This document shows positions 1 to 64,000 of a stretch of DNA of 64,000 bases, in pieces. Position 1 is the stretch's first letter; each line of letters starts with the position of its first letter. Below the pieces are notes generated by a model. That model had not been told where the DNA came from. It saw nothing but the letters and a program-made list of their open reading frames with translations, and ran no database searches. The position numbers were made by a program, and so were the translations under genes. The DNA comes from Actinomycetota bacterium. GTDB taxonomy: Bacteria; Actinomycetota; Aquicultoria; Subteraquimicrobiales; UBA9087. Where the stretch lies: contig JASEEZ010000003.1 of NCBI GenBank assembly GCA_030019215.1, positions 12,109 through 76,108 of the forward strand, given 5' to 3'.

Positions 1-657
1 GAGCTTCGGGCCAAGGGTCTGAGCTCTTACAAATTGGCCCTCTTCGGTGCCCTCGAGGACATCGATGTCGAGGTCGCCAGCGGCCAGATCGCTCTAGCCC
101 TAAAGGACATCACCCTCGCCGACCGAGCATATTCTCTCTACAGGGTTGAGGCCCAGGGGGTTCTGGAGAAGAAGGACGTCGGTGCCTCGATTCCGGAGTC
201 CACCTTTTTGAAGGATGAGACCGTCTACGAGAAGACAAACCTGGTCGACTACATCAAGCGACTCAAGGGAGTGGAGGAACTGGAGGAGGTCCATGGGGTC
301 GCAATCACTGCCCTATCCACGCAGCCTGAACAGAAAAAATACGATCCGGCGAGAGGGCTGGCCGAGCTACCCAGATCGGAGGAGCTTCTGGTGGTAATCA
401 CCGTGGAGAATCAGGGGAATCAGGTTGAAAGGGATATCCCCGTGGTGGTCACGCTCAAGTCAGAGATAGATCCCCGCGAGCAAAAGCGGGAGACGAAAAT
501 GTCATCCCTCCTGCCCGGAGAGAAAAAGACGAGCACAATCAGTGGGCTCAAGCCAGTGGCCGGGGTCGTGAATCTCCTCACTGTGACGGTGGGTCCGGTT
601 CCGAACGAGAAATACACCCGGAACAACGTGAGGGAGTTCAAATTCACTATGCCTTAG
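1..657 (+). CDS. hypothetical protein; 5' end lies outside the window because the frame is open from base 1
   Basis: Frame 1 is open from base 1 to the TAG at 655-657. The track ORF at 34..657 is the in-window part. I recognise no family confidently; there is a possible beta-rich GerM-like C-terminal region. Confidence 0.4.
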   Translation, partial: ELRAKGLSSYKLALFGALEDIDVEVASGQIALALKDITLADRAYSLYRVEAQGVLEKKDVGASIPESTFLKDETVYEKTNLVDYIKRLKGVEELEEVHGVAITALSTQPEQKKYDPARGLAELPRSEELLVVITVENQGNQVERDIPVVVTLKSEIDPREQKRETKMSSLLPGEKKTSTISGLKPVAGVVNLLTVTVGPVPNEKYTRNNVREFKFTMP

Positions 658-1858
658 CTGGCCCCTCTGGTTTTAATCGCTTTTCGGCCTCCCTTTTCAC
701 CACCGTATAGACGATTCTTAAAGGAACCTTTGCCTCCCCAGCCAGGCGAGCGCAGTCTTCATATTCCGGTGAAAGGCTGACCACTTTTCCTTTAAACCTC
801 CCCACCTTGACCCTGGCCTGGCCAAAGTCGGTTTTGACTTCGATGGTTTCTCGGCTGATCTTTCTTCTGGTTTTCCTGGAGAGGTGAACTCCAAAGGTGG
901 TCGTTTCCCTGAAGAGGATGTTCAGGATCTCACTCTCCTCGCCCGCCTTGGCGAGAACGGAGAGGGCCAGTCCGGGTCGATTCTTCTTCATGTAGATGGG
1001 GGATGCCCAGACGTCAAGGGCCCCGGCCTTAAACAACTTGTCCATGACGTAGCCGTAGAATTCTGGGTTGAGGTCGTCGATGTTGGTCTCGATCACTAGG
1101 ACTTCATCCATCTCGGCCGACTCAAACTCTTCGATCTCTCCCAAGATGAGCCGAAGCACATTGGGTATCTCCAGGTCTCTGGTTCCCGCTCCGTAGCCGA
1201 TTGAGCTTATCCTCATTGGTGGCATATCTCCGAAGCTTTTAGCGTAGGTTTTAATGATGGCCGCCCCTGTGGGTGTGGTCAGCTCGGCTGTTATTCCTCG
1301 ACTGTAGATGGGTGCCTCTCTTAGGATTTCCAGAGTGGCGGGTGAGGGAATGGGGATGGCACCGTGTTCTGTCCTTGCCAGCCCCATCCCGGTGGCTAGG
1401 GGCGAGGAGTAAACCTCTTCGATGCCCAATTGGTGGAGTCCGATGGCCGCTCCCACAATGTCGATGATGGTGTCGGTGGCCCCTATCTCGTGAAAATGAA
1501 TTTGATCAAGACTTTTTTGGTGTATTTTCGCCTCCGCCTGGGCCAGCTTGAGGAATATTTCCTTGCTTTTTTCCTTGACGGGAGGGGCGATCGCGCTCTC
1601 ATTGAGCAGATTTTTGATATTTGTCCAGGTACGAACGATGCCCCTTTCCTCCGCTCGAATGCTTACCTTGGTGGCTCCTATCCCTAGTTTGCTGACTTTC
1701 CCCGCCTCTATCTCGTAGTTTTGCAGGGGGAGCTTTTCCAGCTCTTTCCGGAGAGCCTCCAAAGGAAGCCCGACATCCAGGAGGGCTCCCAGAACCATGT
1801 CCCCGCTTATTCCAGCGAAGCAGTCGAAATAGGCTATCTTCATTCCATCAGCCTCCAA
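647..1858 (-). CDS. larC: LarC-like nickel insertion protein (DUF111) for the nickel-pincer nucleotide cofactor
   Basis: 403 aa. N-terminus 'MKIAYFDCFAGISGDMVLGALLDVG' is the hallmark LarC/DUF111 start. Length and C-terminal domain fit. Confidence 0.75.
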   Translation of the reverse strand: MEADGMKIAYFDCFAGISGDMVLGALLDVGLPLEALRKELEKLPLQNYEIEAGKVSKLGIGATKVSIRAEERGIVRTWTNIKNLLNESAIAPPVKEKSKEIFLKLAQAEAKIHQKSLDQIHFHEIGATDTIIDIVGAAIGLHQLGIEEVYSSPLATGMGLARTEHGAIPIPSPATLEILREAPIYSRGITAELTTPTGAAIIKTYAKSFGDMPPMRISSIGYGAGTRDLEIPNVLRLILGEIEEFESAEMDEVLVIETNIDDLNPEFYGYVMDKLFKAGALDVWASPIYMKKNRPGLALSVLAKAGEESEILNILFRETTTFGVHLSRKTRRKISRETIEVKTDFGQARVKVGRFKGKVVSLSPEYEDCARLAGEAKVPLRIVYTVVKREAEKRLKPEGPAKA

Positions 1859-2050
1859 GAATTAGGACTGAAGTCAAAAAGACTGAAAACCGAAGTAACT
1901 AATTAAAGCTGAAGTTTCTAGGTTGAAGCCTGAAGTTAAAAACTTTTTTAAAATCTAACCCCTTCAGCTCTTCAATCTCTTTACCCCACACCCTTTACCT
2001 TTTAACCATCTGCCATTCGCCATCTACAATAGCTGCTTAATCCTTGCAGC

Positions 2051-2860
2051 TTACTGCTCCTTTATTCCATATTCTTTGCTATCAGCCATCTGATTTATTA
2101 CTGCCGCGAGATAACCGGCTCCGAAACCATTGTCGATGTTGACTACTCCCACACCGGGGGCACAGGAATTTAGCATGGTGAGGAGAGCCGCCAAACCGCC
2201 GAAGCTTGCCCCATAACCAACGCTTGTGGGAACGGCAATGACCGGACAGGCAACCAGCCCGCCGACGATGCTGGGCAGTGCCCCCTCCATCCCGGCGACA
2301 ACCACGATCACCCGGGCTCTAGACAATTCTTTTCCGTGGGCCAGCAATCGGTGAAGGCCGGCGACCCCCACATCGTAGAGGCGTTCGGCCCGGCTTCCCA
2401 TTAGTTCGGCGGTCAGGGCCGCTTCCTCGGCCACAGGGATATCGGATGTTCCCGCCGTCAGCACGAGAACGAAGCCGACCTTCCTTGCCCTCCTTCTTTC
2501 GACCGTGATTATCTTCGCCCGCTTGTGATATTTGGCCGCCCGAGAGATCTTCTTCATGGCCAGATAATGTGACTCTTCGGCTCTGGTGGCCAGGATATTT
2601 TGGTCGCCTTCCAGGAGCTCTCTGGCGATCTCCTCAATCTCCGCGGGCGTTTTTCCGGCGCAGTATATTACCTCGGGGAATCCTTTCCTCAAGGCTCGAT
2701 GGCGATCTGGTTTGGCGAATCCCAGGTCGGAAAAGGGAAGACGCTTGAGTTTCTCCACCGCGGCCTCGATTTCAATCTTTCCCTCTCGAACCCCCTTTAG
2801 TAGGCGGAAAAGCTCGGTTTCAAGCAATTTTTCCCTCCTCAAGAGATGATTCAACCGCAT
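2051..2860 (-). CDS. larB: LarB, pyridinium-3,5-biscarboxylic acid mononucleotide synthase (PurE-like)
   Basis: 269 aa. 'VLVLTAGTSDIPVAEEA...VVVAGMEGALPSIVGG' is a PurE/AIR-carboxylase-like core with the LarB N-terminal extension. It lies between larE and larC. Confidence 0.75.
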   Translation of the reverse strand: MRLNHLLRREKLLETELFRLLKGVREGKIEIEAAVEKLKRLPFSDLGFAKPDRHRALRKGFPEVIYCAGKTPAEIEEIARELLEGDQNILATRAEESHYLAMKKISRAAKYHKRAKIITVERRRARKVGFVLVLTAGTSDIPVAEEAALTAELMGSRAERLYDVGVAGLHRLLAHGKELSRARVIVVVAGMEGALPSIVGGLVACPVIAVPTSVGYGASFGGLAALLTMLNSCAPGVGVVNIDNGFGAGYLAAVINQMADSKEYGIKEQ

Positions 2861-3671
2861 TTACTTTTCGATGATCGGCTGAGTGCAGGATTGTGCGGGC
2901 CAAGCCGAGCTCCTTGAATCGGCCGAGGACCCGATCATAGTCTCTCAGCAGCCGGGGGATTTCCGTATCCTTGATCTCGATTTCAGCGAACCTATCGTTC
3001 TGGAGGCGTACCCTCACCTGAGCGAATCCGATTTCTTTGAGGAAGGTTTCGGCTAGATCAACGAGGCGCAGTTTCTCGATGGTTATCCTCTCTCCGTGCG
3101 GTAGCCTGGTGGCCAGGCAGGATTGAGGGGGTTTGTCCCACGTGGTCAGGGCGAGGTCTTTGGAGAGCAGACGAATCTCCTCTTTGGTCAGCTTCGCTTC
3201 GGCTAGTGGACTGCGTATCCTAAGTTCCTTGGCCGCTCGAAGGCCCGGGCGAAAGTCGTTCAGATCGTCGCGGTTTGTGCCATCGATCACCTGAGCGATC
3301 TCCCTTTTCAGGGCGAGGTCGATCAATTTCGAATATAGGTTGCGTTTACAGAGGTAGCACCGCTCTTCCGTGTTGGCCAGAAATTCATCTCGAAGTTCAT
3401 CGGCAATCACTATATGTTCTACGCCCATTTCTTGGGCTAGCCTCTTGGCCTCCTCCAGCTCGCCGGAGGGAAGGATTTCAGAGGAGGCGGTGATGGCGAT
3501 CACTTTCTTTCCTAGAACCGCCTGAGCTATATTTAACAGAAGGGTGCTGTCGGCTCCTCCGGAAAAGGCAATCATCACGCTTCCCATATCGAGAACGGTC
3601 TCGCGCAAATTTTGATATTTGCATTTTAAGGGGATGTCCTTGTCTATCGTCTGCTTCGAGGGACTCACCAT
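2820..3671 (-). CDS. larE: LarE, ATP-dependent sacrificial sulfur transferase (PP-loop ATPase)
   Basis: 283 aa. PP-loop 'AFSGGADSTLLL'. Adjacent to larB (41-nt overlap) and co-directional with larB and larC. Confidence 0.75.
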   Translation of the reverse strand: MVSPSKQTIDKDIPLKCKYQNLRETVLDMGSVMIAFSGGADSTLLLNIAQAVLGKKVIAITASSEILPSGELEEAKRLAQEMGVEHIVIADELRDEFLANTEERCYLCKRNLYSKLIDLALKREIAQVIDGTNRDDLNDFRPGLRAAKELRIRSPLAEAKLTKEEIRLLSKDLALTTWDKPPQSCLATRLPHGERITIEKLRLVDLAETFLKEIGFAQVRVRLQNDRFAEIEIKDTEIPRLLRDYDRVLGRFKELGLARTILHSADHRKVNAVESSLEEGKIA

Positions 3672-3810
3672 CTCTCCTCCCGGCGCTTGAGCCGGTTTCG
3701 GGCAAAAATTGCCTCGGTGCGGATTCCCGATCCTATCCGATGGTCAGCTTTTTCTTAAAGAGCTTGTATTGTATAATCTAAACCAAACTTTAGAAAGGAG
3801 CAATCAGCTT

Positions 3811-4281
3811 TTGGACATACCTCTCCTGGCCTGGCTTGTGACCTGCTTTATTCTGCTGGCCTGGCTTGCTTTTCTCACAGTGAGCGTAAGGGGACTTCAG
3901 CGCCGGCACAGGGTTGTCTCGGAAGCGGCGAGGCGGGAGAACTTGAGCGATACCATCCTCCGCTTTGCCGAGGATATGCAGTTCCTGCGGGGGCGACTCG
4001 AGGGGCTTGAATCGGCTCAGCGAGAGATGGCAGATTACCTTCGGAGCACCATTCAAAAGGTGGGATTGGTGAGATTCGATGCCTTCGAGGATGTTGGAGG
4101 TAAACTCAGTTTCGCAGTGGCCTTTCTCGACGACCACGGTGATGGAGTCGTGGTGAGCTCCATCAATGGGCGGCAGGAAACTCGAATCTACGCCAAGCCG
4201 ATTCGAAAAGGGGAGTCCATCTACGCTCTCTCCGCCGAAGAGCGAGGGGCCCTGGCCAGGGCCATGAGTAAAGGTGTTTAG
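3811..4281 (+). CDS. DUF4446 family membrane protein
   Basis: 'VRFDAFEDVGGKLSFAVAFLDDHGDGVVVSSINGRQETRIYAKPI..GESIYALSAEE' matches the DUF4446 core. An N-terminal TM helix is present. I chose the TTG at 3811, 10 nt after AGGAG, which gives 156 aa, typical for the family; the track ATG at 3709 would give 190 aa. Confidence 0.55.
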   Translation: MDIPLLAWLVTCFILLAWLAFLTVSVRGLQRRHRVVSEAARRENLSDTILRFAEDMQFLRGRLEGLESAQREMADYLRSTIQKVGLVRFDAFEDVGGKLSFAVAFLDDHGDGVVVSSINGRQETRIYAKPIRKGESIYALSAEERGALARAMSKGV

Positions 4282-5797
4282 GGTGAGGAGATTATCCCCG
4301 ATCGATCAAGTTTATCTGGTCATCCGCTTCTCGAGCATCCTTGTGATCTGGCTTGCTTTCGGTCTCGGTCGCTTCCCACCTGAGATCCCACGGCTGTTTG
4401 CCTGGCTTCTACCATCCATTTTTACCCTCTACAGTGCCATTTTTGCTCTCTCACTGGGGTTGCTTCCAAGGCATCACCGACTCTTATATCTGATCGTCTT
4501 GCCGTTTGACCTCTTCTGTCTGACCTTTGCGGTCTACTTCACGGGTGGGGCCGATAGCCCATTCTACGTGGGCTACTTCATCTTGGCCAGCATCTATGCC
4601 CTTTGCTTCAAGGCTAGCTTGGGTATAGCTGTCGGATTTTCCTCAGCTGCCCTTTTTTCCCTGGGTAGCCTGAGGGAGCTTCCCACATCGGGCTGGGCCG
4701 ATCTGGGCGTCAAGACCAGTCTCCTCGTGGGAATGACCATCCTTCTGGCCATGATAACCGGAACCGAAAGGATGGAGAGGGAGGAGATAAGGAGGCTTAA
4801 CCTTATTCTTTCGGAGAAGAACGAGGAGCTTTCCAGGAAGGTGACAGAGCTCAACGCCATCTCCGGAATGGCCATGGCCATTCACTCCACACTGGACGTC
4901 GACGCCCTCACCAAGTTGACACTGAATCTGCTCAAGAAGGTGCTGAATTTGGGTGCTTGCTCCTTAATGATGATTGAGAAGAAAACCGGACAGATCCTTT
5001 TCTCGGCTACGGAGAGCTTGTCGAAGGAGGAGGCCAAAAAGGCTCTCTCCGAGGAGATAGCCAAGGGCATTTTATCGGGCAGGGAACAAAAGGTTGCCGA
5101 CTATGAACAGCTGAGCTTCTTCAGATGCATTCCTCTTCTTCACAGAGAGAACATAGTAGCTGCTCTTTGCACCGACTCCAAGGCCCTCGATGACATTTCC
5201 TCCGACGATGTGATGATACTCTCGGCCATCGCCAGCGAGTTGGCGGTGGCGATAGAAAATGTCCGCCTCTACGAGTTGACCAAAAAGCTTTCCGTAACCG
5301 ATGAGCTCACCGGTCTTTACAACTACCGACATCTCCAGCAGAGGCTAGAAAGCGAGCTCGAACGAGCGGAGCGCTACGTTCATCCTCTCTCCCTGATCAT
5401 GATAGATGTGGATGATTTTAAGTTGTATAACGATACTTACGGACATGTTCAGGGTGACTCTGTCCTGGCGAAAGTGGCTCGGATAATAAAAGGTAGCTGT
5501 CGGGAGTTGGATGTGGTGGCCAGATATGGAGGAGAGGAGTTTGCTATAATTTTGCCAGAAACTGACAGTTCCGGTGCTTTTGTGGTGGCGGAGAAGGTCA
5601 GGGAGGCGGTAGCCGAGCATAAGTTTTTGGGCCGGGATGGCCAAAGGGATGCTCGACTGAGTGTGAGTCTTGGAATAGCCAGTTACCCGGTTCACGCGGC
5701 TGATCTTGAGGGTTTGGTTAAAGAGGCGGATAATGCTCTTTACAGAGCCAAGACTGGGGGCCGAAACAGAATCTGCAAACCGGGCGAGGAGGGATGA
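4274..5797 (+). CDS. membrane-anchored GAF-GGDEF diguanylate cyclase
   Basis: 507 aa. About 5 N-terminal TM helices, a GAF domain, and a GGDEF domain with 'RYGGEEFAIILPETD' and the RxxD-like region. GTG start at 4274 overlaps the DUF4446 stop. Confidence 0.75.
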   Translation: MFRVRRLSPIDQVYLVIRFSSILVIWLAFGLGRFPPEIPRLFAWLLPSIFTLYSAIFALSLGLLPRHHRLLYLIVLPFDLFCLTFAVYFTGGADSPFYVGYFILASIYALCFKASLGIAVGFSSAALFSLGSLRELPTSGWADLGVKTSLLVGMTILLAMITGTERMEREEIRRLNLILSEKNEELSRKVTELNAISGMAMAIHSTLDVDALTKLTLNLLKKVLNLGACSLMMIEKKTGQILFSATESLSKEEAKKALSEEIAKGILSGREQKVADYEQLSFFRCIPLLHRENIVAALCTDSKALDDISSDDVMILSAIASELAVAIENVRLYELTKKLSVTDELTGLYNYRHLQQRLESELERAERYVHPLSLIMIDVDDFKLYNDTYGHVQGDSVLAKVARIIKGSCRELDVVARYGGEEFAIILPETDSSGAFVVAEKVREAVAEHKFLGRDGQRDARLSVSLGIASYPVHAADLEGLVKEADNALYRAKTGGRNRICKPGEEG

Positions 5798-5804
5798 TGT
5801 ACAA

Positions 5805-6641
5805 GTGGCGATAAGGATAGGATACCTGGGTCCCCAAGGGACCTTCACCGAAGAAGCCTTGCTTTCGGCTATCCCTCTCGAGGGCAAGGAACTCGTCTCC
5901 TACTCCACCGAACAAGAGGTCATCTACGCGGTGGAAAGAAAAGAGGCGGATAAGGGCATCGTCCCCATCGAAAATTCCATCGAGGGTTCGGTGAATGTGA
6001 CCCTGGATATGCTCACCTTCGAAGCGAGTCTTCTAATCGAGAGGGAAATAATCACTCCCATCAGGCATTACTTGATCTCTTCCCCGGGCATGAGCCTCAA
6101 GGATGTCTCTCTCTTGATCTCTCATCCGCAGGCCACCGCCCAGTGCCGGGGTTATCTGGCCGGGAATTTGCCCAACATTCCCGTGGTGGCCGCGAATAGT
6201 ACGGCCGAGGCAGTTAAGAGGGCGGCCGAGGAAGGGAGAACGGTGGCGGCCATCGGCACCAGGTTGGCGGCGGAACTCAATGGCTTGGTGATTCTGGACT
6301 CGGATATCCAGGACTTCAAGGACAATAAAACTAGATTCGTCATCGTGGGCAGGGAAGCGGCGCCCCGCACCGGCAATGATAAGACTTCCATGGTCTGCTT
6401 CATCTATGAGGATAGACCCGGCAGCCTTCTCCAGATATTGCAGGAGTTCGCTTACCGGTATATCAATCTGACAAAGATACAATCACGTCCTACCAAGAAA
6501 GCCTTGGGGGATTACTGCTTCTGGATCGATATGGAGGGACATCTGGAGGACGAGGCCATTGCCTCAGCCATCAAGTGTCTGCGCTGCAAGCTCCGCGATG
6601 TGAAGGTGCTCGGTTCCTATCCCAAAGCGGATAAGACCTAG
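5805..6641 (+). CDS. pheA: prephenate dehydratase with C-terminal ACT domain
   Basis: 'VAIRIGYLGPQGTFTEEA', '...TKIQSRPTKK...', ACT domain. I chose GTG 5805 as start (classic 'M-IAYLGP' N-terminus). The track ORF begins at 5706 inside the upstream gene. TAG stop. Confidence 0.75.
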   Translation: MAIRIGYLGPQGTFTEEALLSAIPLEGKELVSYSTEQEVIYAVERKEADKGIVPIENSIEGSVNVTLDMLTFEASLLIEREIITPIRHYLISSPGMSLKDVSLLISHPQATAQCRGYLAGNLPNIPVVAANSTAEAVKRAAEEGRTVAAIGTRLAAELNGLVILDSDIQDFKDNKTRFVIVGREAAPRTGNDKTSMVCFIYEDRPGSLLQILQEFAYRYINLTKIQSRPTKKALGDYCFWIDMEGHLEDEAIASAIKCLRCKLRDVKVLGSYPKADKT

Positions 6642-6756
6642 TGCCGTTACAACTTTAAGATAGTACCGTTACAACCTAATTTGCCTGATTGGTCTTACTC
6701 CATTAGAAAAGTGACCTTCTAACAAGGTAAAGTGAAAATAGTTGTAACGGCACTAG
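6638..6756. repeat. MITE-like element with inverted termini CTAGTGCCGTTACAAC / GTTGTAACGGCACTAG and an internal direct copy (TAGTACCGTTACAAC); copy 1 of 2
   Basis: Terminal inverted repeats read directly at 6638-6653 and 6741-6756. AT-rich interior. A second copy with the same termini is at 22975-23152. Confidence 0.6.
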
Positions 6757-8962
<2,206 letters not shown>

Positions 8963-9121
8963 TGTTCCCTCCAAATGATGCAACTCTTTTTAAACACAAT
9001 AGCTGGGAGGCGTCAAGTGTTGCACCCGATGGTGGAAGAAATTCCCTCGACTGCGCTCAGGATATTCGAGTGGCGCTGTGAAATTGTTTAAGCAGTTACC
9101 CTGTGGTAAACTTTTTCTGGA

Positions 9122-9163
9122 GGGTTACGCTAACTGGTAAGCGGGCGGTCTTGAACCCCGCAG
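9122..9163 (+). other. decayed tRNA 5' fragment (D-arm and anticodon-arm-like) immediately 5' of tRNA-Ser(TGA)
   Basis: 'GGAGGGTTACGCTAACTGGTAAGCGGGCGGTCTTGAACCCCGC' aligns with the 5' half of the fragment at 10772 and with type-II tRNA-Ser. It lacks a T-arm and an acceptor 3' strand. Confidence 0.4.
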
Positions 9164-9167
9164 ATAT

Positions 9168-9256
9168 GGTGGGATGGCAGAGTGGTTGAATGCACCGGTC
9201 TTGAAAACCGGCAAGGTCGTAAGGCCTTCAGGGGTTCGAATCCTCTTCCCACCGCC
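9168..9256 (+). tRNA. tRNA-Ser (anticodon TGA), type II with long variable arm, CCA encoded
   Basis: Acceptor GGTGGGA/TCCCACC. Anticodon loop CTTGAAA. T-loop GGTTCGAATCC. Discriminator G followed by CCA. Confidence 0.85.
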
Positions 9257-9466
9257 AATATGTGCGGGGCAAGTCCCTCACCCTCCGCCATTTTTGCGAA
9301 GCAAAAATGTCCTGAGTGAATCGGAGTTTGGCAAAGATGAGCCGAAGGGCAACAGTCCTAAGCAGCCTCGGGGGACAAAACGGGAAATGGACAGTGAGGA
9401 GTCGGCAGTAAATAAATCTTAAATCTTTTTACTCCCGACTCTCCACTAATAAACTCCCAACTTATT

Positions 9467-9559
9467 GGAGAGGTGCCCGAGTGGTTGAAGGGAGCCGCCT
9501 GCTAAGCGGTTAAGCCGGGAAACTGGCTTCGAGGGTTCGAATCCCTCCCTCTCCGCCAC
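9467..9559 (+). tRNA. tRNA-Ser (anticodon GCT), type II, CCA encoded
   Basis: Acceptor GGAGAGG/CCTCTCC. Anticodon loop CTGCTAA. T-arm GAGGGTTCGAATCCCTC. Discriminator G followed by CCA. Confidence 0.85.
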
Positions 9560-9656
9560 ATTTTAGTTGGTAGTTAGGAGTCGGGAGTCGGTAGTAAATA
9601 AAATCTTTATAAATCTTTTCACTCCAGACTACCCACTAACAAACTCCCGACTAAAT

Positions 9657-9732
9657 GCGCTCGTGGCTCAACGGATAGAGCGACGGACTACGAATCCGTA
9701 GGTTGGGGGTTCGATTCCCTCCGAGCGCACCA
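9657..9732 (+). tRNA. tRNA-Arg (anticodon ACG), CCA encoded; the substrate of TadA
   Basis: GCGCTCG acceptor. Anticodon loop CTACGAA. T-arm GGGGGTTCGATTCCCTC. Then CGAGCGC, discriminator A and CCA. Confidence 0.85.
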
Positions 9733-9910
9733 TTCTTGCGTGAAGTTCTCTTTGAATGGTGTAACTGAGGCACTAGGGGGTATGGGGGATTTATCCCCCA
9801 TGATTTAGGGGGTGACAGCCCCGCCGCAGGCGGGGCGTCCTCAGGGGGACTTGTCCCCCTAGGAACGTCGCGGAGGCGACGAGGGGGTTCGATTCCCTCC
9901 GAGCGCACCA
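9733..9910 (+). other. GC-rich multi-hairpin spacer followed by a 27-nt duplicate of the tRNA-Arg 3' end (9884-9910)
   Basis: Three G5/C5 hairpins (GGGGGATTTATCCCCC, GCCCCGCCGCAGGCGGGGC, GGGGGACTTGTCCCCC) nested in a CTAGGGGG/CCCCCTAG outer stem. 'GGTTCGATTCCCTCCGAGCGCACCA' at 9884-9910 is identical to the 3' end of the tRNA-Arg at 9657-9732. Confidence 0.55.
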
Positions 9911-9929
9911 GAAATGCGGTTAATAGTGG

Positions 9930-10121
9930 GTGGTTTGTAGCAAAATTCTGTATGATGTTGAGCCTAGGCTACGGGAGAAACGTTATGGGGAAGGTCTGCC
10001 AAGCGTGTATTATGATTCAGAATCTTATAAAGTTAAAAAAGAATGCTGGAAGAAAACAGGATTTATCAGACGTAGAAGTGTTAGAGAAAGTGGAAAAGGT
10101 TCTTGCAAAGGAAGAGGATGA
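9930..10121 (+). CDS. small hypothetical ORF in AT-rich insert (a 59-aa alternative frame with a CQAC pair also exists)
   Basis: 63-aa ORF in a roughly 35% GC island between the duplicated tRNA-Arg end and tadA. No recognisable family. The coding frame is uncertain. Confidence 0.2.
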   Translation: MVCSKILYDVEPRLREKRYGEGLPSVYYDSESYKVKKECWKKTGFIRRRSVRESGKGSCKGRG

Positions 10122-10303
10122 AACGGACTAAAGTTTTGAAGGGATACCATCATAGCTATTCTGAGGAATCTATTAAACAATATATGGCTTTGCCTACCGA
10201 AATGAAACTCAAATGGTTGGAGGAGGTAAATAGATTTTCTTACTGCGCTTTACCCCCAAAAAACAAAAAAATTAGGGAACTTCTTAGAGCTGGTAAAATT
10301 TAG
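10103..10303 (+). CDS. small hypothetical protein (66 aa, basic N-terminus, helical C-terminus) in AT-rich insert
   Basis: 'MQRKRMKRTKVLKGYHHSYSEESIKQYMALPTEMKLKWLEEVNRF...'. Low-GC codon usage unlike its neighbours. Possibly a remnant cargo gene of an integrated element. Confidence 0.25.
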   Translation: MQRKRMKRTKVLKGYHHSYSEESIKQYMALPTEMKLKWLEEVNRFSYCALPPKNKKIRELLRAGKI

Positions 10304-10315
10304 CTAGGTAAAGAT

Positions 10316-10762
10316 ATGACAGATGAAGAATATATAAAAATAGCTATTGGGGAGGCGAGAAAGGCCGCTTCCCAAGATGAGGTGCCTGTTGGCGCCGTTA
10401 TTGTTTTTGGTGATGAAATTATCGCTCGTGCCCACAATGAGCGCGAGGCCAGGCGCGATCCCACCGCCCACGCTGAGATTTTGGCCATTCGGGAGGCGGC
10501 TCGGCATCTTGGGAGCTGGCGATTGGCGAGTTGCACCATCTATGTGACTAAGGAACCCTGCCCCATGTGCGCCGGGGCGATCTTTCAAGCTCGCATCGAC
10601 CGGTTAGTTTATGGGGCTCCGGACGAGAAAGCGGGGGCGGTGGGCACTCTATACAACATAGTCAACGACGAAAGATTGAACCACCAGGTTGAAGTGGTGG
10701 CTGGAGTTTGCGAAAAAGTTTGTCGAGAGCTCCTGCAAGATTTTTTCAAAAAAAGGCGATAA
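10316..10762 (+). CDS. tadA: tRNA-specific adenosine deaminase (A34 of tRNA-Arg(ACG))
   Basis: 148 aa. CDA-fold zinc motifs 'HAEILAIREAA' and 'PCPMCAGAI'. Confidence 0.9.
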   Translation: MTDEEYIKIAIGEARKAASQDEVPVGAVIVFGDEIIARAHNEREARRDPTAHAEILAIREAARHLGSWRLASCTIYVTKEPCPMCAGAIFQARIDRLVYGAPDEKAGAVGTLYNIVNDERLNHQVEVVAGVCEKVCRELLQDFFKKRR

Positions 10763-10771
10763 AATAGTTTT

Positions 10772-10846
10772 GGAGGGGTCGCATAGTCCGGTCTAGTGCG
10801 GCGGTCTCGAACCCCGCAAAATTTGGCGGTGGCACACGCGGAGCCC
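10772..10846 (+). other. decayed tRNA-Ser-like 5' fragment (pseudo-tRNA) upstream of tRNA-Ser(CGA)
   Basis: 'GGAGGGGTCGCATAGTCCGGTCTAGTGCGGCGGTCTCGAACCCCGC' closely parallels the 5' half of the tRNA-Ser(GGA) at 11218 (acceptor, D-arm, CGA-like anticodon arm). It has no T-arm or acceptor 3' strand. Confidence 0.45.
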
Positions 10847-10882
10847 TGAAGCGATCGGGGAATCTATTTCATAAGATAAGAT

Positions 10883-10973
10883 GGTGGGGTGCCAGAGCTT
10901 GGTTTATTGGGCTGGTCTCGAAAACCAGTGTCCGCTTAGGCGGACCGTGAGTTCGAATCTCACCCCCACCGCC
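10883..10973 (+). tRNA. tRNA-Ser (anticodon CGA), type II, CCA encoded
   Basis: Acceptor GGTGGGG/CCCCACC. Anticodon loop CTCGAAA. T-arm GTGAGTTCGAATCTCAC. Discriminator G followed by CCA. Confidence 0.85.
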
Positions 10974-11217
10974 AATATGTGCGGGGCGAATCCCACCCCC
11001 TCCGCTACCCCGCCTGTGGCAGGGTGCCCTGAGCTTAGCTGAAGGGCGAGATAGCAATTAGTTAGTAGTGGGGGAGTTGGGGGCCGGAGTTAATGAAAAA
11101 TGGAGAACGAAAAATGAAAAATTACAACGTAAAATTAAGAATGTTTTTAAATCCTTAAATCATTCTTCATTTTTAGTTCTTAATTCTGACTGTCAACTAA
11201 CAGACTCTTGATTAACT

Positions 11218-11308
11218 GGAGGAGTCGCATAGTTGGCCTAGTGCGCGCGACTGGAAATCGCGTTGGGTACCAAAAGTACCCTCGAGGGTTCGAATCCCTC
11301 CTCCTCCG
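11218..11308 (+). tRNA. tRNA-Ser (anticodon GGA), type II, CCA not encoded
   Basis: Acceptor GGAGGAG/CTCCTCC. Anticodon loop CTGGAAA. Long variable arm. T-arm GAGGGTTCGAATCCCTC. Discriminator G followed by CTA. Confidence 0.8.
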
Positions 11309-11351
11309 CTAGTTGGAAAATCTTTCTTTTTGATTCATAAACAGATATTTT

Positions 11352-11433
11352 TAGAGTGTAGAGTGGGGACGCTGTAGAGTAGAGTGGGGACGCTGTAGAG
11401 TGGGGACGCTGGTTGCAACTGTTGCAGTCGTCC
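11352..11433 (+). repeat. three tandem TAGAG(TAGAG)TGGGGACGCTG repeats ending in an imperfect GGGACG...CGTCCC hairpin (REP/subterminal-hairpin-like), directly 5' of the Y1 transposase gene
   Basis: Tandem copies read at 11352-11374, 11375-11395 and 11396-11411. Hairpin GGGACGCTGGTTGCAACTGTTGCAGTCGTCCC at 11404-11433. Confidence 0.6.
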
Positions 11434-11456
11434 CTTAATTCTGTTAAATTCAGCCT

Positions 11457-12446
11457 ATGCCCAGACAACCAAGACTTGAAGCCCCAGGACTTATCTATCA
11501 CGTAATTGCACGAGGAATAGAGAGAAGAGAGATCTTTACTGACAAGGATGATTACACCTTCTTTCTTACCTGTTTTGGCGAGATTTTAGTTGAGACTCAT
11601 GCAGATTGTCTTGCTTTCTCTCTTCTTCCCAATCACTTTCACCTTCTGTTTAGATCAGGGGAAATTCCTCTCTCAACCATTATGAGACGACTTCTCACCA
11701 GATATGCTTTATTCTTCAACCGAAGACACAGACGATCTGGTCATCTTTTCCAAAACCGCTACAAATCAATCATTTGTCAAGAAGACCCCTATCTTCTCGA
11801 GCTTGTGCGCTATATTCATCTTAATCCCATACGAGCAGGCATTACAAAATCCTTGAGTGAGCTTAATTCCTATTCCTATACAGGACATAGCGCTCTCTTA
11901 GGAAGAGCACGCTTTGGCTGGTACCTGCCAGAAGCTATTCTTGGCTACTTTGGCAAAACTCAAAAGAAAGCTATCAAGAAATACTTAGAATTCATTGGTG
12001 ATGGTCTATCAATGGGAACAAATCCCACATATACTGGCAACAGCCCTAAGAGCTCTTTTGGTTATCCAAAGAGATATCCCAAGAAAAAGCAGATCTCTGA
12101 TGGGAGAATCCTTGGAGATGAAGATTTTGTCCGCGCTCTACAGGAGTGTGAAGAGAAAGAAAAGGAGAAAGGGAGTAAAGTGAGTATAGAAGAGTTGACT
12201 AAACGAGTAGCTAAGACATATTCTTTGGAGCCTGAGCAAATTAGAGGGAGGGGGAGAGCAAAACAATTAAGAGAAGCGAGAACTTTAGTAGCTTACGTTG
12301 CCACTACTTACCTAGGTTTTTCTTTTGCCGAAATAGCTCGTTACCTGAAAGTACATCGCTCAACATCAGCTAGAATGTTAGAGCGAGGCAAAGAGATTGC
12401 AAAGGGTATCGATGCTAAGCAGTGGATAATAGCAAAGGAGAAGTAA
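11457..12446 (+). mobile_element. IS200/IS605-type (Y1, HUH) transposase domain fused to a DnaA-C-terminal-like HTH domain (RAYT-like)
   Basis: 329 aa. N-terminus 'LIYHVIARGIERREIF...LLPNHFHLLF...FQNRY' (HUH plus catalytic Tyr, the Transposase_17 pattern). C-terminus 'QLREARTLVAYVATTYLGFSFAEIARYLKVHRSTSARMLERG' is DnaA_C-like. It is flanked by REP-like repeats. Confidence 0.7.
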
Positions 12447-12535
12447 TGCAACAAATACAACGAACGTCCCTTATCCCTTTTATCCCTTCAACGAACGTCC
12501 CTTATCCCTCTTATCCCTTATAGTTGCAAAGATTT
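12447..12535 (+). repeat. two direct CAACGAACGTCCCTTATCCCT(Y)TTATCCCTT repeats bracketed by TGCAAC...GTTGCAA, 3' of the Y1 transposase gene; CGTCCC is inverted relative to the upstream GGGACG repeats
   Basis: Direct repeats read at 12458-12489 and 12490-12521. TTGCAA motifs at both ends mirror the GTTGCAAC of the upstream hairpin. Confidence 0.55.
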
Positions 12536-12587
12536 ATTATTTTTCCATCAAAGTCGCGGCGATAACCACCAGAAAAGGTGAGTGTAA

Positions 12588-13565
12588 GTGGACAAAATTA
12601 TAGAGGTTGAGAGTTTGACCAAGAAGTTTGGTGAACTAGTTGCTGTCGATTGTGTCTCCTTCGATGTTGAAAAGGGGGAGATATTTGGCTTTCTCGGTCC
12701 GAATGGGGCGGGGAAGTCGACCACCATAAATATGCTCTGCACGCTTCTCAAGCCCACTTCGGGTGGGGCGATTCTCAATGGATTCGATGTCCTCAAGGAA
12801 CCCCATGCGGTCCGCAGATCGATAGGGCTAGTCTTTCAGGATCCGAGCCTGGATGATCGCCTCACCGCCAGAGAGAATCTGGAGTTTCACGCCATGGTCT
12901 ATAATCTCGCCCCAAAGGATATGTGGGATAGAATAGCGGAAGTCCTCCGCTTGGTTGATCTCGAAGACAGGCAGAATGACCTGGTCAGAAACTTTTCCGG
13001 AGGAATGAAAAGGAGGCTGGAGATCGCCCGGGGTCTCATTCACTATCCGAAGGTTCTCTTTCTGGACGAGCCAACCCTGGGGCTGGACCCCCAAACCAGG
13101 AATCACATCTGGCAATATGTCCACGACCTCAAGGAGCGCGAGGAAATCACCATCTTTTTGACCACCCACTATATGGACGAGGCTGAAAACTGCGGCCGCA
13201 TAGCCATCATCGATTACGGAAGGATAATAGCCCTGGATACCCCGGATGGTCTAAAAAGGCAAGTGGGCGGAGATATCATTACCATAAAGACTGTTGATAA
13301 TGAAAGGGCTGCTCGGGAGATAAAGGAGAGATACGGTCTCGAGGTGTCAAGGGATGATGGGTCGTTAAAGTTTGAGATAGTTCGAGGAGAGGAGTTCATA
13401 CCCGATCTCATAAGCGGACTTAGCATCGAGATAACGTCCATCAACTGGAGGAAACCCACCTTGGAGGATGTGTTCCTCAAGCTGACGGGTCGAGCTATAA
13501 GGGAGGAGGATGCCGGGCCGGTGGATCGCATGCGGATGTACGCCAGGACCAAGGGGAGACGCTGA
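12588..13565 (+). CDS. ABC transporter ATP-binding protein (ABC-2/DrrA-like exporter ATPase)
   Basis: GTG start. Walker A 'GPNGAGKST'. Signature 'FSGGMKRRLEIARGL'. Walker B 'VLFLDEPT'. Confidence 0.85.
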   Translation: MDKIIEVESLTKKFGELVAVDCVSFDVEKGEIFGFLGPNGAGKSTTINMLCTLLKPTSGGAILNGFDVLKEPHAVRRSIGLVFQDPSLDDRLTARENLEFHAMVYNLAPKDMWDRIAEVLRLVDLEDRQNDLVRNFSGGMKRRLEIARGLIHYPKVLFLDEPTLGLDPQTRNHIWQYVHDLKEREEITIFLTTHYMDEAENCGRIAIIDYGRIIALDTPDGLKRQVGGDIITIKTVDNERAAREIKERYGLEVSRDDGSLKFEIVRGEEFIPDLISGLSIEITSINWRKPTLEDVFLKLTGRAIREEDAGPVDRMRMYARTKGRR

Positions 13566-13618
13566 AAATTGGTACACTGACTTGAGCGCCTCTTGCCGGT
13601 GGAGGAGCGGAGGTTCAA

Positions 13619-14398
13619 ATGGAAAATTTGAGAGCGATTTATACGATTTGGCTTAGGGATGTGAAGAGGTTCTGGAGGGACAAGCCCCGAATGATTGGAA
13701 CGGTGGCTCAGGCCTCATTGTTCCTTTTCGTTCTGGGGACTGGTCTGGGAAGGGGTTTGGCGGGTGCCTTCGCCGGCGGCCGAGACCCGTTCCTCGCACC
13801 CGGGATTGACTACGTCGTTTTTATCTATCCAGGCATCATCGGCATGACCATCCTTTTTACCTCCCTCTTCTCCGCCTTGTCCATCATCTGGGATAGGGAG
13901 TTCGGTTTTCTTAAGGAAGTGTTGGTCGCCCCGATTTCTCGGTCAGCCGTGGCCATCGGCAAAGCTCTGGGTGGGGCCACCGTCGCCCTCTTCCAGGGAA
14001 CGATCATGCTCGTCTTCGCACCATTTGTGGGGGTTGCGTTGACCCCTGGGATGGTCATCAAGTTGTGGCTCTTCATGTTCCTGATAGCTTTTTCTTTTAC
14101 CTCCATGGGGATAGTCATCGCTGCCCGGATGAGGACGATGGAGGGCTTTCACATGATAATGAACTTCGTTGCCTTGCCCATGTTCTTTTTATCCGGTGCG
14201 ATGTTTCCCTTGAAAGGTTTGCCGGGGTGGATGGAGTGCCTGGTCAATATGGATCCCTTGACTTACGGCGTGGACATGTTACGCTACACCGTCGTTGGTC
14301 TCAATCAATACCCTCTCTCCCGTGACCTTCTTGTCATGGTCGGCTTTGGTCTGCTCATGATCGTCCTGGCCGTGTTCGAGTTCAATAGGGCGGACTGA
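13619..14398 (+). CDS. ABC-2 family transporter permease
   Basis: 259 aa with 6 predicted TM helices. Immediately downstream of the ABC ATPase. Confidence 0.75.
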   Translation: MENLRAIYTIWLRDVKRFWRDKPRMIGTVAQASLFLFVLGTGLGRGLAGAFAGGRDPFLAPGIDYVVFIYPGIIGMTILFTSLFSALSIIWDREFGFLKEVLVAPISRSAVAIGKALGGATVALFQGTIMLVFAPFVGVALTPGMVIKLWLFMFLIAFSFTSMGIVIAARMRTMEGFHMIMNFVALPMFFLSGAMFPLKGLPGWMECLVNMDPLTYGVDMLRYTVVGLNQYPLSRDLLVMVGFGLLMIVLAVFEFNRAD

Positions 14399-14425
14399 AT
14401 GTGCTTGCCCTGTGTTATAATTGGG

Positions 14426-14697
14426 TTGACCGTGCTAGGCGGGGAGTCAGCGGTGCCCTGTACCCGCAATCCGCTACAGCGGGGCCGAATTCCTGCCTGA
14501 GGCACTGGCTGTGAGGACCGTTCTTGGGCAAGGGATGCTGAAGGCCGGGTCCTGTGCGACGGAGGCTTGCGAACCCCGTCAGGTCCGGAAGGAAGCAGCG
14601 GTAAGCAAATACCTCCGGGTGCCGCAGACAAACCTGGCTGGAGTCACCTACCCGAGTCACGCTCGTGGTTTTGATGTCGAGGGCAGGTGCACGGTCA
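14426..14697 (+). ncRNA. ffs: signal recognition particle RNA, long (Bacillus-type) form with Alu domain
   Basis: The 5' 'GACCGTGCTAGGCGGGGAGTCAGCGGTGCCCTGTACCCGCAATCCGC' is near-identical to B. subtilis scRNA. The universally conserved domain IV 'GTCAGGTCCGGAAGGAAGCAGC' is at about 14576-14597. The 3' 'GGTGCACGGTC' pairs with the 5' GACCGTGC. It is followed by a T-rich tract. Confidence 0.85.
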
Positions 14698-14730
14698 TTT
14701 TTTATTTCACTCTTTTCCTCAAAAACTATT

Positions 14731-14766
14731 GACAACCCCACCCTGAAATCTTATGTTTTGTGTAGT
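14731..14766 (+). promoter_or_regulatory. sigma70-like promoter (TTGACA-17-TATGTT) upstream of the MarR/efflux cluster
   Basis: TTGACA at 14731-14736 and TATGTT 17 nt downstream, read directly. Confidence 0.45.
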
Positions 14767-14856
14767 GAAATATTTTTATCGCAAAGGATTTGGAAATTGA
14801 AGCGGGCAGATGTTGAGAGGTACATAGGAGAGATTGAGTTCCTCTTCGCCCAGGCG

Positions 14857-15240
14857 ATGAAGAGAATTCGGGTGCGGGAACATCGTGAACTCCGCGAGCT
14901 TGAAGTAACCCTTCCCCAATTTGCTGCCTTGATGGCTATAAGTTTCAAGGATGGTTGCATGATGAGGGAGCTGGCGGAGGAGTTATCGCTTGCCCTCGGT
15001 ACGGTGACTGGAATCATCGACCGTCTCGTTCGGGCCGGGCTGGTCGAGCGCTATCGAGATGAAAAGGATAGACGGATCGTCAGGGTGAGACTGACTCAGG
15101 CCGGCGGGGGGTTGGTGCGGAAAATCAAGGAGATGAGGAGGAATCACTATATTTCCATCTTGGAGAAGATGGATGAGGAGGACGTGAGAGCGCTCGTCGA
15201 GTCGCTCAGGAAGTTTCTTTTGGTGGTTGTGGGCGAATAA
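14857..15240 (+). CDS. MarR family transcriptional regulator
   Basis: Winged-HTH pattern 'LTLPQFAALMAI...MRELAEELSLALGTVTGIIDRLVRAGLVERYRDEKDRRIVRVRLT'. Start taken at ATG 14857; the upstream TTG 14797 is also possible. The track ORF 14665 begins inside the SRP RNA. Confidence 0.65.
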   Translation: MKRIRVREHRELRELEVTLPQFAALMAISFKDGCMMRELAEELSLALGTVTGIIDRLVRAGLVERYRDEKDRRIVRVRLTQAGGGLVRKIKEMRRNHYISILEKMDEEDVRALVESLRKFLLVVVGE

Positions 15241-15278
15241 GTTTCGGCGAGCACGTGTTCTTTTGAGGGGGGAGTGCG

Positions 15279-16682
15279 ATGGGCAAAAGAGTAAAATGGA
15301 TGATCTTGGTTGGTGCGGTACTCCTGGTATCAGGGGTGGCCTGGGGTGTTGTCGGAGCCAGGCGAGCTGCCGTGGAGGTGGAGACGATCACTGTCGAGAA
15401 GGGAGATATCTCCACCGTGGTGAGCGCCTCAGGAGAGACGATCGCCACAAAAGAGGTTGCCCTCAATTTTAAGATATCCGGCAAGCTCGATGAGGTTTTG
15501 GTCAAGGAGGGAGATGCTGTCGAGGCCGGTCAAACTTTAGCCCGTTTGGACACCAGAGACCTGGAAAATCAGCTTGAGCAGGCGAGGAAGCAGGTGTCCG
15601 TGTACAGCGCGGCATCCAGCAGCGCCGTGGTCACTCTGAGCGCCGCCAACAAGAGCCTCGGGAGTACCCAGGAGAAGACCACCCAGGACATCGCCGCCGC
15701 CCAGAGTGCTCGGAATGCGGCGAAGGCCAGCCGGGACTGGGCTCTCGTGGTGCGCGAGGAAGCCGTGAAGGAATGGCAAGATTTGGTGAAGAAATACGAG
15801 CATCCCATCTATCACCTCCCAAACTATACAGCGGCGCAGGAGGCCGAGGTGGATGCAGCTAAGGCAGCGGCCGATACGGCTCTAACAACCTATTTAAGCG
15901 CCGACGCCTCTTACAGAGCGGCGGAGGAAGCCCTGGTCACCACCGAGCGCGGTGCTCAAGTTCAGTTGACGACCACGGGGAACCAGGTGAGCACGGCCCG
16001 GGCCCAGTATAAATCGGCCCTGGCCCAGCTCCAGCTGGGGAGAGTCGGGCGGAAAATGGCGGAGGATAGTTTGAGCGACGCCACTCTGGTGGCCCCCTGC
16101 GCCGGGAGAGCGATCTCCATCTTGGCCGAGGAAGGGGAGTTCGTCTCGGGCGGTGCAGGGTTAAGCGCCTCTCTAACCGGAGTATCTTCTGACTTCATTG
16201 TCCTGGCCACCATGGATGAGATACAGGTCAAAGCCGATGTCGATGAGGTCGATATTGGGAGAGTCAAGGTTGGTCAGTCTGCCAATATCATCATGGATGC
16301 GTATCCGGCTAGAGTTTTGAAGGGAAAGGTAGTCGAAATTGCTCTGGCCTCTTCGACTACCAAGGGTGGAGGAATAGCTTTTCCCGTGAAGATTTTAATC
16401 TCTTCCGTTGAGGGCGTCGACCTCCGGCTGGGAATGAGCGCGGATGTGGATATCTTGGTGGACACCAAAGAGGATGTGGTTAAAGTTCCCGTCGAGTCGG
16501 TAGTCAGACGAGACGGGAAGGATCTAATCTTCGTTGTGGAGGACTCCATCGCCGGGATGCGCCAGGTTGAACTGGGTCTCTCCAATGAGGATTTCTACGA
16601 GGTCAAGAAGGGAATCAAAGCCGGTGAAAGGGTTGTCACCAGGGGAGCAAGCAAGCTTAAAGGCGGCGAAAGAGTGAAGTGA
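15279..16682 (+). CDS. HlyD/MacA-family periplasmic adaptor (membrane fusion protein)
   Basis: N-terminal TM helix, long coiled-coil, then beta-barrel/lipoyl-like segments typical of MFPs. Immediately upstream of a MacB-type ATPase and permease. Confidence 0.7.
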
Positions 16683-17398
16683 GTCCAACCGAGGAACTGG
16701 TCAAAGCAAGGGACCTTGTCAAGATCTATCGGCTGGAGGGGGTGGAGGTTCATGCGCTCAGGGGTGTTGCCTTCGATATAAGATGCGGAGAATTCGTTTC
16801 TATAATGGGGCCCTCCGGCTCGGGCAAATCCACCCTGATGCACATAATCGGTTGTCTCGATAGACCCACCTCCGGTTCAGTCCTCATCGATGGGCAGGAG
16901 ACGAAGGAGCTCACCGACAACGAGCTGGCGGCAATAAGGAACAAAAAGATAGGTTTCGTCTTTCAAACCTTCAATTTACTTCCTCGCATGAGTGCCCTGA
17001 AGAATGTGGAGCTACCTCTCATCTATGCCGGGTTTGGCCTCGGCGAGAGGGCGAGAAGGGCTAAGGAGACGCTCGAGGCAGTGGGCCTGGGAGAGCGCAT
17101 CAATCACCGGCCATCCCAACTTTCAGGGGGACAGCAGCAGAGGGTTGCCATCGCCCGGGCTCTGGTGAACGACCCCTCGCTCATTCTGGCCGATGAGCCC
17201 ACGGGGAATCTCGATTCGAAATCGGGTGCGGAGGTGATGTCCATCCTTGAGGGGTTGCACGACCAGGGAAGGACAATAATCCTCGTCACTCACGAGCTCT
17301 ACGTGGCCGAACACGCTCAGCGGATAATCCGCATCCTTGATGGGGAGATAGTCTCCGACGAGTGGGTCGAAAACTGTCGTTCCTTGGGGAGGCGCTGA
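16679..17398 (+). CDS. ABC transporter ATP-binding protein, MacB/LolD family
   Basis: Walker A 'GPSGSGKST'. Signature '[15 protein letters not shown]'. Walker B '[12 protein letters not shown]'. Confidence 0.85.
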
Positions 17399-18603
17399 TG
17401 GATATCCTGGAAAGCTTCCGGCTGGCTTTGGGAGGCCTGGCGGCCAACAAAATGCGCTCGGCCTTGACCATGCTCGGCGTCATCATCGGCGTGTCCGCCG
17501 TCATTCTTCTGGTCTCCATCGGTAGCGGCGTCAAGGCGGACATCTCTCGAGAGATAATGGGCCTTGGTTCGAATGTGACCATGGTCCTGCCGGGGAAAAT
17601 AGAGATGCATCCGGGTGCCGGTCAGACCGGCGGGTCCCTGGGGTTGGTCAACAAGCTTGCCCTCGACCACGTCGAGGCCCTCAAGAGGGAGGGAGCTCAT
17701 ATCAAGGAAGCCCTGCCCATCCTCAGTAGTGCAGCTTCGATGAGATACACCAATCTTTCAAGAACGGTCGATGTGGTGGGCACCGCTCCAGAGTACCCGG
17801 CCGTTAGGAACTTTCCGGTGGCCGAGGGAAGGTTCTTCTCCGCTGGGGAGGTGGGTGGCCTGAGGAGGGTGTGTGTCCTCGGGCAAACCGTGGCCGAAGA
17901 TTTCTTTGGTGACAGCAATCCGGTTGGGGAGAGAATCAGTCTTAGTGACCAGAAGTTTACCGTCATTGGGGTGATGACCGAAAAGGGCGGCGGGGCCATG
18001 GGGATAAACCTCGACGACCAGGTCTTCGTTCCCGTCACGGTGGCCCAAAATCTCTTCGGGACGGAGAATCTCAGTCTCATTTTCGTGGAAGCGGCCAGCC
18101 AGGCCGACGTCGATCTGGCGATGGTTGAGGCGAAGAGGATCCTGGCGAGGAGACTGGATGAAAACGACTTCACTGTCCTGGCTCAAGAGGAACTCCTGGG
18201 CATCCTGCAAACCGTGGTGGGGACATTGACGTTGATGCTCGGTGGCATCGCCAGCATCTCTCTGTTGGTTGGCGGGATTGGCATAATGAACATTATGCTG
18301 GTTTCGGTGACCGAGAGAACGAGGGAGATCGGCATAAGGAAAGCGGTCGGGGCTAAGACCTATGACATCTCCATTCAGTTCGTCATTGAGGCGACGACCC
18401 TGAGTGTTATCGGAGGGACGGTGGGTATAATCCTTGGCGCACTCGGTTCCCTGGTGGCAAGGAGCTTCTTGCCCAGCCAGATCACGGCTTGGTCGGTTGT
18501 CCTCGCCTTTTTCTTCGCGGCGGGGGTGGGTATCTTCTTCGGGGTTTATCCGGCCTACAAGGCATCGCATCTCGATCCCATCGAGGCCCTAAGATACGAA
18601 TAG
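17398..18603 (+). CDS. ABC transporter permease, MacB-type (periplasmic MacB_PCD plus FtsX-like 4TM domain)
   Basis: ATG overlaps the upstream stop (ATGA). N-terminal TM, large periplasmic domain, C-terminal FtsX-like TMs. Confidence 0.8.
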   Translation: MDILESFRLALGGLAANKMRSALTMLGVIIGVSAVILLVSIGSGVKADISREIMGLGSNVTMVLPGKIEMHPGAGQTGGSLGLVNKLALDHVEALKREGAHIKEALPILSSAASMRYTNLSRTVDVVGTAPEYPAVRNFPVAEGRFFSAGEVGGLRRVCVLGQTVAEDFFGDSNPVGERISLSDQKFTVIGVMTEKGGGAMGINLDDQVFVPVTVAQNLFGTENLSLIFVEAASQADVDLAMVEAKRILARRLDENDFTVLAQEELLGILQTVVGTLTLMLGGIASISLLVGGIGIMNIMLVSVTERTREIGIRKAVGAKTYDISIQFVIEATTLSVIGGTVGIILGALGSLVARSFLPSQITAWSVVLAFFFAAGVGIFFGVYPAYKASHLDPIEALRYE

Positions 18604-18611
18604 GGGTTCAA

Positions 18612-19799
18612 ATGAAGAACCAGGAGAAAAGAGATCTGTTACTCGGCGTCAAGAGGAACGTTTTTTTTCTGGGATTGGTCAGCCTGTTCACCGACGTCAG
18701 CAGCGAGATGATCTATCCCCTTGTGCCCATTTTTCTGACCACCGTTCTCGGAGCACCCGTCGCCATCGTGGGGCTGATCGAGGGGATAGCGGAGAGCACG
18801 GCTAGCCTTTTAAAGACCTTTTCTGGTTGGCTTTCGGACAGGTATGCCCGCAGAAAACCCTTCGTTTTGGGAGGCTATTCCCTCTCCGCTTTGGGGAAGC
18901 TCCTTTTGAGTGTGGCCTTCGTCTGGCCGATGGTGCTCGCCGCTCGTTTTGTTGACCGCTTAGGCAAGGGCATAAGAACATCTGCCAGAGATGCTTTGAT
19001 CGCCGACGAGACCGATGTGGCTCACCGCGGTAGGGCTTTCGGATTTCATCGGGCCATGGACACCGCGGGGGCGGTCATCGGTCCCCTGATCGCTCTCTTC
19101 CTGATGGCTGCACTCAAGGAGCGGTACAGGCTCATCTTTCTCCTGGCCTTCTTCCCCGCCGTCCTGGGTGTGGGCTTGCTACTTCTCTTTGTGAAGGAGA
19201 GGATGCGGGTTGGTTCCCCCCAGGCGGGGAAGGCTCCTCGCCTGAAGCTGGCCGGATTCGACAGGAGCTTCAAGTTACTGCTCCTCATAATAATCGTCTT
19301 TGGCCTGGGAAACTCAAGCGATGCTTTCTTGATCCTGAGGGCGAAGGACCTGGGGCTTTCCGCCACCCTGGTCGTCCTGGCCTACGTCCTTTACAACATC
19401 GTCTACGCGGTCTTTGCTATGCCGGCTGGGATCATCTCCGACAGGGTCGGCAGGAAGCGGTTGATGGCGGGAGGACTATTGATCTTCGCGATGGTCTATT
19501 TTGCCTTCGCTCTTGTCTCCAAAGCCATCTACGTCTGGCCCCTCTTCGCAATCTATGGATTTTATATCGCCATGACCGAAGGGGTGGGCAGAGCCCTGGT
19601 CACCGACCTTGCTGTCTCCAGAAGGAGAGGGATGGCTCTAGGTCTATACCACACCGCTGTGGGTCTTACCACCTTCGCCGCCAGCCTCATCGCCGGTCTC
19701 CTCTGGACTTATATTGGGGCATTCGCTCCCTTCGTCTACGGGGGAGCTATGTCCCTGATCGCTTCCCTGATGTTCATCGCGATCATGCCAGAATTGTAA
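18612..19799 (+). CDS. MFS transporter
   Basis: About 12 TM helices. 'GRLSDRYARRKP'-type MFS motif. Start at ATG 18612; the track ORF extends upstream into the permease gene. Confidence 0.7.
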   Translation: MKNQEKRDLLLGVKRNVFFLGLVSLFTDVSSEMIYPLVPIFLTTVLGAPVAIVGLIEGIAESTASLLKTFSGWLSDRYARRKPFVLGGYSLSALGKLLLSVAFVWPMVLAARFVDRLGKGIRTSARDALIADETDVAHRGRAFGFHRAMDTAGAVIGPLIALFLMAALKERYRLIFLLAFFPAVLGVGLLLLFVKERMRVGSPQAGKAPRLKLAGFDRSFKLLLLIIIVFGLGNSSDAFLILRAKDLGLSATLVVLAYVLYNIVYAVFAMPAGIISDRVGRKRLMAGGLLIFAMVYFAFALVSKAIYVWPLFAIYGFYIAMTEGVGRALVTDLAVSRRRGMALGLYHTAVGLTTFAASLIAGLLWTYIGAFAPFVYGGAMSLIASLMFIAIMPEL

Positions 19800-19883
19800 T
19801 CTTTTTGATGAAAAGGCGGTGATTTTTCCCTATTTTTGTGCTAGTTTTAGGGAAGGATTCCTTCCTTGGGGTGAGAAACTCAG

Positions 19884-21632
19884 GTGTCTTACATCTCTCT
19901 GTATAGAAAATATCGTCCTCAGACTTTTGGGGAAGTCGTTGGCCAGACCCACATCACTCAGACCCTGGCCAACGCGGTCAAGCAGAATCGCTTCTCCCAT
20001 GCCTATCTCTTTGCCGGACCCCGAGGAACGGGAAAGACAACCACCGCCAGAATCTTTGCCAAGGCACTCAACTGTGCCAAGGGGCCGACTCCCACCCCTT
20101 GCAATGAATGTGGAATCTGTTTGCAGATAATCGGGGGAAACTCCATCGACGTTCTGGAGATAGATGCCGCCTCCAACCGGGGCATAGATGAGATCAGGGA
20201 TCTAAGGGAAAAGATCCGCTTCACCCCGACGGAGGCTCGATACAAGATGTATATAATAGACGAAGTTCACATGCTTACCCCCGAGGCCTTTAACGCTCTC
20301 TTGAAGACGCTGGAGGAACCGCCTGAATGCGTAGTCTTCGTCCTGGCGACGACGGAACCTCATAAGGTTCTCCCCACGATCCTCTCTCGCTGTCAACGCT
20401 TTGATTTCAGGCGTATCCCGATTTCGGATGCGGTGGGATACCTCCACCAGATTGCGAAGGCCGAGGGAATAGTCATCGACGAGACTGTTCTTCCCTTGAT
20501 TGCCAGGCAGGCTCAAGGCTCCTTGAGAGACGCCATTGGGGTTCTGGAGCAGTTGTCCTCCTTTGCCGGTGAGAAGATCGGCCTGGATGAGGTTATCTCC
20601 CTTCTGGGCATGGTCGAAATTGAACTCCTGTTCGAGATCGTGGATATAGTGAGCAGGAGGGATACGGCCGGCGCCCTTTTCTTCGTGGAGAGGTTGATGG
20701 GGAGCGCGAGAGACATCCGGCAGTTCACGAAGGAACTCATAGACCACCTCAGAAATCTCTTCGTCATCCGGAGCACCGATGAACCGGCGGGGATGATAGA
20801 TGCTACCCCTGATGCCCTGGCCAGGATGGAGGCCCAGGCCTGCTCTTTCCAGCCATCCGAGATAATGAGATTCATGGATATTCTGACGGAAACTCACGGC
20901 GAGATGCGCTGGAGTCCAGATGCCAAGCTTCTCCTGGAGATGGCCCTGGTCAAGATGACAAAGCCGGAGGTGGATGCGTCTCTTGATGGGTTGCTGTATA
21001 GGATCGATGAGCTAGAGAGAAAGATCGAGGGACGAGGGACGAGGGACGAAAGTCAGAAGATAAAGAAGTTAGAGGCGAAAGAAATGGGGGAGGTGCACGA
21101 GGTTGAAGAGGTAAAAGAGGGAGAAGGCGCGAAGAAGGGGAAGGTGGAAGCGGTAAAGGGTACAGCGGGTGGAAAAAGAGATGAAGCGACACCCAGCCAG
21201 CAACCAGTTATCGGAAAGCAGGCTACAGGTCAAAAAATAGATATTGCTAGGGTGAGAAGAGCCTGGCCGGTGATTTTGAATCAGGTTAAAGAGAAGAAGA
21301 TATCCACTTACGCCCTCCTTCTGGAGTGCCAACCCTCCTCGGTAACGGAGAAGACCATCGTCCTGGAGTTCAGCGAGAGGGCCTCCTTTCATTTGCAGGA
21401 GATGGAAAAATCTCGCAATTTGAAGGTGCTCTTGCAATCTTTGAAAAAGGTATTGGGCATGGATGTGGATGTCGAGTGCACTTTGAGAGAGGATGAGGGA
21501 CCGAAGTCTCGGGAGACATCCCTCCGGGAAGAAAAGTTAACCGAGGAGCCGGTCGAGCCCCATATCGTCAAGCTGGTTCAGGATAGTTTCGGAGCAGAGA
21601 TAATCGAGGAAGTTGAATTCACAGAAGACTGA
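19884..21632 (+). CDS. dnaX: DNA polymerase III subunit gamma/tau
   Basis: GTG start. 'YRKYRPQTFGEVVGQTHI', Walker A 'GPRGTGKTT', and clamp-loader sensor motifs. Low-complexity acidic linker. Confidence 0.9.
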   Translation: MSYISLYRKYRPQTFGEVVGQTHITQTLANAVKQNRFSHAYLFAGPRGTGKTTTARIFAKALNCAKGPTPTPCNECGICLQIIGGNSIDVLEIDAASNRGIDEIRDLREKIRFTPTEARYKMYIIDEVHMLTPEAFNALLKTLEEPPECVVFVLATTEPHKVLPTILSRCQRFDFRRIPISDAVGYLHQIAKAEGIVIDETVLPLIARQAQGSLRDAIGVLEQLSSFAGEKIGLDEVISLLGMVEIELLFEIVDIVSRRDTAGALFFVERLMGSARDIRQFTKELIDHLRNLFVIRSTDEPAGMIDATPDALARMEAQACSFQPSEIMRFMDILTETHGEMRWSPDAKLLLEMALVKMTKPEVDASLDGLLYRIDELERKIEGRGTRDESQKIKKLEAKEMGEVHEVEEVKEGEGAKKGKVEAVKGTAGGKRDEATPSQQPVIGKQATGQKIDIARVRRAWPVILNQVKEKKISTYALLLECQPSSVTEKTIVLEFSERASFHLQEMEKSRNLKVLLQSLKKVLGMDVDVECTLREDEGPKSRETSLREEKLTEEPVEPHIVKLVQDSFGAEIIEEVEFTED

Positions 21633-21954
21633 AGACCAGCGGCCAGAGGTCAGGGGTCAAGAGTCAGGGGGCACGGGTCAAGGGATAAAGAACCAGGGAC
21701 GAAGGGTGAGAGAAGCAAAGAACGAAGGGTGAGAGAAATATAGGAACAGGGGGATTAACTTCCTGGTTTCCTAGCTTCCCGGGTTTCCTTGTTTTCATCC
21801 GACAGCCGACATCCATCATCCGACGAGGAATTTTCTCTAAGCTCTGAGCTCTTGGCTCTAAGCTAGCTGACAACTGTCATCTGTGAACTGTCAGCTATTT
21901 CGAATAACTAATAACGAATGGGCATGAAAATTTATGAGTAAAGGAGCGATCTCG

Positions 21955-22263
21955 ATGGATTTGGGAAAGATAATGAAGCAAGCACAGAAAGTACAGAAAG
22001 AGATGGTAAAGGCTCAGGAAGAACTGGCCGGCGAGCGCGTGGAGGCCAGCAGCGGTGGTGGGATGGTCAAGGTGATAGTCAATGGCAAGCAAGAGATCCT
22101 GGAGGTGAAGATAAACCCCGACGCCGTGAATCCCGAGGACGTGGAGATGTTAGAGGACATGGTTCTGGTGGCCGCCAACGAGGCTCTCGGCGAGTCTCGC
22201 GAGTTGGCATCGCGGAAGCTGAGCAAATTGACGGGGGGATTAAATCTCCCCGGGTTGGTGTAG
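21955..22263 (+). CDS. ybaB: nucleoid-associated protein YbaB/EbfC
   Basis: 'MDLGKIMKQAQKVQKEMVKAQEEL...GGGMVKVIVNGKQEILEVKI'. AAAGGAG sits 8 nt before ATG 21955. Confidence 0.85.
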   Translation: MDLGKIMKQAQKVQKEMVKAQEELAGERVEASSGGGMVKVIVNGKQEILEVKINPDAVNPEDVEMLEDMVLVAANEALGESRELASRKLSKLTGGLNLPGLV

Positions 22264-22299
22264 AAGACTGGATTCGTAAGGGTGGGAAGGGGAGGTTTA

Positions 22300-22911
22300 A
22301 TGTATTACGCGGAACCGGTGGCAAGGTTAATCGAGGAGTTGGCCAAATTGCCTGGCATCGGACCGAAATCGGCCCAGAGGTTGGCCTTCCATATTTTGAA
22401 GACCGATTCGGAGGAGACCAAAAAGCTGGCCGAGGCGATTCTGCAGGTCAAAGAGAAGATAAAATTCTGCAAGGCCTGCTTCAACGTTACTGATCAGGAA
22501 CTTTGCGAATACTGCCGCGATTCCAAACGTGATGGTTCCGTCATCTGTGTGGTCGAAGAACCCCGTGACATCGTGGCTTTGGAGAAGACCCGCGAGTTTA
22601 AGGGGCGATATCACGTCCTTCAAGGGGCGATCTCTCCCATCGAGGGGGTGGGACCCGAGGATATCAAGGTCAGGGAACTTTTGGATCGCCTCAAGGGCGA
22701 AGCGCAGGTGGAACAGAGGGTAAAGGAGATAATTTTGGCCACCAATCCCAACATCGAAGGTGAGGCCACGGCCATGTACATCGCCAAGCTGGTCAAGCCC
22801 CTGGGAGTGAAGGTCACCCGTATTGCCAGTGGTCTTCCCGTGGGGGGAGATCTCGAATACGCCGATGAGGTAACCCTGGGAAGGGCTCTGGAGGGTAGGA
22901 GGGAGTTGTAG
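22300..22911 (+). CDS. recR: recombination protein RecR
   Basis: '[33 protein letters not shown]' (HhH). C4 zinc finger '[16 protein letters not shown]'. Toprim domain. Forms the conserved dnaX-ybaB-recR operon. Confidence 0.9.
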
Positions 22912-22974
22912 AAAGGCGTGAAGAGCCTGAAGGAATGGAGGGATTGGCTGCTAGCCACTCTCAGCGGTCGGGGA

Positions 22975-23152
22975 CCAGTACCGTTACAACTAATTTTTCC
23001 TGAGAAATCTAAGCTTTTGTTCAATCTGTTTATTAAAGAAGCGTTCGCTGATATTAAGCCCGTTAGAATTTTTAATGTAAATGCAGTTACTAACATCAAA
23101 CAAAGTAAATTTAATTCTAACAGGCTGAAGCGACAAGTTGTAACGGTACCAG
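22975..23152. repeat. MITE-like element, copy 2 (termini CCAGTACCGTTACAAC / GTTGTAACGGTACCAG, AT-rich interior)
   Basis: Inverted termini at 22975-22990 and 23137-23152 share the CCGTTACAAC core with the element at 6638-6756. Confidence 0.6.
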
Positions 23153-23290
23153 TTATTTTACTATCCAACAAGCTAGATTGCCGTTAATCCATCGAATCCA
23201 GCCACTCGAGGCAAAAAGAGAGCGCTCGGTGGTTTTTGTCTGTATAATCCAGGAAGTATTTTGACGAGCTGAGTTGTGTGAGGTGAGGAG

Positions 23291-23863
23291 ATGAAGGATT
23301 TAGTTGAAATTCGCTGGCACGCAAGGGGTGGCCAGGGTGCCGTCACCGCGGCCAAGTTTTTGGCCGAAACGGCCCTGGCTGGAGGCAAGCACGTTCAAGC
23401 ATTTCCCGAGTATGGGCCGGAAAGAATGGGCGCTCCCATTCAGGCCTTCACTCGCCTTTCAACCGAGCCAATCCGCACCTACTGTAGTATCGTTAATCCG
23501 AACGTGGTCACGGTTTTGGACCTCACCCTCCTCGACGTCGTCGATGTCGCTCAAGGATTTTTGCCCGATAGTGTACTTATCATCAATACTTCGGATAAAC
23601 CTTCCAGCTTGAGGGGAAAGCTTAAATTAAAGGGCGGAAAGGTGTTTACGGTTGATGCCTCGACCATCGCCCTGGAGGAACTGGGGAAGCCCATTCCGAA
23701 TACTCCCATGCTTGGAGCGCTCATAAAGGTCACAGGGATTTTAGGTTTGGGGGAAGTGGTCAAACATTTCGAAGAAGCCTTTGAGGGTAAATTCTCCCCC
23801 AGGGTAATAGAGGGAAACATTAAGGCAATAAAGCGCGCCTTCGAGGAGGTGAAGGGCGAGTGA
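23291..23863 (+). CDS. porG: pyruvate:ferredoxin (2-oxoacid) oxidoreductase gamma subunit
   Basis: 'WHARGGQGAVTAAKFLAETA' gamma-subunit signature. First gene of a four-gene por cluster. Confidence 0.8.
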   Translation: MKDLVEIRWHARGGQGAVTAAKFLAETALAGGKHVQAFPEYGPERMGAPIQAFTRLSTEPIRTYCSIVNPNVVTVLDLTLLDVVDVAQGFLPDSVLIINTSDKPSSLRGKLKLKGGKVFTVDASTIALEELGKPIPNTPMLGALIKVTGILGLGEVVKHFEEAFEGKFSPRVIEGNIKAIKRAFEEVKGE

Positions 23864-24150
23864 AGGAGTGGAGAGCGGAAAAGTTGATGCCTGGAGCGCT
23901 TATCCCGGTTGGTGGGACTGCTCGCCAGTATAAGACGGGTGGCTGGCGCTCGGAGCATCCCGTTTGGGATGAGAGGGCTTGCAAGCAGTGCTTTTTATGC
24001 TGGATTTACTGCCCCGATGGATCGATCAAAGTTAGGGATGGGAAGGTAATTGGGATAGATTACGATTATTGTAAAGGTTGTGGAATTTGCGCCAATGAAT
24101 GCCCAGCAGATGCTATAAAGATGGCCGAGGGAGGTGAACCCAATGGCTAA
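23860..24150 (+). CDS. porD: pyruvate:ferredoxin oxidoreductase delta subunit (2x[4Fe-4S] ferredoxin)
   Basis: 96 aa. 'CKQCFLCWIYCP' and 'CKGCGICANECP' clusters. Confidence 0.8.
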   Translation: MKEWRAEKLMPGALIPVGGTARQYKTGGWRSEHPVWDERACKQCFLCWIYCPDGSIKVRDGKVIGIDYDYCKGCGICANECPADAIKMAEGGEPNG

Positions 24151-25351
24151 GTTGACCGAAAAAATCGTGGCCATAACGGGAAATGCCGCCGTGGCTCAAG
24201 CGATGAGGCAAATTAATCCCGATGTGGTCGCCGCTTACCCCATCACCCCTCAGACCGATATCGCTGAGACCTTTGCCGAATTCGTGGCCGATGGCTTAGT
24301 GGACACGGAATACGTGACCGTGGAGAGCGAACACTCCGCGATGAGCGCCTGCGTTGGGGCATCCGCTGCTGGAGCGCGGGTTATGACGGCCACGTCTTCA
24401 CAGGGGTTGGCCTTGATGTGGGAGATTCTCTACATCGCTGCGGGGATGCGCCTCCCCATAACTATGACCAATGTCAATCGGTGTTTGAGTGCCCCGATCA
24501 ACATCCATTGTGACCATTCCGACAGCATGGGGGCCAGGGATTCGGGCTGGATTCAAATCTACTCCGAGAACGCCCAAGAAGCCTACGACAACGTCATCCA
24601 GGCTATCAGGATAGCGGAGCATAAGTCGGTCTTGCTCCCGGTCATGGTAAACATGGATGGCTTCATCGTCAGCCACAGCATCGAGCGAGTGGAGCTCCTG
24701 GACGATGAGGTGGTCAAGAGATTTGTTGGCGAGTACAAGCCGGTCTATCCTTTGCTCGATGTCGAAAATCCGGTGACCCATGGTCCCTTTGATGGTTTGG
24801 GTGGCTTTTATTTCGAGCACAAGAAAGCTCAGATCGAGGCCATCGAGAGATCCAGGAAGGTCGTCTTGGACGTCGCCGACGAGTTTAAGAGGATATCCGG
24901 TCGAGAGTATGGCTGTTTCGAGCCCTATCGCTTAGACGATGCCGAGGTCGCCCTCGTGGTTTTAAATTCGGCTGCGGGAACTAGCAAGTGTGTTGTCGAT
25001 GCGATGCGAGAAGAAGGATACCCAGTTGGCATCCTAAAACTGAGGGTGTTCAGGCCGTTTCTCGCACGGGAGTTGAGTGAGGCTCTGAAGCACTTAAAGG
25101 CCGTGGCCATACTCGAGCGGGCGACCTCTCCGGGTTCATTTGGTCCTCTCTATGCGGAGATAAGATCGGCCCTTTACGATTTGGAGGCCAGGCCCAAAAT
25201 GGTTAATTTGATCTATGGATTGGGCGGAAGAGAGTTTAGACCCGAGCACGCCAAGGAGGCTTTTGGGGTTTGTCTCAAAGTGGCCCAAACGAAGAGGGTT
25301 GAAAAACCCCTCGGTTACTTGGGGCTCAAGGAAGTGGAGGTGATCTCATGA
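24134..25351 (+). CDS. porA: pyruvate:ferredoxin oxidoreductase alpha subunit
   Basis: 405 aa. 'ITGNAAVAQAMRQINPDVVAAYPITPQT' N-terminus typical of POR alpha. Confidence 0.8.
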   Translation: MNPMAKLTEKIVAITGNAAVAQAMRQINPDVVAAYPITPQTDIAETFAEFVADGLVDTEYVTVESEHSAMSACVGASAAGARVMTATSSQGLALMWEILYIAAGMRLPITMTNVNRCLSAPINIHCDHSDSMGARDSGWIQIYSENAQEAYDNVIQAIRIAEHKSVLLPVMVNMDGFIVSHSIERVELLDDEVVKRFVGEYKPVYPLLDVENPVTHGPFDGLGGFYFEHKKAQIEAIERSRKVVLDVADEFKRISGREYGCFEPYRLDDAEVALVVLNSAAGTSKCVVDAMREEGYPVGILKLRVFRPFLARELSEALKHLKAVAILERATSPGSFGPLYAEIRSALYDLEARPKMVNLIYGLGGREFRPEHAKEAFGVCLKVAQTKRVEKPLGYLGLKEVEVIS

Positions 25352-26268
25352 AAATCAAGGAGCTTTCCGCGACAAAAGAGAGATTCACCTCCGGCCACAG
25401 GCTTTGTGCCGGTTGCGGGGCTGGCATCGTGGTGAGACAGGTCCTGATGGCGACCGACAAGCCGGTCGTCGTCTGCTGCCCAACCGGGTGTCTGGAGGTC
25501 TCCTCGACCATTTATCCCTCGACCGCCTGGGATACTCCTTACATTCACAACGCTTTCGAGAACGCGGCGGCGACGCTGAGCGGGGTGGAATCCGCGTACC
25601 GGTTTTTGAGGAAGAAGGGGAGGATCGACAGGGAAATCAGATTCGTCGCCTTCGGCGGCGATGGTGGCACGTACGACATCGGCCTGCAGGCTCTTTCGGG
25701 AGCTCTTGAGCGTGGTCACGGGATGGTCTACGTCTGCTACGACAACGGCGCTTACATGAATACGGGGATTCAACGTTCTAGCGCCACCCCTCGAGGGGCT
25801 TGGACGACCACCTCTCCGGTGGGTAAAGTCATCCCCGGAAAGACCCAGGACAGAAAAGACCTAACTGCCTGTGTGGCCGCGCACGATATTCCATACGTGG
25901 CGCAAGCTTCACCCAGCCACTGGCGCGACCTCGTTACCAAGGCGCGAAAGGCCTTCGAGGTCGATGGCCCGGCTTTCTTGAACATTCTCTCTCCTTGTCC
26001 TCGAGGCTGGAGGTATCCGGGGAGCCAATCCATCGCCGTGGCCAGATTGGCCGTCGAGACCTGCTTCTGGCCACTTTTTGAGGTTGAGGATGGGCGGTGG
26101 AAGCTCAATTATAAGCCCAAGGAGAAGAAACCCCTGGTAGAATGGTTGAAACCACAGGGGAGGTTCAAGCATCTCTTTGCTCCCGAAAACGAGCATATCA
26201 TCGAGGAGCAACAAGCCAAGGTGGATAAAGACTGGGAAAGACTCCTCAGGCTCTGCGGGGAAGCTTAA
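25348..26268 (+). CDS. porB: pyruvate:ferredoxin oxidoreductase beta subunit (TPP-binding)
   Basis: 'CAGCG...' N-terminus and TPP motif 'GGDGGTYDIG'. Confidence 0.8.
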   Translation: MKIKELSATKERFTSGHRLCAGCGAGIVVRQVLMATDKPVVVCCPTGCLEVSSTIYPSTAWDTPYIHNAFENAAATLSGVESAYRFLRKKGRIDREIRFVAFGGDGGTYDIGLQALSGALERGHGMVYVCYDNGAYMNTGIQRSSATPRGAWTTTSPVGKVIPGKTQDRKDLTACVAAHDIPYVAQASPSHWRDLVTKARKAFEVDGPAFLNILSPCPRGWRYPGSQSIAVARLAVETCFWPLFEVEDGRWKLNYKPKEKKPLVEWLKPQGRFKHLFAPENEHIIEEQQAKVDKDWERLLRLCGEA

Positions 26269-26296
26269 AAGACTCGCTTGTTTAAAGGAGATTGTA

Positions 26297-26334
26297 CCCC
26301 CTCGATAGAATTTTTCGAGGGGGTTTTCTTTTAT
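26297..26334 (+). terminator. intrinsic terminator after the por operon
   Basis: CCCCCTCGA-loop-TCGAGGGGG followed by TTTTCTTTTAT. Confidence 0.7.
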
Positions 26335-26394
26335 CCCGGTTTTTAAAAGACGCGATTTTGCCGATGAAATGAGTGGTGGCCGGAGGAGACAAAG

Positions 26395-28662
26395 ATGGTC
26401 CACGTAAACCTACGAGTGAAGTTGGGTTTAACCATCGCGCTTATAATCCTGTTAGTGGCCGGCGTTATGGTCTACTTCTTTGTGCAACAACAGAAGGCAC
26501 ATTGGCTGGAGAGGGAGAAAGAGAGCAACCATCTGATGACGTCATTTGTTGTGCATCACATCGAGGATTCCCTCGCCGATGGCGAGCTTGATGAAGAAGA
26601 AAGAGGACGTCTCCTGGAGTACATCGAGGCGATGGGGGAAAAGATTGTGCACTTCCGAGTGGTGGACGAAAACGCCAGGATTTTAGTATCGCTGGATGCT
26701 CAAGGGGTGGGTGAGGCGGACGAGGACAAATGCGTCTCGAAGGCGTTGAGGGAAAGAAAAACCATCGAACACATCTGGGCCTTTCACCGCGGAAAAGGAG
26801 AGGAAGGTGAGATAGTCGAGACCTTTGGCTTCTGGGATAGGAGGACCCGGGCTCTGGAGATCGTCGTGCCCTATTTCTCCGGAGGGCGGTTGGCGGGAGC
26901 TGTTCACATCTATACCAGCCTCGTGGAGCTGACCGCAATCATTGACAGGGTCTATTTACAGACCACTCTCTTGGCCACCGCAACTTACGTTCTCTGTTTT
27001 CTATTTCTCTGGATTGGACTCTCAAGATTCGTCTATCGCCCCATTGACATACTGAAGAGCGCCGCCGATCAGGTTGCTCGGGGGGATTTCACCAAGCGGG
27101 CAAGGATCGTCTCGAGAGACGAGTTCGGTGATCTCTTTGTCACCTTCAACAGGATGACCGAGACTCTCTCCTCGCTCATAGCCCAGGTTGAGGCGGCTCA
27201 TCGGCAGACGAAATCTTCTGTGGCCAGCGTGGGGCGGGCGCTGGGCTCCACCCTTGATCGGAGTGAACTGCTGAGGACCATCTTGAATGCGGCCATCGGC
27301 GTCTCCGGTGCCCAGACCGGTTCGGTGATGCTCCTCGACGAGAAAAGCGGGAATTTGGTCATCGAGGCGGCCCATGGTCTGGATGAAAAGGTTGTCCGGA
27401 CCACCAGCCAGAAGCTGGGACAGGGAATCGCCGGCTGGGTGGCCAAAGAGGGGGAGCCCCTGCTTCTCATCGATGGGGTTAAAGATCAGCGCTTTGAGCC
27501 CATAAAGGCCAGGGAGGAGATCAAGGATGCCATCTGCGTTCCCCTGAGAGTCAAGGACAAGATCATCGGGGTGCTGAACGTCAACAACAAGGTGGGGAAG
27601 GAGACCTTTGACCATGATGATCTTGAGTTCCTGGCGGCCCTGGCCAATGAGGCGGCTGTGGCTCTTGAAAATGCCGAGCTTTATCAGGACATCCGCAGGA
27701 ATTTCTTCAGTACCATTCGGGCGTTGGCCGAGGCGGTGGATGCCAAGGATCCCTATACGCGGGGCCACTCGGAGCGGGTGACCCAATATGCCCTGGCGAT
27801 TGCTCAAAAGTTGGGCCTTTTCAAATCTGAAGTGGAGGCCGTCTAGGTCGCTGCCATCCTGCACGATATCGGCAAAATCGGCATCGGTGAGGAAGTTCTC
27901 TTAAAACCGGGCAAATTCAGTCTCGACGAGATGCTTATAATGCAAACCCACCCCCTCATCGGAGTGAACATTCTTGCTCCCATAGAGTTTCCCTGGGATA
28001 TCCTGCCAATAGTTCGCCATCATCACGAGCGCTTTGATGGTCTGGGTTATCCCGCTGGTTTGAAGGGGGGAAGGATTCCCCTGGGGGCTCGCATCCTGGC
28101 TGTTGCCGATGCCTTTGAGGCGATGATTTCGGCGAGGCCTTATAGGAAAGCTCGGCCGCCTGAAGATGCCCTGGAAGAACTCCAAAGGAATGCCGGGACT
28201 CAGTTTGACCCCTCAATGGTTAAGGCATTCGCTGCTGCCTTTAAGAAGGGGAAGGTCGAGTTGCCCGGTGAGCCCGAGGCAAGGGCGGGGATTTTGACCG
28301 AGGGGGCCAAGAAGGAAGCGGTTAAGGAGGTCTTCGCCGGTATGGCCAATTCTCTTCTTAAACAGTATGCAAGGATAAGCGGCCCCCGTCTAAAGAGAAA
28401 ATTAGAGGGAGAGCTGCGAGAGGCTTTTAGGGAGAGGGGTCTCGATGTGAGCCGGGGAAAAGTCGGAATAGGCGAGGTGTCGGGCCTGTCATTTAAGCAG
28501 GAGATATCCCTTTACAGGGATTTCCTTCAGCGGGAGGCCTCTCTCATTGAGCGAGCTGTGGGAAGGCACATTCTGGAATATTTCCTCTCCGTCAGCCTTG
28601 GGGATTTGAGCGAAAGATTGAAACCTCTGGCTGAGGAGTACGGTTTCAATAAGCCCATCTGA
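26395..28662 (+). pseudogene. sensor HAMP-GAF-HD-GYP c-di-GMP phosphodiesterase interrupted by an in-frame TAG at 27844-27846 (inside the HD-GYP domain), plus a C-terminal domain of unknown function
   Basis: Same frame on both sides of the TAG. Upstream: 'DAKDPYTRGHSERVTQYA...SEVEAV*'. Downstream: 'VAAILHDIGKIGIGEE...HHERFDGLGYPAGL', the HD and GYP motifs. TAG is used as a normal stop elsewhere (pheA, ybaB, recR). Confidence 0.7.
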
Positions 28663-28762
28663 GCTTGCTCCCCACTACCCCTGTTGCTAAAATAGGATAA
28701 GCCTGCCCGCCATTGGCTTCCCGATGTTCATCGGGATGGCAGGCGGGCTGTCTGGAGGCAGA

Positions 28763-30004
28763 ATGGGAATAATTGTTCAGAAATATGGTGGCACATCCGT
28801 GGCCAATGTGGAGCGGATAAGGGGCGTAGCCAAACGCGTCGTTAAGACTAAGGAAGACGGGAACTCTGTGGTGGTTGTGGTCTCGGCTCTGGGGGAGACC
28901 ACCGACGAGCTTCTAAGGCTAGCCCACCAAATCTCGCCGCATCCTCCCGAGCGGGAACTGGACATGCTTCTGGCCACCGGTGAGCAAGTTTCGGTGGCCC
29001 TTCTGGCCATGGCTATTCAGGCTCTGGGCCACGATGCGATATCGTTTACAGGTCCACAGGTGGGGATAGTGACCGATGCTGTCCACACCAAAGCCAAGAT
29101 AATCGATATTAAATCCGAGCGCATTTTGGACGAGATCGAGAGGGGTAGAATTGTTATCGTCGCCGGTTTTCAGGGGGTGACCGTCGATCAGGACATTACC
29201 ACTCTGGGAAGGGGGGGATCGGATACCACGGCCGTCGCTCTGGCTGCGAAGCTCAAGGCAGATGTTTGTGAGATCTACACCGATGTGGGGGGAGTGCACA
29301 GTGCCGATCCCAAGATCGTGTCGGATGCCCGGAAGTTACCCATCATCTCCTACGATGAGATGCTGGAGATGTCGGCCACAGGTGCCAAGGTGATGCAGCT
29401 CAGAGCGGTGGAATACGGTAAAAATTACGGAGTTCTTATTCATGTCAGATCGAGTTTTTCCGATGAACCGGGGACGCTGATCAAGGAGGGGGAGGAGATG
29501 CTGGAGAGGCCGATCATAAGTGGCATCACCTATGATGTGGGTGAAGCTAAGGTGACCATCTTGGATGTTCCGGACAGGCCCGGCGTGGCGGCAGGGGTCT
29601 TCAGAGCGCTGGCCGATGCCAACGTGAATGTGGATATGATCATCCAAAACGTGAGCGAGAAAGGTTATACCGATATCTCCTTCACCGTGGCCAAGGAGGA
29701 TCTCCGCAGGGCGAGCGAAGTTATGAAAAGAATAGTCAGTGAGCTGGGTGCTCGCGGTTTGACATGCGATGAGGAGATAGCCAAAGTTTCTCTGATCGGT
29801 GCCGGAATGAAGACTCACCCCGGAGTGGCCGCTGACATGTTTGGTGTTCTGGCGGAAAAAAACATAAACATCGAAATGATTAGCACTTCCTCGATCAAGA
29901 TTTCTTGTGTGATCAGAGCAAGGGAAGTGGAGAGGGCGGTCAGAGCCGTCCATGAAAAATTTGATTTAAGCAAGGAGCAAGTGAAGCAGGTGGCGGGGGA
30001 CTAA
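28763..30004 (+). CDS. lysC: aspartate kinase with C-terminal ACT domains
   Basis: '[19 protein letters not shown]' and '[16 protein letters not shown]'. Two ACT domains. Confidence 0.9.
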
Positions 30005-30135
30005 GCTAAGGGACGAAGGGCGAAGGACGAGGGACGAAGATTTTTTCAGCCGTCATCCGACATCCGACGGCACAAGGCACAAGGCACCTGACATCCGTCA
30101 TCCGACAAGAACTAGAAATGAGTGGTGAAGAAAAA

Positions 30136-31137
30136 ATGAAAGAATATAATGTGGCGATCGTGGGAGCCACCGGGGTGGTTGGTGAAGAGATGAGGAAAAT
30201 TCTCGAAGAAAGGAACTTCCCCGTTGCCAACTTAAAACTCCTGGCTTCCGCAAGATCCGCCGGGCGTAGGCTAACCTTTAGAAGAACGGGCATTCTCGTT
30301 GAGGAGCTTTCAGCGGGCTCCTTCAAGGGAGTTGATATCGCCCTGTTTTCAGCCGGTGCCACGGTGAGCAGGGAGTTCGCCCCTCTCGCGGTGAAGGCAG
30401 GGGCTCTGGTCATCGACAACAGCAGTGCTTTCAGAATGGAGCCTGACGTCCCCCTCGTGGTTCCCGAGGTCAACCCGGAGAAGGCGAGGGAACACAAAGG
30501 GATCATCGCCAACCCGAACTGCTCCACCATTCAGATGGTGATGGTCCTCAAACCGCTCCACGCTAGGTCGCGGATAAGGCGGGTGGTGGTCTCCACCTAT
30601 CAGGCTGTTTCTGGTACAGGCAAGGGGGCCGTACGGGAGTTGCTCGGACAGTCGAAGGCGGTTTTGTCCGGGGAGCCGGCAAGGGTGGAGGTTTACCCTC
30701 ATCAAATAGCCTTCAATCTCCTCCCGCATATCGATGTATTCCTAGAGAACGCCTACACCAAGGAGGAGATGAAGATGGTCAACGAGACCAGGAAGATAAT
30801 GGGCGATTCAGGGATGAGGATCACTGCCACCTGTGTCAGGGTTCCGGTTTTCGTCTCCCACTCGGAATCAGTGAATATTGAAACGGAGAAAAAGATAACC
30901 GCCGAGGAGGCTAGGGAGATTCTTGAGAAGGCTCCCGGGGTTGAGGTCATCGACGATCTCGAATCTTGCGCCTACCCCTTGCCCATTTTTGCTGAGGGGA
31001 AGGACCTCTGCTATGTGGGAAGGATTCGTGAGGATGATTCCATCGAAAATGGACTCAATCTGTGGGTCGTCGCTGACAATCTGCGCAAGGGAGCAGCTCT
31101 TAATGCTGTTCAAATAGCTGAACTTTCGATAAAATAG
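30136..31137 (+). CDS. asd: aspartate-semialdehyde dehydrogenase
   Basis: 'MKEYNVAIVGATGVVGEEM'. Catalytic 'IANPNCSTIQMV'. Confidence 0.9.
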   Translation: MKEYNVAIVGATGVVGEEMRKILEERNFPVANLKLLASARSAGRRLTFRRTGILVEELSAGSFKGVDIALFSAGATVSREFAPLAVKAGALVIDNSSAFRMEPDVPLVVPEVNPEKAREHKGIIANPNCSTIQMVMVLKPLHARSRIRRVVVSTYQAVSGTGKGAVRELLGQSKAVLSGEPARVEVYPHQIAFNLLPHIDVFLENAYTKEEMKMVNETRKIMGDSGMRITATCVRVPVFVSHSESVNIETEKKITAEEAREILEKAPGVEVIDDLESCAYPLPIFAEGKDLCYVGRIREDDSIENGLNLWVVADNLRKGAALNAVQIAELSIK

Positions 31138-31235
31138 TTTTGGGGACAGCCTTCAGGGCGGGCCCTCGGGCAGCGGGAAAAACCTGCGGGACCTTTGCGA
31201 GTGGAACCGCAGGTTTTTAAATACAGAGGTTAAAC

Positions 31236-32144
31236 ATGGATAAAGAGGAACGTTTCCAAAAGGGAGAAAAGACGTGCTGGGTTAGTATTTGGGTAAACCT
31301 GGCCCTGACCATTTTTAAGGCATTGGCCGGTATCCTGGGAAGGAGCCAAGCCATGACGGCGGATGCCGCTCACTCCTTCTCCGATATCTGTAGCGATGTG
31401 GTGGCGCTGGTCAGCCTCAAAATAGCTAAAAAACCGGTGGATGAACGCCATCCCTATGGCCATGGAAAGATAGAGGCGATAGCCGCGGCGGCGGTGGGGG
31501 GGATGGTGGCCCTGGTAGGCGTGACCATTTTGTGGATGGCCGTGCAGACCATTCCGGGCAGGGTCATTCGCATTCCCGGGGCAATCGCTCTGGTAGCTGC
31601 GCTTATATCCATACTGGTTAAGGAGGCTTTATTTCAATACACGGTGAGGGTGGGTAAGCGCTTGGGCAGCCCGGTCGTGGTAGCCAATGCTTGGCATCAT
31701 CGTTCTGATGCTTTCTCATCGGTGGTGGCTCTGGTGGGTATCACAGGAGCTCGGATGGGCTATCCCATCTTGGACCCCCTGACGGGAGTCGCGGTTTCGC
31801 TGTTCGTGGTGAAGGTGGCCTATAATATAGTTTTGGGTGCATTTCATCAGCTGATGGACACCTCCCCCGGGGTAGAGGTGTTGGCTAGGATCACGCAGAT
31901 TGCCGAGGAGGTTCCGGGCGTCGAGCACGTTCACGAGATCAAAGCCCGTCGCACGGGGCAATACCTACTCGTGGATTTAAAGTTGGAGGTCGACCCCGGT
32001 ACCAGCGTGGCTATGGGACACACCATCGCCGGCGAGGTCAAACACAAGATCGTGAAGAACATGGGCGATGTGGCGGATGTCATGGTCCACATCAATCCCC
32101 ATAAACATCATCCTCCCCACCGTCATCCGGGAACCACCGATTGA
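31236..32144 (+). CDS. cation diffusion facilitator family transporter (CzcD/FieF-like)
   Basis: 6 TM helices with 'HSFSDICSDVVALVS' and 'HHRSDAFSSVVALVG' metal-site motifs. C-terminal cytoplasmic domain. His-rich tail. Confidence 0.8.
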   Translation: MDKEERFQKGEKTCWVSIWVNLALTIFKALAGILGRSQAMTADAAHSFSDICSDVVALVSLKIAKKPVDERHPYGHGKIEAIAAAAVGGMVALVGVTILWMAVQTIPGRVIRIPGAIALVAALISILVKEALFQYTVRVGKRLGSPVVVANAWHHRSDAFSSVVALVGITGARMGYPILDPLTGVAVSLFVVKVAYNIVLGAFHQLMDTSPGVEVLARITQIAEEVPGVEHVHEIKARRTGQYLLVDLKLEVDPGTSVAMGHTIAGEVKHKIVKNMGDVADVMVHINPHKHHPPHRHPGTTD

Positions 32145-32186
32145 TTTCCTTTCCCCGTCGGAACCTAGACTCGGTGTTAAGTTAGG

Positions 32187-32436
32187 CTCTTCTCCAAAAA
32201 TGGTGGGCAGAAATTGCCAAGGCGAGATAAAGTGCGGAGAGAACTTTAGGATTCAAGGATCCAAGTGGTCAAGGGGTCTAGTGAAAGTCTTGCAAAATAA
32301 ATCACCTGAATCCTAGGACCCCAGAATCCTTGAATCCTTCTGTAAGAAATTTTTGCCTCCTCGAATCCTTTCATGAACCACTCTTTTGGATGAGAACGAG
32401 ATTAATAATTTTATCCACTAAAAATGGGGAAGAACC
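32187..32436. repeat. ~230 bp repeat element, copy 1 (termini CTCTTCTCCAAAAATGGTGGG ... TTATCCACTAAAAATGGGGAAGAACC; interior GAATCC word repeats)
   Basis: Aligns end-to-end with 58488-58691, with shared blocks 'GAGAACTTTAGGATTCA', 'CAAGGGGTC.AGTGAAA' and 'ACTCTTTTG'. It abuts the start of the helicase gene. Confidence 0.65.
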
Positions 32437-32457
32437 TTGAGTTATAATTTAAGAGGA

Positions 32458-34731
32458 ATGGACCCATTGGCGTTTGTGGACTCGATCAAGAGCAATCCCA
32501 CTTACAAGGGGCAGATCGTCCACGTGGAGAGAATTCCTCCCAGAGAAGCAATCTTCGGAAAGCCGGAGCACCCTCTGCCTTCCCGAATCAAACAGCGCTT
32601 GGCTGATCTGGGGATCACTGAATTATATGGTCACCAGGCTAGGGCCATCGACCTCGTCCGTCAAGGGAAGAACGTGATCGTAGTCACTGGCACGGCGAGC
32701 GGCAAGAGTCTTTGCTACAATGTTCCCGTCTTGGAGGCCATTTTGGAGAACGCCAAGAACACCGCCTTCTATCTCTTTCCCACCAAGGCTTTGGCCCAGG
32801 ATCAACTCAGGGTTCTTGGGGAGTTTGATTTGGCCCCTCTGGTTTCGGTTACCTACGACGGAGATACCCCCGGCGATGAAAGAGTTTGGATTAGGCGCAA
32901 TGCCAATGTGGTCCTCACCAATCCAGACATGCTCCACTATGGGATCTTGCCCAATCACAGGATGTGGGGGAATTTTCTTCTCAATCTCAGGTACGTCGTT
33001 GTGGACGAGGCACATGTCTTTCGCGGTGTCTTCGGTTCCAACGTGGCCAACCTGATCAGGCGTCTGAGGAGGCTCTGCAAGCACTACCGCTCTAACCCTC
33101 AGTTCACCCTGTCCTCGGCGACCGTGGCCAATTCCGGAGAGCATGCCCGAAGGCTGACCGGACTTGAAGTCGAGGTCGTTGACGAGGATTGTTCCCCCCA
33201 CGGAGAAAAGTTCTTCCTATTCTGGAATCCACCCTATCTCGATGAGGCCAAGGAGAGGCGTCGGAGTTCCAACTCGGAGGCCGCTCACCTTTTCGCCTCG
33301 CTCGTTAAGAGTGGCGTCAGGAACATCACCTTCAGCAAATCTCGCCAGACGGCGGAGCTCGTCTTCAAATACGCTCGCGAAGAGCTTAAGGGCAGTCCGG
33401 AACTGTTGGATAGGATGAGGTCGTACCGAGCTGGATATCTGGCCCCCGAGCGCCGGGAGATCGAGCGAGGGCTCTTCGGTGGAGAGCTTTTGGGGGTGAG
33501 CTCCACCAATGCACTGGAGCTTGGGGTGGATATCGGCACTTTGGATGCCTGTGTGATCAATGGATATCCGGGAACCATCGCTTCCACCTGGCAACAGGCT
33601 GGGAGAGCGGGCCGCAAGCGGGGAAGTTCTCTGGCCATCCTGTTGGCCCAGGATGACCCCCTGGATCAGTATTACATGAAGCACCCCGAGGCCTTCTACG
33701 GCAAGAGCTGTGAGGAGGCCATCGTGGATTTCGAGAATCCCTCCATCTTCTTCCAGCACCTTACATGTGCCGCTTGTGAACTTCCCTTAACCAAAGAGGA
33801 TGAGGAGTTCTTCGGTCGTGCCTATCCTGAAATGGTCAAATCTCTCCTCTCTCGGGGGGAGCTCATGGAGAGAAAGTCTAGGTGGTTCTGGGTGGGGCGG
33901 AGGGTTCCTGCCCAGGAGACCAACATCCGTTCCGCCTCTCGGGATGTCTACTCCATAGTCGAGCTGGAAACGGGGGCCCTTCTCGGAACCATAGACTCCA
34001 CCACCACCTTCATTTACGTCCACCCGGGGGCCATCTATCTCCATCAGGGCGATTCCTACCTGGTGGTCGATCTGGACTTGGCTGCTAAGGTTGCCTTTGT
34101 GGAGAGAGCCTGCGGCGATTACTACACTCAGCCCAGGGAAGAGACGAGTCTGGTTGTTCTGGGGGAAGATTTGCGGAGAGAAATTGGCCGGACGAGGGTC
34201 TGCTTCGGGCGAGTCGATGTCACCAGCCATGTCATCGCCTTCCAGCGAAAGCGAATCTTCACGGGTGAGGTTTTGGGGACGGAGAAGCTGGATTTGCCGC
34301 CCCAGCGCTTTAAGACGGAGGCCTTCTGGTTTACCATCCCGGATGATGTCCTCTCCCAGCTTGCCCCGAGTGAGCGGGAGCTGGCCGGGGGCATTCACGC
34401 TGTAGAACACGCCGCCATCGCTCTGCTCCCCATGTACGCGATGTGCGATAGGTGGGACATTGGCGGGGTCTCCACCCCATTCCATCCACACACGGGCTTT
34501 CCATCCATCTTCATCTACGATGGTTTTGAGGGCGGAGTAGGAATCGCTGCCCGCGGATATGATCTCTGTGAGAATCTTTTAAAGGAGACCTTGAGCCACA
34601 TCGGGGACTGCGAATGCAAGGTGGGTTGCCCTTCCTGCATCCAGTCACCCAAGTGTGGAAACTGGAATGAACCCCTGGATAAAAAGGTGGCCATCGAGAT
34701 TTTGGAGAAAATATTAGGGAGGGGTAGGTAG
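32458..34731 (+). CDS. ATP-dependent helicase of the YprA/MrfA family (DEAD/DEAH helicase plus C-terminal DUF1998 zinc-ribbon domain)
   Basis: Walker A 'GTASGKS'. 'LFPTKALAQDQ'. 'VVDEAH'. C-terminal 'CECKVGCPSCIQSPKCGNWNEPLD' (DUF1998 4-Cys). ATG 32458 aligns with the Bacillus YprA N-terminus; TTG 32437 is the alternative. Confidence 0.8.
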   Translation: MDPLAFVDSIKSNPTYKGQIVHVERIPPREAIFGKPEHPLPSRIKQRLADLGITELYGHQARAIDLVRQGKNVIVVTGTASGKSLCYNVPVLEAILENAKNTAFYLFPTKALAQDQLRVLGEFDLAPLVSVTYDGDTPGDERVWIRRNANVVLTNPDMLHYGILPNHRMWGNFLLNLRYVVVDEAHVFRGVFGSNVANLIRRLRRLCKHYRSNPQFTLSSATVANSGEHARRLTGLEVEVVDEDCSPHGEKFFLFWNPPYLDEAKERRRSSNSEAAHLFASLVKSGVRNITFSKSRQTAELVFKYAREELKGSPELLDRMRSYRAGYLAPERREIERGLFGGELLGVSSTNALELGVDIGTLDACVINGYPGTIASTWQQAGRAGRKRGSSLAILLAQDDPLDQYYMKHPEAFYGKSCEEAIVDFENPSIFFQHLTCAACELPLTKEDEEFFGRAYPEMVKSLLSRGELMERKSRWFWVGRRVPAQETNIRSASRDVYSIVELETGALLGTIDSTTTFIYVHPGAIYLHQGDSYLVVDLDLAAKVAFVERACGDYYTQPREETSLVVLGEDLRREIGRTRVCFGRVDVTSHVIAFQRKRIFTGEVLGTEKLDLPPQRFKTEAFWFTIPDDVLSQLAPSERELAGGIHAVEHAAIALLPMYAMCDRWDIGGVSTPFHPHTGFPSIFIYDGFEGGVGIAARGYDLCENLLKETLSHIGDCECKVGCPSCIQSPKCGNWNEPLDKKVAIEILEKILGRGR

Positions 34732-34781
34732 TCCATTTCTGTTGTCCATCGACCACCCTAGCCCTCAAAGGGGGTGACCCA

Positions 34782-35252
34782 ATGTACATTGGTGTGATCG
34801 GCGCCGGACGGTGCGATGCGAGAACCTTCGATATCGCTTATGAAGTTGGCAAGCTCGTTGCACAGAGGGGGGCTATTTTGGTCTGTGGTGGCCTGGGGGG
34901 AGTGATGGAGGCCGCCTGCAAGGGAGCCAAGAGCAAAGCGGGCTTAACGCTCGGCATTCTTCCCTCCGAAGACAGAAAACAGGCCAATCCATATGTGGAT
35001 GTGGCCGTTCCCACAGATCTGGGCGAGGCCAGAAATGCTCTGGTGGTTCGAGCGGCCGATGTGCTCATCGCCGTTGGTGGGGAGTTTGGCACGTTGTCCG
35101 AGATTGCTTTGGCTTTGAAGATTGGAAAACCCGTCGTTGGCATCGGCACTTGGGAATTGGCCAAAAGGGGTAGACCTATCGAGGCCATTCTGGTTGCCAA
35201 GGATCCTCACGAGGCCGTAGAAAGAGCCTTTCAGGCGTTCTTGAAGTCTTGA
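34782..35252 (+). CDS. TIGR00725/LOG-like Rossmann-fold nucleotide-binding protein
   Basis: 156 aa. 'IGVIGAGRCD...ILVCGGLGGVMEAACKGA...IAVGGEFGTLSEIALA' is the LOG/SLOG pattern. Confidence 0.65.
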   Translation: MYIGVIGAGRCDARTFDIAYEVGKLVAQRGAILVCGGLGGVMEAACKGAKSKAGLTLGILPSEDRKQANPYVDVAVPTDLGEARNALVVRAADVLIAVGGEFGTLSEIALALKIGKPVVGIGTWELAKRGRPIEAILVAKDPHEAVERAFQAFLKS

Positions 35253-35388
35253 GCCCCGTAAATATACGGGGTGAAAGGCGGTGGGAACTTCAATGGTTTG
35301 TCAGCCAGACTGGGCGATGTTATACTGAGTTTACTCGTATCGGGCGGTTCTTTTTCTGCCCTGGAGGGAAATTTCTTCTCGGGAGAGG

Positions 35389-35895
35389 TTGTCGATGAAA
35401 ACCAGCGTCGATGTGCATAACTTTTTGCAGTCTCTGGAGGTCCCCCATGAGATTTTCTTGCTGAGGAGCCCCGTCAAAACCGCGAAAGGGGCGGCCGTTA
35501 TCCTGGGGCTGAAAACTTCCGAGATCCTCAAGTCAGTTTTGTTCCTCGCTGATGAAAAACCCATATTGGTTATCCTTCCCGGGGATAAGAAGGTGAGTTA
35601 CAAGAAGTTGAAGAAACTACTGGGCGCCTCTCGCATTCGATTGGCCACCACCCGGGAGGTAATGAATTTAACCGGCTACATAATCGGGGCTACACCTCCC
35701 CTCGCGCACCAGACTTCCCTCCTCAGCCTGATCGATGGGGATGTCATGAAGTGCGATGTCGTCTACACTGGTGGCGGGGAACTGAATGCCATGCTCAAGA
35801 TGAGAGCGGAGGATCTGAAGCAGGTGACCAATGGTGAGGTGGTAGACGTGGCCGACCCGCTCAAAGAAACACCCCGAACGTTTTTGGAAAGTTGA
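35389..35895 (+). CDS. YbaK/ProX-family aminoacyl-tRNA deacylase
   Basis: 168 aa. 'KSVLFLADEKPILVILPGDKKVSYKKLKKLLG' YbaK/EbsC editing-domain pattern. Confidence 0.7.
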   Translation: MSMKTSVDVHNFLQSLEVPHEIFLLRSPVKTAKGAAVILGLKTSEILKSVLFLADEKPILVILPGDKKVSYKKLKKLLGASRIRLATTREVMNLTGYIIGATPPLAHQTSLLSLIDGDVMKCDVVYTGGGELNAMLKMRAEDLKQVTNGEVVDVADPLKETPRTFLES

Positions 35896-36073
35896 TGCAT
35901 CTTGACAGCGTTCTATGGTTTGGGTAACTTAGGTGGTTAGCTTTCCCGAGTCCTCTTTTGGGCGCACTTCAAGAACCGGCTTTGGTTTGCCATCAAACGG
36001 AGGTGTTTGGGGGAGATTCTTTCAGGGGCGAAGGCGTTGTAAAAATTAGAGGGGCAAAGCATGAGGTTCTTAA

Positions 36074-37879
36074 ATGGAGATCATCGAAACCCCCGAAGGA
36101 CGTTGCAAGCAGTGTTATGCCTGTGTTCGCCTCTGTCCCGTTAAAGCCATAAAGGTTGGCCAGGGACAGGTGAAAGTCGATAGCAAAAAATGCATTTTTT
36201 GCGGTCGCTGTATAGTCGCTTGTTCCCGAGGAGCCAAGGTTGTCGTCTCGGAGAGGGAGGCGGTCGAGGATTTGTTGGCCAAGGGCCAGGCCGTGGCAAT
36301 CCTGGCTCCCGAGTATGTGGCCTACTTTCATCCCACCGATCCCCTCAGAGTTCAAGCTGCCCTGTTGAAAATGGGTTTTCATGTTGTTGAGGATACTATC
36401 GTCGGCGAGGAGCTCGTGGCCGATGAGTATCTGCGCTTGTTCCGGGAGTCTAAGGAGCCCGTCATCCGCTCCGCTTGCCCAGTCATCGTGGAATGGGTGG
36501 AAAAGTACTTCCCCGACCTCCTCTCTTATCTTGCCCCCCTCGTTTCCCCACCCATAGCTCAGGGAAGATTGTGCAAGGAGATTTATGAGGGTGCCGCCAC
36601 GGTCTACATCGGTCCCTGCCTGGCCGTGAAGGCAGAGGCCAGAGCGGAGGGCCTTGAGGAGGCTCTCGATGCCGTCTTGACCTTTCCCGAGCTGGAGGAG
36701 GTGTTCAAGGGGGCGAAGATCGACCCAAAGTCTTTAAAGGGACTTCCTGCCGAAAAAAAGACCTCCAAATTGGCTGGCTTGCGCATTCTCCCTCAAAGGG
36801 TTTCCCTCTTCGGGGGTTTCCCTCGGGAGGAGATCGCCAGGAGAAGTCTCTTAGACCGCGATATTCGAGTGGTAAGGGATGTGGGCGAGATGCAACCCTT
36901 GGTGGAGGCCTTTGGCCGGAAAGAGGTGAAACCCAAGATAATCGATGCCCTGAGCTGTGATGGTTGTCTGGCCAGCCCCTTGATGGGAAACTCCCCGCGG
37001 CTAGCTATAAGTAAACTGAGCCTCTTTGCGAGGCGAAAGGTTGTGGAGAGGCACTACCAGAAATTGGCGAAGGGGGCGAGGAGCGCCGAAGATCGCACCA
37101 AAATACTTTCGGGGTTACCCTCCATCGAGATGGGGAGGAAATTTTCGTCCAAGAAGGTGGACTTTCCTCTGCCTCATGAAAGAGAGCTCAAGGAAATTTT
37201 GGCTTCCGGGAAGATCAAATCGGTGGAAGACATCCTCGATTGTGGCGCTTGTGGTTATGATACCTGCGAGGCCACGGCAATCGCCATTTATCAGGGGGAT
37301 GCGGAATGGGGGATGTGCTTTCCCCATCAAAGAGAGGAAATGGTTCGCCTAATGAAAGCCCTGGAGAAAACCTCCATAACCGATGGGGTGACCGGCTTGT
37401 TCAACTACCATGGTTTGACCCACTGTGTGGGGAAGGAGATCAAGCGATGTCAAAGATATCAGGATACTTTTTCGGTGATCATCTTTGACGTCGATTACTT
37501 CAAGCTCATCAACGACACGTACGGGCACGTGAAGGGCGACTTATTGCTCAAGCTTATTGCTGATGTCTTAAGGCAGAATTTGCGGGAGGCGGACTCCGCA
37601 GCTCGCCAGGGAGGCGATGAGTTCACGGTGGTCCTGCCGGAGACGACAAAAACGGAAGCATTCGCCGTGGGGGAGAAGCTTCGTCAGAGGGTCGGTGAGG
37701 TCTCCTTCAAATTAGATAGTAAGGAAAAGGTGAAGGCCACCATAAGCCTGGGCATCGCCGGTTATTCGCCCGGGATAGCGAATCCCGAAGAGTTGATGGA
37801 GTTGGCCGATCAGGCCATGTACAAGGCCAAGAAGAGTGGCAGAAATTGTGTCTACATTGCTCCCGATAAGGGTGTCTGA
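36074..37879 (+). CDS. [FeFe]-hydrogenase-like iron-sulfur sensory domain fused to a GGDEF diguanylate cyclase
   Basis: N-terminus has two ferredoxin-like CxxCxxC sites ('CKQCYACVRLCP', 'CIFCGRCIVAC'). Degenerate H-cluster-like motifs ('SACPVIVEW', 'GPCLAVKAE', 'LSCDGCLASPLMG'). Cys-rich 'CGACGYDTCEA'. C-terminal GGDEF with 'RQGGDEFTVVLPE'. Confidence 0.7.
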   Translation: MEIIETPEGRCKQCYACVRLCPVKAIKVGQGQVKVDSKKCIFCGRCIVACSRGAKVVVSEREAVEDLLAKGQAVAILAPEYVAYFHPTDPLRVQAALLKMGFHVVEDTIVGEELVADEYLRLFRESKEPVIRSACPVIVEWVEKYFPDLLSYLAPLVSPPIAQGRLCKEIYEGAATVYIGPCLAVKAEARAEGLEEALDAVLTFPELEEVFKGAKIDPKSLKGLPAEKKTSKLAGLRILPQRVSLFGGFPREEIARRSLLDRDIRVVRDVGEMQPLVEAFGRKEVKPKIIDALSCDGCLASPLMGNSPRLAISKLSLFARRKVVERHYQKLAKGARSAEDRTKILSGLPSIEMGRKFSSKKVDFPLPHERELKEILASGKIKSVEDILDCGACGYDTCEATAIAIYQGDAEWGMCFPHQREEMVRLMKALEKTSITDGVTGLFNYHGLTHCVGKEIKRCQRYQDTFSVIIFDVDYFKLINDTYGHVKGDLLLKLIADVLRQNLREADSAARQGGDEFTVVLPETTKTEAFAVGEKLRQRVGEVSFKLDSKEKVKATISLGIAGYSPGIANPEELMELADQAMYKAKKSGRNCVYIAPDKGV

Positions 37880-37996
37880 TCCACTGGCCAGGAACCAGAG
37901 TTCAGGGGCCAGCCTTCAGCTACCAGTCACCAGGTACGAGGCACAAGGAACCAGGAACCAGGAACCAGGAACATCTGTCATCCGACAAGATCGTTT

Positions 37997-39016
37997 ATGA
38001 AGAAAGCCATTCTCCATACGAGACTGAAGGACAATAAGGTAAAATGCAACGTTTGTCCGAGGCGGTGTACCATCGCTCCGGATAAGCGCGGTTATTGCGG
38101 GACCAGGCTAAACAGAGGGGGAACCCTGTACACTCTGATTTATGGCAAGGCCTCCTCTATCGCTGCCGACCCCATCGAGAAGAAACCCCTTTTTCATTTC
38201 TATCCCGGCAGTTCCGTTCTTTCCTTCGGTACGCTGGGATGTAATCTCAGGTGCAAGCATTGTCAGAACTGGCAGATCGCTCACGCCGAACCGGATCTTG
38301 AGGGAAGGGGGCTGACCGATGTCTCTCCCGAGGAGGCCGTGCGGCTGGCCGAGAGATATGGTTGTCGGGGAATTGCCTGGACATACAACGAGCCCATCAT
38401 CTGGCTTGAGTATACTCTGGACACGGCCAAACTCTGCAAGGAGCACGATCTGTACACCGTTTACGTCACCAACGGCTACATAGCCCCCGAAGCTCTCGAT
38501 GCCATGGGGCCCTACCTCGACGCTTTCAGGGTGGACGTCAAGGGGTTCAGCAATGATTTTTACAGGTGGCTTGCCCAGGTGCCCGACTTCACCCCCATCC
38601 TTGAGGCCGCCATCCGGGCTAAGGAGAAATGGAATATGCACGTGGAGGTGGTGACGAATATAATCCCCACGCACAATGATGACGAGGGGCAACTTCGGGG
38701 AATCGCCAGATGGATTCGAGAATCCCTTGGTGCTCTCACCCCCTGGCATGTGACCCGCTTCTACCCCTATCTTGAGCTCTCGCATCTCTATCCAACACCC
38801 GTTGAAACCATCGAGCGGGCCAGGGAGATAGGCTTCGAAGAGGGGCTCTGCTTCGTCTACGTGGGCAATATCCCGGGACACCCCGGTGAACATACCCAGT
38901 GCTACAACTGCAAAAACCTGGTCATCGAGAGAAGAGGCTACTCTCTTGGGAGGTACGAGGTCGAGGACGGGAAGTGTAACTTCTGTGGCGCCGATTTGAA
39001 TATAGTCGGCGGCTAA
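37997..39016 (+). CDS. radical SAM enzyme, AmmeMemoRadiSam-system type (AmrS / PFL-activase-like)
   Basis: 339 aa. 'CNLRCKHCQNW' CxxxCxxC radical SAM motif. N-terminal 'CNVCPRRCTI...GYCG' auxiliary Cys cluster typical of AmrS. No AMMECR1 or Memo partner in the window. Confidence 0.65.
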   Translation: MKKAILHTRLKDNKVKCNVCPRRCTIAPDKRGYCGTRLNRGGTLYTLIYGKASSIAADPIEKKPLFHFYPGSSVLSFGTLGCNLRCKHCQNWQIAHAEPDLEGRGLTDVSPEEAVRLAERYGCRGIAWTYNEPIIWLEYTLDTAKLCKEHDLYTVYVTNGYIAPEALDAMGPYLDAFRVDVKGFSNDFYRWLAQVPDFTPILEAAIRAKEKWNMHVEVVTNIIPTHNDDEGQLRGIARWIRESLGALTPWHVTRFYPYLELSHLYPTPVETIERAREIGFEEGLCFVYVGNIPGHPGEHTQCYNCKNLVIERRGYSLGRYEVEDGKCNFCGADLNIVGG

Positions 39017-39077
39017 TCTCACCTTTTGCCACTCGTTCCGAGTTCCGTTATTAGGAATTAGTTATTCGAAATTCGTC

Positions 39078-39215
39078 TGTCAGCTTAGAGCTCGGAGTTT
39101 AGAGCTTAGAGAAAAATCTTTTGTCTCTACGCTCTCTGCTCCCTGCTCTCTGCTTTCCTCGTTATTCGTCCTTTCGCCCTTCGTCCCTGACCCCTGGCCT
39201 CTGTCAACCGTCAAC
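39078..39215. repeat. ~135 bp repeat element, copy A (CAGCTTAGAGCTCGGAG...CTCTACGCTCTCTGCTCCCTGCTCTCTGCTTTCCTCGTTATTCGTCC...CCTGGCCTCTGTCA)
   Basis: About 95% identical to the reverse complement of 54062-54200. The termini are shared with a diverged third copy at 61141-61380. Confidence 0.7.
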
Positions 39216-39362
39216 CAACTTTGTGTCCCCACATATCTCTATTAATCTCAATTTATCTCCACGAATCCCCATCTCGCCGAAATCCAGCATCCAACCGCCA
39301 ACTAGTTTTAGAAGGTGTTCCTCTTTTTTACCCGAAATATAAATTGAAAAGGGGCGGGGAGA

Positions 39363-39800
39363 ATGAGAACGAAACGGGCTGTATCTTCAGGGGGAGTAAT
39401 CTTCCGCCGGGCGGGAGAGGGATTTGAGGTCGCCATAGCCAGAAGGAAAGAGGATGTCTGGTGTCTACCCAAGGGATTGGTGGAGGAGGGAGAGGAGCTG
39501 GAGGGAACAGCTCTGAGGGAGGTTGAAGAGGAGACCGGACTCTCCGGTAAGATCGTTGGCAAGATTGGCGTCGTCGATTACTGGTTCTACTGGAAACCGG
39601 AGGATGTTCGATACCACAAGTTTGTCCACTTCTATCTGGTTGAATACCAGAAGGGAAGCGTGGAAGACCACGATTACGAGCTGGAAGAGGTGAGGTGGGT
39701 ACCCATCGACGAGGCGACAAAGATGCTTTCCTACAAAAGCGAGGTGGAGATGGTGAAAAAAGCAGAGAGGATGCTCCGCGGCCGAGGAGGGGGAAAGTGA
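39363..39800 (+). CDS. NUDIX hydrolase
   Basis: Nudix box 'GLVEEGEELEGTALREVEEETGL'. Confidence 0.8.
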   Translation: MRTKRAVSSGGVIFRRAGEGFEVAIARRKEDVWCLPKGLVEEGEELEGTALREVEEETGLSGKIVGKIGVVDYWFYWKPEDVRYHKFVHFYLVEYQKGSVEDHDYELEEVRWVPIDEATKMLSYKSEVEMVKKAERMLRGRGGGK

Positions 39801-40747
39801 TAGCCCTTCCCCATCAGTGGGAGCGGGCCATAGAAAGGATATTGGATGCTCCGAAGGGGGTTGTCTTCCTGTTGGGGGGCATCGATACCGGGAAGACTAC
39901 CTTTTCTCAGGCTCTGGCTGCTGCGGCGACCGAGAAAGGGGTGAAGGTGGGAATCATCGATGCCGATGTCGGCCAATCTACCTTTGGTCCTCCAGCAACT
40001 ATTGGGTTCGTCTCCATCCCGAAATCGCCAAAGTTCGAGAAGCTTGAGCCCAGCGATCTTTACTTCGTGGGCAACAACTCCCCCCGGGGGCACCTGTTGC
40101 AGGCGGTCGTGGGGGTCAAAAAGATGGCTGAGAGGGCTTTTCGAACGGGTTGCGAGATGGTCATAGTGGATACCAGTGGCCTCATCGCTCCCCCCATGGG
40201 GGAGGCGTTGAAGTTCCATAAGATAGATATACTCCGTCCCAGGCACATCGTGGCTTTCCAAAGGGCTAAAGAGCTGAAGAGCATCTTGGAATTTCTGGGA
40301 GGCTACGGGTATTTCAGGCTACACCGTCTGGCGGTTCCGTCCACGGTGCCCACTATCTCCACGGAGAAAAGGATAGAGATTCGAAGAAAAGCCTACAGCC
40401 GCTATTTCAAAGGTGCCCAGCTGGTTGGGTTGGATCTGGGGAATGTCTCTACATTTCCTCCTGATGCTGATATCGGGGGAAGGCTCGATCTGATGCATCT
40501 TTTGGTTGGCCTGAAGGATGATAGGGGGCAGACTTTGGGCATTGGCATCCTGACTCACTTCTATCCCAGGAGGAATTCGGTGGAGGTATTAACTCCGGTG
40601 GGTCCCAGTAGCCGAATTTCCGGTCTTGTGCTGGGGTGCATCAAGCTGCTTCCTCATGGTGAGGAGGTGGAGAGAATGCCTCCCTGGAAGGTCCGGAAGG
40701 AGGTCTCGACCCCGGAGGGCTCTCCGACCCGAGGGGGAAAGAAATGA
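39797..40747 (+). CDS. Clp1/Grc3-family P-loop polynucleotide kinase-like protein
   Basis: GTG overlaps the NUDIX stop (GTGA). Walker A 'GGIDTGKTT'. Clp1-type Walker B 'IIDADVGQS'. The track ORF 39695 starts inside the NUDIX gene. Confidence 0.6.
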   Translation: MIALPHQWERAIERILDAPKGVVFLLGGIDTGKTTFSQALAAAATEKGVKVGIIDADVGQSTFGPPATIGFVSIPKSPKFEKLEPSDLYFVGNNSPRGHLLQAVVGVKKMAERAFRTGCEMVIVDTSGLIAPPMGEALKFHKIDILRPRHIVAFQRAKELKSILEFLGGYGYFRLHRLAVPSTVPTISTEKRIEIRRKAYSRYFKGAQLVGLDLGNVSTFPPDADIGGRLDLMHLLVGLKDDRGQTLGIGILTHFYPRRNSVEVLTPVGPSSRISGLVLGCIKLLPHGEEVERMPPWKVRKEVSTPEGSPTRGGKK

Positions 40748-41352
40748 GCCCCTCTCCCAAAGAGATATTCTCGAAATACCTGGATAAGGCCATAGCGGAG
40801 AGTCTTTCCTTGGCTGAGGAGGTGAGGGAGTGCAAGCGATGCGACCTTCCCGGCCGGGGGGATTTTTCTCCTCTTCCTGGGTCTGGCTATCCCTTGGCTG
40901 ATATTTTCTTGGTTAAGGATTTCCCCAACCGATTAGAGAGTGAGGAGGGCATCCCCTTTTTCGGGGAAGTGGGGGAGGCTTTAAGGCGCGCCTTTGTCAC
41001 CCTCGAGTTGGAGGTTGCCACTCTGTATGGTACCAATTCGATAAAGTGCCACATAACGGATCGGGTAAGTGAGCAGCAGATCGATGCCTGTTCTGAGCAT
41101 TTGAAGCTGGAAATAGAGATAGCTGAACCCAGGTTGATTTTAGCCATGGGTTCTCTAGCGGTATCCACTCTGCGGAGAGCTATCGGGCAAGGAGATGGGG
41201 AGCTTTCCTTCGAGCCAGGCGAGTTATTTCGGCCACGCCCGGACATTCAGGTTCTGGTTACCCACGATCCGGAGGCGGCTTTGAAGAAACCCCGGTTGAA
41301 GGGGGAGCTTTGGAGGGATCTCAAGAGACTCAAAGAACTATGTGGTAAATGA
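40744..41352 (+). CDS. uracil-DNA glycosylase superfamily protein, family 4-like Fe-S type with a divergent catalytic motif
   Basis: 'CKRCDL' plus 'C..(14)..C' 4-Cys set. 'IPFFGEVGEAL' motif B-like. The GE(A/G)PG catalytic motif is replaced by 'VKDFPN'. Confidence 0.55.
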   Translation: MSPSPKEIFSKYLDKAIAESLSLAEEVRECKRCDLPGRGDFSPLPGSGYPLADIFLVKDFPNRLESEEGIPFFGEVGEALRRAFVTLELEVATLYGTNSIKCHITDRVSEQQIDACSEHLKLEIEIAEPRLILAMGSLAVSTLRRAIGQGDGELSFEPGELFRPRPDIQVLVTHDPEAALKKPRLKGELWRDLKRLKELCGK

Positions 41353-41353
41353 A

Positions 41354-41384
41354 AGAGGAGCCCCGCCGTCGGCGGGGCTCCTCT
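41354..41384. terminator. GC-rich hairpin between convergent UDG-like and ferredoxin genes
   Basis: AGAGGAGCCCCGCC-GTC-GGCGGGGCTCCTCT perfect 14-bp stem. Flanks are only weakly U-rich. Confidence 0.5.
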
Positions 41385-41402
41385 TGCTCCTCTCGTCCTT
41401 TC

Positions 41403-41588
41403 TCAGTCCTCTTCGATCTTGATGGCTCCCATCGGGCACTCCTCGACGCAGATTCCGCAACCGGTGCACTCTTCTTCATTGACCACCACTGATATCTCAT
41501 CTACCAGGTCGAGCACCCCATTTGGGCAGCTATCGACGCAGATTCCGCAACCTGAGCACTCGTCTTTGTCGATTACTGGTCTGGACAT
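41403..41588 (-). CDS. 2x[4Fe-4S] ferredoxin
   Basis: 61 aa. 'CSGCGICVDSCP' and 'CTGCGICVEECP'. AAGGAG sits 8 nt before the ATG (MSRPV...). The track ORF is longer (77 aa). Confidence 0.75.
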   Translation of the reverse strand: MSRPVIDKDECSGCGICVDSCPNGVLDLVDEISVVVNEEECTGCGICVEECPMGAIKIEED

Positions 41589-41705
41589 TGTTTTCACTCC
41601 TTCCCCTCGTCGCGAATTTTCAAAAGATTTATACAAAAATTACTCGCGGTTGTAAAGGGAAATTTTGAAAAAATGAAGAAATTATCGAGGGAAACGGGGG
41701 TTGCC

Positions 41706-41840
41706 ATGGGCAGAAAAATCTTTTGGGCGATTTTGATCGCCTCTCTTCTCCTCCTGGCGGTGGGCGCCTATCACCGGGAATTCTCGGAGATCTACACCAA
41801 TGCCAGGTACATCTGTCTCTCTTGTGTGGGGATCGAGTGA
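41706..41840 (+). CDS. small membrane protein (44 aa) with C-terminal CxxC, translationally coupled to the NapH-like gene
   Basis: 'MGRKIFWAILIASLLLLAVGAYHREFSEIYTNARYICLSCVGIE', translated by hand; it is not in the track because it is under 60 aa. Its TGA stop overlaps the downstream ATG (ATGA). Confidence 0.45.
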   Translation: MGRKIFWAILIASLLLLAVGAYHREFSEIYTNARYICLSCVGIE

Positions 41841-42622
41841 TGGCCGGGAAAGCGCTGTTCTTTAAGAGCCTTAAGCGCCGGATAAAATATCAACTCCTCT
41901 TTCTGGTCTTCGCCAACGCCTATTTTTTATCATTTTTGAAGGTCATTCCCTGCCCCATCCTCAACTGCTATTCTTGTCCATTGGCGACCTTTGCCTGTCC
42001 CATCGGGACGATTCAACATTTTCTGGCAATCGGTGCTTTTCCCTTTGTTGTGGTTGGGGTGCTGGGTTTGGTTGGCGCCTTTGTGGGCAGGATGACCTGT
42101 GGCTGGCTCTGCCCCTTTGGTTTTCTTCAGGATCTCATGGCGAAGTTGAGCCGCAAGAAATACCCCATCCCCCATTTCTTAACCCATTCTCGCTTTGTTA
42201 TCCTGGTTGTTTTGGTGGTTTGCCTGCCATTTGTTTTGCACGAGCACTGGTTTTGCAAGCTGTGCCCGGCGGGTGTCCTGGAAGCCGGTCTCCCGGTGGT
42301 CGTGGTCAACCCCGATATCCGTTCCCAGATAGGCTTTCTCTTTGTGGTGAAGATAGTGATCCTTGTGGGATTTCTGGTCTGGATGGTCTTTTCAAAGAGA
42401 CCCTTTTGCCGAGTGGCCTGTCCATTGGGAGCGATCCTCTCCCTTTTCAATCGGGTGAGCTTTTACAGAATAAGGGTAACCGAAAGGAAAGCAATGTTTG
42501 AGGCTTGCCGAAAACTTTGCCCCGTCGATTTAAATATCTACGAAGACCCCGACTCCATCCACTGCGTTAGAGCCCTCGATTGCCTAAAGTGCCCCGGTCT
42601 CTCGTGGGGGAAGAGGACCTAA
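41840..42622 (+). CDS. NapH/MauN-like membrane polyferredoxin (COG0348 4Fe-4S binding protein)
   Basis: TM helices with 'CPIGT', 'CGWLCPFGFLQD', 'CKLCPAGVLE' and 'CRVACPLGA' Cys motifs. ATG 41840 chosen; the track ORF 41723 is an upstream in-frame extension. Confidence 0.7.
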   Translation: MAGKALFFKSLKRRIKYQLLFLVFANAYFLSFLKVIPCPILNCYSCPLATFACPIGTIQHFLAIGAFPFVVVGVLGLVGAFVGRMTCGWLCPFGFLQDLMAKLSRKKYPIPHFLTHSRFVILVVLVVCLPFVLHEHWFCKLCPAGVLEAGLPVVVVNPDIRSQIGFLFVVKIVILVGFLVWMVFSKRPFCRVACPLGAILSLFNRVSFYRIRVTERKAMFEACRKLCPVDLNIYEDPDSIHCVRALDCLKCPGLSWGKRT

Positions 42623-42652
42623 AAGCTTACCTCCAAAAAATTTTTACCCAAG

Positions 42653-42681
42653 ACTTGACAATATTAGACTTAGTTTTTATA
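42653..42681 (+). promoter_or_regulatory. sigma70-like promoter (TTGACA-17-TATATT) upstream of dnaK
   Basis: Read directly. About 45 nt upstream of the dnaK ATG. Confidence 0.5.
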
Positions 42682-42724
42682 TTAGTAATAGGCTTAGATA
42701 ATTGTGAAAAGGAGTGATACCGAA

Positions 42725-44596
42725 ATGGCAAAGGCGATTGGTGTCGATTTGGGGACGACTAACTCTTGTGTGGCCGTCTTGGAGGCAGGAGAATCTGTGG
42801 TTATCCCCAATGCTGAAGGGGGGAGGGTTACTCCTTCCGTTGTTGCTTTTTCCAAGACGGGCGAGGTACTGGTTGGGGAGGTGGCGAAGAGACAAGCCAT
42901 CGTCAACCCCGAGCACACTATAGGGTCGATCAAACGCTTGATGGGAACGGATGAGAAGATAAAAATCGAAGACAAGGAGTACACACCGCAACAGATTTCC
43001 GCCTTCATCCTTCAGAAGCTAAAGAGGGATGCCGAGGCCTACCTCGGCGAGAAGATCACTCAGGCTGTCGTCACCGTTCCCGCCTACTTCGACGATGCTC
43101 AGCGTACTGCCACCAAAGATGGGGGAACCATCGCTGGGCTCGAGGTCTTGAGGATTATCAATGAGCCGACCGCGGCCTCCCTGGCTTACGGTCTGGAAAA
43201 GGAAAAGGAGGAGAGGATTCTCGTCTTTGACCTGGGCGGGGGAACCTTTGACGTTTCCATCCTGGAGATAGGTGAGGGTGTCTTTGAGGTCAAGTCCACC
43301 AGCGGCAACACCCATCTGGGTGGAGACGATTGGGATCAGAAGGTCATCGATTGGATGGCCAACGATTTCAAGGCAAAACACGGCATCGATTTGAGGAAGG
43401 ATAAGATGGCGTTGCAGAGGCTCAAGGAGGCGGCCGAGAAGGCCAAGTGTGAGCTCTCCTCGGCTCTCACAACCGCCATTCATCTTCCCTTCATCACGGC
43501 GACCCCCGAGGGCCCTTTGCATCTTGAGATGACCTTAACCAGGTCGGAGTTGGAGAAAATGACCTACGATCTTTTGGAGAAGTGCACTGGTCCCTTCAAT
43601 CAGGCCATGAAGGACGCCGGTATCGAACCCAAGGATCTAGATCACGTGATCCTCGTCGGCGGAGCGACGCGCATGCCCATGGTCCGAGAGCTGATCAAGA
43701 AGTTGACCGGGGGCAAGGAACCCCATAAGGGGGTCAATCCCGATGAGGTTGTGGCCGTTGGGGCGGCCATCCAGGCTGGTGTTCTCATGGGTGAGGTCAA
43801 GGAAGTGCTGCTTCTCGATGTCACTCCTTTGTCTCTGGGCATCGAGACCAAGGGCAGTATCTTTACGAAGTTGATTGAGCGAAACACCACCATTCCCACG
43901 AAGAAAAGCGAGATATTTACCACGGCCGAGGACAACCAGACTAGCGTGGAGATACACGTCCTCCAGGGCGAGCGTCCGATGGCCACAGACAACAAGACCC
44001 TGGGCAAGTTTCATTTGATCGGCCTACCACCGGCGCCACGGGGCATACCCCAGATTGAAGTCGCCTTCGACATTGATGCTAATGGCATCGTTCATGTCTC
44101 GGCAAAGGATCTCGCTACCGGCAAAGAGCAGGCGATGACTGTAACCGGGACGAGCGCTCTGGCTAAAGAGGAGATCGGCAAGATGATTAAAGAGGCGGAG
44201 GCTCACGCCGAGGAGGATCGCCGCAGGAGAGAAGAGGCCGAAGTGAGAAATAATGCCGACAATCTAATTTACGCTACCGAGAAGGCTTTGAGGGAAGCGG
44301 GCGATAAGCTGAGCGCTGAGGATAGGTCCAAGATCGAGAGCGCTCTCACCGAGGCCAAGGAGGCCCTGAAGGGGACGGATATCCAGAGAATCAAGACCGC
44401 TGCCGAGAATCTCTCGCAGGCCTCCCTCAAGATAGGCGAGATACTCTACGCTGCCCAGCAGGCTAAAAGCCGGGCTCAGACTGGTGGAGAACAGGCTGGC
44501 CCCGCCGCTGGCGAGGGTCCCGCTGAGGGCGAGGTTGTCGATGCCGACTACGAGGTCGTTGACGAGGAAAAGAAGAAGGAGAAGGAAGAAAAGTAA
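42725..44596 (+). CDS. dnaK: molecular chaperone DnaK (Hsp70)
   Basis: '[20 protein letters not shown]', '[12 protein letters not shown]', and C-terminal EEVD-like acidic tail. Confidence 0.95.
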
Positions 44597-44652
44597 CCCC
44601 AGAGCTATTTTTGGATGCCCCGCCTTTGGCAGGGTGGAGGGTGGTGAGGTGA

Positions 44653-45186
44653 GTGACGGAAAGAAGCATGGAGGAACTCGGAACGGACAAGGACAAAGGA
44701 GCGCACAAGCGCGTCTCCTGGAAGAAGAGGTGTGAGAAGAAGGAGGAGGAACTCGCCGATTGCGTAGATACGCTCAAGAGGCTTCAAGCGGAATTCGAAA
44801 ACTATAAAAAGCGTATTATCAGGGAACAGTCACAGTTTTTGGAGTTCGCCTCCCAGAATCTCATTGGCGAACTCCTTCCCGTTTTGGACAACTTTGAAAG
44901 GGCGCTGGCGGCGGGCGAGTGTAATCGGGATGACTTTCTGAAGGGGATCGAGCTGGTTTGCGCACAGTTCAAGAAAGTTCTGGAGAAGGAGGGCTTGCAG
45001 GCCATCGATCCTCTCGGAAAACACTTCGACCCTCATGAGCACGAGGCGATGATGCAGGTGGAAAGCGACGAGCATGAAGAGGGCACCGTGGCCGAGGTTT
45101 TACAAAAAGGTTATCTCTTAAAAGGCCGGGTCATCCGCCCTGCCATTGTGAAAGTGGCCAGAAAGAGCGGCGAAGGCAAGGAGTGA
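44653..45186 (+). CDS. grpE: nucleotide exchange factor GrpE
   Basis: Coiled-coil N-terminus. 'LLPVLDNFERAL' and 'KGYLLKGRVIRPAIVKV'. Confidence 0.9.
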   Translation: MTERSMEELGTDKDKGAHKRVSWKKRCEKKEEELADCVDTLKRLQAEFENYKKRIIREQSQFLEFASQNLIGELLPVLDNFERALAAGECNRDDFLKGIELVCAQFKKVLEKEGLQAIDPLGKHFDPHEHEAMMQVESDEHEEGTVAEVLQKGYLLKGRVIRPAIVKVARKSGEGKE

Positions 45187-45225
45187 AACAACCCCGCCCC
45201 GACGAGTCGGGGGGTGGTGGATGGA

Positions 45226-46344
45226 ATGAATGGCAGAAGGTATAAGGATTACTACGCTATTTTAGGTGTATCTCGGGACGCCAGCCAGGAAGAGATCAAG
45301 AAGGCCTATCGAAAGCTGGCTCGAAAGCATCACCCGGATGCCAATCCTCAGAACAAAAAAGAGGCAGAGGAAAAGTTCAAGGAGATATCCGAAGCCTACG
45401 AGGTTTTGGGGAATACTAAGAAGCGCCAGGAGTACGATCAGGGCGTTCGGTTCTTCGAGACGGGGTTTCGGCCGGGGTTTGACTTTCGAGATTTCGGCTT
45501 CGAGAGGCCCTTTGGTAATTTCGGTAGGTTTGCCGATCTCTTCGATCTTTTTGGTTTCGGGGGAGGCGCTTACGAGCGGGCACCCGAGCGTGGCAAGGAT
45601 CTACATTACAGCATCCAGCTCTCCTTTGAGGATGCTATGAGGGGAGTAGTTACCAAGATAAATATCCCCAGGCAGACAACATGTCCCGCTTGCAGGGGTA
45701 GCGGTGCCAGAGCCGGTACCGCTCCCAAAGTCTGTCCCGAATGCAGTGGCCGAGGGATGGTTGCTCAGAATCAAGGATTTTTTAGCATCAGCCGCACTTG
45801 CCGAAGGTGTATGGGGCGGGGCACCATAATTGAGAATCCCTGCCCTTCCTGCCATGGAGCGGGGGTCACCAAGGAGACCCAACCTGTAACGGTTAAGATC
45901 CCCGCCGGGGCTGAGAATGGCACCCGGATAAGATTTGCCGGAAAAGGCGAGGGGGGTTTGAGGGGCGGACCCCCGGGTGATCTTTACATCATCACGAAGG
46001 TTGCAACGCACCCCACATTTAAACGGAGAGGTGGCGACATTTTATTGGATTTGCCCTTGACCTTTACCGAGGCTGCCCTGGGAACCAAGATTAAAATCCC
46101 CACTCTCAATGGCACGGTTTCTTTGAAAGTGCCTCCGGGAACCCAGGACGGTCAGGTTTTGAGATTGAGAGGGAAAGGGGCTCCCAGGGTGAAGGGTTTG
46201 GGGAAAGGAGATATGCTGGTTGTAGCGAGAATTGCTGTTCCCCGCAGGCTCTCATCGAGAGAGAAAAAGATTTTGGAGGAGTTTGCGAAGGTGCATAAGG
46301 AGAATCCCCGGGAACACCTAGAGGGGCTGAAGAGCAAAAAGTGA
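45226..46344 (+). CDS. dnaJ: molecular chaperone DnaJ
   Basis: J-domain 'DYYAILGV...HPD'. G/F-rich region. Four CxxCxGxG zinc motifs. Confidence 0.9.
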
Positions 46345-46428
46345 AAGAAACAATCCTTAAGGATTTCTCGATCTTGGGCTGGCAGCTAGTAGCTGGGGGC
46401 TGGCAGCTAAATCCGTGAGGTGCGAGAG

Positions 46429-46818
46429 ATGACCGAAAAAAAGAAGCGAGGTCTATATATGATAGGGGTCGTGGCCAGGTTGGCGGGAGTCCATCCTCAG
46501 ACCCTGAGGATGTATGAACGAAAGAAGCTAATTTCCCCCTCCCGTAGCGAGGGTAGCACTCGCCTTTATTCGGATGAGGATATCGAGACCCTTAAATACA
46601 TTCAGGGGCTAACACGAGATTATGGTATTAACCTGGCCGGCGTGAGGATGATCATGGATTTGAGGAGAGAACTCAAGCGGATGCAGAGATTCATCGAGGA
46701 GATGGAGAAACACACGAAGGAACTCGAGGAGGAAATGAAGCGCGAGATAGAGAGGGTTCACCGGATCTACCGGCGCGAGATCATCCCAGTTTCCCGAGGG
46801 CAGATAATGAAGAGATGA
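46429..46818 (+). CDS. hspR: MerR-family heat-shock repressor HspR
   Basis: 'YMIGVVARLAGVHPQTLRMYERKKLISPSRSEGSTRLYS' MerR HTH. Sits between dnaJ and clpB as in HspR regulons. GAGGTG 7 nt before the ATG. Confidence 0.75.
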   Translation: MTEKKKRGLYMIGVVARLAGVHPQTLRMYERKKLISPSRSEGSTRLYSDEDIETLKYIQGLTRDYGINLAGVRMIMDLRRELKRMQRFIEEMEKHTKELEEEMKREIERVHRIYRREIIPVSRGQIMKR

Positions 46819-46836
46819 AACGAGGGGTTATGAGAG

Positions 46837-49425
46837 ATGTTCGATAGGTTCACAATCAAGTCACAGGAGGCAATAAGCGAAGCTCAACGAAAGGCGGGGC
46901 GCCTGAGCCACCAGGGGATAGATGTGGAACATCTGTTGTTGGCCCTCCTTGAGCAACCAGAGGGAGTGGTGCTCTCCCTTCTGCGGAGGCTCGAGGTGGC
47001 TCCGGAGGCCGTTAAGGCCAGGGTCGAGGCGGAACTAGATGGGTTGCCCAAGATTTCCGGGGTGACCGAGACCTACATTACGCCTCGCCTTAGAAGGGTC
47101 TTTGATATTGCTCTCGCCGAAGCGGAGAAGCTTAAGGACGAGTATGTGAGCACGGAGCACCTTCTCATCGGCATCTTGGAGGAAGGTGGGGTCGCCTCTT
47201 CCATTCTCGGGGAGTTCGGCGTCACCAAAGATAATGTACTCCGCGTCCTTGCCGATGTTCGAGGTCCTCATCGGGTAACGGATCCGAATCCGGAGCAAAA
47301 GTATCAGGCACTTCAGCGCTACGGGCGTGATCTCACGGAACTGGCTCGGCGAGGGAAGCTTGATCCCGTCATTGGTCGGGATGATGAGATAAGGCGGGTC
47401 ATGCAGGTGCTCTCCCGCAGAACCAAGAACAACCCCGTTCTTATCGGTGATCCCGGTGTGGGCAAGACGGCCATCATCGAAGGCCTGGCCCAGAGAATAG
47501 TTGCCGGGGACATTCCCGATGGCCTCAAGGACAAAAGAATTGTGGCTCTGGATATGGGAGCTCTGGTGGCGGGGACCAAGTATCGCGGCGAGTTCGAGGA
47601 CAGGTTGAAAGCGGTTCTCAAGGAGATAGCCGAGGCCGAGGGACAGGTCATTCTGTTCATCGACGAGCTACACACGGTGGTGGGAGCCGGAGCTGCCGAG
47701 GGGGCAATCGATGCCTCCAATATGCTCAAACCCATGCTCGCCCGGGGCGAACTTCGCTGCGTTGGAGCCACAACCCTCAACGAATACCGCAAATATATCG
47801 AGAAGGATGCGGCTTTGGAGCGAAGATTTCAGCCGGTTTATGTTGGGCAGCCCACCGTCGAGGACACCATCGCCATCCTCAGGGGCTTGAGGAAACGCTA
47901 CGAGGTTTACCACGGGGTCAAGATCACCGATTCGGCCCTCGTCGCAGCGGCCCTCCTTTCCGATCGGTACATAAGTGACCGATTCTTGCCGGATAAGGCC
48001 ATCGATTTGGTGGATGAAGCCGCCTCTCGCTTGAGAATCGAGATCGACAGTTTACCCACGGAGATCGACGAGGTTGAAAGGAGAATCAAACAACTTGAGA
48101 TAGAGCGCGCGGCTTTGAGGAGAGAGAAGGATAAGGCCTCCAAGGAACGCCTGGAGAAGCTGGAAAGGGAACTGGCTGAACTCAAAGAAAAGTCGACCCG
48201 GATGAAGGCCCACTGGCAAGCCGAAAAGGAGGCCATCACCCGCATCCGCGATCTCAAGGAAAAGATTGAGCAGACTAAGATAGATGAGCAGAAGGCGGAG
48301 AGAGAAGGAGATCTTGAGAGAGCGGCCAGGCTCAGATACGGTGTCCTCCCTGATTTGGAGAAAGACTTGAAGGCGGCAACCAAGAGGTTGGCCGAGCTCC
48401 AGAAGGAACAGCGAATGCTCAAGGAAGAGGTCGATGAGGAGGACATTGCTGAGGTGGTCTCCAGGTGGACAGGAATCCCCCTCACCAAGCTCATGGAAGG
48501 TGAAGTCGAGAAGCTCGTTCACATGGAGGATCGCCTGAGGCGGCGAGTGGTTGGTCAGGATGAGGCCGTCAAGGCGGTCTCCAACACCATTCGCCGGGCG
48601 AGAGCGGGTCTTCAGGATGTCAACAGACCTCTTGGCTCCTTCCTCTTCCTCGGTCCAACAGGGGTGGGCAAGACGGAACTCGCTCGATCCCTTGCGGAGT
48701 TCCTCTTCGACGACGAGCGGGCGATGGCCAGATTGGATATGAGCGAATACATGGAGAAACACACTGTCTCCCGGATGATAGGGGCTCCCCCGGGCTACGT
48801 CGGTTATGAGGAGGGTGGTCAGCTCACCGAGGCGTTGAGGAGAAGGCCTTATTCTGTGATCCTCTTGGACGAGATAGAGAAGGCCCATCCGGATGTCTTC
48901 AATATCCTCCTTCAGATACTCGATGAGGGCAGGCTCACGGATGGCCATGGGAGGACGGTTGATTTCAGGAACGCTATAATCATCATGACCTCCAACATCG
49001 GGAGTCAGTGGATTCAGGAGTTGACTGACAGGAAGGAGCTCAAGGAGAAGGTCACCGAGGCTCTCAAGACGAGCTTCCGCCCGGAGTTTTTAAACCGCAT
49101 CGATGAGGTAGTCATCTTCAACAGGCTCGGCATGGAGGAAATCGAAAAAATTATCAACATTCAAGTTGAGCATTTGAAGCACCGCTTGGCCGAGAAGGGC
49201 TTGACTATCGAGTTGACTCCGGCGGCCAAGGAGCTTCTGGCCATGGAGGGATTCGATCTCGTCTACGGCGCTCGCCCGCTGAAACGGGTCATTCAGCGGA
49301 TGGTTCAGGATGCCTTGGCCCTCAAGATATTGGCGGGTGAGATTAAGGAGGGCGATCACATCGTGGTGGATGCCGAGGCCGGTGAAATAGCCTTCAAGAG
49401 ACCCAAGAAAAGAGCGGCTAGCTAA
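46837..49425 (+). CDS. clpB: ATP-dependent chaperone ClpB
   Basis: 862 aa. Two AAA+ modules ('GDPGVGKTA', 'GPTGVGKTE'), the middle coiled-coil, and an N-domain. Confidence 0.95.
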
Positions 49426-49526
49426 GCCAAGAGCGCCCCACCAGTGGCAGGGTCATCCTGGTTCGAAAGACAAAAAGGCCAACCAAGGAGAAACGCTGAA
49501 ATTATCTCGGGTTCCGGTAAGAATTT

Positions 49527-49793
49527 TTATTGAAATCTGCCTAGATCGCGCCGGTGAAGAACAGCTAAAATAGTCACGGTTTGAGCGCCAACTTCATAAA
49601 TTATTCGATAATCCCCCACTCGATACCGAAAAGTCTTTTCCGCCCCTTTTATGGTTTTTATTTTCTTGCCGGATGGGAAAGGGTTTTCTTGTAAGCCTTC
49701 TATCGCCTTCGCGGTGGAATTGAGAGTCTCCTTGGGGAGCTTTTTAAGATCGTTCTTAACTCGCCTTTTTGCTTCGAGTTTGAACTTTCTCAC
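49527..49793 (-). CDS. type II toxin, RelE/ParE family
   Basis: 88 aa. 'FKLEAKRRVKNDLKKL...YRVGDYRIIYEV' ParE/RelE pattern. Overlaps the upstream antitoxin gene. Confidence 0.7.
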   Translation of the reverse strand: MRKFKLEAKRRVKNDLKKLPKETLNSTAKAIEGLQENPFPSGKKIKTIKGAEKTFRYRVGDYRIIYEVGAQTVTILAVLHRRDLGRFQ

Positions 49794-50043
49794 CTTTTAC
49801 CTCAGCTAGTAATTCTTCCCAGGAGACAGAGGGCTCTTTTCTTGCCTCTTCGATAAAGGTTTTAAACTTTGGGTTATCCATGGAGAGAATTAAATTCTCA
49901 AGTTCCTCTTCGTCAACGGCAGTAAGTCTTGCGACCGGTCTCCCCCGTAGGGTTATAATATAACCCTTTACTTTGCCTGCTCGAAGCGATCTTAAGATGA
50001 GTGAAGCTTGGCTTTTTAGTTCCTTTACTCCAATAACTGGCAT
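49756..50043 (-). CDS. type II antitoxin, Phd/YefM family
   Basis: 'MPVIGVKELKSQASLILRSL...GYIITLRGRPVARL' Phd/YefM pattern. Start taken at MPVIG. Confidence 0.65.
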   Translation of the reverse strand: MPVIGVKELKSQASLILRSLRAGKVKGYIITLRGRPVARLTAVDEEELENLILSMDNPKFKTFIEEARKEPSVSWEELLAEVKGEKVQTRSKKAS

Positions 50044-50045
50044 AC

Positions 50046-50118
50046 CATACCCCTTAGTGGTCAATTAAGTAACCACTTTATTTTTACATCAGAAATTTTG
50101 TTTGTCAAGTGGTAACTC
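50046..50118 (-). promoter_or_regulatory. toxin-antitoxin promoter (TTGACA-16-TAAAAAT on the minus strand) overlapped by an imperfect inverted repeat GTTACCACTT/AAGTGGTTAC, a probable autoregulation operator
   Basis: Read on the minus strand: AGTTACCACTTGACAAACAAAATTTCTGATGTAAAAATAAAGTGGTTAC. Confidence 0.45.
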
Positions 50119-51148
50119 ATAGCGAGGTCTGTATCAAATCTTCTACTTTACCTTTCAGTCCCGAGGAGACGTGGACCTTTCCGTCCGAGGTAACGAGCAC
50201 TCCTTCGATATCCCTGGTTTGTTCAATGAATTTCATCCCCCTGGGATAGCCCATTACGAAGATGGCCGTGGAGAGGATGTCCGCCTCCGCACAACTACGG
50301 CCGGTCACGACCGTCACGCTCATCACGCCACCGGCGGGTCTACCGGTCTTCGGGTCGAGGATGTGGTGGTAGCGTTTTCCATTCTTGATAAAATATTGCT
50401 GGTAGTCCCCCGAGGTGCTCACGCTCTTGTTCACCAGGCTCAAAATCCCGATGGTCTGCCCGCTCTTTCGAGGGTGCTCTATGCCGATCCTCCAGGGCTC
50501 GCCGTCGGGCTTGGAACCCCGGACCCTGGTGGTGCTCCCCGTGGTTATCAGGGCCTGGGTCACCCCCCTTTTCTTTAATGACTCTATAGCCTTGTCTGCG
50601 GCGTATCCCTTGGCCACTCCTCCGAGGTCGATCATCATCCCGGGCCTTTTGAGCAAGACGGTTTTGGTCTTCTCATCGATTTTGATATCTTTCAGGTCGA
50701 ACAAGGGTAAAATCCCGTCTATTTCACTCTGTCTTGGGAGCCGCGGATTCTCACCGAATTTCCAGAGCGGAATCAGAGGACCCACGGCAATGTTGAAGGT
50801 TCCCCCCGTCTCCTCCCCGTAAGATTTACTCAAAGAGATCACCGCGAGGACTTCGTCGGACACTTCGACTGCCTTCTTTCCCGCCGCCCGATTTATCTTC
50901 GAAATCTCGCTCTTTGGGTCGAAGAAGTTCATCGAGTCCTCCACTTTTCTCACCTCGGCCATGGCTTCGTCCACAGCTTTCTCAACTCGGGCTTTGCTAT
51001 CTCCGTAGGCCTTGATTTTAACGAAGGTGTCCAGGAGTATCTCTTCTCTGACGAAGGGCTCTCCGGTATAGCCCCGGTTTTGGGTCGTCCACAGGATGAC
51101 CCCCAAGCCGATGAGCAGGATGGCAATCCAAATCCACTTCGGTTTCAT
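50117..51148 (-). CDS. apbE: FAD:protein FMN transferase (ApbE family)
   Basis: 343 aa. N-terminal signal/TM. 'LGGVAKGYAADKA', 'SGDYQQYFI..GKRYHHILDPKTG' ApbE motifs. Confidence 0.8.
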   Translation of the reverse strand: MKPKWIWIAILLIGLGVILWTTQNRGYTGEPFVREEILLDTFVKIKAYGDSKARVEKAVDEAMAEVRKVEDSMNFFDPKSEISKINRAAGKKAVEVSDEVLAVISLSKSYGEETGGTFNIAVGPLIPLWKFGENPRLPRQSEIDGILPLFDLKDIKIDEKTKTVLLKRPGMMIDLGGVAKGYAADKAIESLKKRGVTQALITTGSTTRVRGSKPDGEPWRIGIEHPRKSGQTIGILSLVNKSVSTSGDYQQYFIKNGKRYHHILDPKTGRPAGGVMSVTVVTGRSCAEADILSTAIFVMGYPRGMKFIEQTRDIEGVLVTSDGKVHVSSGLKGKVEDLIQTSL

Positions 51149-51234
51149 GTTCTCTCCTTGCCCAGGTTAAGGCGGCCAGTATAAGTAGTATAATTAAACC
51201 ACAATTTTGCCGGGGAGTCTCAAGATCGGAGACG

Positions 51235-51876
51235 ATGGCAGAGATGCTTGAGTTGGTCAAGATATTTACCGCCGCTCTGGGGATAGCCTTTTCCGGAGCG
51301 ATGGTTCCCGGGCCCCTGCTCACCGTGACCATATTTGAATCGGCGCGCAGGGGATCTGGAGCGGGCTTTCTCATAGTGGTTGGACACGCCGCGCTCGAAC
51401 TGGTCCTGGTGATCGGTTTTCTCTTCGGGTTGCAAAGGTTTTTGGGAAATCCCTTTGTGGTCAGGGCGATTGGGGTAGTCGGCGGGGTTTTCCTTCTCTG
51501 GATGGGCTTTGGCATGTTGCGGGGATATGCGCGCCGGGTGGTCTTGAACCTCGACGGCGACGAGAAAAAAATTCGGCTGGGTCCATTTGCCGAGGGCATC
51601 GTCGTCAGTCTCTCCAATCCCTACTGGACCATCTGGTGGATCACGATCGGCCTTGCCTTGGCCATTTACTCCTTGAAATACGGACTTCTGGGGTTGAGTG
51701 TCTTTTACGTGGGCCACATCCTGGGGGATTTTATCTGGTACGGGTTGGTCATCGCTGGGGTGGTCTCCGGGAGGCGTTTCTTGAGCGATAGGGTCTATCG
51801 GGCAATTTTGCTCGTCTGCGGTCTTTTCTTGATTCTCCTGGCGGTCTGTTTTATCCTCGGCCTCAAGTTATTTTAA
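51235..51876 (+). CDS. LysE/RhtB-family amino acid efflux transporter
   Basis: 213 aa, 6 TM helices. 'GIAFSGAMVPGPLLTVTI' N-terminal motif. Confidence 0.7.
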   Translation: MAEMLELVKIFTAALGIAFSGAMVPGPLLTVTIFESARRGSGAGFLIVVGHAALELVLVIGFLFGLQRFLGNPFVVRAIGVVGGVFLLWMGFGMLRGYARRVVLNLDGDEKKIRLGPFAEGIVVSLSNPYWTIWWITIGLALAIYSLKYGLLGLSVFYVGHILGDFIWYGLVIAGVVSGRRFLSDRVYRAILLVCGLFLILLAVCFILGLKLF

Positions 51877-51995
51877 ATGTCGATTTTTGCCACCGACGGG
51901 GTTATAATTAGGGTGCTAAACGATGAGTCGAATTGTTGCCCCGGCATTTTCACTGAGCCAGGATGATCGGGGAGTGGATGGCGAGGGGATCGGCT

Positions 51996-52961
51996 ATGCC
52001 GAAAATAGGGGTACCTCGGGCCCTTCTCTATTATAAGTACTTCCCCCTCTGGAAGACTTTCTTTGAGGGATTGGGGGCGGAGGTTGTGGTATCTCCCCCC
52101 ACCAACAAGCGTATCTTGAATCTGGGGACGGAGACGGCGGAAAGCGAGGCTTGTCTCCCGGTGAAGGTCTTCTATGGCCACGCACTAGCGCTCAAAGGGG
52201 AGGTGGATGCGCTCTTTGTTCCCCGCGTGGTGAGTGTGGAGGGGAAGGCCTATACCTGCCCGAAGTTTCTGGGGCTTCCCGACATGATCAAGGCCCTCGA
52301 CGATGATTTGCCGCCCGTGCTGGGCACCACCTTTAACCTCCGCCAGGGCTGGCGAAGGTTTTTTGCCTCTATTTATGAGCTTGGAAGCCATCTCACGAGA
52401 AATCCCTTAAAGATATTGCGGGCTTTCTATAATGGTGCCAGGGAGCTCAAGATATTCGACCAAAAACTGCGCGAAGGTTCTCTCGTCCCTGAGGCATTGG
52501 GCGAGACCGACTTCAAAAATCTTGCTAATCCCACCCTCACTATAGGGGTTGTTGGTCATCCCTACAACATCTTCGATTCCTATGTGAGCATGAATCTCGT
52601 AAAGCGCCTGCACAGGCGAGGGGCGAAAGTTCTTACCCCCGAGATGGTTCCCCCGGAGGCGATCGAGGAGAGCATCTCCTCACTCCCAAAGAGTCTCTTC
52701 TGGACCTACGAGAAGGACGTTGTGGGAGCGATCTTTTATTGGCTCGAGAACAATATGGTCAATGGCATTATCTATATGATCTCCTTCGCCTGCGGACCCG
52801 ACTCTCTCATCCAGGTTTTGGTGGAACAGGAGGCGAGAAAGATATCACCCGTGCCCTTGATGCCTTTGGTCATCGATGAGCACAGTGGCGAAGCTGGCCT
52901 GGTCACGCGTCTGGAGGCCTTTCTGGATATGATCGATCGGAAGAGGGCGAGGGTCCATTGA
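51996..52961 (+). CDS. DUF2229 (CoA-enzyme activase-associated) domain protein, first of two
   Basis: 'MPKIGVPRALLYYKYFPLWKTFFEGLGAEVVVS' is the typical DUF2229 N-terminus. GAGGGGA 7 nt before ATG 51996. Confidence 0.65.
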   Translation: MPKIGVPRALLYYKYFPLWKTFFEGLGAEVVVSPPTNKRILNLGTETAESEACLPVKVFYGHALALKGEVDALFVPRVVSVEGKAYTCPKFLGLPDMIKALDDDLPPVLGTTFNLRQGWRRFFASIYELGSHLTRNPLKILRAFYNGARELKIFDQKLREGSLVPEALGETDFKNLANPTLTIGVVGHPYNIFDSYVSMNLVKRLHRRGAKVLTPEMVPPEAIEESISSLPKSLFWTYEKDVVGAIFYWLENNMVNGIIYMISFACGPDSLIQVLVEQEARKISPVPLMPLVIDEHSGEAGLVTRLEAFLDMIDRKRARVH

Positions 52962-54046
52962 AGGTGACCTTCCCTCACATGGGAACGATAGATTCACTGC
53001 TTTCCGATCTCTTCACTCGCCTGGAGATCGATTTCCTCGTGCCCCCAAAGACCTCGACGAAGACGATAAGTTTGGGGGCGAGGTATGCCCCGGAGTTTGC
53101 CTGTTTTCCTCTTAAGGTCAACATCGGAAATCTTATCGAGGGACTGGATCTGGGAGCGGATACCGTGGCTATGGTTGGGGGGTTGGGTCCCTGTCGCTTT
53201 GGTTTCTATGCCGAGGTTCAAAATAGAGTCCTTCGCGATATTGGATACGATTTCGAGATGATCGTCCTGGAGCCGCCCGCCATCGGGATGAAGATTTTCC
53301 TGGAGAGATGTCGGAGGTTGGCGCCGAAGAAATCACTCTGGCAGATCTTCCAGGCGGTTAGGATTGGCTGGAAGAAGGCCGTCGCCGTTGACGAGGTGGA
53401 AAAGAGGGTCTTGCAGACCAGGGCTTTTGAGAGGAAAAAGGGTGATACCACAAGAGCTCATCGCAGGGCTCTGAAAGTTCTCAGCGAAGCTGTGACGGCG
53501 GAGGAAATTCGGTCTGCCCGCGAGGAGGCCCTGGCCATCATCGATTCCGTGGAGAGAAGGGAACAAGATTCTCTTCGGGTGGGCATAGTTGGTGAGTTTT
53601 ATATCCTCCTTGAACCTTTTGTGAATTTTGGCATCGAGGAGTATTTGGGGAACGAGGGTATTTATCTTGAGCGCTCGGTTTATCTGACGGATTGGCTCAA
53701 TCCCGGTGGGAAGAAACCGGTTTTTGGCACGACCAGGGAGAAGATCCATCACGCGGCCGAACCCTATCTCGCTCATTTCGTTGGCGGGGAAGGGCAGGAT
53801 ACCATCGGGCACATAGTGGAGTGGGCGCGGGAGGGCTTCGATGGAATAATTCACTTCCTCCCCTTTACCTGCATGCCGGAGATAATCGCCAAAAGTATTT
53901 TCCCCAAAATTGACAGGGAGCTGGATATTCCCATTCTCTCCCTCGTCATCGATGAGCAAACGGGAAGGGCCGGGGTCATCACCCGCCTGGAAGCTTTCAT
54001 CGATTTGATGAGGAACAAGAGAAAGAAACGGCTGGTGGCCAGCTGA
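52958..54046 (+). CDS. DUF2229 domain protein, second copy
   Basis: 'FPHMGTIDSLLSDLFTRLEIDFLVPPKTSTKTISLGARYAPEFACFPLKV'. Overlapping start/stop with the upstream DUF2229 gene. Confidence 0.65.
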   Translation: MKVTFPHMGTIDSLLSDLFTRLEIDFLVPPKTSTKTISLGARYAPEFACFPLKVNIGNLIEGLDLGADTVAMVGGLGPCRFGFYAEVQNRVLRDIGYDFEMIVLEPPAIGMKIFLERCRRLAPKKSLWQIFQAVRIGWKKAVAVDEVEKRVLQTRAFERKKGDTTRAHRRALKVLSEAVTAEEIRSAREEALAIIDSVERREQDSLRVGIVGEFYILLEPFVNFGIEEYLGNEGIYLERSVYLTDWLNPGGKKPVFGTTREKIHHAAEPYLAHFVGGEGQDTIGHIVEWAREGFDGIIHFLPFTCMPEIIAKSIFPKIDRELDIPILSLVIDEQTGRAGVITRLEAFIDLMRNKRKKRLVAS

Positions 54047-54061
54047 CAGATGCTGGGTGTC

Positions 54062-54200
54062 CAGAGGCCAGGGTTCAGGGACGAGGGACGAAGGACGAAT
54101 AACGAGGAAAGCAGAGAGCAGGGAGCAGAGAGCGTAGAGGCAAAAGATTTTTCTCTAAGCTCTAAGCTCCGAGCTCTAAGCTCCAAGGAACCAGGAACAA
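54062..54200. repeat. ~135 bp repeat element, copy B (inverted relative to copy A at 39078-39215)
   Basis: The reverse complement aligns at about 95% identity with 39078-39215. Confidence 0.7.
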
Positions 54201-54258
54201 GAAACCAATCATCCGACCTCCGTCATCCGACATCCGGCAGAGTGAGGAGGAAGAAAGA

Positions 54259-55245
54259 ATGGAGGGCTATCTCGGGGTCGACGTTGGCTCCGTCAGCACG
54301 AATCTCGTGATCATGGACGAGAAAGACGATCTTTTGGCCTATGTTTATCGGCGCACGATGGGTCAGCCAATAGTCGCCGTTCAGGAGGGGCTGAAGGAGC
54401 TTGAGGAAAAGCTCCCCGCATCGGTTGAGGTTCGAGGGGCGGGTACGACTGGAAGTGCCCGGTATTTGAGCGGGGTCATCGCCGGAGCCGACATCGTCAA
54501 AAACGAGATCACAGCCCACGCGGTGGCCGCCAGTCACGTTGTTCCCGATGCCCAAACCGTTCTGGAGATCGGGGGGCAGGACTCCAAACTCATCATCATC
54601 CGCGAGGGGGTAGTCGTTGATTTCGCCATGAATACCGTTTGTGCGGCCGGAACTGGTTCCTTTCTGGACCATCAAGCTGCGAGACTGGGTATTCCCATCG
54701 AGGAGTTTGGTTCCTATGCTCTGAAATCGAAGTCGGCAGCGCAAATCGCCGGGAGGTGCACCGTCTTCGCCGAATCCGACATGATTCACAAGCAGCAAAT
54801 AGGATACCGGTTGGAGGATATCATCTACGGATTGTGCCAGGCCCTTGTCCGGAATTACCTGAACAATTTGGCCAAAGGAAAGGAAATTTTATCTCCCGTC
54901 GTCTTTCAAGGTGGGGTAGCTGCCAATCTTGGTATCCGGAGAGCTTTTGGGGAGGCTCTGGAGAGCGAGATAGTCGTTCCCGAATATTATCACGTGATGG
55001 GAGCCATCGGTGCTGCACTTTTGGCCAAGGAAGCTGTAGAAGGAAGGACCGCTCCCTCCAATTTCAAGGGCTTCTCCGCTGCGGAGATAAAATATGAAAC
55101 TAGCAGTTTTCACTGCAAGGGCTGTTCCAATAACTGTGAGATCGTGAAGATTGAAGTTGGGGGAAGGGTGCTCGCTCGCTGGGGTGGGCGTTGTGGTAAG
55201 TGGGAAGTAGAGCAGGTTGAGGAAGCTGTTGCCGGACCCATCTAG
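54259..55245 (+). CDS. BadF/BadG/BcrA/BcrD-type ATPase (CoA-substrate-specific enzyme activase, HgdC-like)
   Basis: 'LGVDVGSVSTNLVIMDE', 'GAGTTGSARYLSG' and 'VCAAGTGSFL' ASKHA-fold activase motifs. Confidence 0.75.
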   Translation: MEGYLGVDVGSVSTNLVIMDEKDDLLAYVYRRTMGQPIVAVQEGLKELEEKLPASVEVRGAGTTGSARYLSGVIAGADIVKNEITAHAVAASHVVPDAQTVLEIGGQDSKLIIIREGVVVDFAMNTVCAAGTGSFLDHQAARLGIPIEEFGSYALKSKSAAQIAGRCTVFAESDMIHKQQIGYRLEDIIYGLCQALVRNYLNNLAKGKEILSPVVFQGGVAANLGIRRAFGEALESEIVVPEYYHVMGAIGAALLAKEAVEGRTAPSNFKGFSAAEIKYETSSFHCKGCSNNCEIVKIEVGGRVLARWGGRCGKWEVEQVEEAVAGPI

Positions 55246-55274
55246 TCTCAATGAGAATGGGAATGAGAGGACAA

Positions 55275-55314
55275 GGGGTGCCCCGATGAACATCGGGGCA
55301 CCCCTTTACTTTAT
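55275..55314 (+). terminator. intrinsic terminator after the activase gene
   Basis: GGGGTGCCCCGATG-AA-CATCGGGGCACCCC followed by TTTACTTTAT. Confidence 0.7.
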
Positions 55315-55667
55315 CCGGTGCGGACTTTCGTGTTTTAAAGCTACAGGCAAACAATTAATTTTGCAAAGGCTAGACCTCCAAAAACACGCAGTTGTCTGCC
55401 CCAGCGAAGCGAGCTTTGCGGGGCTGCTCGGCTCTCGGCCTCGCTCCCCGCCTTCGGCGGGACCGTGCCCGCTCGGCCTCTGAGACGGTTTTCTTGAGGT
55501 CTAACCTTTGCCTTGGTCAAATCTTCGGTTGTTTGCGACGAATGAGTGAGTTTTCTTGCCTGAGAACACAAACGTTTTGTCTTGTCTTTATCTTAGATAG
55601 CGATCGCGAGTTGACTTTTAATGAGGCGAACTGTAAAAATTAGGAACAGCGGCTTAAAAAGAGGTGC

Positions 55668-56576
55668 TTGGTGTTCAAGATCGTTAAAAAAGAAGAACTC
55701 ACCGCCGATGTTTACCTGATCGAGTTGGAAGCCCCCGACATTGCCAGGAAAGCACAGCCTGGTCAGTTCATCGTGCTTCGCATCGGCGAGCGAGGCGAGC
55801 GCATCCCTCTGACCATCGCCGATTTTGACCGGGCAAAAGGAACGATTTCCATCCTCTTTCTGGTGGTTGGTAAGTCCACCAGGTGGCTTTCCGATCTCCG
55901 GGCCGGGGATCACCTTGTTGATGTCAGCGGTCCACTGGGCAAACCGAGTGAGATAGAAAGGGTGGGGACCGTCCTTTGTGCTGGTGGTGGAGTGGGGATA
56001 GGTGCCATTCATCCAATTGCCCGAGCCTTTCGCGAGGCGGGCAACCGTGTCATCGTGGTCATGGGTTTCCGCAGCAAAGACCTCATCGTCTTCGAGGATG
56101 AGATGAGGGCAGTCTGCGACGAGTTTCATATCTGCACCGACGATGGTTCCCGCGGTTTTAAGGGTTTCGTAGCCCAGTTGGTCGACAAAATTCTTAAAGA
56201 AGACGAGGTCGATCTAGTCTATGCCATTGGCCCCACGATGATGATGCGCACCGTCTGTGATACCACTCGGCCTCACAGGATAAAAACTGTGGTTAGCCTG
56301 AACCCAGTTATGGTGGATGGTACGGGGATGTGTGGTTCTTGCCGGGTCTCGGTGGGTGGAAAGACTAAGTTCTGCTGTGTGGACGGCCCCGAGTTCGATG
56401 GCCAGCAGGTGGACTTTGACCTGCTCATGGCCAGACAAAAAATTTATCTAGAAGAAGAGAAACTATCGATGGAGCGATATGAAGCAAAAGGGGAAGGACG
56501 AAGGGCGAAGTCCGAAAGGCGAGTGAAGGACGAAAAGCGAAAAGCGGAGGGCGAGTGTCGAAAAGTGAAGAGTTGA
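55668..56576 (+). CDS. nfnA: NfnA/SudB-type ferredoxin-NADP+ reductase small subunit (FAD/NAD-binding, PyrK-like, [2Fe-2S]); its C-terminal ~30 aa are encoded by a GGACGAAGG-type repeat
   Basis: 'GQFIVLRIGERGERIPLTIA', 'LCAGGGVGIGAIHPIA', 'CGSCRV...C'. The tail 'AKGEGRRAKSERRVKDEKRKAEGECRKVKS' is translated from repeat DNA. Confidence 0.75.
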   Translation: MVFKIVKKEELTADVYLIELEAPDIARKAQPGQFIVLRIGERGERIPLTIADFDRAKGTISILFLVVGKSTRWLSDLRAGDHLVDVSGPLGKPSEIERVGTVLCAGGGVGIGAIHPIARAFREAGNRVIVVMGFRSKDLIVFEDEMRAVCDEFHICTDDGSRGFKGFVAQLVDKILKEDEVDLVYAIGPTMMMRTVCDTTRPHRIKTVVSLNPVMVDGTGMCGSCRVSVGGKTKFCCVDGPEFDGQQVDFDLLMARQKIYLEEEKLSMERYEAKGEGRRAKSERRVKDEKRKAEGECRKVKS

Positions 56577-56577
56577 A

Positions 56578-56964
56578 ATGAAAGATAGATTGGAAAATAA
56601 CGATATCTATCAAAAAGCAGTTGAAATATATAATAAATTTTTGGAAGAGGATTTGGATATTTTGAGGAGAGATTATTGCGGCCGCGAAGTTGGAAAACAG
56701 CTGATATGTAGTTTGGGTTCGATAAGTTCGAATATCGAAGAGGGTTATGGAAGAGGATTCGGTAAAGAGTATATATATTTTTTAAGGGTTGCTCGAGGGT
56801 CGGCGAGGGAAAGCAAAGGTTGGTATCAGCGAAGTAAAAAATTTCTTCCGCCTAAGATTATTGACCAAAGAGTAAAAGCATTGGATGAAATTATTTCTAT
56901 GTTGGTTGTGACTGTAAATAAACTGGAAACAAAAATTCGTCCTTCGTCCCTCGACCTTCCGTGA
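56578..56964 (+). CDS. four-helix-bundle protein (TIGR02436, 23S rRNA intervening-sequence protein family), low-GC insert between nfnA and nfnB
   Basis: 'VGKQLICSLGSISSNIEEGYGRGFGKEYIYFLRVARGSARESKGW' matches the family's GKQLxRSxxSIxxNIAEGYGR...ARGSxxE core. About 35% GC versus about 55% in the neighbours. Flanked by inverted GGACGAAGG / CCTTCGTCC repeats. Confidence 0.75.
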   Translation: MKDRLENNDIYQKAVEIYNKFLEEDLDILRRDYCGREVGKQLICSLGSISSNIEEGYGRGFGKEYIYFLRVARGSARESKGWYQRSKKFLPPKIIDQRVKALDEIISMLVVTVNKLETKIRPSSLDLP

Positions 56965-56979
56965 GAGGTCCGATAATAG

Positions 56980-58407
56980 GTGACGAGAGTTAGGAGCAAT
57001 CGGGGATTGGAGAAATCAAAGAAAGCGATGGTTTTGAAACGTGTGCAAATGCCCGAGCGGGCTCCCGGGGTGCGCGTTACGAATTTCAATGAAGTTGCTC
57101 TGGGTTATTCCCCGGAGCGGGCCATCCAGGAAGCCAGCCGCTGTCTTCAGTGCAAGGATTCTCCCTGCAGGCGAGGTTGCCCGGTGGAAGTAGACATTCC
57201 CGCCTTTGTAAAATGCATCAAGGAAGGGGATTTCACAGGGGCCATTCGCGAGATCAAGAAGAAGAACTTTCTTCCGGCCATCTGTGGACGGGTCTGTCCT
57301 CAAGAAAATCAATGTGAGCGATTCTGTGTCTTGGGTAAGAAAAGGGATCCTCTGACCATCGGGGGACTGGAGAGATTTGCCGCCGACCACGGACGCGACA
57401 AAAACCCACTGGATGAGCCATCGAAACCGAAGCCAACAGTTAAAAGAGTGGCGGTCGTCGGCTCCGGTCCCGCCGGACTCACGGTCGCCGGTGACTTGGC
57501 CAGGGTGGGCCATGAGGTTACCCTTTTTGAGGGACTGCACAAACCCGGTGGGGTTCTGGTCTACGGGATCCCTGAGTTCAGGCTCCCCAAGGAGATCGTC
57601 GAGTTCGAGGTCGACTACGTTAGGCAGCTGGGTGTGGAGATAAAAACCAACGCTGTCATCGGAAAACTCTTCACCATCGATGAACTCTTCAAAAGAGGTT
57701 ATCATGCCATCTTCATTGGGGTGGGGGCGGGCCTTCCGCTGTTCATGGGCATCCCCGGCGAGAATCTCGATGGAGTCTATTCCGCCAACGAATTTCTAAC
57801 CCGCGCGAATCTAATGAAGTCCTATCTGTTCCCGGAATACGATACCCCCATCAAACGTGGCGGGAGGGTGGCGGTTGTCGGCGGGGGAAATGTGGCCGTT
57901 GATGCCGCCCGAGTGGCTCTTCGCCTGGGGGCCGACGAGGTTTACCTCGTCTATCGGCGAGGCGAGGCGGAGATGCCGGCAAGGGCGGAGGAGATACGTC
58001 ATGCCAAAGAGGAGGGAATAATCTTCGAGGTTTTGACCCTCCCGGTTAGGTTGTTGGGGAAGAACGGCTGGGTCTGCGGAATGGAGTGTGTGAGGGTGGA
58101 GTTGGGCGAGCCGGATGAATCAGGACGCCGCCGTCCAATCCCCATCAAAGGCTCGGAGTTCGCCCTCGACGTGGATGTGGTGGTCGTCGCCATCGGGACG
58201 AGGGCAAACCCTCTTCTTCCGAGCACCACCCCGGGTCTGGAGCTCAATGAGCGTGGTTACATTGTTGCCGATGAAGAGACCGGAAGAACGAGCAGGGAGG
58301 GGGTTTTTGCCGGCGGAGATATTGTCACCGGTGCGGCCACGGTGATTTCGGCCATGGGGGCGGGGAGGAAAGCCGCCCGCGCCATCGATGAGTATTTAAA
58401 AAAGTAA
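56980..58407 (+). CDS. nfnB: NfnB/GltD-type NADPH-dependent oxidoreductase large subunit (glutamate synthase small-subunit-like)
   Basis: 'CLQCKDSPCRRGCPVEVDIP', 'VAVVGSGPAGLTVAGDLAR', 'VAVVGGGNVAVDAAR'. GTG at 56980; ATG 57028 is the alternative. Confidence 0.8.
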   Translation: MTRVRSNRGLEKSKKAMVLKRVQMPERAPGVRVTNFNEVALGYSPERAIQEASRCLQCKDSPCRRGCPVEVDIPAFVKCIKEGDFTGAIREIKKKNFLPAICGRVCPQENQCERFCVLGKKRDPLTIGGLERFAADHGRDKNPLDEPSKPKPTVKRVAVVGSGPAGLTVAGDLARVGHEVTLFEGLHKPGGVLVYGIPEFRLPKEIVEFEVDYVRQLGVEIKTNAVIGKLFTIDELFKRGYHAIFIGVGAGLPLFMGIPGENLDGVYSANEFLTRANLMKSYLFPEYDTPIKRGGRVAVVGGGNVAVDAARVALRLGADEVYLVYRRGEAEMPARAEEIRHAKEEGIIFEVLTLPVRLLGKNGWVCGMECVRVELGEPDESGRRRPIPIKGSEFALDVDVVVVAIGTRANPLLPSTTPGLELNERGYIVADEETGRTSREGVFAGGDIVTGAATVISAMGAGRKAARAIDEYLKK

Positions 58408-58487
58408 GCCCGCTGCTTGCTCAAGAAATCCGGGATATTTGTCGATAAATATTAAGACGTCTGGGACCATCTGGGTTAACAAATTTG

Positions 58488-58691
58488 ACTCTTCTCCAAA
58501 AATAGTGGGTGGAACAACTAGGTGCGATGAAGCCTAAAGAGAACTTTAGGATTCAGGGATTCTAGGGGCCAAGGGGTCAAGTGAAAAACACTTGAATCCT
58601 CGAATCCTTGAACCCTCGAACCCTTCTACGTGCAACTCTTTTGAGAAAAGAACAAGATTAAAAGTTTATCCACTAAAAATGGAGAAGAACC
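58488..58691. repeat. ~230 bp repeat element, copy 2 (same termini as 32187-32436)
   Basis: End-to-end alignment with copy 1. Sits directly upstream of the histidine kinase gene. Confidence 0.65.
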
Positions 58692-58720
58692 ATAAATTTG
58701 GATTATTATCGGGGTGAGAA

Positions 58721-60480
58721 ATGGATTTTGAGCCAGGAATGAGGCTGGGAATAGTCAGGAATGCGGCCAGAGTGCGGTGGCTGGTCATTGCCTACGTTCT
58801 TCTCTTTGTCTATTTTAACCCCACCCCACTGATAAAACTGCCCTTGGTTCTGGCGCTGATGGCCATGGCGGCCGCGTATAATCTCCTGGTTCATTTTGGC
58901 ATCTTTCCCTTTAAACTGACCGAAGGCGAAGGTCCAGGAGCGGTCTATGCCACGGTTTTAGGGGACATTGCGCTGGTCACTATGCTTATCGTGCTAACGG
59001 GCGGGGCCCATAGCCAGTTTTACTTTCTATATTTCCTCATTCTCCTTCTCGTGGCCGTCGCTTTCACCCTCCCCGTTGCCCTCGCTTTTACCCTTCTCAT
59101 CTCCACGATCTACTTTACCATTTACTCTTTGAGGCATCCTTTTCCCATGGAGTGGCTCAACGTCTCCTTGGGCCTGATCCTGGTTTGGTTTGCCATGACC
59201 CTGGCTTGTTACTATCTAGTTGGTGAGATCAGAAGGCAATCGGAGAGCTGCCGAATTGCCTACGGCGATCTCCAAAGTCACCATGAAGAGGTGGAGCGCC
59301 TTTCCCAAAAACTGGGAAGGGCTCTTACCGATTTGTCCACCATCTATAAACTCAGCAGGCAGATGGTGGCCAAGACCAACCCGCGAGAACTTTTGGATAT
59401 GGCGGTGCGGATGTGTAGGGAGGTTCTCGGTGCGGAATCGGTCTCCATAATGCTTCTGGGTAAAGACAGAGGAGAGCTCACCATTGAAGCAGCTCAAGGT
59501 CTAAGTGAGGAGTTGGTTAAGAATACTCGGGTGAAGGTCGGTGAGCGTGTCGCCGGCTGGGTGGTCAAAGAGGGCAAACCCTTACTGCTCGATCAAGATC
59601 TCAGCGGAATGGAGTTTAAGAAATTCCACAAGAGAGCGTCGGTCAAGTCCTCTTTGTGTGTCCCTTTGGTTGTGGGGGAGAGCCGATCGGGGCATTGAAC
59701 GTCACGAACAAAAAGTCGGGAGAGGAATTTACTCGAGATGAGCTGGAGCTACTCACCTCCTTCGCCGAGCACGTGGCAATAGTTTTGCAGAGAAATGTTC
59801 TCCTTTCAGAATTGGAGGAGAACCGGAGCATTCAGGAGCGCTTGACGAAAAAGATAATCGATGCGCAGGAGGAGGAGAGAAAGAGAATCGCTCTGGCTAT
59901 CCACGATAGTGTGGTTCAACTGATCGCCAGTACTCTTTTAAGACTCGACGCCTGCGAAGCACACCTTAGTGGCAATGATCGAGCAAGGGCGGAGCTTTAT
60001 AAGGCAAAAGAGGTGCTCGATGACAGTTTGGGTGAGATGAGAGGGCTCATCTCGGATCTTCGTCCAGTTCTCCTCGACGATCTTGGTCTCATTCCCGCTC
60101 TGCGCAAGACTGCGGAGGAGTGGGGAAAGGAAATGGGTATAACGACGGAGATCACGCTCGAGGGGCCTCACCCCGATTTGCCAAAGTCGGCGGAGACGGC
60201 CCTGTTCCGGATTGTCCAGGAGGCCTTGGCCAATGTGAAAAACCACGCCAAGGCCACCCGGATGGATTTGAAGATAACATCTGCAGATGGGCGACTGGAA
60301 ATCAAAGTGAAAGACAATGGTGTAGGTTTCGATTTTGAAAAAATCATCGCCAAATCCCTTACCAGCAAGAACATCGGTTTTGAGTCCATGCAGGAGAGAG
60401 CGAAGATGTGCGAAGGCAGCCTGGAGATAAATAGCGCCCCTGGGAAGGGAACGGAGGTCAAAGTTGTCGTCCCGCTTTGA
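58721..60480 (+). pseudogene. membrane GAF sensor histidine kinase (HisKA_3/NarL-type) split by a frameshift in a G5 run at 59674-59678 (inside the GAF domain)
   Basis: Frame 2 gives '...SSLCVPLVVGESRSGH*'. Frame 1 continues 'GGEPIGALNVTNKKSGEEF...' and then 'IHDSVVQLIAS' (HisKA_3) and HATPase_c. Adding one G restores 'CVPLVVGGEPIGALNV'. Confidence 0.7.
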
Positions 60481-60498
60481 GAGCGATAGGAGTGTTTA

Positions 60499-61130
60499 AT
60501 GGAGAAGATAAGGGTTCTTATCGCTGATGATCATACTCTGGTGCGGGAGGGCCTGCGGGCGATATTGGAACTGGCCGAAGATGTTGAAGTCGTCGGCGAG
60601 GCGAAGGATGGGGAAGAAGCTGTTCGGAAGGCACGCGAGCTGACCCCCGACATAGTCTTGATGGATGTAAAGATGCCGAATATGGATGGGTTGCAGGCGA
60701 CCCGGCTGATCAAGGAGGAGCTACCCCAGGTGGATGTAGTTATGCTGACGATGTACGCCGACGACGAGTACGCGCTGGAGGCTATCAAGGGTGGAGCCAC
60801 CGGATACATTTTGAAGAACACCCCCGGGATACCTTGCTCGACATCCTCCGCAGGATACATCGGGGTGAGGCCTTCGTCCAGCCTGAAGTCACCAAGGGGC
60901 TGCTTGGGGAAATCGTCAAACCCACTTCCAGGGAGAAGGTTTTAACCGATCGGGAAAGGGAAATTCTACAGCTAATGGCCGATGGGCTGACCAACAAGGA
61001 GATTGCCAAGAGGCTCTTCGTCGGTCTGGAGACCGTCAAGAGCCATGCGAGAAACATCTTTGCCAAGCTCGAGGTCTCCGATAGAGCGCAGGCCGTCGCC
61101 AAAGGCTTGAGAGAGCGCCTGGTCAAGTAA
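60499..61130 (+). pseudogene. NarL/LuxR-family response regulator split by a frameshift in a C5 run at 60821-60825
   Basis: The REC domain ('IADDHTLVREGL...VLMDVKMPNMDG') ends 'GYILKNTP' then goes out of frame. The LuxR HTH ('LTDREREILQLMADGLTNKEIAKRLFVGLETVKSH') follows in the +2 frame. One extra C restores 'KNTPRDTLLDILRRIH'. Confidence 0.7.
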
Positions 61131-61140
61131 CTGACCAGCA

Positions 61141-61380
61141 AAATCAGCTTAGAGCTCAGAGCACGGAGCTAGTGAGTTGATAGTCGTCAGTCGGGAGTCG
61201 TCAGTTTTTAGCCCCCAGCTTCCAGTCGCCAGTTACCAGTCCTCTTTGGTTTTGCTGAAAGCTGGCAGCTGGAGGCTGGAGGCTGTTATTTTTACTCCCC
61301 ACTCCCGACTTTCTATCCACGCTGGTGGCTGGAAGCTGGTAGCTGGCCCCTGGCCTCTGTCATTTGTTATCCCTCATTTG
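61141..61380. repeat. diverged third member of the CAGCTTAGAGCTC...CCTGGCCTCTGTCA element family with a different word-repeat interior (AGTCGTCAGTCGGGAGTCG; GCTGGCAGCTGGAGGCTGG)
   Basis: Shares both termini with the copies at 39078 and 54062. The interior is replaced by other oligo-word tandem repeats. Confidence 0.5.
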
Positions 61381-61514
61381 AGGGATATTTTTTTACCCCT
61401 TTTGAGTAAGAAAAAATCTCCCTTTGGTCTATTGAGTCCACCCGTACATCTCCCGATATAAAAAATGGAAAGAGCGTTAATTTATTCACATGCCTGATAG
61501 GCAGGTGGAAAGCG

Positions 61515-62384
61515 ATGCTTCAGCTGAGAGAAAAGATTCACCTGGTGAGAATAAGCATACCGTTGGTGTTGGTGCTGGTTCTGGCTATGGTGGCACCGAC
61601 TTATGTGAGCTTTGCCTTCTATCCCACGGCCATCGTGGAGCCGTATAAGATGATTTCCAGCACTCTTCCTGCTGAGGACCCTCTGTTGAGTGTGGTGATG
61701 GAGAGGCAGGTTCCGGGGGAGAAGGCCACCTTGACTTTCTTCGATGTTGGCCACGGCGACTGCGCCTTGGTTGAATATGTGGGGAAGGTGGTGATGGTGG
61801 ATGCCGCCACTGCCCAGGCTTGCCGTGATAAGGTCATTCCCCGGCTCAAGCAAAAAGGTATATCCAAGATTGATGCGTTGATAGTAACCCATTTCCATCC
61901 CGATCACATCGGTGGCCTGCCCGAATTGCGCAAGGAGTTCGAGATAGGGGAGATAATCCAGAGCGGGACGACCATGAGAGATTTCTTCGCCGTGATAGAT
62001 CCAGAGGAGGAGCTCAGGCTATATGCGGGTGAGAATGACAGGAGCCTCATAACTGCCTTCAATATTCACGGTGAGATGGTGCTCATCTTCGGCGACAACG
62101 AATTCTACAGTCAGAGTGAGTTCTGCAAGGAGTTTCTGGAGTATCAATGGAGCGGTGAGGATTGGGAGAGGAAACCCCTTGAGGTCAAAGTGCTCAAGTA
62201 CCCCCATCATGGAGTACATGACTATCCTCTCTTCGAGGACATCGAGGCCGAGAGTGTGGTCATAAGCTGTGGCACCGACGCACTGCGGTGGAATGTCCCG
62301 ACCACCGTCATCAAGCAGTACGAGGGCATTGGAAGCAAAGTTTACTGGACAGCCAAAGATGGAGATGTAGAGATAGCTTTTTGA
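61515..62384 (+). CDS. MBL-fold metallo-hydrolase (ComEC C-terminal-domain-like) with N-terminal TM/signal
   Basis: 'LTFFDVGHGDCALVEY' and 'LIVTHFHPDHIGGL' metallo-beta-lactamase motifs. Confidence 0.7.
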   Translation: MLQLREKIHLVRISIPLVLVLVLAMVAPTYVSFAFYPTAIVEPYKMISSTLPAEDPLLSVVMERQVPGEKATLTFFDVGHGDCALVEYVGKVVMVDAATAQACRDKVIPRLKQKGISKIDALIVTHFHPDHIGGLPELRKEFEIGEIIQSGTTMRDFFAVIDPEEELRLYAGENDRSLITAFNIHGEMVLIFGDNEFYSQSEFCKEFLEYQWSGEDWERKPLEVKVLKYPHHGVHDYPLFEDIEAESVVISCGTDALRWNVPTTVIKQYEGIGSKVYWTAKDGDVEIAF

Positions 62385-62494
62385 TGGAGAAATAATTTGA
62401 ACTAAAGGGGAAGATGTTAGACCGAGCACTCAGCGCCTGAGTGCTCGGTCACTCCATTTAAAAGTATTGAGGCCGGTGTTGATTGAATTAGCTA

Positions 62495-62680
62495 TTATTT
62501 CTTCTGGGCGATGGTCATGAGCACGAATGCGATTGCGAAAAGCAGGGAGGTGTCGGCAAATCTCAGGAAAGCACTCGGCGAGATGTTAAAAACGGGCGCG
62601 CCAATGATGAATTTTGCAACCAGGGAACCGATTAGGCTTACGACGGCAATAATGAGTGCGATGGTGCTCAAAGTCTTCAA
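62495..62680 (-). CDS. small membrane protein (61 aa, two TM helices)
   Basis: TTG start preceded by AAAGGTGGTGA. Hydrophobic 'TIALIIAVVSLIGSLVAKFIIG' and 'LLFAIAFVLMTIA'. Lies downstream of, and on the same strand as, the CpsB gene. Confidence 0.4.
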   Translation of the reverse strand: MKTLSTIALIIAVVSLIGSLVAKFIIGAPVFNISPSAFLRFADTSLLFAIAFVLMTIAQKK

Positions 62681-62768
62681 CTTTCTTCACCACCTTTCTT
62701 GCCTATTTAAATTTACTTCCTTCATTCTCCGAATATGAGGAATCTCCTTTTATTTTTACCTGAAGGGT

Positions 62769-63536
62769 TCACTCTGGAGGTTCACCCTGTCGCCCTGAAG
62801 AGATAACTTTACCGTCGATGACTTTTCTCGGATTTTCGACGAAGAGTTCCCGAACCTTTTCCGGCCCGACGCATCTTTCAACTGCCTCGATTGCCTTCGA
62901 CAATGACGTCAGGCGCTCGTCGGGATGGTGGGCATCGGAGGCGATCAAATGCACGAGGTTTTGCCTCAGCAGTTTTTTGCAGAGTTGCTGGATGGGATCT
63001 TCACGGGGGCCGGCTATGCTCACGGCGTTTATTTGTATTAGGCAGCCCTTATTGACGAACTTGGAGATAAGCGCCGGATTCTCCACGATCTGCTGGTTTC
63101 TCTCCGCATGGGCGATGATTGGAGTTAGTCCCCTAAGTTGTAGCTGGAATAAGAGATCCTCGGCGAAGATGGGTACCTCCTGGAAGGGGAGTTCGACCAG
63201 CAGGTGTTTTCCATTGGAGTTTATGGTCAGCATCTCGTCTTCCAACTGATTAAGGATTTCAGGAGAGAGGGAGACCTCCATTCCGAGCAGGACCTCGAGG
63301 GGAATCTTTCCCTTCCTCAGTCGGCGCTTAAGTTCCGCAAGTTTGGTTCGAATATCATTTCGGGACGGGTTGTAAAACCCCTCTTTAAGGTGGGGGGTGG
63401 CCACCATCGTCCCGATGCCATTTTTCACCGCCAGTACGGCGATCTTGAGACTTTCATCGAAATTCCCCGCCCCATCGTCGATTCCGGGGAGGATGTGGGA
63501 GTGAATATCTATAAACTCTATAAATTGGTTTAGCAT
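62769..63536 (-). CDS. CpsB/YwqE-family manganese-dependent protein-tyrosine phosphatase (PHP domain)
   Basis: 'FIDIHSHILPGIDDGA' hallmark N-terminus. 'ATPHL' and 'IASDAHH' motifs. Start taken at MLNQFIEF. Confidence 0.8.
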   Translation of the reverse strand: MLNQFIEFIDIHSHILPGIDDGAGNFDESLKIAVLAVKNGIGTMVATPHLKEGFYNPSRNDIRTKLAELKRRLRKGKIPLEVLLGMEVSLSPEILNQLEDEMLTINSNGKHLLVELPFQEVPIFAEDLLFQLQLRGLTPIIAHAERNQQIVENPALISKFVNKGCLIQINAVSIAGPREDPIQQLCKKLLRQNLVHLIASDAHHPDERLTSLSKAIEAVERCVGPEKVRELFVENPRKVIDGKVISSGRQGEPPE

Positions 63537-63681
63537 TTTTTCATAAATCCTCCCAAAGCAAAGATATTTAGTGTATCCTTCCACAAGGAGAATGCTTTAC
63601 CCTTATTTAAAATATCTAATGGACAATCCCTGCATAGTTAATTTTCGTGGCATCTGGAAAAGAGAAAACGGATGGCCAAAA

Positions 63682-64000
63682 TCAGCGCTGAGTGGCAGCA
63701 AATTCGATAGCGTTAGCCAGAACTCGGACTTGTTCACTGCTTTTAGCAATTTGAGAGGCTGGGGTGTTAAAGGCAGGCACAGGAGTCCAGATATGGAATG
63801 ACAGAGTGATAGCAATGGCTTTACCATTTCTATAATCTGCCACGGTGGCAGCAGGCTCTCCGAGTTCGTTTTCAACGATTGTTTTAACTGTAGGGTTCGA
63901 GTAGACATCCAGCCCCAGGGTGCTGGTATCGTAGGATGAAGCAAAGGATGCCGGTAAATTTTTTGCCAGAGGATGTTTGCGCTGTAGAACCGTGTATTTA
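63682..64000 (-). CDS. hypothetical protein, C-terminal part only; the gene continues beyond the window end
   Basis: Hand translation of the minus strand gives an open, protein-like frame ending '...NGKAIAITLSFHIWTPVPAFNTPASQIAKSSEQVRVLANAIEFAATQR*' (TGA at 63682-63684). It is not in the track because there is no Met in the window. It sits upstream of cpsB, so it may be a polysaccharide-locus gene. Confidence 0.4.
   Translation of the reverse strand, partial: KYTVLQRKHPLAKNLPASFASSYDTSTLGLDVYSNPTVKTIVENELGEPAATVADYRNGKAIAITLSFHIWTPVPAFNTPASQIAKSSEQVRVLANAIEFAATQR

Follow-up and report, generated by a model that had tools for sequence, protein, structure and literature searches.

The 64-kb stretch of DNA analysed here (the window) carries two copies of a short repeat, each lying just upstream of a gene, and this raises the question of whether the repeats serve the genes that they precede or simply landed there. 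The earlier note on this DNA left both answers side by side: the repeats could supply promoters or 5' leaders to a helicase and a histidine-kinase gene, or they could be MITE-like insertions with imperfect inverted ends. The second proposal is strongly supported by ISL3-type ends, 8-bp duplications and an empty site, and we consider it very probable that the two repeats are non-coding MITEs moved by an ISL3-family transposase, that is, ordinary mobile DNA. The first found no support, as no promoter is shared by the copies, no Rfam family matches, the folding of the two strands shows no asymmetry and orthologous loci occur without the element.

Extent and interior of the two repeats

The stretches 32150-32460 and 58460-58720 were aligned on the + strand, where copies A and B, located 26 kb apart, align end to end with 78% mean column identity and indels of 14 nt and 30 nt. 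This confirms the description of two related repeats. The terminal words that had been quoted for them each occur exactly twice in the 64 kb, against an expectation of 0.04-0.05, and the internal block GAGAACTTTAGGATTCA is present only in copies A and B when the 64-kb window is searched. The GAATCC-type words correspond to period-8 tandem repeats detected by TRF (32324-32339 and 58594-58624). With blastn within the window, the shared interior was recovered at E 3e-13 and the shared 3' part at E 2e-10, the interior common to both copies consisting of 49 nt at 88% and 79 nt at 82%. Allowing up to 4 mismatches, a search of the window and of the related loci L044-L052 gave no further copies or solo ends.

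The boundaries of the repeats required a small correction. The repeats themselves are real, but their true 5' ends lie 2 nt (copy A) and 1 nt (copy B) further 5' than first placed, because GG/GA completes the inverted repeat (Table 1). Both copies are of MITE size, roughly <500 bp, and contain no transposase gene. In their interior, arrays complementary to the GAATCC arrays and also of period 8 (32262-32283 and 58549-58567) form with them a long central hairpin, which in copy A corresponds to an inverted repeat, I5, with arms at 32248-32284 and 32302-32338.

Table 1. Positions in the window of the two putative MITEs, their parts and their flanking duplications.
Feature	Position	Strand	Sequence	Remarks
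Putative MITE, copy A	32185..32436	+		252 bp, without transposase; boundaries by inverted-repeat scan and alignment to copy B
Left target-site duplication, copy A	32177..32184	+	TTAAGTTA	7/8 match to TTGAGTTA
Left inverted repeat, copy A	32185..32206	+	GGCTCTTCTCCAAAAATGGTGG	A-tract type
Central hairpin, copy A	32248..32338	+	AGGATTCA-like vs TGAATCCT-like arms	Period-8 words; TRF and minimum-free-energy fold
Right inverted repeat, copy A	32415..32436	-	GGTTCTTCCCCATTTTTAGTGG	T-tract type; read on the - strand
Right target-site duplication, copy A	32437..32444	+	TTGAGTTA	Overlapped by the helicase ORF at its mechanical TTG start
Putative MITE, copy B	58487..58691	+		205 bp, without transposase; inverted-repeat scan and alignment
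Left target-site duplication, copy B	58479..58486	+	ACAAATTT	7/8 match to ATAAATTT
Left inverted repeat, copy B	58487..58508	+	GACTCTTCTCCAAAAATAGTGG	A-tract type
Central hairpin, copy B	58555..58624	+	GGATTCTAG and GAACCCTC arrays	Period-8; TRF and fold
Right inverted repeat, copy B	58670..58691	-	GGTTCTTCTCCATTTTTAGTGG	T-tract type; read on the - strand
Right target-site duplication, copy B	58692..58699	+	ATAAATTT	

Many other intergenic spacers of the window are mosaics of different tandem heptamers (such as GGGACGA, AGCAGAG, CTCTAAG, GGAACCA and CATCCGA), found at 39068-39203 (-), 54062-54236 (+), 21014-21059, 21644-21919, 30009-30107, 37896-37972, 56480-56557 and 61146-61359. A heptamer unit of ~100-130 nt is repeated at 39082-39180 and 54084-54182 with 95% identity, and the stretch 54060-54185 forms a hairpin with complementary heptamer-array arms (z -3.3). 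The interior of the putative MITEs has the same architecture as these heptamer hairpins, but with 8-nt words, which suggests that the MITE captured, or was built around, a tandem-array hairpin.

Ends shared with ISL3-family elements

The 22-bp ends of the two copies (left, GGCTCTTCTCCAAAAATGGTGG in A and GACTCTTCTCCAAAAATAGTGG in B; right, inverted, GGTTCTTCYCCATTTTTAGTGG) are complementary except for the central hexamer, with 8 outer and 5 inner pairs kept. Read inward, the hexamer changes from AAAAAT on the left to ATTTTT on the right, which corresponds to AAAAAT on the + strand at both ends. The orientation of this central tract (CC-AAAAAT-RG vs CC-ATTTTT-AG) is the only difference between the two types of inverted repeat. 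All the ends have an ISL3-type start, namely GGCTCTTC at the left of copy A, GACTCTTC at the left of copy B and GGTTCTTC at the right ends.

The left end was searched with its 19-nt 5' word, using one genome per species, which gave 28 hits. Roughly half of these were discarded as chance occurrences inside coding regions (e.g. L004, L008, L016, L003 and L017). The word was found where assemblies break at a repeat and at the termini of bounded elements, and its hosts were Candidatus Hakubella thermalkaliphila, Candidatus Subteraquimicrobium carltonvillense UBA2594, UBA9088/9089, two other Actinomycetota MAGs and several bins of one cave metagenome. The search of metagenomes with the right word retrieved 15 loci, nearly all of which are termini of a single kind of element. 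Two inverted occurrences of the word lie 1337 bp apart in L038, and in L034 the element ends are 1232 bp apart; the ORFs between these T-type ends match the Pfam domain DDE_Tnp_ISL3 (E 8e-27 and 8e-39) and also HTH_Tnp_ISL3.

Intact transposases were located by a protein search with a composite of the L034/L038-type ORFs. The protein P0248 is a transposase of 394 aa with the Pfam domains DDE_Tnp_ISL3 (E 1.6e-67), HTH_Tnp_ISL3 and Zn_ribbon_ISL3. Its element is 1337 bp long, both ends being perfect copies of GGTTCTTCTCCAAAAATAGTGGGTAA (A-tract, T at position 3), and occupies at least five insertion sites, two of which (L053 and L055) show perfect 8/8 duplications, AAAATTAT and TAATTTTT. No ISL3 transposase is encoded in the 64-kb window, as searched by tblastn with an ISL3 transposase.

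Across the recovered ISL3 elements, the ends match those of the window copies at 20-22 of 22 positions. Compared with GGTTCTTCTCCAAAAATAGTGG, the sequence at either end of the intact 1337-bp ISL3 element of L053-L060, the left end of copy A differs at two of 22 positions (3 and 18); its right end is identical to the right end of the 1337-bp element in L038 and is one base off the ends in L029-L043, which the right end of copy B matches exactly. Judged by this similarity, the ends of the window repeats are the inverted repeats of ISL3-family insertion sequences. Between the window copies and the full-length elements, the similarity is confined to the terminal 26-36 nt.

The combination of end types separates these elements. 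Those of 1.2-1.34 kb for which both ends were recovered are A/A (L053-L060) or T/T (L034, L038), and A/A ends are also found in L021, a 586-bp deletion derivative that keeps a Zn_ribbon_ISL3 ORF. All other non-autonomous elements with both ends intact, that is, window copies A and B, L013, L019, L020 and L024, are A/T hybrids. That a single transposase moved elements with such hybrid ends is putative, the recovered full-length elements having the same type at both ends.

How two such copies came to lie in one window could be explained without transposition of the short form itself, if each were the in-place decay product of a full-length ISL3 copy after independent internal deletions. Indeed, relatives hold deletion derivatives with transposase fragments, such as the 586-bp L021 and L019, in which the left subterminal region runs straight into the final ~25 codons of the transposase. 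Nevertheless, independent deletions would not yield the same unrelated interior, and here two unlinked copies, each between target duplications of its own, have a homologous, non-transposase interior, with no similarity to transposase-coding or subterminal IS DNA beyond 36 nt. We therefore regard such decay as highly improbable. A segmental duplication including the flanks is argued against by the different flanks of copies A and B. Rather, since the two copies share a non-IS interior and the similarity to insertion sequences stops 26-36 nt from the ends, they would represent one small family that transposed as such.

Two of the hybrid-ended relatives, both without transposase, are cassettes with passenger ORFs. 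L020 (5511-6138, 628 bp) carries a GIY-YIG ORF (E 2e-16) and L013 (3526-4055, 530 bp) a DUF559 ORF (E 2.4e-36), each between A/T ends of ISL3 type and with a 7/8 duplication. In L020, a hairpin made of a minimal left end and a degenerate right end directly follows the left end.

Target-site duplications and orthologous loci

Both copies are flanked by AT-rich direct repeats of 8 bp, the duplication length of ISL3 elements. In the window, 8-mers match at 7/8 or better at that spacing in 0.06% of cases overall and in 0.4% of AT-rich ones. Duplications of 7/8 are also present at three of the five other complete elements, and the examined flanks of L021 and L038 showed no target duplication. As the duplications of the window copies are 7/8 and not 8/8, their insertions are not recent.

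Orthologous loci were retrieved via the proteins flanking each copy: a cation-efflux protein and an MrfA-like DEAD-box helicase for copy A, and a gltD-like oxidoreductase and a GAF/HisKA_3 histidine kinase for copy B. The gltD-like protein of the window is 100% identical to P0122, a protein recorded for an Actinomycetota MAG. At locus B, a sister species (L052, GCA_022729455.1; gltD-like protein 85% identical) lacks the MITE: one ATAAGTTT takes the place of the ACAAATTT, 205 bp of repeat and ATAAATTT present in the window. The spacer between the gltD-like and histidine-kinase genes measures 106 nt in L052 vs 313 nt in the window, and the flanks align on both sides. Locus B of L052 is thus a clean empty site. 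In a 91%-identical relative (L051), the contig ends before the insertion site and is of no use as a second empty site.

At locus A, the near-identical contigs L044 and L050 contain the identical element at the same site. In the sister species (L045-L048), whose cation-efflux protein is 87% identical, that position is occupied by an unrelated insert of ~210 bp, and in Ca. Subteraquimicrobium (L049; 69% identical) the spacer is just 107 nt long. The possibility that this insert is a decayed orthologue of the MITE was ruled out, as it neither aligns nor matches the inverted repeats. It lies within 2290-2559 of L045 (the same in L046-L048), a stretch orthologous to window positions 32145-32457. 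Direct repeats of 16 nt (TATAGTCTGAGTTATA and TATAGTCTAGGTTATA) flank the insert, its inverted ends are weak (CTGGACATAAT vs TTAGACATAAAT), and it contains tandem words of the GGATTTAG type. Small repeats seem to have landed in the spacer of locus A more than once.

The comparison with orthologous loci that the earlier note had proposed as a check on a regulatory role thus went against such a role: locus B occurs without the element, and locus A has a similar spacing occupied by unrelated sequence. From the empty site at B and the unrelated insert at A, the element appears to be dispensable for the neighbouring genes.

Starts of the neighbouring genes

The placement of the copies relative to the two genes could be refined. 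That copy A ends 1 nt before the helicase ORF holds for the mechanical ORF beginning with TTG at 32437, but the likely start, judging by gene calls on the near-identical and sister contigs, is 21-30 nt downstream, either an ATG (32458) or another TTG (32467). The TTG at 32437 falls within the right target duplication and is unlikely to be where the helicase really begins. Copy B does lie just before the histidine-kinase gene, ending 29 nt before its ATG at 58721 (30 nt in the earlier count).

A TATAAT at 32443-32448 straddles the right target duplication of copy A (32437-32444) and the adjacent flank, and is conserved in the sister species. The histidine-kinase gene (58721-60480) is split into overlapping ORFs, 58721-59698 and 59656-60480, with the break near 59634. 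Its orthologue in L052 is a single protein of 585 aa, and the window is one base short in a G-run (GTGGG-GGAGAG). The split would reflect either a frameshift that has made the kinase gene a pseudogene or an error in the assembly.

RNA and promoter readings

The folding of the copies invites a different reading, in which they are a structured non-coding RNA or a cis-regulatory leader of the riboswitch or sRNA kind, with the ends as a closing helix containing a conserved AAAAAU/AAAAAU internal loop. The predicted folds of copies A and B have the closing helix in common, along with a long central hairpin; their + strands are far more stable than shuffled sequences (z -3.9 for copy A and -5.9 for copy B), and the two base differences of copy A in the closing helix are G-U compatible on the + strand. 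This closing helix with its internal loop is, nevertheless, simply the two inverted repeats. Folding of the reverse strands is just as stable as that of the + strands (-76.8 vs -78.1 kcal/mol for copy A and -70.9 vs -69.8 kcal/mol for copy B), and this equal folding of both strands implies that there is no RNA-specific signal, as palindromy at the DNA level predicts. Folded as single-stranded DNA, copy A is not exceptional (z -1.3).

Comparisons with databases and relatives point in the same direction. No relevant Rfam family was found, either for the whole window at the gathering threshold or for copy A at E up to 10, where the best match reached 17 bits vs a cut-off of 83. Across genomes only the termini are conserved, which are the inverted repeats bound by the transposase, and the interiors elsewhere are unrelated or even bear ORFs. 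Target duplications and an empty site are, moreover, unexpected for an RNA gene. Double changes occur in just 2 of 50 pairs, a covariation check between two sequences only that is uninformative. A structured RNA is therefore extremely improbable here, and this reading can be considered as already largely refuted.

The MITE origin that we favour is compatible with a later co-option, by which the elements would provide a promoter, a hairpin in the 5'-UTR or between cistrons, or a signal governing the processing or stability of the helicase and kinase mRNAs. Both copies are on the coding strand, 21-30 nt upstream of the start codons, their predicted transcripts fold stably, with the z values given above, and other prokaryotic MITEs such as Correia elements carry promoters (PMC10969869). 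Nevertheless, the scan with promoter consensus sequences detected no promoter-like site common to copies A and B, the sole outward hybrid promoter candidate being TGGAGA-18-TATTAT in copy B, with no counterpart in copy A. No terminator-like site was found in the copies by a terminator scan, and the same genes are expressed in the sister species without the element.

The orientation of the hybrid-ended elements is a further point in favour of co-option. All six (window copies A and B, L013, L019, L020 and L024) have the same orientation as the gene next to their right end, lying typically 26-30 nt and up to ~200 nt upstream of its start; in four of them the right end is 21-30 nt from this start, and two of the six carry small nuclease ORFs on the strand of that gene. 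Against this, the sample is of n=6, from five Actinomycetota or unclassified genomes (~0.03 two-sided), and L001, with a degenerate right end, has the opposite orientation. The orientation bias is thus a lead, not a finding. It is quite doubtful that the hybrid-ended subfamily constitutes a polar MITE whose orientation matters; if it were polar, insertion or retention would be orientation-specific, for example because a transcript hairpin or the right end affects the downstream gene. Altogether, we consider co-option for the helicase and kinase mRNAs unlikely, and the elements may have an incidental effect on the expression of the downstream genes.

Other features of the window and its relatives

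A third small repeat family is present at 6641-6753 and 22978-23149, defined by the inverted terminal word GTRCCGTTACAAC(T/C)TAATTT, with 5 matches vs 0.01 expected. At 6641-6753, an inverted pair ~90 bp apart is accompanied by a direct copy 22 bp upstream, and at 22978-23149 the inverted pair is ~170 bp apart. The contig of L051 breaks into a word of this family at 5500-5513, 13 nt upstream of the insertion site of copy B.

The window also contains, at 9168-11309 and 14430-14694, a cluster of four tRNA-Ser genes and one tRNA-Arg gene and a large bacterial SRP RNA (209 bits). Stretches of ~55 nt, repeated at 9234-9288 and 10951-11005 with 84% identity, begin inside the 3' end of tRNA-Ser and run downstream in two of these genes. 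Finally, an intein (Intein_splicing, with a faint LAGLIDADG_3) is encoded in Ca. Subteraquimicrobium (L049, 499-2400) within the gene for a TPP-enzyme subunit that lies upstream of the syntenic block, the subunit being 633 aa long in L049 vs 306 aa in L044, the contig near-identical to the window.

Proposed mechanism and implications

The window copies combine features of MITEs, namely terminal inverted repeats, a target duplication of parental length and a presence/absence polymorphism with a single-target empty site, with those of ISL3 derivatives, namely ISL3-type ends, an 8-bp duplication and ends shared with elements encoding DDE_Tnp_ISL3. In the mechanism that we propose, two ISL3-type ends of ~22-26 bp surround a non-coding interior that is mostly a hairpin of 8-nt words. 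An ISL3 DDE transposase would be supplied in trans by a full-length element, either located elsewhere in the genome or since lost; it would recognise both ends and insert the element into AT-rich intergenic targets of 8 bp, duplicating the target. Catalysis in trans would presumably be due to the cognate ISL3 transposase of this lineage, and the placement just upstream of genes would reflect a preference for AT-rich targets and not a function.

For annotation, this means that stretches of ~200-250 bp of this kind should be described as ISL3-derived MITEs with their target duplications, not as regulatory RNAs or promoters. These MITEs record past ISL3 activity in a poorly known, uncultured lineage of Actinomycetota, and their presence or absence provides markers that separate close species. 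The spacers just upstream of genes would be recurrent landing sites for small mobile repeats. None of this bears on any long-standing open question.

Comparison with known systems

Mobile insertion cassettes are bounded by inverted repeats and contain a passenger gene and no transposase, as in the IS231-derived MIC231 of Bacillus cereus. L020 and L013, with their hybrid ISL3 ends and passenger ORFs, resemble such cassettes, from which the window copies differ in having no ORF.

Among autonomous ISL3 elements, ISArsp7 of Arthrobacter (1451 bp) has inverted repeats beginning with GGCTCTTCGCGG and an 8-bp direct repeat (PMC6305408). Like this element and those of L053-L060 and L038, the window copies have ends that start with GG(C/T)TCTTC and an AT-rich target duplication of 8 bp. 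Unlike them (1.3-1.45 kb, with DDE_Tnp_ISL3), the window copies are 205-252 bp long, have no ORF and share only the terminal 26-36 nt.

Correia elements, in which sigma-70 promoters and an IHF site have been demonstrated, duplicate TA (PMC10969869). In common with these and other promoter-bearing MITEs, the window copies are short, bounded by inverted repeats, mostly located just upstream of genes and able to form transcript hairpins; they differ in having no demonstrable promoter and a duplication of 8 bp.

The closest description is that of a MITE of Microcystis aeruginosa PCC 7806, of 187 nt, with GGCTCTTCG ends and 8-nt direct repeats, which was attributed to ISL3 (PMC11448079). The window copies are equally small and non-coding, with imperfect, GGCTCTTC-starting ISL3-type ends, 8-nt direct repeats and a stem-loop. 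In contrast, their host is an uncultured member of the Actinomycetota and not a cyanobacterium, the similarity does not extend past the first ~8 nt of the ends, and the window elements have hybrid A/T ends and an interior of 8-nt tandem words. The window elements are, therefore, a fresh example of the already known category of MITEs related to ISL3.

Follow-up and report, generated by a model that had tools for sequence, protein, structure and literature searches.

An inverted pair of word blocks between co-directional genes

The DNA analyzed here is a stretch of 64,000 nt from an uncultured Actinomycetota bacterium, called the window below. In the spacer between its plus-strand radical SAM and NUDIX genes lies a block built of short tandem words (copy 1, 39082-39203, plus strand). 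The same block is found inverted between the plus-strand DUF2229 and BcrAD_BadFG genes (copy 2, 54062-54182, minus strand); the two copies are thus in opposite orientations, each flanked by co-directional genes. They are joined by a single blastn match (39082-39203 / 54182-54062) with 95.1% (95.08%) identity over 122 nt, and a repeat search resolves the pair into long arms of 99 nt (39082-39180 / 54084-54182, 95% complementary) and short arms of 31 nt (39173-39203 / 54062-54092, 90%). The preliminary description of this DNA had reported a near-identical inverted pair of about 135 bp at 39078-39215 and 54062-54200. The pair is real and its identity of 95% holds, but the common block is 122 nt long. 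Logan contigs encoding proteins identical to those of the window break at copy 1 (39072 / 39144) and at copy 2 (54120 / 54153), as expected where DNA is repeated.

Copy 1 is composed of AGAGCTN words, a loop, GCTCTCT words, TTCGTCC words and the right end CCCCTGGCCTCTG. Tandem words had been proposed for the interior, and TRF indeed detects period-7 arrays of AGCTTAG, GCTCTCT and TTCGTCC(C) in copy 1, with their complements in copy 2. In the core of the block (39082-39154 in copy 1, 54110-54182 in copy 2), a 5' arm (AGAGCTN)4 faces a 3' arm (NNGCTCT)4 around the loop AAAAATCTTTTG. Since the complementarity is limited to the AGAGC/GCTCT pentamers, the stem is predicted to be a beaded hairpin in which 5-bp helices alternate with 2x2 mismatches at a period of 7 nt. 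The computed fold energies of the two cores are -35 kcal/mol (copy 1, z -5.45) and -39 kcal/mol (z -5.53 for copy 2), z being -5.5 on either strand. No pairing partner exists within the block for its 3' third, which comprises the TTCGTCC words and the right end.

Beyond these limits the surroundings differ. On its left, copy 1 is preceded by further modules (39047-39081, plus strand; GTTATTAG/ATTCGAAAT words, then CTGTCAG) that are absent from copy 2 and present in a fourth element described below and in spacers of a relative (L097). Copy 2 is bordered on the side of the BcrAD_BadFG gene by AGGAACC repeated three times and then CATCCGA repeated four times (54186-54236, plus strand; TRF). We propose that the pair would be the outcome of a single recent copying event of a 122-bp block.

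Two further relatives of the block

A third copy is found at 61145-61362 (plus strand), with the left end AGCTTAGAGCTCAGAG and the right end CCCCTGGCCTCTGTCA. Nested AGTCGGG/ACTCCCG and CCAGCTT/GCTGGAG word hairpins make up its interior, which is unrelated to the interiors of copies 1 and 2, and the spacer that holds it (61131-61420) folds at -125.8 kcal/mol (z -8.15). The ends do recur. The motif CAGCTTAGAGCTCGGAG matches at 61145 with one mismatch and, with up to three mismatches allowed, has five matches against 0.17 expected, every one of them within copies 1-3; the left-end word of copy 3, CAGCTTAGAGCTCAGAG, is this motif. At the other end, CCTGGCCTCTGTCA is found exactly at 39193 and 61349 only, and direct reading extends the identity to 16 nt (CCCCTGGCCTCTGTCA), in copies 1 and 3 alone. 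A third copy with conserved termini and a different interior had been placed at 61141-61380; both features stand, and only its limits have to be corrected. The stop codons of the genes for radical SAM (39016), DUF2229 (54046) and a GerE-type regulator (61130) precede copies 1, 2 and 3 by 65, 15 and 14 nt, respectively, in agreement with the earlier remark that the two near-identical copies lie just past gene ends.

A fourth element (copy 4, 21644-21925, minus strand) occupies the whole dnaX-ybaB spacer. Its minus-strand reading is colinear with copy 1, with extra internal modules: GTTATT/ATTCG words, GACAG words, AGAGC words, CCTTCGTCCC and lastly CCCCTGACCTCTGGCC follow each other in the order seen in copy 1. 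The arm of copy 4 is solo, with no hairpin partner. The three members initially counted are confirmed; this fourth colinear relative and the recurrence of the words in many other spacers come in addition. Four elements of the window have the two end modules arranged in one and the same order, which hints at a recognition of the ends.

Such common ends, together with a small size (122-220 nt), a non-coding, intergenic location and near-identical copies in either orientation, could evoke a classical MITE family propagated by the cut-and-paste activity of a DDE transposase. However, TAGAGCTCGGAG and the reverse complement of CCCTGGCCTCTG match at 8 of 12 positions only, so that the ends are not real terminal inverted repeats, and the long inverted repeat is internal, forming the hairpin. 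Direct reading of the flanks of copies 1-4 (TGTC..TCAA, TTGG..GACA, AATC..TCAT and AGCT..GCCG) reveals no target-site duplication in any of the four. The interiors are unrelated instead of constant, the ends are lost at orthologous sites, and a metagenome scan brought no further copies. The MITE reading, which fails on both terminal repeats and duplications, is thus largely refuted and retains next to no likelihood. The discrete non-autonomous element of the preliminary description meets the same obstacles, as the conserved ends are missing or replaced at the orthologous sites of close relatives and the family grades into a wider vocabulary of heptamer arrays.

Word hairpins at the RNA level

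The location of the word hairpins between co-directional genes indicates that they are probably transcribed. REP hairpins stabilize the upstream mRNA, and the transcribed word hairpins may similarly influence mRNA 3'-end stability or read-through. One could go further and assume that they are selected RNA-level signals, acting as terminators, Rho-entry sites, insulators or mRNA 3'-end stabilizers after genes. This would be consistent with the REP precedent, with the stable folds, with block starts 14-65 nt past stop codons and with a C-rich, G-poor sequence of about 180 nt which, upon direct reading, follows copy 1 on the plus strand and recalls Rho-dependent terminators.

This explanation nevertheless appears improbable to us. 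Although they lie between co-directional genes, copies 1 and 2 are mutually inverted, and a T run is missing after either stem; a terminator scan returned no site within either block, copy 2 being followed by CCAAGGAACC. The genome does have canonical GC-rich terminators with T runs. One of them, located 3' of copy 3 (61369-61394, plus strand; ATCCCTCA-TTTG-AGGGAT and a T run), is distinct from the word block and is conserved in the relative L097, whereas the adjacent word block is not. Moreover, the corresponding spacers of more distant relatives are short. These observations argue against intrinsic terminators in particular and, more broadly, against the terminator or insulator family that had been suggested.

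The search for a defined RNA was equally negative. At the gathering score, Rfam 15 recognizes in the window tRNAs and the SRP RNA only, and relaxed searches with copies 1 and 3 gave chance-level matches of at most 24 bits; a known RNA family was thus discarded. A strand-specific functional RNA, expected to be betrayed by G-U asymmetry, was likewise rejected, since the minimum free energies of the plus and minus strands show no consistent difference over 20 spacers. As no selection on the hairpin sequence is visible, any effect on transcripts would be incidental and not a selected function.

Heptanucleotide words in many intergenic spacers

The words are by no means confined to copies 1-4. TRF returned 61 rows for the window, mostly with periods of 7-9 and located in spacers. 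Of the 43 spacers that measure 40 nt or more, 15 contain word arrays, among them tRNA spacers and 3' regions. The autocorrelation of intergenic DNA culminates at lags 7 (0.318), 14 (0.312) and 21 (0.301), against a level of about 0.26, and coding DNA displays the 3-nt codon period only. The pool comprises at least 12 different words, including AGAGCTN, GCTCTCT, GGGACGA, CATCCGA, AGTCGGG and CCAGCTT, and 77 nine-mers are common to at least three spacers, compared with 3.3 in shuffled and 16 in size-matched coding controls. GGGACGA(AGG) recurs in six spacers, CATCCGACA and AGCTTAGAGC in four each and AGTCGGGAG in three, the loop motif AAATCTTTT is found in five, and CATCCGAC has eight occurrences in spacers and a single one in coding DNA. 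An in-frame array within dnaX is an exception to the intergenic confinement.

Beaded hairpins analogous to that of copy 1 are seen in tRNA spacers (9258-9466 and 9559-9656) and at 32244-32342 and 58544-58626. RNA folding, which had been recommended as a check for conserved structure, gives z values of -3.5 to -5.5 for such hairpins in the window and in the relatives L097, L005 and L004. A period of 7, words recurrent in many spacers on both strands and beaded hairpins formed by complementary arrays around an A/T-rich loop are therefore established features of this DNA. The initial impression that it is not random intergenic sequence, being modular, made of tandem words and recurrent as blocks in both orientations, proves correct.

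Words also surround an ORF. The ORF 56578-56964, which encodes a four-helix-bundle protein (PF05635/TIGR02436), is enclosed in a word hairpin (56488-56960, plus strand), with GGACGAA words at 56488-56557 and TTCGTCC words at 56936-56960. The latter are those of the 3' module of copies 1 and 2, and this downstream arm has 19 nt in common with the module of copy 2. In L097, the orthologous spacer is without the ORF and carries a copy-1-like composite in its place.

A variation in unit number was observed in the array (AACCAGG)n (37945-37972, plus strand), located 25 nt upstream of the start codon of the radical SAM gene. It has four units in the window and three in the Logan assembly of the run SRR23186780; this missing unit (37952-37966) is the sole difference across 11 kb of otherwise 100% identical sequence in the contigs with window-identical proteins. 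As the array is only 28 nt long, the indel between the two assemblies is unlikely to be an assembly artefact. CATCCGA words, for their part, stand immediately 5' of start codons, on the sense strand in every case. These two observations could suggest contingency loci, in which the number of units 5' of genes would switch or tune expression, and in Haemophilus influenzae a phase variation that depends on repeat number has been attributed to 7-bp repeats (PMC12721329). Phase variation is however very improbable here: the arrays also lie in tRNA spacers, in 3' regions and next to housekeeping genes (dnaX-ybaB, for instance), and strains differ in whole blocks and not in unit numbers alone.

Turnover of word blocks between relatives

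Genome contigs were scanned with the pattern of the 5' arm, and orthologous sites were reached through protein look-ups. The scan matched a UBA9087 Actinomycetota MAG (two contigs, including the orthologous dnaX-ybaB spacer), L005, a 'Planctomycetia' MAG and, by chance, one coding sequence; the hairpin design of the window is thereby found in another uncultured Actinomycetota MAG and in the 'Planctomycetia' MAG. The lag-7 signal is also present in L097 (0.381) and L005 (0.321), and is absent from the outgroups L088 and L094.

Close relatives carry different word blocks at these sites. In L087, whose coding DNA is 99% identical, copy 1 is missing and the divergence becomes total within a few bases past the radical SAM stop codon; upstream of the same gene, the edges of the spacer are retained around a different central word block. 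L093 (93% amino acid identity) has GTCAAGG and AGTCGGGAG words at the site of copy 2. In the dnaX-ybaB spacer of the UBA9087 MAG, the half close to ybaB is kept and the words close to dnaX are replaced. The site of copy 3 could be compared with L097/L098 (GCA_022729455.1), where the coding DNA is 87% identical and the segment from the terminator to the ATG 87.4%. The word block reaches an alignment identity of 69.9%, no better than that of shuffled sequences (74 +/- 5.6). Word DNA thus appears to be under no purifying selection at the sequence level, next to regulatory DNA that is conserved.

Modules that are lost at one site can be encountered at another. At 2089-2323 of L097, between DHODB-type and GltD-type genes and hence at a non-orthologous locus, a copy-1-like composite has an arm identical to copy 2 over 35 nt, joined to CCAGCTT words, which in the window belong to copy 3. 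Modules are thus permuted among spacers from one genome to another.

More distant relatives keep the gene order without the arrays. In L088 (radical SAM protein 77% identical), the two spacers flanking the gene measure 25 and 32 nt, versus 117 nt (ACCAGGA words) and 346 nt (the spacer of copy 1) in the window, and the 32-nt spacer at the copy 1 site holds no word array. At the copy 2 site, L094 (DUF2229 protein 69% identical) has a spacer of 87 nt. These comparisons show that arrays vary in length by steps of one 7-nt unit, that genomes with 87-99% identical flanking genes have exchanged one word block for another, and that word blocks are lacking in more remote relatives whose gene order is the same.

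Outside this lineage, a metagenome scan with a 23-nt pattern from the core of copies 1 and 2, which is itself word-like, retrieved 78 contigs (GC 0.36-0.74, six of them cyanobacterial by their HIP1 content). All are unrelated (GCTCYCT)n arrays; no match covers more than 33 nt of copy 1, and no further copy of the block was found among them. Complementary tandem words are present in the vicinity of only 5 of the 78 arrays. With the solo arm of copy 4, this led us to abandon the idea that such arrays always pair into hairpins.

A Y1 transposase gene as candidate mobilizer

The window also contains a gene for a TIRYT-type Y1 HUH transposase (11457-12446, plus strand), combining a Y1_Tnp domain (Pfam, E 1.2e-13) with the C-terminal helix-turn-helix of DnaA (Bac_DnaA_C). 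The protein matches the NCBIfam model REP_Tyr_transpos (E 2.3e-18) at 66.5 bits, below the 80-bit family cut-off, and its motifs are intact, with the HUH motif at residues 60-62 (H60-F-H62) and Tyr102 within RYKS. The gene is flanked by 24-nt inverted repeats (11403-11426 / 12447-12470, 79% complementary) that include GGGGACGC, which agrees with 7 of the 8 positions of the TIRtron consensus GGGGWSAS (PMC3733652, PMC6006769); the gene itself, as distinct from the dispersed repeats, thus has the make-up of a TIRtron. It also has tandem repeats of its own, 16-mers and 31-mers, at 11358-11411 and 12458-12519. An exact look-up of the protein retrieved no other contig, and its sequence gave no match among solved structures.

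The main rival to the interpretation that we favor below would rely on this gene. The word hairpins would be REPIN- or TIR-like non-autonomous elements, moved as single-stranded hairpins at the replication fork by the Y1 enzyme or a genomic paralogue. The domains, the REP_Tyr_transpos match and the intact catalytic motifs speak in its favor, as do the inverted repeats with their TIRtron-like motif; TIRYT-flanking inverted repeats belong to dispersed repeat families in some genomes (PMC3733652). In addition, the density of GGGACG is five times higher in spacers than in coding DNA, and the word blocks behave as though they were mobile between strains.

On the other hand, the flanks of the gene give no BLAST match longer than 11 nt elsewhere in the window or in seven loci from genomes bearing heptamer words, and they were consequently rejected as the source of the dispersed words; the gene is no more than a candidate mobilizer. 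Its inverted repeat is absent from copies 1-4, its NCBIfam score stays under the cut-off, and Quentin et al. report no REP-like sequences by genes of this subclass (PMC6006769). The cumulative GC skew of the window rises almost throughout, which places copies 1 and 2 probably on one replication arm, and a strictly strand-specific insertion of the IS608 type would not yield their opposite orientations. Finally, many arrays, including copy 4 and those of the metagenomes, are solo, with no hairpin partner. We consider Y1 mobilization rather unlikely.

A proposed pool of heptanucleotide words

Altogether, copies 1-4 are not copies of one discrete element, and in this lineage of uncultured Actinomycetota most of the longer spacers are filled by word arrays. 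We propose, with a probability of about 55%, that the four copies are mosaics which overlap one another and derive from a pool of heptanucleotide word arrays specific to this lineage and similar to the STRR, shaped by slippage and by copying between spacers. Within this genome, the analysis covered about 66 kb (the window plus L096). The arrays would lengthen and shorten through replication slippage. The replacement of full blocks between strains with 99% identical genes goes beyond what slippage alone would achieve, and blocks may be copied from spacer to spacer by ectopic recombination, by template switching at common words or by a hairpin-dependent single-strand process.

The repeat is thus of a bacterial kind already described, though poorly understood, and is neither a new transposon nor a new terminator. 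Heptamer repeats are over-represented in bacterial intergenic DNA; the published examples include the cyanobacterial STRR, TAACTGA of Beggiatoaceae and GGGAATC of Xanthomonas. Arrays paired in inverted orientation and differences among closely related genomes are on record there too, polymerase slippage is the proposed cause, and no function has been demonstrated (PMC4679880, PMC4692102). As far as the STRR heptanucleotides of heterocystous cyanobacteria and other heptamer simple repeats are summarized there (Mazel 1990 and Mrazek 2007, cited in PMC4692102 and PMC4679880), they share with the present arrays head-to-tail tandem 7-nt units, several word families per genome, intergenic confinement, lineage-specific abundance, variable length and sequence, including unit number, among close relatives, and the lack of a known function. 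By the same summaries, what differs here is the host, an uncultured Actinomycetota, and the organization: the arrays are short (2-6 units) with many words concatenated per spacer, complementary arrays are often paired as long beaded hairpins, and duplication affects composite blocks longer than 100 nt. The novelty thus lies in the occurrence of STRR-like repeats in a new phylum and in their unusual multi-word, nested-hairpin and mosaic organization.

The comparison can be extended to TAACTGA of marine Beggiatoaceae (PMC4679880) and GGGAATC/GGGGAYT of Xanthomonas and Nostoc (PMC4692102). These are also heptamer direct repeats in spacers; some lie directly 5' of start codons in one orientation, like CATCCGA in the window, arrays at the same locus differ between close relatives, and inverted array pairs exist in Xanthomonas. 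However, one word dominates in those genomes instead of at least 12, and G-quadruplex potential is not general here.

A parallel can also be drawn with the REP, BIME and REPIN sequences associated with RAYT (PMC2817692, PMC3116915, PMC3733652), which are extragenic, hairpin-forming, mosaic, found in both orientations, often located between co-transcribed genes and variable between strains, and the window harbors a RAYT-related Y1 gene. The units are nonetheless 7-nt words and not imperfect palindromes of 20-40 nt tagged with GTAG or CGTC, the GTAGAG at the hairpin apex being part of TAGAG words and not a REP tag. Members of a dispersed family do not flank the Y1 gene. As for TIRtrons (TIRYT gene with GGGGWSAS inverted repeats, PMC3733652; subclass 2.1, PMC6006769), the likeness in domains, HUH and Tyr motifs and GGGGACGC repeats concerns the neighboring gene only, since the inverted repeats are absent from copies 1-4 and from the other spacers examined.

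A bolder hypothesis would be that the word hairpins are the cargo of a dedicated, active system that rewrites spacers on the time scale of strain divergence. The TIRYT-type Y1 enzyme would cleave and ligate single-strand hairpins and so move blocks between spacers; alternatively, the carrier could be a hairpin element comparable to the 23S rRNA intervening sequences, related to the four-helix-bundle ORF within the GGACGA/TCGTCC word hairpin at 56488-56960. We regard this scenario as decidedly doubtful. If true, it would be the first mechanistic account of STRR-type heptamer repeats, still unexplained although known from 1990 onward.

The interest of the present case, which we judge moderate, lies mainly in the available relatives, which could make the origin of heptamer repeats testable. 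Relatives with 85-99% identical coding DNA are public (UBA9087, DNCG01; GCA_022729455.1; runs SRR23186780 and SRR22388020), and more distant ones, with the same gene order and no arrays, allow filled and short sites to be compared directly. Word blocks are replaced next to conserved regulatory DNA, and a possible link to single-strand HUH enzymes can be tested as well, since the window contains a TIRYT gene.

Heptanucleotide tandem repeats, which rank with the most strongly over-represented simple repeats of intergenic DNA in bacteria, serve for strain typing in cyanobacteria. For annotation, caution is advisable: the ORFs that overlap copies 2 and 3 (53851-54186, 54050-310 and 61177-61461) match no Pfam family, so that a protein-coding reading of these copies was abandoned; ORFs running through word spacers, such as these, are probably not genes, and the spacers themselves break short-read assemblies.

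Heptamer words within a gene and in unrelated genomes

The 7-nt words that fill many intergenic spacers of the window in tandem are also met inside a gene, as the dnaX reading frame holds a CGAGGGA array of 3.4 units at positions 21026-21049. As three whole units amount to 21 nt, the frame is preserved. Genes are thus not strictly free of word arrays. We also found heptamer-word hairpins in unrelated genomes of different composition. A locus from a MAG assigned to 'Planctomycetia' (L004, 2900-2980) displays the identical design, (AGAGCNN)n followed by an A-rich loop and (GCTCTNN)n, and four metagenome contigs (L021, L032, L010 and L062) carry hairpins made of related words, with a canonical terminator after the hairpin in L021 and L032.

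At positions 56488-56960, a GGACGAA/TTCGTCC word hairpin encloses in its loop an ORF for a four-helix-bundle protein (PF05635/TIGR02436), an Avd-like '23S rRNA intervening sequence protein'. The orthologous spacer of the close relative GCA_022729455.1 (locus L097, 2089-2323) is devoid of this ORF and contains instead a composite of words resembling copy 1 of the repeat (39082-39203).

A second dispersed repeat and a possible strand-specific motif

A second dispersed repeat is present in direct orientation at 32179-32443 and 58481-58698. Its two copies consist of four collinear pieces with about 80% identity, both include a hairpin of AGGATTC words, and each lies directly 5' of a plus-strand gene, helicase-like for the first (32437) and encoding a GAF sensor for the second (58721). 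A related block is observed in L097 at about 7850-7960.

All five intergenic copies of CATCCGACA (21796, 30054, 30099, 37979 and 54224) have the plus-strand orientation and precede plus-strand start codons by 10-130 nt. For CATCCGAC, there are eight occurrences in spacers and a single one in coding DNA. Two genes without an obvious Shine-Dalgarno sequence, those starting at 30118 and 37997, have GTCATCCGACAAGA in common in their upstream regions, and the stretch containing it is kept in a strain with 99% identical coding DNA (L087). This may be a strand-specific motif of the 5'-UTR.

Mobile elements and a possible integration site

The region 11340-12540 is a TIRtron. It comprises a TIRYT-type Y1 HUH transposase gene (Y1_Tnp and DnaA C-terminal helix-turn-helix domains; NCBI MDI6891674.1) flanked by inverted repeats of 24 nt each (11403-11426 and 12447-12470), with three tandem copies of GTAGAGTGGGGACGCT upstream of the gene and two copies of a 31-nt unit downstream.

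In a more distant relative with the same gene order, an IS605 OrfB/TnpB gene (L088, 902-2065) is present in only one of two otherwise identical contigs, L088 and L089, and this is an insertion polymorphism. Just past the window, at about 64.6-65.7 kb in its coordinates (5978-7072 of the source-genome sequence L096), lies a gene with HTH_32 and weak Mu-transposase C-terminal domains. Its position is matched in L097, and it has probably not been mobile recently.

The final 28 nt of tRNA-Arg(ACG) (9705-9732) recur exactly 178 nt downstream (9883-9910), beyond intervening GC-rich hairpins. This repeated end may be an integration-site remnant or a tRNA-like fragment.

Split and possibly frameshifted genes

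Between the ABC ATPase and MFS genes, about 1.1 kb (17395-18490) appears coding-like, with a GC content of about 0.57-0.59 and no words. No plus-strand ORF spans this stretch, which contains just an ORF of 158 aa on the minus strand (17697-18173); the stretch is possibly a frameshifted gene. At 58721-61130, a GAF/HisKA_3 sensor kinase is divided between two ORFs (325 + 274 aa as listed for the window), and so is its GerE-type response regulator (148 + 98 aa). These splits are frameshifts, reflecting either pseudogenes or assembly errors. In L097 (3846-6245), both proteins are whole, with 585 and 210 aa, respectively.

Follow-up and report, generated by a model that had tools for sequence, protein, structure and literature searches.

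The three overlapping genes at 39363-41352 of a 64,000-nucleotide stretch of DNA from an uncultured member of the Actinomycetota, referred to as a whole as the window, appear to form a real transcription unit. At a probability of roughly 0.6, two pieces that are conserved independently of each other meet here in a lineage-specific junction, namely a cassette of Nudix and Clp1 genes and a stand-alone gene for a protein resembling uracil-DNA glycosylase (UDG), and the unit is no dedicated three-enzyme machine. In the first piece, a small Ap4A-hydrolase-like Nudix enzyme would be followed by a Clp1-family kinase of the bacterial type, the stop codon of one gene usually overlapping the start codon of the next. 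The second would be a stand-alone Fe-S protein with a family-4 UDG fold, encoded upstream of the dnaK operon in related genomes.

The genes are co-directional open reading frames on the plus strand. They encode a Nudix hydrolase of 145 amino acids (39363-39800), a Clp1-family P-loop kinase of 316 amino acids counted from GTG 39797 (39797-40747), and a family-4-like, predicted Fe-S protein of the UDG superfamily, of the K-type variant described below, with 202 amino acids (40744-41352). These match PF00293, PF16575 and PF03167, respectively, and the reading frames, overlaps and family assignments of the original prediction all hold. Stop and start codons overlap as GTGA at 39797-39800 between the Nudix and kinase genes and as ATGA at 40744-40747 between the kinase and UDG-like genes, and a G-rich, Shine-Dalgarno-like stretch lies 5-12 nt 5' of all three starts. 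The overlaps themselves say little, since such junctions are common in the window, with further exact 4-base overlaps at 16679, 23860, 25348 and 52958.

Two hairpins flank the genes. A long imperfect hairpin at 39082-39154 on the plus strand, in the gap that separates the Nudix gene from the radical-SAM gene upstream, is built from a 35-nt inverted repeat with 74% complementarity and folds with a dG of -35 kcal/mol (z -5.5), matched by none of 200 shuffled sequences. It could be the terminator of the radical-SAM gene or a regulatory element, and would mark the 5' boundary of the unit. At the other end, where the UDG-like gene (+) and a ferredoxin gene (-) converge, a perfect, GC-rich 15-bp hairpin at 41353-41385 folds with a dG of -32.9 kcal/mol (z -5.8; 0 of 200 shuffles match it). 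It probably terminates transcription from both sides and closes the unit at its 3' end; it has no canonical U-tract, which is why the consensus terminator scan omitted it. As predicted structures, the two hairpins are consistent with a single transcription unit. A sigma-70 promoter scan found none, the terminator scan gave no excess over shuffled sequences, an Rfam scan of 38900-41800 gave no match above noise, and PHROGs matches comprised generic Nudix entries and families of unknown function only.

The division into two pieces emerges from the gene neighbourhoods of 163 kinase loci, made up of 83 loci (80 GTDB species representatives and 3 metagenome places) and 80 further metagenome loci. 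In the set of 83, a Nudix-box gene lies directly upstream of the kinase only at L001/L004, L002, L005, L006, L007 and L009, whose kinases are 41-55% identical to that of the window. Among the 80 further loci it does so only at L096 and L100, and a UDG gene occurs at none. All nine loci with a Nudix gene 5' of the kinase belong to the nearest clade of deep-branching Actinomycetota. The Nudix-kinase junction overlaps by 4-17 nt in six lineages, L002 being the exception, and it stays tight while the genes 3' of the kinase vary among L002, L006, L007 and L009 and the upstream radical-SAM gene is lost in L007 and L009. Judged by gene order, a tight junction amid changing flanks is the pattern expected for a co-translated pair.

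A UDG homologue lies downstream of the kinase only at L001/L004 in the 83-locus set. There the kinase is 55% identical to that of the window, the proteins of the trio are 47-64% identical, the overlapping codons are kept, and the whole 12 kb is collinear with the window from an Fe-hydrogenase-like GGDEF gene to grpE. The three-gene linkage was not found in the other 160 of the 163 kinase loci. Seven lineages reached through the K-type UDG (L084, L085, L086, L087/L088, L089, L094 and L095) encode neither Clp1 nor a Nudix protein beside the UDG-like gene, and dnaK lies just downstream of that gene in L084, L086, L095, L001 and the window. Candidatus Geothermocultor (GCA_015711795.1) carries the Nudix-Clp1 pair (L006) and the UDG-like gene (L095) on different contigs. 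The conserved three-gene linkage on which the original prediction hinged is thus largely absent from other genomes. One observation pulls against the two-piece reading: the trio, overlaps included, has been kept in two lineages at just 47-64% protein identity, so joint expression of all three genes is not a recent development and may serve a function in those lineages.

The three proteins might instead work wholly apart from one another. The Nudix enzyme would then be a housekeeping sanitiser of Ap4A or oxidised nucleotides, Clp1 would phosphorylate RNA on its own account and the UDG-like protein would repair DNA; the genes would be neighbours because a compact genome has inherited them in this order. 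The Nudix-Clp1 pair is limited to one clade whose upstream gene order, with its Fe-hydrogenase-like GGDEF gene, is shared as well, so inheritance alone could account for it, and members of the same clade at L003, L008, L097 and L098/L099 are without the Nudix gene; both points also weigh against the two-piece reading. Kinases of other phyla stand next to unrelated genes (among them AFOR, SDR, S49 peptidase and methyltransferase genes), and the frequency of gene overlaps in the window fits the same account. The tightness of the Nudix-kinase junction in six lineages despite changing downstream genes and loss of the radical-SAM gene argues against it, and a complete lack of coupling is considered rather unlikely.

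A single functional module, in which the Nudix enzyme decaps or removes pyrophosphate, Clp1 phosphorylates 5' ends and the UDG-like protein excises a base, all on a common substrate, for end healing or damaged-nucleotide processing, as first proposed, is improbable: the compact operon in which stop and start codons overlap twice between two bounding hairpins, the recurrence of the same overlapping trio at L001/L004 and the action of all three enzymes on nucleotides or nucleic acids speak for it, but the linkage is missing from 160 kinase loci and seven K-type UDG lineages, the parts lie on separate contigs in Ca. Geothermocultor, 4-base overlaps are common in the genome, no ligase, Hen1, RtcB, AP endonuclease or phosphoesterase gene lies near the trio in the window, PADLOC gave no defence-system match above noise, and the collinearity of the entire 12-kb neighbourhood in L001/L004 leaves no sign that selection has acted on the three genes as a set. 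With its linkage not conserved, the trio matters little as a module; the useful points are the gene context of bacterial Clp1 and an unrecognised clade of UDG-like proteins.

The kinase (39797-40747) matches PF16575 (CLP1_P) over the full model (1-188 of 188) with an E-value of 1.2e-33 and 117 bits, against a cut-off of 26.6. Its start is likely GTG 39797 rather than GTG 39695, because homologues begin at the corresponding residue. The two motifs that had been read from the sequence, GGIDTGKTT and IIDADVGQS, are both present. The first contains Walker A (G27-T34, nt 39875-39898); the second holds the Walker B residues D57-V-G-Q60 inside D55-Q60 (nt 39959-39976). They satisfy the patterns GxxxxGK[S/T] and [D/E]hhQ, respectively, as defined in PMC6777427. 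The Lid pattern RxxxxR is satisfied by R192-IEIR-R197 (nt 40370-40387). In an alignment of 18 homologues, G27, G32, K33, T34, D55, D57, Q60, D125, R192 and R196 are invariant, and in the clasp region D125 and T126 vary little or not at all.

The complete CLP1_P match, the GxxxxGKT Walker A and the Lid arginines are shared with Ts-Clp1 of Thermus scotoductus and the Clp1/Nol9/Grc3 family at large. The clasp differs: the window kinase has a clasp-like TSGL at 126-129, and its bacterial group shows T-x-G-L/M/F where the family motif [T/S/L]xGW ends in Trp. A C-terminal domain of about 110 amino acids, with faint likeness to the NOL9 C-terminal region, is kept among the bacterial homologues and is a second departure from the family. 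The nearest solved relatives are NOL9 (E 4.6e-6), whose Walker B likewise reads DhGQ, and C. elegans Clp1 (E 9e-4). In contrast to eukaryotic Clp1, the window kinase is a short form without the N-terminal domain, like bacterial Clp1. Assignment to the ParA, MinD or SRP54-type NTPases was considered and rejected, as these matches are short, confined to Walker A and below cut-offs; the profile comparison upholds the Clp1 family.

Homologues of the kinase number 340 at E<=1e-3 and carry the names 'Clp1/GlmU family' or 'polynucleotide 5'-hydroxyl-kinase GRC3/NOL9'. A search with a 7-sequence alignment found relatives in at least 420 of 185,579 GTDB species representatives, and Clp1 has been recorded in 14 of 1,543 bacterial species (PMC6777427), which bears out the rarity claimed for bacterial Clp1 and agrees with the sparse distribution of enzymes such as Ts-Clp1. 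ATP-dependent phosphorylation of 5'-OH RNA or DNA has been demonstrated only for Ts-Clp1 and Ph-Clp1, and a bacterial Clp1 is reported to favour RNA over DNA (PMC6777427). That 2019 survey of bacterial Clp1 established activity and did not discuss physiological role or gene context; its text gives no gene context, since the words 'Nudix' and 'neighbor' are absent and the lone match to 'operon' is in the title of a cited paper. The pairing with a Nudix gene distinguishes the window's clade from bacterial Clp1 as exemplified by Ts-Clp1.

A 5'-OH polynucleotide kinase gene adjoining a phosphohydrolase gene recalls the bacterial RNA end-healing systems T4 Pnkp, Pnkp-Hen1 and RtcA/RtcB. Despite this likeness, the window kinase belongs to the Clp1 family and not the T4 Pnk family, its partner is a Nudix pyrophosphohydrolase rather than a 2',3'-phosphoesterase, and its neighbourhood in the window holds no ligase, Hen1 or RtcB. 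The PF15698 'Phosphatase' gene was considered as a general phosphoesterase partner of Clp1 in other Actinomycetota and rejected as strong evidence, since it always lies 297-3251 bp away with genes intervening; a literature search returned no paper mentioning 'PF15698'. The same literature search, to which Burroughs & Aravind 2016 on RNA repair systems did not belong, returned no paper that joins Clp1, Nudix and bacterial RNA repair.

The Nudix protein (39363-39800) matches PF00293 with an E-value of 1.9e-22 and 80.1 bits (cut-off 21.1). Tested against the pattern GX5EX7REUXEEXGU, its Nudix box is intact (GLVEEGEELEGTALREVEEETGL, residues 38-60, nt 39474-39542). Among solved structures, the Ap4A hydrolase of Aquifex aeolicus (3i7u) is nearest, aligning with residues 4-137 at E 1.1e-23. 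With this enzyme, T. thermophilus Ndx1 and the N-terminal domain of mycobacterial MutT1, the Nudix protein shares its length class and an intact box, while the histidine-phosphatase domain of MutT1 is missing. It differs from 3i7u and the related small Nudix enzymes in its apparent translational coupling to a polynucleotide kinase and in scoring below every NCBIfam equivalog cut-off. It falls far short of all the RppH, MutT and MutT1 cut-offs, the top RppH model giving 30.8 bits against a cut-off of 116. By sequence likeness it belongs to an Ap4A-hydrolase-like group. The proposed decapping enzyme or pyrophosphatase is therefore a Nudix hydrolase as claimed, closest to an Ap4A hydrolase and to no recognised decapping enzyme. 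Because the RppH cut-off is not reached, a decapping role would have to be deduced rather than read from family membership.

A common function for the pair can be suggested from these family assignments. By homology with the Thermus and Pyrococcus enzymes, and given its intact motifs, the kinase would transfer the gamma-phosphate of ATP to 5'-OH ends, favouring RNA. The Nudix enzyme most likely hydrolyses dinucleoside polyphosphates and possibly also acts on RNA ends that bear a 5'-triphosphate or an Np4 cap; RppH of E. coli was originally described as an ApnA hydrolase. If the Nudix enzyme does act on such ends, both enzymes would make 5'-monophosphate RNA ends, and the pair may license RNA for 5'-end-dependent decay or processing. 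Against this part of the preferred reading stand the purely inferred nature of the 5'-monophosphate role, given scores so far under the RppH cut-offs, and the lack of an RNase or ligase partner nearby. The occurrence of the cassette in one actinomycete clade is what gives rise to this idea.

The UDG-like protein (40744-41352) matches PF03167 with an E-value of 4.4e-15, and its nearest solved relative in sequence is the family-4 UDG of S. tokodaii, 4zbx (E 2.8e-21). An AF2 model built with a 22-sequence alignment has a pLDDT of 95.6. In Foldseek its top matches are 4zby/4zbx, 1vk2 and 1ui0 with TM-scores of 0.77-0.85 (0.79-0.85 for 4zby/4zbx), and across the family-4 enzymes (1ui0, 4zbx and T. 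maritima 1vk2) and UdgX the same fold is recovered at 0.72-0.85. As modelled, the fold is the alpha/beta fold of the UDG superfamily, nearest to family-4 structures. The protein nonetheless stays below the curated cut-offs of both family 4 and UdgX, with 86.6 bits against 125.3 for TIGR00758, 87.8 against 250 for NF040953 (Arch_udg) and 60 against 189.95 for TIGR03914 (UdgX). Alignment to UdgX chains shows no insertion resembling the KRRIH of the UdgX R-loop.

Residues C30, C33, C102 and C116 align with cysteines of Thermus UDGa (1ui0), the ligands of its [4Fe-4S] cluster, and are the putative ligands here. The pocket residues E65, F72 and N98 are also kept and are the equivalents of Thermus E47, F54 and N80. 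Both hallmark motifs are altered. Motif A, GE[A/G]PG in family 4, reads KDFPN (K58-N62, nt 40915-40929), and its alignment with GEAPG/GEGPG, like that of the four cysteines, agrees with the original prediction. Motif B, T[Y/F]HP[A/S] in family 4, reads THDPE (T173-E177, nt 41260-41274), with D175 in the column of the catalytic His; this loss of the canonical His had gone unremarked.

These changes are not peculiar to the window. Word-indexed protein searches gave 3 and 10 relatives, and the clade was drawn from an exhaustive HMMER search of 1.84 billion representatives, with 16 matches below 1e-30 against 4,772 below 1e-10. By sequence score, the K-type proteins are a separate high-scoring group in that search. 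Among their 44 representatives, the first Gly of motif A is replaced by an invariant Lys and the remainder is variable, giving K-x-x-[P/A]-x, with D-F, G-A, D-Y, E-I and others in place of the E-G/A doublet. Canonical matches of the same search read GEAPG (51) or GEGPG (15). C30, C102 and C116 are invariant in the clade and C33 nearly so, and the column of the leaving-group His of motif B holds D, N, E or S, mostly Asp or Asn. The window protein retains the Phe that stacks on the base, the pocket Glu and the Asn that recognises N3/O4 of uracil. In the preferred reading it probably still binds a flipped, pyrimidine-like base, its chemistry or specificity being altered.

Two tentative readings of the UDG-like protein follow. 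It may be a divergent yet ordinary family-4 uracil-DNA glycosylase in which H174, one residue early, replaces the motif B His. Its full-length likeness to the S. tokodaii enzyme at a TM-score of about 0.8, the retention of the four cysteines and of E65, F72 and N98, the conservation of H174 in its nearest relatives (THDPE, THEPE, THSPE) and its database label of uracil-DNA glycosylase fit that description. H174 is, however, not conserved clade-wide (TPDID, TFNPE, TCDVE and others), the scores lie below the TIGR00758 and Arch_udg cut-offs, and the motif A Gly is an invariant Lys beside an unconserved doublet. The roles of E41, G42, E47, F54, N80 and H155 in Thermus UDGa have been described, and a single substitution at E41 or G42 lowers its activity by 2-3 orders of magnitude (PMC5387724). 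An ordinary family-4 enzyme is accordingly possible and doubtful.

Alternatively, and with similar reserve, the gene may belong to a family of the superfamily that has not been described before, one derived from family 4 and containing an Fe-S cluster, with a re-wired site in which an invariant Lys takes the place of the universal first Gly of motif A and Asp or Asn that of the motif B His. Its recurrent place upstream of the dnaK heat-shock operon and, in this lineage, its apparent co-transcription with an RNA 5'-end cassette of Nudix and Clp1 genes would then point to stress-linked nucleic-acid maintenance. The K-type active site might serve another lesion (e.g. cationic or non-uracil), Lys/Asp chemistry like that of bifunctional glycosylase-lyases, or binding of a flipped base without cutting.

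K-type proteins are without both hallmark motifs underlying UDG family classification, yet public annotation calls them 'uracil-DNA glycosylase (family 4)'. Characterisation of a single member would either extend the superfamily by a new family or put right a label in wide use. Nor is the clade very small: it accounts for 44 of the 150 best representatives at 50% identity, and one of its 90%-identity clusters holds 710 sequences.

The trio of Nudix, Clp1-family kinase and UDG-like genes at 39363-41352 is a junction of two separately conserved neighbourhoods rather than a conserved unit, a reading that follows from the distributions of its kinase and UDG-like genes. The three genes are co-directional: a Nudix ORF at 39363-39800 (Pfam NUDIX PF00293, E 1.9e-22), a kinase ORF at 39695/39797-40747 (CLP1_P PF16575, E 1.2e-33, whole model covered) and a UDG-like ORF at 40744-41352 (UDG PF03167, E 4.4e-15). 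These matches bear out the families named in the original prediction, and the ORFs and sequence confirm the overlaps it described, in which the Nudix stop overlaps a GTG (GTGA, 39797-39800) and the kinase stop overlaps the UDG-like ATG (ATGA, 40744-40747). The GTG at 39797, rather than the upstream GTG at 39695, is the likely kinase start, because homologues begin at the residue encoded there. A G-rich Shine-Dalgarno-like stretch precedes each of the three starts. The trio is bracketed by a long imperfect hairpin on its 5' side (39082-39154; -35 kcal/mol, z -5.5) and a perfect 15-bp hairpin on its 3' side (41353-41385; -32.9 kcal/mol, z -5.8), the latter separating the UDG-like gene from a ferredoxin gene that converges on it. 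The three genes are probably one transcript. By itself, stop/start overlap means little in this window, where further exact 4-base overlaps occur at 16679, 23860, 25348 and 52958.

The UDG-like protein is a family 4 variant that departs from that family in both motif and model score. It aligns over its full length to the S. tokodaii family-4 UDG (E 2.8e-21), its predicted model (pLDDT 95.6) fits family-4 structures at TM-scores between 0.77 and 0.85, and its score lies below the curated cut-offs for family-4 and UdgX. The replacement of the catalytic GE(A/G)PG motif (motif A) by KDFPN, as first read, is present in the window and extends to a clade. Searched exhaustively with HMMER, 1.84 billion representatives yielded 16,959 matches, only 16 of them below 1e-30; among the best 150, 71 have the canonical GE[A/G]PG and 44 the window's variant. 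In these 44 representatives, here called K-type, lysine invariably replaces the first glycine and the rest of the motif varies (KDFPN, KGAPT, KDYPN, KYAPS and others). E65 is likewise invariant, F72 and N98 occur in 42 and 30 of the 44, and most members keep the four cysteines. Motif B has D, N, E or S (THDPE, TPDID, TFNPE and others) where the canonical form is T[Y/F]HP[A/S]. In Thermus UDGa, E41 and G42 position the O2 contact, E47, F54 and N80 line the pocket, and H155 stabilises the leaving uracilate, k2 being over 1,000-fold lower in H155S (PMC5387724). In these terms, the K-type clade has kept the base-binding pocket and lost both hallmark motifs.

K-type proteins are labelled 'uracil-DNA glycosylase (family 4)' in their source annotation, and the retained pocket would suit an ordinary uracil glycosylase using H174; with both motifs replaced, this reading is rather doubtful. 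A changed chemistry is preferred, in which the protein probably flips a pyrimidine-like base. What stands here is a clade with both catalytic motifs replaced, of which no description was found in the searched literature. One K-type subgroup (P0131, P0132, P0135, P0137) has a conserved C-terminal ...PPY and hydrophobic residues at the pocket Asn position; P0135 by itself stands for a 90%-identity cluster of 710 metagenome sequences, which marks the subgroup as environmentally abundant.

Seven lineages were examined through other members of the UDG-like clade, and in none was a Clp1 or Nudix neighbour of the gene found. The gene lies just 5' of dnaK in L084, L086 and L095, as in the window and in L001; L095 belongs to the same assembly as the kinase locus L006 (GCA_015711795.1, Ca. 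Geothermocultor quzhuomuensis), on a different contig. In all five lineages this places it shortly before the dnaK-grpE-dnaJ-hspR heat-shock operon (40744-44596 in the window, 6914-10719 in L001, 3685-6279 in L084, 2644-4885 in L086 and 5001-9092 in L095), and UDG-like identity among the five is only 35-52%. The gene directly adjoins the operon in L084 (63 nt) and L086 (263 nt); elsewhere one or two small genes intervene, a ferredoxin always among them. In L084, an endonuclease V gene (1332-2027; PF04493, deaminated-base repair) lies 1.7 kb 5' of the K-type gene on the opposite strand, a single case that may be coincidence.

The kinase adds a new member to the already known Clp1 group of bacteria. 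The HMM check upheld its assignment to the Clp1 family with a full-model CLP1_P match; other P-loop families, matched only over the Walker A stretch and below cut-offs, were ruled out. By the motif definitions of PMC6777427, its Walker A reads GGIDTGKT and its Walker B DVGQ, as in NOL9; a clasp-like TSGL and the Lid arginines R192, R196 and R197 are also present. The P-loop, D55, D57, Q60, D125, R192 and R196 are invariant across 18 aligned homologues, and human NOL9 and C. elegans Clp1 are the best solved relatives. Clp1 proteins are present in 0.9% of bacterial species, and that of Thermus scotoductus phosphorylates 5'-OH RNA in preference to DNA (PMC6777427). Relatives of the window's kinase occur in at least 420 GTDB species representatives. 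Homologous clusters number 340 at E<=1e-3; among the 120 listed, those named are mostly Actinomycetota, with one Nitrospiraceae, and the GTDB loci additionally include Thermodesulfobacteriota, Poribacteria and Planctomycetota. With its Nudix box intact, the Nudix protein is an unremarkable small enzyme of the Ap4A-hydrolase type. Aquifex aeolicus Ap4A hydrolase 3i7u is its nearest match (E 1.1e-23, nearly full length), and its scores fall far under the NCBIfam cut-offs for RppH, MutT and MutT1.

Kinase loci were fetched from 3 metagenome places and 80 GTDB species, then from 80 metagenome loci, and every ORF in them was searched for a Nudix-box pattern and for matches to HMMs derived from the Nudix and UDG-like proteins of the window. 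Only in L001/L004 (one lineage), L002, L005, L006, L007, L009, L096 and L100 is the kinase immediately preceded by a Nudix gene. The kinases at these loci are the ones closest to the window's, at 41-55% identity, and the loci with names are deep-branching Actinomycetota (Ca. Geothermocultor, Ca. Subteraquimicrobiales). The junction remains tight in L002, L006, L007 and L009 despite mutually unrelated genes 3' of the kinase (TauE, an unannotated membrane-like ORF, a histidine kinase with LytTR). Same-clade loci L003, L008 and L097-L099 are without a Nudix gene, as would suit no coupling whatever, even within the Nudix-Clp1 pair; given the junctions that persist, we consider this unlikely. What is left standing is a Nudix-Clp1 cassette, of modest interest, in a single clade of actinomycetes.

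In many other Actinomycetota, a PF15698 ('Phosphatase') gene lies 297-3251 bp 5' of Clp1 on the same strand, never overlapping it. This was seen at L014 (4863-5636), at 29 further GTDB loci and at 30 of the 80 metagenome loci L096-L175. The two genes are often separated by an HTH_17 gene, and a SAM hydrolase (PF01887) is often present downstream; a search for a solved relative, NCBIfam match or literature match of the PF15698 protein found none.

The analysis shows which families the kinase and the Nudix belong to and that their catalytic motifs are intact, what fold the UDG-like protein has and that its pocket is retained, that the genes are packed like an operon, and how the linkages are distributed; the working proposed next is inferred. 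From homology to the Thermus and Pyrococcus enzymes that have been assayed, the kinase would phosphorylate 5'-OH RNA ends. The Nudix would cleave dinucleoside polyphosphates and possibly also 5'-triphosphate or Np4-capped RNA; E. coli RppH was originally described as an ApnA hydrolase. Both reactions would yield 5'-monophosphate ends. Such ends are preferred by RNase E, J and Y (PMC10939160), so the conserved pair may make RNAs eligible for decay or processing that depends on the 5' end. To kinase-phosphoesterase end-healing systems the pair bears only a loose resemblance. The kinase's partner is a pyrophosphohydrolase, and the kinase belongs to a different family from T4 Pnk. No ligase, Hen1 or RtcB is among the annotated genes near the trio, and no defence-system or phage signature was found there; the surrounding genes are chromosomal housekeeping (aspartate kinase, ASD, MrfA-like helicase, dnaK-grpE-dnaJ-hspR-clpB).

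Nothing ties the UDG-like protein mechanistically to the pair. Conservation of the three-gene linkage, set as a test, is essentially absent: among the fetched kinase loci a UDG homologue lies 3' of the kinase only in L001/L004, which is collinear with the window throughout (Fe-hydrogenase-like GGDEF, radical SAM, Nudix, Clp1, UDG, ferredoxin, Fer4_5, DnaK, GrpE). The close packing would suit the single three-enzyme module for end healing or damaged-nucleotide processing originally proposed; with linkage limited to this lineage and none in the seven seen from the UDG side, the module is not supported and is very improbable.

Several features lie 5' of the trio. A MrfA-like helicase (DEAD and MrfA Zn-binding domain), then SLOG cluster-4 and YbaK-like tRNA-editing domain proteins (32437-34731 and 34782-35252), are located 4-7 kb upstream. 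SLOG cluster-4 and tRNA_edit genes likewise precede the Fe-hydrogenase-GGDEF gene in L001, and tRNA_edit only in L003. The 601-aa product of that gene, at 36074-37879 in the window, fuses ferredoxin-like Fe-S domains to the C-terminal domain of an [FeFe]-hydrogenase large subunit and a GGDEF diguanylate cyclase domain. With this make-up it resembles a c-di-GMP synthase that senses redox state or H2; the gene is conserved 5' of the Nudix-Clp1 genes in L001, L003, L006, L007 and L009. Directly 5' of the trio, 37997-39016 encodes an AmmeMemoRadiSam-system radical SAM enzyme (TIGR04337, 337 bits), with no AMMECR1 or Memo match among the annotated neighbouring genes; it is syntenic with Nudix-Clp1 in L001, L002, L005 and L006 and lost from L007 and L009. 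The intergenic region before the Nudix gene (39017-39362) is unusually long (346 nt) and pyrimidine-rich, and has no Rfam match. It contains the imperfect hairpin, of 73 nt, and several short tandem direct repeats with 10- and 14-nt spacing (39234-39272, 39047-39074, 39082-39109, 39131-39154); the equivalent gap in L001 is only 33 nt.

Follow-up and report, generated by a model that had tools for sequence, protein, structure and literature searches.

The small membrane peptide and the NapH-like membrane polyferredoxin encoded next to each other in the window (the whole 64,000-nucleotide stretch of DNA analysed here) are proposed to form a two-subunit, Fe-S-driven transmembrane disulfide reductase that would do the job of CcdA/DsbD, a reading to which we assign a probability of about 0.5. 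The partnership of peptide and polyferredoxin was shown to be genuine, with the peptide conserved at the amino-acid level. The locus contains the following features:

41355..41383, - strand: GC-rich hairpin followed by UUUCAUUU (fold -33.4 kcal/mol, z -5.5)
41403..41588, - strand: 2x[4Fe-4S] ferredoxin, 61 aa (Pfam Fer4, E 1.4e-18)
41589..41705, strandless: divergent intergenic region of 117 bp between the ferredoxin and peptide genes
41706..41840 including the stop, + strand: small peptide ORF, 44 aa plus TGA stop (sequence and translation)
41838..41842, + strand: stop/start junction TGATG (read directly from the sequence)
41840..42622, + strand: NapH-like membrane polyferredoxin, 260 aa (Pfam Fer4_5, E 5e-19)

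A preliminary description of this DNA had placed a 44-aa ORF with one helix and a C-terminal ICLSCVG directly 5′ of a membrane polyferredoxin, and this was confirmed by sequence and translation. The peptide (MGRKIFWAILIASLLLLAVGAYHREFSEIYTNARYICLSCVGIE, + strand of the window) showed a single hydrophobic helix and ended in ICLSCVGIE (C37, C40), the residues C37-L-S-C40-V-G-I-E before the stop being its extreme C-terminus, with TGT as the codon for both cysteines. The junction, described earlier as an ATGA overlap, was found to read TGATG, with one base (41840) common to the peptide TGA and the polyferredoxin ATG; this one-base overlap implies that the two genes are translationally coupled. An overlap of the same kind, as TAATG, was found in the relative L081, and across the loci the two genes were typically separated by short gaps or overlapped. 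A 55-aa reading from the ATG at 41673 was rejected as the conserved form, as the extension was broken by a 1-nt indel in close relatives. The peptide had also been called unannotated, which did not hold, since the NCBIfam model NF040920 exists and the same 44-aa gene was called in three public sister assemblies (93% identical).

Conservation was assessed in 80 related genome loci with polyferredoxin homologues from many phyla. The peptide and the polyferredoxin were found together in 67 of these, representing more than 15 phyla, and the conservation 5′ of polyferredoxin homologues on which the preliminary description had depended was thereby established. The 67 loci comprised 50 adjacent and one distant Cys-type peptides, together with 13 adjacent and three nearby peptides of a selenocysteine (Sec) type described below. 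A C..C[IVLM]G[ILVM] tail was located directly 5′ of the polyferredoxin in 50/80 loci, and a six-frame search of the remaining 30 loci gave the tail motif just twice, one of these being a true homologue. Pairwise comparison of the small ORF between the window and the relative L083 showed 12 synonymous and 3 non-synonymous differences (pS 0.39, pN 0.03), and the small ORF is under purifying selection.

A protein search with the single window peptide gave one near-identical match, and a profile was required for more; the profile including the window peptide retrieved proteins named by NCBI as CD1871A family at about 1e-15. The NF040920 model ("CD1871A family CXXC motif-containing protein") showed similarity to the window peptide at 27.6–28.3 bits (E 1.2e-6 to 2e-6) against a cut-off of 32, and matched 38 of the 50 positional homologues (best 1.1e-17). 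With its 44 aa, the window peptide also has the small size (about 40–50 aa) and the CXXC at the extreme C-terminus that define the family, and is here treated as a divergent CD1871A (NF040920) member that scores below the curated cut-off. This catalogued family comprises about 1,500 clusters at the 50% identity level, and its name carries no function. In all of the best 150 of 1471 representative clusters the match was the extreme C-terminus of a 41–149-aa protein, and natural fusions were absent among these 150. A literature search revealed no paper on the CD1871A family and nothing on the pair beyond Meheust et al. 2021 (PMC8238504); the pairing with the polyferredoxin, the Sec forms and the co-variation presented below were not found in the literature searched.

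The polyferredoxin contains four TM helices with cytoplasmic CX3CP motifs (C87/C91 and C190/C194), which are invariant, and two loops, predicted to face outward, that carry C43-x2-C46-P...C53-P and C139-x2-C142-P. C43, C46, C53 and C142 were conserved in 99–100% of 81 polyferredoxin sequences, and these four invariant loop cysteines are lacking in E. coli NapH. In the window protein, three of the eight cysteines typical of the family are missing from the C-terminal ferredoxin-like domain. The protein matched Fer4_5 (PF12801) in two stretches with 68.4 bits against a cut-off of 22, but reached only 47.6 bits with the NapH/MauN model TIGR02163 (cut-off 213) and 40.5 bits with the NapH model NF007013 (cut-off 234). 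Judged by these model scores, the polyferredoxin is NapH-like at the superfamily level only. The earlier label "NapH/MauN-type" was overstated, with the NapH models failing, loop cysteines present that E. coli NapH lacks, and no nap operon. Pfam detected no FMN_bind domain in the polyferredoxin, and neither protein of the pair showed a DsbD_2/DsbD transmembrane match in Pfam or NCBIfam. An ApbE gene is located 7.5 kb downstream (50117–51148), but no partner with an FMN-binding domain was observed next to the module.

These comparisons bear on a reading in which the pair is a quinol dehydrogenase of the NapH type, passing electrons to a periplasmic reductase, and the peptide is only a minor structural subunit. 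It would account for the CX3CP motifs and ferredoxin domain held in common with NapH and for the weak similarity to the NapH and NosR models (1.5e-12 and 1.4e-9), but the score is far under the family cut-off and the loop cysteines are absent from NapH. Besides, napG, napA, nos and rdh genes were found neither in the window nor recurring in the 80 loci, and mau genes neither beside the module nor recurring in the loci. Purely structural subunits would also not normally be expected to acquire Sec, and we consider this reading highly improbable.

In 16 of the 67 peptide loci, an in-frame TGA was found exactly at a cysteine of the CxxC (Cys1 in 15, Cys2 in one), after which the frame runs on as LSCIG[IV]G to a true stop. 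A hairpin with a loop of mostly GGGU begins 11–12 nt past the UGA, in agreement with the bacterial SECIS rule, by which the hairpin lies 16–37 nt from the UGA and has a G in the apical loop (PMC13188914). The hairpin was specific to the TGA loci, with a mean MFE of -9.9 vs. -5.4 kcal/mol in Cys loci (p = 4e-5), and covariation in its stem was modest (80% of cells paired, 3 compensatory pairs). The features of a selenoprotein, a UGA aligned to Cys and a SECIS hairpin, were accordingly found in the 16 related loci (the SECIS-like hairpin in most of them) and not in the window copy. Since an in-frame TGA at Cys is joined to a downstream SECIS-like hairpin, the TGA-type peptides look like selenocysteine (UxxC) forms. 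Such alternation of Sec and Cys suggests that the CxxC of the peptide is a redox centre. Counting against a disulfide role, selenocysteine is also present in some selenoproteins with Fe-S domains (PMC13188914). The peptide family was mentioned neither in the Haft 2022 selenoprotein preprint nor in the 2026 selenoproteome review. Gene callers at present cut the Sec variants short or overlook them. That the CD1871A peptide and this loop-cysteine subclass of NapH-like polyferredoxins form a previously undescribed Fe-S/ferredoxin-driven transmembrane disulfide reductase replacing CcdA/DsbD in many anaerobic lineages, with the UxxC forms as a selenoprotein family absent from the 119 tabulated in the 2026 review, is a broader claim which we put at somewhat less than an even chance.

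The type of peptide was found to be associated with residue 139 of the polyferredoxin, which is C in 43 and S in 8 of the Cys-type loci, and C in 2 and S in 11 of the adjacent Sec-type loci (Fisher p = 5.9e-6, in a test that does not allow for phylogeny). Ser was also present at this residue in the 3 further Sec-type loci. This co-variation suggests a functional contact of the peptide with the outward loops of the polyferredoxin. Regarding topology, which was derived by the positive-inside rule alone, the polyferredoxin showed K+R values of 4.0 for the N-terminus and 6.4 for loop 2, against about 2 for loops 1 and 3, and the peptide showed K+R of 2.9 on the N-side and an acidic tail on the C-side. 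The peptide is thus predicted to be N-in/C-out, with its CxxC and the polyferredoxin loop cysteines both facing outward. Loop 1 of the polyferredoxin was poorly modelled (pLDDT 51–59).

An intramembrane cluster is shared by NqrD/E and RnfA/E, and on this model the pair may be a generic transmembrane electron wire, in which an Fe-S cluster lying at or within the outer membrane leaflet is bound jointly by the peptide and loop cysteines and electrons go on to unspecified periplasmic or extracellular acceptors. The four invariant loop cysteines stand in front of Pro (C-x2-C-P, C-P, C-P), as ferredoxin ligands do; since such CP-type motifs resemble Fe-S ligands, it may be that the peptide cysteines bind a cluster instead of forming a disulfide. 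A wire would also fit the very hydrophobic context of the CxxC (ICLSCIGIG), the absence of a thioredoxin-fold neighbour in most loci and the published view of NapH-like proteins as modular conduits for electrons across the membrane (PMC8238504). However, Sec at Cys1 in 15 loci, with residue 139 changing from Cys to Ser alongside, is typical of the chemistry of a nucleophile and a resolving residue and not of a fixed ligand, and the only recurrent neighbours are proteins of the thiol:disulfide oxidoreductase type. Weighing both sides, we regard a wire as unlikely.

These neighbours encode thioredoxin-fold (TlpA-like) proteins that are secreted or are lipoproteins. Thioredoxin-fold ORFs were found within 4 kb in 26/80 loci, in 17 of them on the same strand within 500 nt, and Thioredoxin, Redoxin and AhpC-TSA ranked first among the Pfam families of 45 same-strand neighbours. 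The neighbouring thioredoxin-fold proteins carry signal peptides or lipoboxes, and WCxPC was present in many. In Aminicenantales, Redoxin, peptide and polyferredoxin form a tricistron with an ATGA overlap in 6/6 places. Three loci have in addition a TrxB-like gene with a CATC motif. About two thirds of the 80 loci have no adjacent thioredoxin-fold gene, and the adjacent thioredoxin-fold lipoproteins of related Actinomycetota are without CxxC. In the window, a search with a thioredoxin-fold HMM gave no match, and the module is surrounded by UDG, the ferredoxin and the dnaK operon. Taken together, the Sec variants, the co-variation of residue 139 and the thioredoxin-fold lipoprotein neighbours back the earlier idea that the pair might deliver thiol reducing equivalents across the membrane.

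The same idea had been extended to metals, and Cu(II) or Hg(II) could in principle be reduced or handed over with the peptide CxxC as the metal site. CxxC is a classic soft-metal motif, and CcoG, a relative of NapH, has been proposed as a cupric reductase. Metal-binding selenoproteins with UxxU are also known (PMC13188914). However, no metal gene (P-type ATPase, CopZ, MerR/MerT/MerP, transporter or chaperone) recurred among the 45 same-strand neighbours or in the clustered neighbourhoods, and the polyferredoxin did not match a CcoG-type model. Metal handling is considered very improbable, and the earlier proposal gained no support on this point.

The divergent ferredoxin was present as described earlier (41403–41588 on the - strand, Pfam Fer4) and contains two CxxCxxCxxxCP motifs, with the start codons of the divergent genes 117 bp apart and not 115 bp. 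The synteny of ferredoxin and module was kept in five close relatives (L081–L085), down to 74% polyferredoxin identity, and alignment showed that the intergenic block AAAAGATTTATA ... TTGTAAAGGnAAATTT was kept down to the relative with 74% identity. The intergenic region presumably serves as a shared promoter/operator of both genes; a sigma-70 consensus scan gave no match between the ferredoxin gene and the small ORF. The hairpin at 41355..41383, to which 0/200 shuffles were equally stable, is likely the intrinsic terminator of the ferredoxin gene, common to the convergent UDG gene. This hairpin was not listed by a pattern scan, and no Rfam family was detected within 41000–43000.

The ferredoxin had been put forward as the electron donor of the module. 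Its arrangement is conserved in the five related assemblies, and the polyferredoxin's own ferredoxin domain has lost 3/8 Cys in exactly the lineage that keeps it, a loss which would make an external ferredoxin useful. However, an adjacent 2x[4Fe-4S] ferredoxin was found in 0/80 wider loci, the linkage represents one evolutionary event, and small ferredoxins are promiscuous. As a conserved partner of the module it was rejected outside the lineage. A possible role is that of a lineage-specific cytoplasmic electron donor; that it is a dedicated donor, co-evolved with the module, is conceivable but doubtful.

In the proposed disulfide reductase, electrons would enter on the cytoplasmic side at the C-terminal ferredoxin-like domain of the polyferredoxin, which in the window lineage is degenerate and perhaps fed by the neighbouring stand-alone ferredoxin. 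They would then move via the CX3CP cysteines on the inner face of the membrane and cross to the Cys-rich site of the two outward loops (C43, C46, C53, C139, C142), where the C-terminal CxxC of the peptide would be reduced, since a peptide anchored N-in/C-out would have its CxxC on the same outer face as the loop site. The reduced peptide, or the site formed by peptide and polyferredoxin, may keep extracytoplasmic thioredoxin-fold proteins or other disulfides reduced, which would be a CcdA/DsbD-like job for which Fe-S chemistry is used, much as in ferredoxin:thioredoxin reductase. We infer the direction of electron flow, the topology, the division of cysteines between cluster and disulfide and the identity of the clients.

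In strict anaerobes and many uncultured phyla, extracytoplasmic cysteine reduction is known mainly via CcdA/DsbD. If the proposed reading is true, there would be a second, Fe-S-based route running on low-potential ferredoxin, and the annotation of envelope redox homeostasis, cytochrome maturation and oxidative-damage repair would change in such organisms. A role would also be given to the catalogued small-protein family CD1871A, and a subclass would be defined within the NapH-like membrane fold, which to our knowledge is poorly understood and without a solved structure. The Sec variants would offer an experimental handle as well as a natural clue to the catalytic cysteine of the CxxC.

Compared to known systems, the module has the same proposed function as CcdA/DsbD, as it would keep secreted TlpA/ResA-like thioredoxin-fold proteins reduced, and like CcdA/DsbD it is found adjacent to their genes. 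However, the two show no sequence relationship, and Pfam gave Fer4_5 as the only match. CcdA/DsbD works with cysteine pairs alone and cytoplasmic thioredoxin, whereas Fe-S motifs and an entry domain resembling ferredoxin are present in the module, and the resemblance is best taken as a functional analogy and not membership. The module may resemble ferredoxin:thioredoxin reductase and the HdrB-type Fe-S disulfide reductases in having a [4Fe-4S]-type site by a redox-active Cys pair, by which one-electron donors would drive disulfide reduction; these are soluble enzymes unrelated in sequence, and the geometry known for them is presumed here. With CD1871A (NF040920) the window peptide shares the size (about 38–50 aa), the one hydrophobic helix and the C-terminal C-x-x-C-[IV]-G-[IL]-G, but it falls under the curated cut-off (28.3 vs. 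32 bits). With NapH, the quinol dehydrogenase subunit of the periplasmic nitrate reductase in E. coli, and the NapH/MauN family (TIGR02163), the polyferredoxin shares a four-helix membrane domain, CX3CP after TM2 and TM4, a C-terminal ferredoxin-like domain and Fer4_5; it differs by its extra invariant outward-loop cysteines, its CxxC peptide partner and its degenerate ferredoxin domain, and by failing the family models and lacking NapG and a nap operon. Finally, NosR, PceC and their relatives are flavinylated NapH-like systems (Meheust et al. 2021, PMC8238504), in which a NapH-like Fe-S membrane protein likewise conducts electrons over the membrane to a small extracytoplasmic redox module (PMC8238504); their outer module is an ApbE-flavinylated FMN-binding domain, whereas here it is a CxxC/UxxC peptide together with loop cysteines.

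The locus was shown to contain three ORFs:

41403-41588, minus strand: ferredoxin, 61 aa, with two CxxCxxCxxxCP motifs (Pfam Fer4, E 1.4e-18)
41706-41840, plus strand: small ORF of 44 codons encoding a single-pass CxxC membrane peptide, translated as MGRKIFWAILIASLLLLAVGAYHREFSEIYTNARYICLSCVGIE
41840-42622, plus strand: ORF translated as a 260-aa membrane polyferredoxin, ATG at 41840-41842

The TGA of the small ORF (41838-41840) and the polyferredoxin ATG have one base in common, the last of the stop being the first of the start, and the junction therefore reads TGATG. The coupled stop/start proposed in the preliminary description thus held as to the overlap, but not as to its wording as ATGA. 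A 55-aa reading from an ATG at 41673 was rejected, since the extension was not conserved; three sister assemblies carry a 1-nt deletion between this ATG and the 44-aa start, and the 44-aa gene is called there. The ferredoxin and small-ORF start codons are divergent and separated by 117 bp, and 3′ of the ferredoxin gene lies a strong hairpin terminator (-33.4 kcal/mol, z -5.5). In the intergenic region (41589-41705), a block AAAAGATTTATA...TTGTAAAGGnAAATTT is common to the window and its relative of 74% identity, with diverged flanks, and may be an operator or promoter of the divergent genes. A near-consensus dnaK promoter (TTGACA-17-TATATT) is located at 42655-42683, immediately 3′ of the polyferredoxin stop, and no terminator was called between the two in the window. 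The polyferredoxin-dnaK order was conserved in all five close relatives, followed by grpE, dnaJ, and hspR where contigs reach that far.

The small ORF represents a genuine gene. Compared to the close relative L083, its synonymous differences numbered 12 and its non-synonymous ones 3 (pS 0.39, pN 0.03), and in L081 (74% identity) it was present though uncalled, stop and start sharing one base (TAATG). Among 80 genome loci from more than 15 phyla (L001-L080), fetched by relationship to the large protein, 50 contained an ORF ending C-x-x-C-[IVLM]-G-[ILVM] immediately 5′ of the polyferredoxin gene. Typical lengths of these ORFs were 43-58 aa, with ATG as start codon, and they mostly showed a short gap to or overlap with the polyferredoxin gene, though in several loci the gap was 100-170 nt. 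Six-frame scanning of the remaining 30 loci gave only two occurrences of the C-x-x-C tail motif, one of them a true homologue 3.8 kb upstream. In the peptide alignment C37, C40, and G42 were invariant and G20 nearly so.

The window peptide matched NCBIfam NF040920 (CD1871A family CXXC motif-containing protein) with E 1e-6 and 28.3 bits (cut-off 32 bits), and 38 of the 50 positional homologues matched this model (best E 1.1e-17). Profile searches returned 1330 clusters at 90% identity, several carrying the NCBI CD1871A family name, and 1471 clusters among 50%-identity representatives; in the best 150 of these 1471, the match lay at the very C-terminal end of a protein of 41-149 aa, and no fusion to another domain was found. 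A literature search found no paper mentioning the CD1871A family. The peptide family is thus already catalogued by name, without assigned function, and to call it unannotated was an overstatement of an essentially correct observation.

An in-frame TGA exactly at a CxxC cysteine was found in 13 of the 30 loci initially scored as peptide-negative, reading ...L-[TGA]-L-S-C-I-G-[IV]-G-stop in 12 and C-L-S-[TGA]-I-G-L-E-stop in one, and three further U-x-x-C copies were present 0.8-1.5 kb upstream in Desulfobacterales loci. TGA-type positions were L002:2027, L006:3660, L009:3960, L011:3786, L012:1241, L025:3988, L026:3802, L029:3988, L030:1072, L035:3988, L038:3962, L047:739, L060:3764, L008:3213, L016:3019, and L032:2513. 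Eight of these peptides were tested with C in place of U, and five matched NF040920, with no hit to any other family. Downstream of the TGA codon, a 5-8-bp hairpin was found; in the 12 adjacent UxxC loci, its start lies 11-12 nt past the UGA and its loop is mostly GGGU, the 5′ arm consisting of the Gly-Ile/Val-Gly codons and the 3′ arm lying past the true stop. This fits the bacterial SECIS rule (2026 review, PMC13188914), under which the apical loop lies at a distance of 16-37 nt from the UGA and has G in its first positions. Mean MFE was -9.9 kcal/mol for TGA loci vs -5.4 kcal/mol for Cys-type (CxxC) loci (Mann-Whitney p = 4e-5), and the hairpin was absent from Cys-type loci encoding identical residues. 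In a gap-free hairpin alignment 80% of cells were paired, with both-side changes in three pairs, a modest covariation reached in 26 of 500 shuffles. The remaining four TGA loci showed similar folds with slightly different spacing, one of them weak. The TGA-type peptides look like selenocysteine forms (UxxC, once CxxU) missed or truncated by gene callers. Neither NF040920 nor the CD1871A name is among the 119 prokaryotic selenoprotein families tabulated in the review (PMC13188914).

The polyferredoxin contains two Fer4_5 repeats (E 5.3e-19). Its scores stayed below the cut-offs of both NapH models: 47.6 bits for TIGR02163, where 213 is required, and 40.5 bits for NF007013, where 234 is required. 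Aligning it to the NapH of E. coli showed that the CX3CP motifs and the ferredoxin domain are common to both, but that NapH does not contain the loop-1 NCYxCPxxxxxCPxG and loop-3 (C)xxCPxG motifs. The large protein resembles NapH without being a NapH; its earlier designation as NapH/MauN-type went too far on both grounds, and a role as NapH-type quinol dehydrogenase found little support.

Cysteine conservation over 81 polyferredoxin sequences
C87, C91, C190, C194: CX3CP motifs after TM2 and TM4, 100% conserved
C43, C53, C142: loops 1 and 3, 100% conserved
C46: loop 1, 99% conserved, one exception
C139: loop 3, variable, tracks peptide type

Residue 139 by peptide type
Cys-type loci: Cys 43, Ser 8
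Sec-type (TGA) loci, 13 adjacent: Cys 2, Ser 11

The association has a Fisher p of 5.9e-6, uncorrected for phylogeny, and Ser was also found in the three additional Sec loci. The residue-139 codon is at window 42254-42256, and the co-variation links two separate genes.

In the polyferredoxin, mean K+R was 4.0 at the N-terminus and 6.4 in loop 2, compared to 2.1 and 2.0 in loops 1 and 3, and no export signal was found on the cysteine-rich C-terminal domain, from which we infer an N-in/C-in orientation with loops 1 and 3 outside. The N-side of the peptides is basic (K+R 2.9, D+E 0.3) and their C-terminal tail of ~22 residues acidic (K+R 1.6, D+E 2.3), which therefore suggests N-in/C-out. The peptide CxxC and the polyferredoxin loop cysteines are thus predicted to lie together on the outer face of the membrane. 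Because Sec and Cys alternate at the first cysteine, and because the outward loop of the partner changes from Cys to Ser in concert, the CxxC is marked as a putative catalytic redox centre. The main rival, that the peptide and loop cysteines together ligate an Fe-S cluster as part of a generic electron wire, is considered less likely than the best model below.

All-against-all clustering of neighbour ORFs showed a single recurrent family besides the pair, thioredoxin-fold proteins, found by local HMM within 4 kb in 26 of 80 loci and on the same strand at <=500 nt in 17 of 80. Thioredoxin (8), AhpC-TSA (6), and Redoxin (6) were the top Pfam ranks among 45 same-strand adjacent genes. No metal-handling family recurred among these 45, which speaks against metal handling by the module, a reading with little support. 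The thioredoxin-fold neighbours bear signal peptides or lipoboxes and, in many cases, a WCxPC site. In Aminicenantales the order Redoxin-peptide-polyferredoxin was found in 6/6 places, with an ATGA overlap between the first two genes. Other lineages showed unrelated neighbours, e.g., Thiamine_BP and SH3 domains, and no thioredoxin-fold gene was found within the window.

Three related Actinomycetota loci encode a thioredoxin-fold lipoprotein without CxxC just 5′ of the peptide (L050:2964-3569, L057:3251-3802, L071:3185-3673). At L053:4768-5373, a frameshift at the WATF...C active site divides the TlpA-like lipoprotein gene directly 3′ of the polyferredoxin gene into two frames, which makes it either a pseudogene or an assembly error. 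A TrxB-like flavoprotein gene with a CATC motif (L017:2112-3071, L019:1667-2626, L023:2013-2972) is located on the same strand, 5′ of the genes for the TlpA-like lipoprotein, the peptide, and the polyferredoxin, a hint that electrons may come from a cytoplasmic source other than ferredoxin. Five Planctomycetota loci (L065, L067, L068, L073, L075) encode no CxxC peptide; a different conserved ORF 5′ of the polyferredoxin gene, ending ...GGV.RDESG.I.QTY.GE.P..C[PAS]T-stop with a single C-terminal cysteine, may encode an alternative partner.

The divergent ferredoxin was conserved in the five close relatives. An adjacent 2x[4Fe-4S] ferredoxin was found in 0/80 wider loci, and only L012 contained one in its 4-kb flanks (~2.5 kb downstream, opposite strand); the proposal of the divergent ferredoxin as electron donor was too strong. 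Eight cysteines are normal for the polyferredoxin C-terminal domain, and three are gone in the window copy and the 74% relative, so that at most one cluster could remain under the usual 2x[4Fe-4S] ligand scheme. This domain (42476-42619) and the stand-alone ferredoxin (41403-41588) are encoded in the same lineage, and the latter may compensate for the cysteine loss.

Elsewhere in the window, an ApbE flavin transferase (50117-51148, minus strand, Pfam E 2e-91) is encoded 7.5 kb downstream of the module, and in L081 an ApbE gene is likewise found 3′ of the dnaK-hspR genes. NapH-like systems that have FMN-binding domains are usually accompanied by ApbE; no FMN-binding domain was seen next to the module. 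A ParE toxin and Phd/YefM antitoxin pair (49527-50064, minus strand) lies between clpB and apbE. A 601-aa protein (36074-37879, plus strand) combines a ferredoxin-like N-terminus with [FeFe]-hydrogenase large-subunit and GGDEF diguanylate cyclase domains, and appears to be a hydrogenase-type sensor tied to c-di-GMP signalling. Besides, a 122-nt inverted repeat (95% identity) was found at 39082-39203 and 54062-54182, both copies in or beside short, spurious-looking ORFs.

Peptide and polyferredoxin very probably belong to one module as its subunits. Thiol/disulfide chemistry outside the membrane is suggested by the secreted TlpA-like neighbours, and the low potential of the Fe-S entry side renders a reductive direction more plausible. 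The proposal of an accessory subunit delivering thiol reducing equivalents was supported and strengthened by these neighbours, the Sec/Cys alternation, and the residue-139 change. In the sources searched, neither this system-level reading nor the selenocysteine forms appear to have been described. Taking the putative catalytic CxxC, the TlpA-like neighbours, and the low-potential entry side together, the best model, to which we assign a probability of about 0.5, is that peptide and polyferredoxin would form an Fe-S-driven transmembrane disulfide reductase, similar in its working to CcdA/DsbD and perhaps in its mechanism to ferredoxin:thioredoxin reductase.
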